Part shown: positions 1 to 13,063 of the stretch, in pieces
How the letters are laid out: every line of letters starts with the position of its first letter
Numbering within the stretch: the first letter of the stretch is position 1
NCBI GenBank assembly: GCA_051294375.1
Contig: JBJCIZ010000114.1
Coordinates: 1-13,063, forward strand
Origin: Paraspadella gotoi
Taxonomy: Eukaryota; Animalia; Chaetognatha
Reading direction: 5' to 3'
Length of the DNA: 13,063 bases
Notes under the pieces: generated by a model
What the model was told of the DNA's origin: nothing
What the model saw: only the letters and a program-made list of their open reading frames with translations
The model's database searches: none
Position numbers and translations under genes: made by a program

Positions 1-103
1 AGGATTTCCGCTACCCCCCATATAGTATAGTTAGCCTGTCCCAACAGTTAAAAATGCCAAGCTTATATTTTTTGAAATGTTTAAGTATTGTGGCCTCGGT
101 CTT

Positions 104-181
104 ATATTCAGGTGGCGGGCCAAATTCACCACATCAACCTATATCTATAATAGAGACGATTCCGCAATATAATTTGATGAC
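104..181. repeat. Left arm of the transposon's imperfect subterminal inverted repeat (partners 4137-4166 and 6301-6385)
   Basis: tagagacgattccgcaatataatttgatgac (151-181) vs reverse complement of 4137-4166 tagagtgattccgctatatatttctttgac. atattcaggtggcgggccaaattcac (104-129) vs reverse complement of ~6361-6386 atattggtgcggcgggtataattcac. Confidence 0.75.
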
Positions 182-551
182 CAATGATACAATCTTTCCT
201 TTTAAATAAGAAAATTTTATAAAAACGTATCACTTTCACACACGGAACCTTTTCTTTATCAAAAAATGAAAATCAGTAAACTCACAAATTCTCGCATCCT
301 TATTGGCTGAAATTGGTCACGTGACATCTCAATTTTTTTTTCTCGCTCAATACTAACATTAATATAGAGAGATATTTAATCAGGTAATCGTGTATTTCAA
401 ATTTATATTATCTTACTGACAGATAAAATAAAAATTGTACATTTAAGCAACATAAAAACGTAAATTGTAATAAGGCAGTATTATTTTAATTGAAATTCTA
501 AAATGAAATAACAAGCGCAAAAAATTAACAAAAATGAGACCAAAAAAAATA

Positions 552-3500
552 TTAAACAAGTTGCGCGAAATCTTTCTTCGTTTCCGCTTTGGGGAATTCC
601 TCCCTCGATTCAAGCCGTGCGCGCAAAAAATTGTCTCTCTCATCGTGGCCGGCGATTTTTCCACAAACCTCCGTTAAATCCCGAATAACGCGTTCGACAG
701 ATTGAGTATGAGTAGGGAAAGGTGGAAGATCCAATTTGCTCAATATTAGATTTTGCAAATCGGATATCTTGAGATCGCACGTGAGAATCGACTCGTAAAT
801 GGGAGTAGAATCCCAGTCGATCAACTCAGTGAGAGTTTTTGCATTGATATTTAACTTAGGTGGGACAAACTTTCGCACTGATTTGTCTCCCATATCACTT
901 CCTTGTCGAAGATTAACAATTTTTCGGACTGCAAATGCTCGTAAATTGGGATCATCGTTAGAGAGAAGACTGACAAGCAAATTTTCTGGGTGAGCGTTCC
1001 AGGACTTCACATAGGGAGAAACAATATCAGTTATTGCCTTAGGCAGAAGAAGAAGACGCTGGACTTGAAATAATGTATGATCGGCAGCGTTGGCGATGTG
1101 AGGGTGTGATTTTATAAAGAACCACGCGGGAATGTAATTGGTAACCGTATAAAAAATCAGTTTACGTAAATTTTCCTTAATTTTTCCTTTAAACGAGTGT
1201 TTGGATAGGTAAAGACGGCCTAACCGACAAGCCAAAGTCAGCCACCGAGAGTGGGAAATGGGACCCGGCTTTAAGGTTTTGAGTTGAGGCACAATCTTTC
1301 CACTTTGAATTGATTTTAAAACGAGAAAAAGGTATTTTTGATCAGATGATAAGTCAGAAAAGAAATTATCCACTGGCGGAATCTCTGGAACATCAGAGAT
1401 AGGACTGAACTTATCGTTCCAAACAAGATTCTCCACTTTCGGTAGAATTTTCCCTATTGGACCTTTAAAAGAGTTATTTCCAGTCGTTGGGCCATCAAGA
1501 GCTTGGAAAAGATGTCGTAGGCCTAACTCATTAGTGTGCAAGTCGCACACCACCCAATGAACTTTTTCCCCTTTGTGGTCTTCAATTTTTTTCACTATTC
1601 CACCAAAAGGGCCAGTGTTTACAGCAGTGGAGTCAACACCAACAACTTTCAAGTCCTCAGTGAGATCGTTCTCATCTAAATAAGCCATTATTGCTTTGGT
1701 CGTAGGTTCTGCCGCTTTTCCAGTTGGTGTCACATGAGTGAGAAATTTTCCATCCGGTTGTGACAGCAAAACAATATGTTCTTTTTTTTCTCGTAGTTGC
1801 CGATAAACACCGTCGTTTTCAATAACTTCTAAAGTTTCGATTTCTTTTCCGTCGAAATAAATGCCTTCCACAACGTCCTCTTTTAATCGTTGAGCCTCTT
1901 TCTGTCCGCAGTTTTCACGATATTTTTTTTTTTCACGTCTAATTCGCTGTCGATCGATGACGCATGAGTGGTCGTGGGAGGTGACGATGCCAAAGTCGAC
2001 GAGGACAGCAGTGGCGATCGCCGCGGTCAAGCGATCCGACGCTCCCCATCTCATCGCCTCGCGCGCCGTCGTCGAGAGTGGCGGAATTCGATGAGACTCC
2101 TCTGAAAAAGTAACAAAATTGTTTTAATATATGTTTTATCTATTCTAAATTATTCTTATATTTTTTAAATCTATTTAATTTATTCGTTTTTGCATTTTTT
2201 TGGGATACAACGATACTGATTAATTACTACAACTACATAACTTAGTATAATATACAAAGATCATTCAGTATAAAACTACATACTATGTTCCGTGCACAAT
2301 AGAAACTACAGGTGAAAATATTTGTTAATGCAATACCTTTATCAAAAAACGATAATGAATCCTGCGGTTTTTAAAAAAAAATCGGTAAGATTAAGAAAAC
2401 TAATTTGGTTTTTTTTAAATAATTTGTTTTTACCTTTTAAATTCAGGTAAAACAAAATTTTCGTGGAACAACAATTAAATTTTATTTAGTATAAAATTGG
2501 ACATGTTTCGACTCGGTTTTTTCGAAGCATGTCCAATTTTATACTAAATAAAATTTAATTGTTGTTCTATGAAAATTTTATTATACCTGAATCCAAACAA
2601 ACAACAAAAAGAAAGGCTTAACACAATACCTTTTAAATTAAAAACAACTTCGTCAAGTAGCGGAGATACTTCTTGTTCCGCCAAACATTCGTTCAGCTGC
2701 TGTTGGCGCCATATTTCTTCCTCTACCTTCTCCTCGACAACCATGGCAGATTGTTTGGCTTTGAAATTTCTATCGCGAGCCTGTAATTTAAAAAAAAACA
2801 TTACTAAGGACAGAAACTGTTATTATGGTTGGCGGCATCCGATCAATAGATTTCATGTTTAAAAATAATAAAAATACGATCTTGGAAAATGAATAAGTCG
2901 CCAAAACTTTTGACCAACTTTTGCCAACTTTAATATCAAAATAGGGGGGAAAATATTATAACATTATTATAACATTATTTCTTCTGAATTTTAAATTAAA
3001 AGCTAAAAAAGTCACTAAAACTATAAAAAAGTTTTGTCGATTCATTCATTTTCCAAGATGGAAAATATACTAGAAACACCTCTGGCATACACATTCAAGG
3101 GCAAACCTAAGATCAAACTCGATCCCCTAAAGTTTATAAGTGTTTTATTTTTTTAATTACTCACCTTTCTCTCTTCCGTCTTCTGTAATCTTTTGGTTGT
3201 TGCAATATCAAGTCGTCCGATCTGGAGACGAGGAGGTTGAGAATCCCGTTGACGTTGCACATAAATGAATTCCCATTCCGCAGGTGGAATTTTTTCAGCC
3301 AGAGCGCACCCGCAGTTGATTTGTACAGATTCATCCCCGTCCTTTTCCATTCGACACTGGCAGTTTAAAACTTCGAAGATTCGGTCGAGTTTTGCCTCAA
3401 AATGTTGACGTTTGGTGTCACGGGAACTACTTCGTTGAAAGTACAATTGTTTTTCGCGAGCACGCAGGATTCTTTTAGAGATGCAACGTAGTTCGACAAG

Positions 3501-3819
3501 AGATAGGGATGTGCTTGCCCGAGAATAAACATTTATTATTTCTCTTGCAATGTCATCGAACAGAGCAAAGTTGACCGGACGACCTCCTTCCTATAAAGTG
3601 TATTCAGTTGATTTTCAGTAAAATACTTAACATCATTATATTAATCGATGCACATAAGATTACAGTAAAAAACAATCTCACCTGAAGTAATGAAACGTAA
3701 GCTAAAACATCACGTAAGGTTGGGAGATCGGAGAGCGGCAAGGGCTTCGAAGGTCCGACAAGCGAACTCGAGCCGCTTCTTGAGTTTATGCGTTTTTTAC
3801 TTTTTTTTAATTTAGGCAT
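552..3819 (-). CDS. hAT-like DDE transposase, 4 exons: 3819-3682, 3590-3165, 2780-2630, 2101-552 (2265 nt, ~754 aa)
   Basis: All introns are GT..AG (CAG|GTGAGA..TTTATAG; AAG|GTGAGT..TTACAG; AAAG|GTATTG..TTTTCAG) and phases 0,0,1 join the ORF-track pieces into one open frame. Motifs: YFDG (D at 1851-1853), GVDSTAVNTG (D at 1632-1634), VCDLHTNEL (CxxH), HSRWLT (RW), HTQSVER (E at 693-695). Basic NLS-like N-terminus MPKLKKSKKR. Confidence 0.88.
2441..2592. repeat. Long near-perfect palindrome/foldback (~71-bp arms, ~10-nt loop) in transposase intron 3
   Basis: 2441-2511 attcaggtaaaacaaaattttcgtggaacaacaattaaattttatttagtataaaattggacatgtttcga is the reverse complement of 2522-2592, with about 5 mismatches. 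Confidence 0.92.
2879..3059. repeat. 33-bp inverted repeat pair around a ~115-bp AT-rich spacer (MITE-like) in transposase intron 2
   Basis: atcttggaaaatgaataagtcgccaaaactttt (2879-2911) vs reverse complement of 3027-3059 atcttggaaaatgaatgaatcgacaaaactttt; 3 mismatches. Confidence 0.82.
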
Positions 3820-4204
3820 GTTTTTATTGCGCAGAGAAATTAAAAAATGTTTTAAACAGATTTATAAAGTATTTTTAGGATGAAAATTATATTCGCATTT
3901 ACGAGAATTTTCCTCTTCTTCAGCTGTCTAAATCTAAATTGATTCTCATTGGTTGTTTTTTTTTAAATTCGCTTGCGTTAGCCAATCATATTTTTGTTCA
4001 TTCGAAACGGCGGAAAATTTTAATTAAAATCTTTTGAGATGAAACGTATTTAAAAATTCAGTAATATATATCCCGTGTGTAAACGTTCGCAATATTTTTT
4101 ATTATTTTTTTCATTTTTCAATAATTTTAGGTACGCGTCAAAGAAATATATAGCGGAATCACTCTAGTTTTGACTTTATTCCGCCTTACTTTACTTCGCC
4201 TTAG

Positions 4205-6350
4205 GTGCACATAGAAACTACAGGTGAAAATATTTGGTTTAATGCACAATATCCTTTTCAAAAAAAGGATTAATTGAATCCTGGTTTTTTAAAAAAAAAT
4301 CGGAAAGATAGAAATCAAATTTGGTTTTTTTTAAATCAATTTGTTTTTTACCTTTTAAATTCAGGTAAAACAAAATTTCGTGGACAACACATAAATTTTA
4401 TTTAGTATAAAATATGACATGTTTCCGACTCGGTTTTTCTTCGAAGCATGTCCCAATTTTTATACTAAAATAAAATTTAATTGTTTGTTCACGACTATGA
4501 AAATTTATTATACCTGAATCCACAACAAACAACAAAAGAAAGGCTTAACAACAATACCTTTAAATTACAAACAACTTGCCGTCAAGTCGGAGATACTCTT
4601 GTTCCGCAAACATATCGTTCAGGCATCTCTGTTGGCGGACCATTGAATATTCTCCTCTACTTCTCTCTCAACAACCATAGGCAAGATTGTTTGGCCTTTG
4701 AAATTATTCTATCTGGCGATGTCCTGTAATTTAAAAAAAAGCATTACAAAGGACATGGAAACCCTGTTATTATGGTTGGCGGCAATTCGATCAATTAGAT
4801 TCATGTTAAAAATAAAAAAATAACGATCCTTGGAAAATGAAAGTAGTCGCCAAAAACTTTTTGACCCAACTTTGCCAACTTTAAGAATAAGTAATAGGGG
4901 GTAAATATTATACATTATTATAAAACATTATTTTCTGAATTTTAAATTTAAAAGCTAAAAAGTCACTATAAACTATAAAAAAGTTTTGTCGATTCAATCA
5001 TTGTTCCAAGATGGAAATATTATCTAGATAACACCTCTGAGCATAACACATTCAAGGGCAGAACCTAAAGAATAAACTCATCCTCCTCAAGTTTATAAGC
5101 TGTGTTTATTTCTTTATTAATTTACCACTCTTTGCTTCTCCGTCTGCTGTAATCTTTTGGTTGTTGCAAAATCCAGGCAAGTTCGTGGTCCGATTGAGTT
5201 ACTGGTGAGGTGGGTTTAGATTGCGTTTGACTGTATGCATCGATAAATGATAGTCCCATTCTTCGTCATGTTTTGGGATTTTTTCAGCCAGGAGCAGCAG
5301 CCTTGCAGTTGATTTGGGTGACAGATTACTATCCCCGTCACTTTTTCTAATATCGACATGCACTTGGCAGCTTTTTAAAATAATCTTTCGAAAGGCTATC
5401 GGCTCGAACTAGTTTATTGCCTCTTTATAATGTTGACTTTGGTGCACGGGAAATACTTTTCGTTGAAAAGGTTACGAATTGTTTTTCGCCTGAGCACGCA
5501 GATTCTTCTTAGAATCGCAACGTAGTTGCATCAAAGATATGGCGAGATTGCTTGGCTCCTAGAATAATACATTTAAACTTATTTCGTCTTGCAATGATCA
5601 GTCTGATACAGTAAGACAGAAGTTGACCTGTATCGACTCTATTCCTATAAAGTGTGTACTTTATGTTTTTTGATTTCATGTAAAATTACTTAATCATCAC
5701 TTATATAACTCCGAGTTGCACATGAAGATTACTATTAAAAAACAGACTCACCTCGAAGTAATGGAACGTAAGCTTAATAAGCATCTATGTTCGTAAGGTG
5801 GAGATCGAGAGGGGTCAAGCTTTCGAAGTGTCTTGATCATAGCGATACTTCGAGGGCCGTTCGTTTTGAGTTGTATCGCGATTTTTTTTGACTTGTTTTT
5901 TAATTTAAGGCATGTTTTATTGCGAGCAGAGAGAATAATAAAAATGTGTTTTAAACAGTATTTTATATAAGGGTTAAGTTCTTTAGGATGAAAAGTTATA
6001 TTCGCCAAAATTTCCCGGCCAATTTACCGAGAAATTTTTCCCCCCTCTTCCTTCACTGATCTAAAATCTAAATTATTCTCATCTGGTGTGTGTTTTGTTT
6101 TTTAAATTCGCCGCCTTTGCGATTACCAATCATATTTTTGGTTCATATCGAAGCGGCGGAAAATTTAATTAAATAGTCATTTTGAGATGCGAAACGTATT
6201 TAAATATTCAGGTATATTTATATTTTTATTCTCTGTGTGTAAACCGTTCGAATATTTTTTTTTTATATGTTTTTTCATTTCAAGTAATTTTTAGTGTACG
6301 GTCGCAAATGAAATATATAGCGGACAAATTCACTCTATTTTGACTTTATT
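4205..6350. repeat. Direct tandem duplicate of 2292-4180 (transposase exons 1-3, introns and upstream region), heavily corrupted by small indels; probable unpolished-read artefact
   Basis: Colinear from gtgcac(a)atagaaactacaggtgaaaata (2292 vs 4205) to tgactttatt (4171-4180 vs 6341-6350). The copy is ~2146 bp versus ~1889 bp, and the differences are mostly scattered 1-3 nt insertions. Confidence 0.93.
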
Positions 6351-6468
6351 TCGAGAGCTAGTGAATTATACCCGCCGCACCAATATCAATAACTAATGTT
6401 TTAATTTAAATTTAAATAATATTAATTACTATTAATATTCCTCAAATATCAATACCTTCCCTCTACAG

Positions 6469-6624
6469 AATCCCGCGAAACCCACCTCAGAAGAATCACC
6501 CAACTCTTCCGTGGATCTTCCTCCCGACTCCCTCGACGAGGCTTCCCTCCGCCAAAGCGTCGACATGATCGTCAACTCCTTCGGCAAAGCGGCCGTCGCC
6601 TCTCTGGCCGCCGTGGCCAATCAG
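6469..6624 (+). CDS. Putative internal exon of an unidentified host gene (NPAKPTSEESPNSSVDLPPDSLDEASLRQSVDMIVNSFGKAAVASLAAVANQ)
   Basis: GC-rich island in AT-rich DNA, bounded by a polypyrimidine acceptor ccttccctctacAG and a donor CAG|GTGACG; 156 nt, open, phase 0/0. Confidence 0.6.
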
Positions 6625-6746
6625 GTGACGGGGCTCTAATAATAGTAGGATGGTTTAAAAAGAACGTCTAATGTGCGGCCACGAGCGAGATAATTTTTAT
6701 ATTGGTTAGACCAATTGTGGATAAGGCGCCAAGTGGGCTGAATCTT

Positions 6747-6765
6747 CCGCGCCCCCTGTTGGACA
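6747..6765 (-). promoter_or_regulatory. CTCF-like motif (minus strand TGTCCAACAGGGGGCGCGG)
   Basis: One mismatch to the CTCF core CCACCAGGGGGCGC in an otherwise AT-rich intron. Motif match only. Confidence 0.35.
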
Positions 6766-7347
6766 TAAACTCATTGGAATTTGTTACTCTTGATTTCTTT
6801 TTGTAAAAGCGTTTTAAAATATAAACAATCAATATTTGTTGGTTATTATTTCATTAATATGTTCTAACCACGATTTCTTTTTAAAACAGATTGTAATAAT
6901 ATTAATTAGCAATGGTCTGATTGTTTCCCGATGCTTGCTTTTACTTACCTCCAGTTCTAGATCATGCTTTGATCTCTGAGAATCGCGATTCAACCTGATT
7001 TCTGCCAGCAATATTGATGTTCTTCGAAGGTGAGGGAGAGACTGAAACCTCCGCTCATCACCCCTAAGCAGCAATGGAAAGGGTCCTGGGCTTTGTACCA
7101 GGTTTGAGGGTTTTCCATTCCCCCAAGGCGGTTTCCGGCGATCCTCACGCTTCCCGGTACCTGATGATATTAAACTATTGTATTACTCAATGAGCTGAAG
7201 TGTGTCATGCGTGAAGGCGGAGTGAACTTATGCAATGAGCGACTACAAAACCTCATAAAACTACGTTCATAGTATTTTAATCTATTAAAAACCTGCTTGC
7301 AACTCTGACTGACTTTTGAAATAATATCATTGTGATCTGTAACAAAG

Positions 7348-7600
7348 AACGCCGTCGCCTGCAACGTCGCCGAGGCCCTCGGAGCGGACGCCGACTCTTC
7401 GCCGCGCGCCTTCGACGCCGCGCGGCTTCGATCCAGCGCCGAAACGGCTCTGCGCACCGGTGCGGCCATTCGCTCCAGCGGAGAAGCGGCTCTTCGGTCG
7501 AGCGGAGAGATGGGGTTTCTCTTCAGCCCGGAGGTCGGCTTGAGATCGAGCATTCGAACTTCTCGGGAAAGATCACCTCTACGTCACGTCAGCTTTGGAG
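7348..7600 (+). CDS. Putative next exon of the same gene (NAVACNVAEALGADADSSPRAFDAARLRSSAETALRTGAAIRSSGEAALRSSGEMGFLFSPEVGLRSSIRTSRERSPLRHVSFG)
   Basis: GC-rich island, open frame in phase 0 matching the previous exon, weak AAG acceptor at 7345-7347, donor GAG|GTGGGT at 7601. This frame is absent from the ORF track. Confidence 0.5.
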
Positions 7601-7623
7601 GTGGGTGGAATTGTGCGGTTAGA

Positions 7624-7633
7624 NNNNNNNNNN
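7624..7633. other. Assembly gap (10 N)
   Basis: Run of N; true distance and linkage across it are unknown. Confidence 1.
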
Positions 7634-7647
7634 GAGAGAGAGAGAGA
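7634..7647. repeat. (GA)7 microsatellite abutting the gap
   Basis: gagagagagagaga; probably longer and a likely cause of the contig break. Confidence 0.9.
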
Positions 7648-7908
7648 CCATATCACTAGCAAATCGACAAATAACAATTGACCATCCGGCCTTCCGGCCG
7701 ATTAAAACTGTCTCATGCCGACACAGTCCTTAAGAATTCATTTAAAAAAAAAATTACAATTAAAATGTAATAACTTTTTTAACGAACTTGCTTACCCTTT
7801 AATAAGATTCCTAGATGATTCAAGGTACAAAAACCAGTTTTTCTTCTTTCCTTTTAAAATCTTTAACCTTTAACCGATTTAACTTTAAAAGGATAAAGCC
7901 AATTTTGG

Positions 7909-8281
7909 TTATGACAAGTATCCGGTATTTGTTTCAATGTAACCGCATACACCAGAAGAATTGTAATATACGAGTATATTTTGGTAATGGAGAAAACGGT
8001 GCAATAACAGATATTTGGACTTAATTGTTAAGTCGTCATCGGCGGCTCCTGTTGAGTGTTGATCTCGCCACTCATTGTTCGCAGATCGCGCTTATCAATT
8101 CTATCATTAGATACGGGCTTTCAAAAGATCTGAAGAAGGTCGCTTATCCCATTCGGGATGAGTTGCTAACTCCATAAGTTTATCAATTAGAAAGCTTTTG
8201 ATCTTAAAAGATTCCGTTAAAATTTTTCACATTATCCTCCACAAATTCTTCTAGAGGATTCTGATAATCTGCAATAGCACA
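7909..8281 (-). pseudogene. Inverted paralogous fragment of the receptor's cytoplasmic kinase-like domain
   Basis: Minus strand 8281-8140 aligns with 12215-12376: CAIADYQNPLEEFVEDNVK/ILTESFKIKSFLIDKLMELATHPEWDKR vs CAIADDQISLEETMAMNVKKIGDILRILTESFEIKNFLINNLIEVATHPEWQKR, with a 20-nt frameshifting deletion. It continues PSSDLLK/PYLM and, after a shift, KSKYLLLHRFLHYQNILVYYNSSGVCGYIETNTGYLS*. The portion below 8140 is less certain. Confidence 0.8.
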
Positions 8282-8355
8282 TTACTTAAATCGACAAAAA
8301 ATATATATTTTTTTTCTTATTGCACCGTTTTGTCTATTATGAAAATATACTCGTA
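7969..8355. repeat. 39-bp inverted repeat (7969-8007 / 8317-8355) flanking the inverted paralog fragment
   Basis: ttattgcaccgttttgtctattatgaaaatatactcgta vs reverse complement ttattgcaccgttttctccattaccaaaatatactcgta, 35/39 identical. Confidence 0.85.
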
Positions 8356-8394
8356 CATATGCTGGGATCCGTTATCTTTGAAAAAAGGGAAACA

Positions 8395-11300
8395 ATGGGA
8401 TTTATTTCAAACCAAATAAAATGTCTTCTGTGTTTTCTGTTTTACGCCAACATCAACGCCAACGTCAACGCCAACGTCAACGCCAGCACTACGTCGAAAC
8501 TTTGTCGTCTGTTCTGTACTCAACTTCAATTTGGGGGACATAACATTGATAACAATGTGAATTGCGCCTGGGGAGAACAATTCGTCAACGGAATGTATAC
8601 GGTGCAAATAAGAAATGCCCAATGTAAAAATCTCACCAAGCACGCGGTAAGCAATCTGGTGTCGCTTCGTACAGGACTGCTTCTGAATTTGAGCTCCGCC
8701 GATAAGCTTCTTGTCGTACCTGGCGGAATCGAGATAATAGAAGATGAATTTCTGTCGGGGATGGAAGCCCTCAGAGCTTTGTTTATTTATGGAAACAGAA
8801 TAACGCGTTTACGATGGAATCTTTTTGGTAGAATAAGAATGGAAGAGATTCATCTTTCAGAAAACCTAATCTCCGACATCGATGACATTGCTTCGAAACG
8901 TGGTTGGTCTACAAACGCTTAATCTCAGAAATAACCTGATAAAGGAAGTATCGAACGCAACTTTCCACGGCCTGAAGGATTTGCATATTTGTACATGACG
9001 GAAATCGTTTGGTCTGGATACAAAAAGACGCTTTTATCTCTCTCAATTTAACAAGAACTGTGGTTGGATAAGAATCATATTATATTTTTCGACCCGGGCA
9101 TTCTGAGTGAATTGGTAAAACTAGATTTTTTGAATTTAACCGATAACTTTCTGAAGGACATAAAATTCACGAACGAGAGTCGCTCCTTGCGAAAATTACT
9201 TTTGAATTTAAACGAAATAGAGTATTTGTCGAATCGATCTTTCGTTGGTCTAAAGACCCTTAAGTCCTTTGATTTGATGGACAATCCATTAATTTTCATC
9301 GATGAAGGAACATTTTCCTTTTCGAGTTTTCTGACTCGGTTAGCCGTGGGTCGTTGTGACGCAAACACAGCATTTTGTCGTTCAGGTGACTATTTTCAAA
9401 TTCACAAAAACGTTTTTTCTTCGGCTCAACTGCTCTATGGGTCTTTTTCGATAGCCTCGCTCGAATCCCCGAGAATCTATTAACGAATTTCAAGTCAAAA
9501 TCGCTGGTTTTAAAATTAAGTAATATTTCGAAAATAGAAGCAAAATTTCAAAAACCTTGGCCGAATAAATGAATTTTCTATTATATTAGGCAAGGTTTCC
9601 AGTGTGGAAAAATACGCTTTTGAAGAAATGCGATTAACAACAATTATTAATCTTAGTAATAACCAAATTAAAGTTGTGAGAAATTGGTTCAAAAGCTCCT
9701 CCGCTTTGCGGCGTTTAATCTTAGTTTTAATTATATATCCCACTTTGACGATGATTGTTTCAGTAATTTGGTAACCATTGAAACAATTGAACTTGATGTT
9801 AATAATATAACAGTAATAAACAGAAAGGCATTTGGTAACCTTCAACAATTACGAAATTTAACCTTACGTATAAATCGCATCTACACTCTGAACGAATTAG
9901 GTCTCCAAAATATTAGATCCATCAATTTGTTAGATCTGACTTCCAATAATTTACAATCTATCGAATTGTCAGTTTTGAGTTTATACATTGACACTTTGAG
10001 GCTTGAAAACAATAAAATTCGTCGAATAAATTGCGCGAATTTTTTGTTACGTTAAGAATCTTGAGCTTAATTCCAATTCGATTGAAAGGATCGAAAACGA
10101 TCTAAATTGTTTCAACGTTATAAATTCACTAACAAAATTAAGTATTTCATACAATATGCTTAATTTTATCAATCCGTCCGAGTTTTTTGGATTCAAAAGA
10201 CTCGACACTGTTTACTAAAATCTAACACTTTCAAAACTTTCCAATTTGTTGCGAATCTTGAACATTTAAGTAGACTCGATTTAAGTCGGTCAAGTAGCGT
10301 TCAATCTTTTTCAAAAGAAGTAGTTCGAGCGTTTGAATCCACGACTAATCTTAAATTAGATGGCATAAGATGGCCGTGTCCATGCGGAACCGAATATTAC
10401 CCCATGATGGAATTTTCTTAAAAAAAAATATGAGAAAATTCCATGTTGTCCGATTTTGTGTAAATGCTCACATAAGGAAAAACTTCATAGAGATTGATTG
10501 TTCTGAAATATATTATCGGGTTTATATAACTGTTTTTACTTCAATTGCTCGCTGGACTATTCATTTAAAGGAAATCATTCGAACTTTTACTTTTCTAATC
10601 ACGAATTAGTACAACAATTAAATATTAGTTATAATAACCTATCCTACCTAAACTTTACCAAATTCAAAGACGTGTCAAACTTGAAATTATTAGACTTGTC
10701 AAACAACAAATTTTCCAAAATTTCATCAAACCATTCGACAATATTAAAAAGAATAGCTAAAGTGATTTTTGATGGAAATCCATTTGGCTGTTGGTGCGAT
10801 TCTGAAAATATTGAATCAATGAATTTGTTGTATCAAAATAACTTTCTTACGCATTGTTGTCCCTTGAAATGTAAGTGCTCTATTCGAAATGGTTATTTTT
10901 ATGTTGATTGTTCAGGAGAGATATTTTCCAAACTTTCTCGATGCTACCCTTACGACCAGACTTATTTAGATTATTCAAATACCAATTTTAACTTATCTTT
11001 TGAGAGCGTAAAACGAGGATATAATATTCATGCTCTTGTTTTGAAGAATAATAAATTGAGCAGTCTGTCTAGACTTGGATTGATTAAGCTCTCTAACTTA
11101 AAAATTCTAGATCTGAGAGAAAATAATTTTCAGGTCATTGAACCTTCAATTTCGTTGATATTGGAAATATTTCTGAATGTATTTAGATTTTAACCCATGG
11201 CAGTGTAGTTGTGAAAGAAAATACAGCAATATCATGCATATTCTTTTGAAGAATGGCGTTCAGCATCCCTGTTGTCCAAATAATTGTCTGTGTTCAATAA

Positions 11301-12394
11301 CTGAAGCGATAACTAAGGTAGATTGCTCTAAGAAGCCTTTTAACTATTTTCCAAGTTGTTTACCTTGGCATAACACTCACATTAATTACTCAAACACGAA
11401 CATAAAAAATGATCATCTTAATTTAAAAGTAAATATGCCAAATGTCATTCTGCTCGATCTGAGTTACAATAACCTAACTACTTTAAAGTTTTTTGATGTT
11501 GAGAAGCTAAAGAATTTGCGTACAGTCGATCTCCGATTTAATAAGTTACATTCACTCAATGATCTTATTAAACTCGGTTTTATTGACCTGAAATTAGATG
11601 GTAATTATTTTGACTGTTCTTCATGCGACCAAGTTGTTAATTTTTCAAAAATATTTGAGTTTTATGAAATCAACATTACATGTAAAAACTCCACCATAAT
11701 TAAACGGCGTTCGGTCTGTTATGTTTATAATGTTGTAATTCCTTCAATCGCAGCTTCAGTTTGTTTCCTTACTCTGGCCGGTGTTTCTTTTCATTTTGTG
11801 AAAAGAGAATGGATAAAACGAGTCAATTTGAAGAAAATGAAGAGATCCCATAAATTAATTGAATTCAATTTGAAAGACAAATCAAAGAAATACGAATTTG
11901 AAAAATTACTTTTACACTTTGAGATTGTGGAAGGCTTTCAAAACGGATTGCCGAACAGAATACTTAAACGCATTTGGAATAACTCCAACGGCTTGTGTGT
12001 TGTCGAGCCCTGGCTTTGCACACTGCAAGAATTTAGTAACAAGAAAGTCTGTGAAAGTATTGAATCAGACGTCGCCATTGAAATTTCAAGAGATTTAGTA
12101 GAATCCGTGTCTCAGCTGTCATTGATTCAAGAAACAAAAATGATTGTTGACTTTGCGTCGTTTTACATATTGCAAGAAGAAAGTAGGTACAGATTAAAAC
12201 TGGGATTATTTAGTTGTGCTATTGCAGATGATCAAATTTCTCTGGAAGAAACCATGGCAATGAATGTGAAAAAGATCGGAGATATATTACGAATTTTAAC
12301 GGAATCTTTCGAGATCAAAAACTTTTTAATCAATAACCTTATCGAGGTAGCAACTCATCCCGAATGGCAAAAGAGACACAAACTTGCGAGGTAG
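8395..12394 (+). CDS. Single-pass LRR receptor with a Toll-like multi-cysteine-cluster ectodomain and a non-TIR, pseudokinase-like cytoplasmic domain; ~1330 aa, apparently intronless, frameshifted in this assembly
   Basis: ATG at 8395 followed by the signal-peptide-like MGFISNQIKCLLCFLFYA. LxxLxLxxNxI repeats continue through the gaps between listed ORFs when frames are switched (e.g. GLQTLNLRNNLIKEVSNATFHGL near 8900-8980; LTKLSISYNMLNFINPSEFFGF near 10130-10195). Cysteine clusters at 10359, 10771, 11186 and 11597. TM helix VVIPSIAASVCFLTLAGVSFHFV at 11732-11800 followed by basic residues, then 197 aa of cytoplasmic tail. The true 3' end may lie further downstream. Confidence 0.85.
8444..8485 (+). 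repeat. 12-bp tandem repeat x3.5 encoding ANIN-ANVN-ANVN-A at the end of the signal peptide
   Basis: acgccaacatca acgccaacgtca acgccaacgtca acgcca. Confidence 0.9.
10359..11625 (+). repeat. Three tandem ~411-415 bp protein modules: short CxC cap, CCPxxCxCS..(V/I)DCS LRRNT, then about 3 LRRs
   Basis: DGIRWPCPC..CCPILCKCS..IDCS (10359); DGNPFGCWC..CCPLKCKCS..VDCS (10771); DFNPWQCSC..CCPNNCLCS..VDCS (11186); final DGNYFDCSSC cap (11597). Spacings are 412, 415 and 411 nt. Confidence 0.85.
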
Positions 12395-13063
12395 CTTATC
12401 GCTGGAAGCGCCTGTCTTCATGAGCACTCTACTATCTGGATGAGGATCGTAATTGTTACGCTCGGGGGATGCAACGAAAATTCGTAAACTTCCCCCATTT
12501 TTCAGCGGCGAAAAAGAAGGCAAAAGTAAGTCAGTCTGTGATCCGCAGATCGTTTTTATATTTTGAAGAAAACTGATGAACGCGGAAATTCATCTTTTGC
12601 GGCGGCGCGAAGATTGGCAATTTGAGCGTGAGTATCTCATCGAGACTTCGAGGTGAACTCTGATCCACGATTTCGCGGGAAAAAACGCGTCAAGACAGTG
12701 AGAAAACAGCGTCCATGTTTCTGCACTCGTTTCGTCAGAAACTGCCTCTCACGTCACGCAACGAGGACCGACTCCATCCGATGGCCAACAGGATTTTCGG
12801 AAATCCTCAATCCCTACCAACGCAACAAGAGCGATCATCCGGTTATTCTTATCACGAGAAGTCTTACCCGCCTTGGTTTGCCAGTCTTTTTCTTTACCGA
12901 TCTCACTTCCCAGCTCTGCGAAAGGAACGGAAAACGTACTTTCGCCAAGACGTTGGTCGGACGAGGATGGCCGACCAATGAGCCTTTCGGAACGCAGCAA
13001 TGCTGGCAACGCTGGTCGATAGGAGTGGTCTTCGCAGGATTCAATCGCGTATTTCCTAAAGAA
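12395..13063. other. Unassigned, less AT-rich, coding-like sequence (frameshifted receptor extension or a neighbouring gene)
   Basis: Higher GC than the local introns, with overlapping open frames on both strands; no recognisable motif. Confidence 0.25.

Follow-up and report, generated by a model that had tools for sequence, protein, structure and literature searches.

Plants usually fuse leucine-rich-repeat (LRR) sensors to kinases, whereas animals fuse them to TIR domains and recruit the kinase in trans. A locus of the chaetognath Paraspadella gotoi (GenBank assembly GCA_051294375.1, contig JBJCIZ010000114.1, positions 1–13 063; the whole 13 063-nucleotide stretch is referred to here as the window) raises the question of whether an animal receptor can combine the two directly. 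The initial annotation described a Toll-like LRR ectodomain and one transmembrane (TM) helix followed by a 197-residue pseudokinase-like tail in place of a TIR domain. We conclude, with a probability of roughly 0.6, that this locus codes for a single-pass LRR receptor whose tail is a likely dead kinase-fold scaffold, and that the gene is likely to be intact, to consist of a single exon and to belong to a fast-turnover family.

No single open frame spans the gene in the window. The longest piece is 405 residues (11177–12394), and passing from ATG 8395 to the tail (8395–11801) takes at least 11 changes of frame. Read contigs of public runs were compared with the window; among the differences listed (12 of 29 indels and 40 of 136 substitutions), indels of 1–4 bases relative to the window occur in contigs of four runs. 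The frame is restored by net length in all six contigs compared at both ends. Two contigs of run X1 differ from the window by a net +15 bases (8353–10581) and +2 bases (10581–12377), which puts ATG 8395 in frame with the tail; in X1, one DNA contig alone spans LRR modules, the TM helix and the tail, their frames agreeing by net length. The end frames also agree in each of four shorter X2 and X9 contigs (net +6, +3, +1 and −1 bases) and in one further X2 contig (net +6). Introns were rejected as an explanation of the breaks in frame because it is DNA contigs that differ from the window by these 1–4-base indels. Two skip joints of 50 and 65 bases (8436–8487 and 9433–9499) are also present in DNA runs. 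Coverage by run X9, which is only presumed to be RNA, is shallow and extends to 19 of 30 bins. The breaks in the window are likely to be assembly errors, and the locus is likely to encode one single-pass LRR receptor of about 1350 residues, on a single exon and intact in the living organism. An LRR receptor with a tail in which no TIR is detected is a real architecture that window errors had hidden. Rfam gave no match, and a transposase-like open reading frame in the window has neither a Pfam nor a phage match. The features of the locus are summarized in Table 1.

Table 1. Features of the receptor locus, numbered from the first letter of the window.
Feature	Position	Strand	Basis or comment
Inverted, shortened paralogous copy of the 3' end of the tail	8072–8324	−	tblastn; 72% amino-acid identity, 20-bp deletion
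Start codon and likely signal peptide	8395–8450	+	Hydropathy
Long first LRR solenoid; N-cap contains Cys	8500–10370	+	LRR cores 8779–10138; Pfam LRR_8
Three short LRR modules, each behind an LRRCT/LRRNT-like cysteine junction	10370–11731	+	Translations
Single TM helix, then basic stop-transfer stretch	11732–11800	+	19-residue hydropathy peak 2.05
Cytoplasmic domain, likely a shortened inactive kinase fold	11801–12377	+	ESM Atlas, block-chain test, alignment A2
Predicted β2–β3	from 11864	+	Kinase block mapping
Predicted hinge/helix D	about 11987–12034	+	Kinase block mapping
Predicted helix E	from 12077	+	Kinase block mapping
Predicted catalytic loop	from 12134	+	Kinase block mapping
Predicted DFG position (LFS)	about 12206	+	Kinase block mapping
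Predicted helix F	from 12248	+	Kinase block mapping
Predicted helix H and Arg	to 12376	+	Kinase block mapping
Error-rich true C-terminus (helix I, P-x-F word, shifted frame); likely stop 12441–12443	12378–12443	+	X1/X2 loose ends, frames
G+C-richer, probably unpolished stretch with KEN/HEPN-like words	12444–13063	+	R-N-x4-H word near 12733–12756; candidate part of the gene

The features of a Toll receptor that are present are a predicted signal peptide, a cysteine-capped LRR ectodomain and a single TM segment, much as first described. The hydrophobic stretch after ATG 8395 reaches a 9-residue hydropathy of 2.5; a second in-frame ATG lies at 8359. An LRR-core pattern matches 30 times on the plus strand versus six times on the minus strand of the same span, with 24 of the 30 on the coding path by manual reading, and Pfam LRR_8 matches the ectodomain with a best E of 1.6e-19. 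The ectodomain contains at least 24 LRRs, together with four cysteine clusters located in the translations (about 10370–10510, 10790–10910, 11200–11360 and 11615–11720). The indels of the window in the first solenoid are absent from the read contigs. The short modules contain an internal repeat (tblastn E of 1e-16 and 1e-6) and are closed by a juxtamembrane cysteine cap. The Toll-type label fits the cysteine-capped LRRs and the one TM helix, but the only database match of the LRR part is Slit-like (P0003; E 3e-12, 28% identity).

Several observations make it quite probable that the tail is a protein-kinase fold. In the ESM Atlas its first match scores 0.96 with 196 of 256 features in common; by the calibration of the tool, a score of 0.95 is attained by shuffled proteins once in 100. 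Kinase clusters are on top: seven of the nine matches listed carry kinase Pfams and two carry no Pfam, and the best ten family-bearing matches all fall within one shared family or clan. The LRR, TM and tail regions submitted together by the same method retrieve LRR-kinase clusters in six of six matches, at scores of 0.86–0.88 that are at the level of a lead. Eight colinear kinase blocks score in the tail at a level equalled by 23 of 1000 shuffles with an IRE1 profile (1 of 1000 when the sequence is read through at its end) and by 2 of 1000 with a generic profile (13 of 1000 with the end read through), and reached by none of 29 natural control segments; this test was devised after the profile failures and omits the Gly-loop and APE blocks. 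The two independent profiles map β2–β3, helix E, the catalytic loop and helix H with the subdomain-XI Arg to the same tail residues, in order. The last 42 residues score 25.2 bits, ungapped, against the IRE1 profile, a value that, in three variants of the gap setting, 0, 1 and 9 of 400 shuffles reach. The generic profile drew on the 53 of 120 loci that yielded a long enough frame, and the IRE1 set comprised 21 KEN and 13 kinase sequences from 33 loci, with duplicates, short frames and two intron read-throughs left out.

If this mapping holds, the tail would be devoid of the motif set of an active kinase (Gly-loop, β3 Lys, HRD with its Asn, DFG and APE). It has no Gly-loop and no APE, Glu occupies the β3 Lys position (or Lys one residue on), IVD stands at HRD with Tyr in place of its Asn, and LFS stands at DFG. 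Because the Gly-loop, β3 Lys and DFG are replaced, the tail would likely be a catalytically dead pseudokinase scaffold and is predicted not to bind ATP. The proposed subdomain map and the loss of the Gly-loop and DFG have largely stood, but the HRD motif, which had been counted as absent, may keep its Asp.

The tail is also longer than the 197 residues first assigned to it. No read contig matches the window beyond 12377; in both X1 and X2 the loose ends run on in frame beyond the last five residues and the stop of the window. They read K-R-P-S-x-x-V-L-L-E-A-P, which resembles the end of a kinase domain, so the window stop at 12392–12394 is likely to be an artefact. The tail would then contain at least 202 residues, or about 211 if it ends at the TGA listed in Table 1, and, once corrected from the reads, its end also shows RP...P-F as a match to IRE1-type kinases. 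The inverted copy also has KRPS after its helix-H motif and reaches a stop about 20 codons on. X2 and X5 contigs are identical to the window over 8200–8550. Divergent copies occur in X2 and X5 at about half depth, and X5 has a copy with a +4 frameshift (depth 481 of 1114). Together with the inverted fragment, these copies suggest a fast-turnover family, and the receptor is likely to belong to a small, lineage-restricted one.

It is rather unlikely, though every standard profile search for a kinase speaks for it, that the receptor is real and its tail a lineage-specific α/β domain with only a convergent or chance likeness to kinases. Pfam finds no kinase in the tail and neither PK_Tyr_Ser-Thr nor an Ig domain in the tested frames, phmmer against the PDB finds no kinase, hmmsearch with a kinase profile yields 2.2 bits (78 of 998 shuffles equal or above), HHalign against kinases reaches a probability of at most 0.23, and searching all six frames of the window by hmmsearch, with profiles for IRE1, KEN and generic kinases, gave nothing positive. 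Even with kinase sequences as input, AlphaFold fails to settle on a kinase (pLDDT 38 alone, 42 with ten IRE1 rows). The single-sequence model has a kinase-compatible order of strands and helices, but at pLDDT 38 it is uninformative: it has no Foldseek match at E ≤ 0.001, and its best VIA Z (5.7) is to unrelated folds. The kinase matches of the model built with IRE1 rows (best E 0.05) are circular. The block signal hinges on the choice of blocks, automatically chosen ones giving z of −1.2 to 2.7 and at most 11 of 300 shuffles in 3 of 16 kinase settings, and two MAFFT alignments of the tail to IRE1 disagree completely. Relatives of the tail number none at E ≤ 0.001 among 1.84 billion representative proteins, none of 595 and of 704 word-sharing candidates, and none of six pattern matches in viral contigs. 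Against a non-kinase tail stand the ESM features within one clan, the RP...P-F ending derived from reads and the landmarks shared by two unrelated kinase profiles. The pseudokinase reading is the best one now, on the block test and the ESM Atlas, although direct structural or profile proof is lacking. A highly diverged TIR or SEFIR, which would make the protein an ordinary multi-cysteine-cluster Toll, is hardly credible. The tail has a TIR-like length, and the ectodomain and juxtamembrane module presumably resemble those of protostome Tolls; yet Pfam TIR, TIR_2 and SEFIR give no match at E ≤ 10, a profile of 85 bacterial TIR frames from 120 loci scores z of −1.8 to 0.2 across all eight settings, the ESM Atlas returns no TIR cluster for the tail, and the consecutive strands predicted in the low-confidence model are unlike the alternating TIR fold.

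Two further possibilities concern the extent and state of the gene. It might run past 12443 into a KEN (HEPN) ribonuclease within the unpolished 600 bases that follow, so that an outside ligand, by dimerizing the pseudokinase of an LRR-gated IRE1/RNase L-like receptor at the animal cell surface, would switch on RNA cleavage. The end of the tail matches the IRE1 kinase-to-KEN junction, a frameshift-tolerant alignment places positions 3–148 of a 148-position IRE1 end-plus-KEN profile over 12460–12945, and errors in this stretch could conceal a domain. However, the local score of 18.9 is equalled by 119 of 1056 shuffles, and that of the KEN core alone (glocal) by 10–25% of shuffles and by 6–7 of 34 other window tiles. 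Of 5000 shuffles, 0.06% contain a strict post hoc form of the R-N-x-H word; the loose form turns up in 20% of shuffles. Pfam finds no KEN, the window frame and the inverted paralogue both stop 10–14 codons past the L-x-A-P word, and G+C rises from about 0.35 to 0.5 past 12400 as if other DNA started there. We consider such a receptor improbable; the sequence gives no support to an RNase domain of the IRE1/RNase L type downstream, and the specific IRE1/RNase L origin suggested for the tail is not established. Still less probable is a decaying gene, whether a pseudogene or a relaxed duplicate, with an eroding, once-active kinase as a tail of no current role. The frameshifted X5 copy, the truncated inverted copy and the lack of an RNA-confirmed transcript fit decay, as do the tail variants listed, of which 9 of 11 codons change the residue, near the expectation without constraint. 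Judged by net length, X1 and the X2/X9 pieces nevertheless keep about 4 kb in frame, and the inverted paralogue differs from the tail by four synonymous and eight non-synonymous changes in 29 codons, a mild synonymous excess per site. The structural blocks have kept their spacing although the catalytic motifs were replaced, a pattern that suggests prolonged selection on the fold.

For the single-pass receptor with a pseudokinase scaffold, a ligand, most likely microbial, would bind the LRR modules and bring two receptors together, and an active kinase or adaptor in the cytosol might in turn be recruited or switched by the paired pseudokinase domains. Animal receptor pseudokinases and LRR pseudokinases of the plant BIR2 type act likewise on partners. 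By analogy, such a route would shortcut the TIR-adaptor step of Toll signalling, and the receptor provides a model, open to testing, of how signalling may proceed without TIR adaptors. If the reading is true, a Toll/Slit-type ectodomain joined to a dead kinase fold would mean that animals reached the plant design independently. Pfam-based kinome and Toll surveys would miss such a receptor and class it as LRR-TM lacking TIR. This suggests that many TIR-less LRR-TM genes of invertebrates merit re-examination for cryptic kinase folds. The case also illustrates how assembly indels truncate such genes.

The LRR-TM-kinase layout is known in plants and some protists. For animals no LRR-TM-pseudokinase or LRR-kinase-KEN protein is described in the literature searched, which was mostly without subscription papers and supplements. 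Immune-repertoire papers on amphioxus, sea urchin and sponge reportedly list unusual LRR-TM fusions. LRR receptor kinases arose independently in oomycetes, Monosiga, Chlorella and Ectocarpus, and the accessible portions of these sources list no animal clade (PMC3268121, PMC10463195); those of the former describe the animal LRR receptors Toll and TLR as being without a kinase domain (PMC3268121). The present receptor would likewise be a reinvention by domain shuffling, but the protist kinases are detectable with Pfam and its tail is not.

Among animal receptors, Trk proteins combine a few LRRs with Ig domains and an active tyrosine kinase. They share with this receptor extracellular LRRs and an intracellular kinase fold (predicted here), and the accessible text of one source notes the LRR association of Trk kinases (bioRxiv 10.1101/2021.08.03.454916); in contrast, the LRRs of the present protein number at least 24, Ig domains give no match, and the fold would be dead and shortened. 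As in multi-cysteine-cluster Tolls (from general knowledge) and Slit, an LRRCT/LRRNT junction precedes a short LRR module, but here this occurs three times and TIR, EGF and laminin-G domains are absent. IRE1 and RNase L couple a kinase or pseudokinase to a KEN RNase, and the RNase L pseudokinase is described, in the portions available, as a dimerization scaffold with a non-canonical C-lobe (PMC3710099, PMC4718504). The end of the present tail, from helix H to helix I, matches IRE1 profiles; unlike these proteins, the receptor would sense through an LRR ectodomain, KEN is only a candidate, and the Lys and DFG positions are replaced where RNase L keeps canonical nucleotide binding. Plant LRR receptor-like kinases include a pseudokinase, BIR2, according to the accessible part of PMC4718504. 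Nothing places the present tail in the RLK/Pelle clade, and the tail aligns reliably to no kinase family; the LRR modules of the receptor are of the animal, cysteine-capped type, and in its tail the catalytic motifs appear to be lost, as does the greater part of the activation segment. In layout, the receptor is nevertheless like the plant proteins, with a predicted signal peptide, an LRR-only ectodomain, one TM helix and a cytoplasmic domain of probable kinase type.

The receptor-shaped gene that starts at ATG 8395 is a real receptor gene, with a type I membrane topology, an LRR ectodomain and no detectable TIR domain. The window contains no single open reading frame (ORF) for it: translation of the span gives consecutive coding pieces distributed over the three forward frames, the longest of 405 residues, and the path from the ATG to the tail (the cytoplasmic part after the TM helix) requires at least 11 frame changes. 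The N-terminus is hydrophobic, as expected of the signal peptide claimed in the initial annotation, and the many LRRs described there are borne out by 30 LRR-core patterns on the forward strand (24 by reading on the coding path) against six on the reverse strand and by Pfam LRR matches in all six ectodomain-bearing frames scanned (E ≤ 1e-5, with one exception at 0.076). The four cysteine clusters and the one TM helix were also found; the clusters break up the ectodomain, leaving one long module and three short ones that are mutually similar. In the database search the LRR part matched a single protein, which is Slit-like (one of 286 candidates; E = 3e-12), and the cysteine-capped extracellular LRRs suggest an animal gene. 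A short hexamer-like repeat (N-A/N-V) directly after the signal peptide varies between read contigs and is a length-variable linker; contig ends that read beyond their match to the window (loose ends) fall within it at 8447 and 8478.

The gene is present in nine public sequencing runs from one organism and three studies, the best-matching of which may be the source sample, and contigs of four runs (X1, X2, X5 and X9, the last possibly RNA) were compared with the window. The frame breaks are likely to be assembly errors, because the read contigs insert or omit 1–4 bases at them, with identical changes in X1, X2 and X5. Two X1 contigs span 8353–12377 with net gains of 15 and 2 bases, which brings the ATG into frame with the tail and gives ∼1333 codons up to 12377; the net lengths of shorter X2 and X9 contigs agree with the frames at either end, and an X9 contig spans the meeting point of the X1 contigs (10581). 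From the differences, which were listed in part, we infer no stops across the gene in the read contigs. Splicing is unnecessary to join three LRR modules, the TM helix and the tail, since a single X1 contig holds them all. The earlier tail length of 197 residues proved too short: every contig's match to the window ends at 12377, and the X1 and X2 loose ends run on past the window's stop, in frame after its K-R, with P-S-x-x-V-L-L-E-A-P. The window carries L-E-A-P-V-F-M in a shifted frame that terminates at TGA 12441–12443.

Features of the window and their positions
Feature	Position	Orientation	Remarks
Transposase-like ORF	552–2054	−	500 residues; intact and frameshift-free, though the assembly is error-prone
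Tandem copy	4205–6353 versus 2292–4183		2 kb; 78% identity, 337 gap positions
Palindrome-like element	2441–2592		152 bp, 87% self-complementary; possibly a MITE
Short inverted repeats	2879–2911, 3027–3059
G+C-rich stretch	7350–7620		Composition like the start of the transposase-like ORF
N gap	7624–7633		10 bases; adjoins a GA run
Inverted repeat	7966–8007, 8317–8358		42 bp, 88%; arms around the inverted tail fragment
Paralogous tail fragment	8072–8324	Inverted	K-R-P-S at the matching place, stop ∼20 codons on
Receptor-gene span, initial annotation	8395–12394	+
Hexamer-like repeat	8446–8490
Longest ORF piece	11177–12394	+	405 residues
TM helix, single	11732–11800
Stop-free stretch	12702–12981	+	All three frames (144, 105 and 106 residues); G+C-rich

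We assign the tail a kinase fold with a probability of about 0.75. Profile searches gave no kinase signal: the Pfam scan, a PDB sequence search and HHalign against two kinase alignments detected none, and the score of a 53-sequence kinase HMM was equalled by 78 of 998 shuffles. AlphaFold was run without an alignment because the protein collections searched held no relatives of the tail (pLDDT 38; 42 with IRE1 rows added), and fold searches with these two models were uninformative or circular. The ESM Atlas features of the tail match kinase clusters at 0.93–0.96, a level reached by shuffled proteins about once per 100, and its ten best family-bearing matches all belong to one clan; a query of LRRs, TM helix and tail returned LRR-kinase clusters at lead level. 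The last 42 residues of the tail with its read-corrected C-terminus align ungapped with a profile of IRE1 sequences (taken from metagenomes, identity confirmed) over helix H, RP, helix I and HPFFW; the score of 25.2 bits was equalled by 0–9 of 400 shuffles, and a generic kinase profile did not reproduce this match. A chain of eight structural blocks in colinear order, designed after the standard searches had failed and leaving out the Gly-loop and APE blocks, was matched by 23 of 1000 shuffles with the IRE1 profile (1 of 1000 with the corrected end) and by 2 of 1000 with the generic profile (13 of 1000), and outscored all 29 natural control segments. Both profiles pick identical tail residues for β2–β3, helix E, the catalytic loop and helix H. 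With an automatic choice of blocks by conservation, the signal became inconsistent (z = −1.2 to 2.7). Loss of the best-conserved motifs would have this effect, yet the outcome weakens the block result. A TIR profile never scored with automatic blocks (z = −1.8 to 0.2), in agreement with the claimed absence of TIR. The proposed receptor stands as a gene, and the kinase fold of its tail is likely but still to be proved.

The block mapping finds no Gly-loop, Glu at the β3 Lys position, IVD in place of HRD with Tyr instead of the Asn, and LFS in place of DFG; the activation segment and the helix G region are shorter. With these motifs lost or replaced, the tail would, if the mapping holds, be a pseudokinase without catalysis and probably without nucleotide binding. 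The earlier description as catalytically dead agrees with the missing Gly-loop and DFG; the Asp of HRD may be kept, and the claim depends on the predicted fold.

As the tail end matches the IRE1 junction, the following DNA was compared with KEN, the RNase domain that follows the kinase in IRE1 and RNase L. An alignment that tolerates frameshifts covers the KEN profile at 12460–12945 and contains suggestive words, but 119 of 1056 shuffles reach its score; glocal scores reach p ≃ 0.02–0.04 only with the kinase end included (KEN core, 0.10–0.25). Both available C-termini, in the window frame and the inverted paralogue, stop early, and the stretch after the tail, compared with reads through 30-letter loose ends only, is richer in G+C. 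A KEN domain here is improbable. Region 12632–13063 gave no clear Pfam match and may belong to another gene or element. Both arms of the inverted repeat upstream of the gene encode L-L-H-R-F-x-x-Y-x-N-I-L-V, spaced as in a kinase catalytic loop, the right arm in frame with the ATG; the word may have arisen by chance or may be left over from a different kinase-like gene. The interval between the arms, inverted fragment included, seems to be missing from X1, in which ∼7982 joins 8353. The tandem copy, with the identity and gaps typical of an unpolished long read, appears to be a false duplication retained in the assembly. The reverse-strand ORF, which we take to resemble a DNA-transposon transposase, had no match among Pfam families (E ≤ 10) or phages.

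X2 and X5 carry at least two gene versions, with differences densely clustered at roughly half depth (for example, ten sites in 12227–12291 and eight in 9626–9658), and one X5 copy has four bases inserted at 11410; the residue is altered in 9 of 11 codons at the listed tail sites. This variation fits an immune-type birth-and-death family and also fits relaxed constraint. It favors an immune role; a Slit/Toll-type role in adhesion or development is also possible. Ligand would drive dimerization of the LRR receptor, and the pseudokinase scaffold might dock or regulate an active kinase or adaptor.

In the accessible text of the cited sources, the RNase L pseudokinase is a dimerization scaffold (PMC4718504), LRR–TM–kinase proteins have separate origins in plants, oomycetes, Monosiga, Chlorella and Ectocarpus (PMC3268121; PMC10463195), animal Tolls are described as having no kinase domain (PMC3268121) and holozoan LRRs are linked to Trk (bioRxiv 10.1101/2021.08.03.454916). 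The same accessible text includes no LRR fusion among the KEN architectures (PMC3710099) and no kinase fusion in an Aplysia survey that lists TLRs with ROC/COR additions (PMC9334734); nor did we find this architecture described in the accessible literature on animals. The gene is likely to be a novel form, in an animal, of the LRR receptor–(pseudo)kinase design, its kinase fold being still a prediction.
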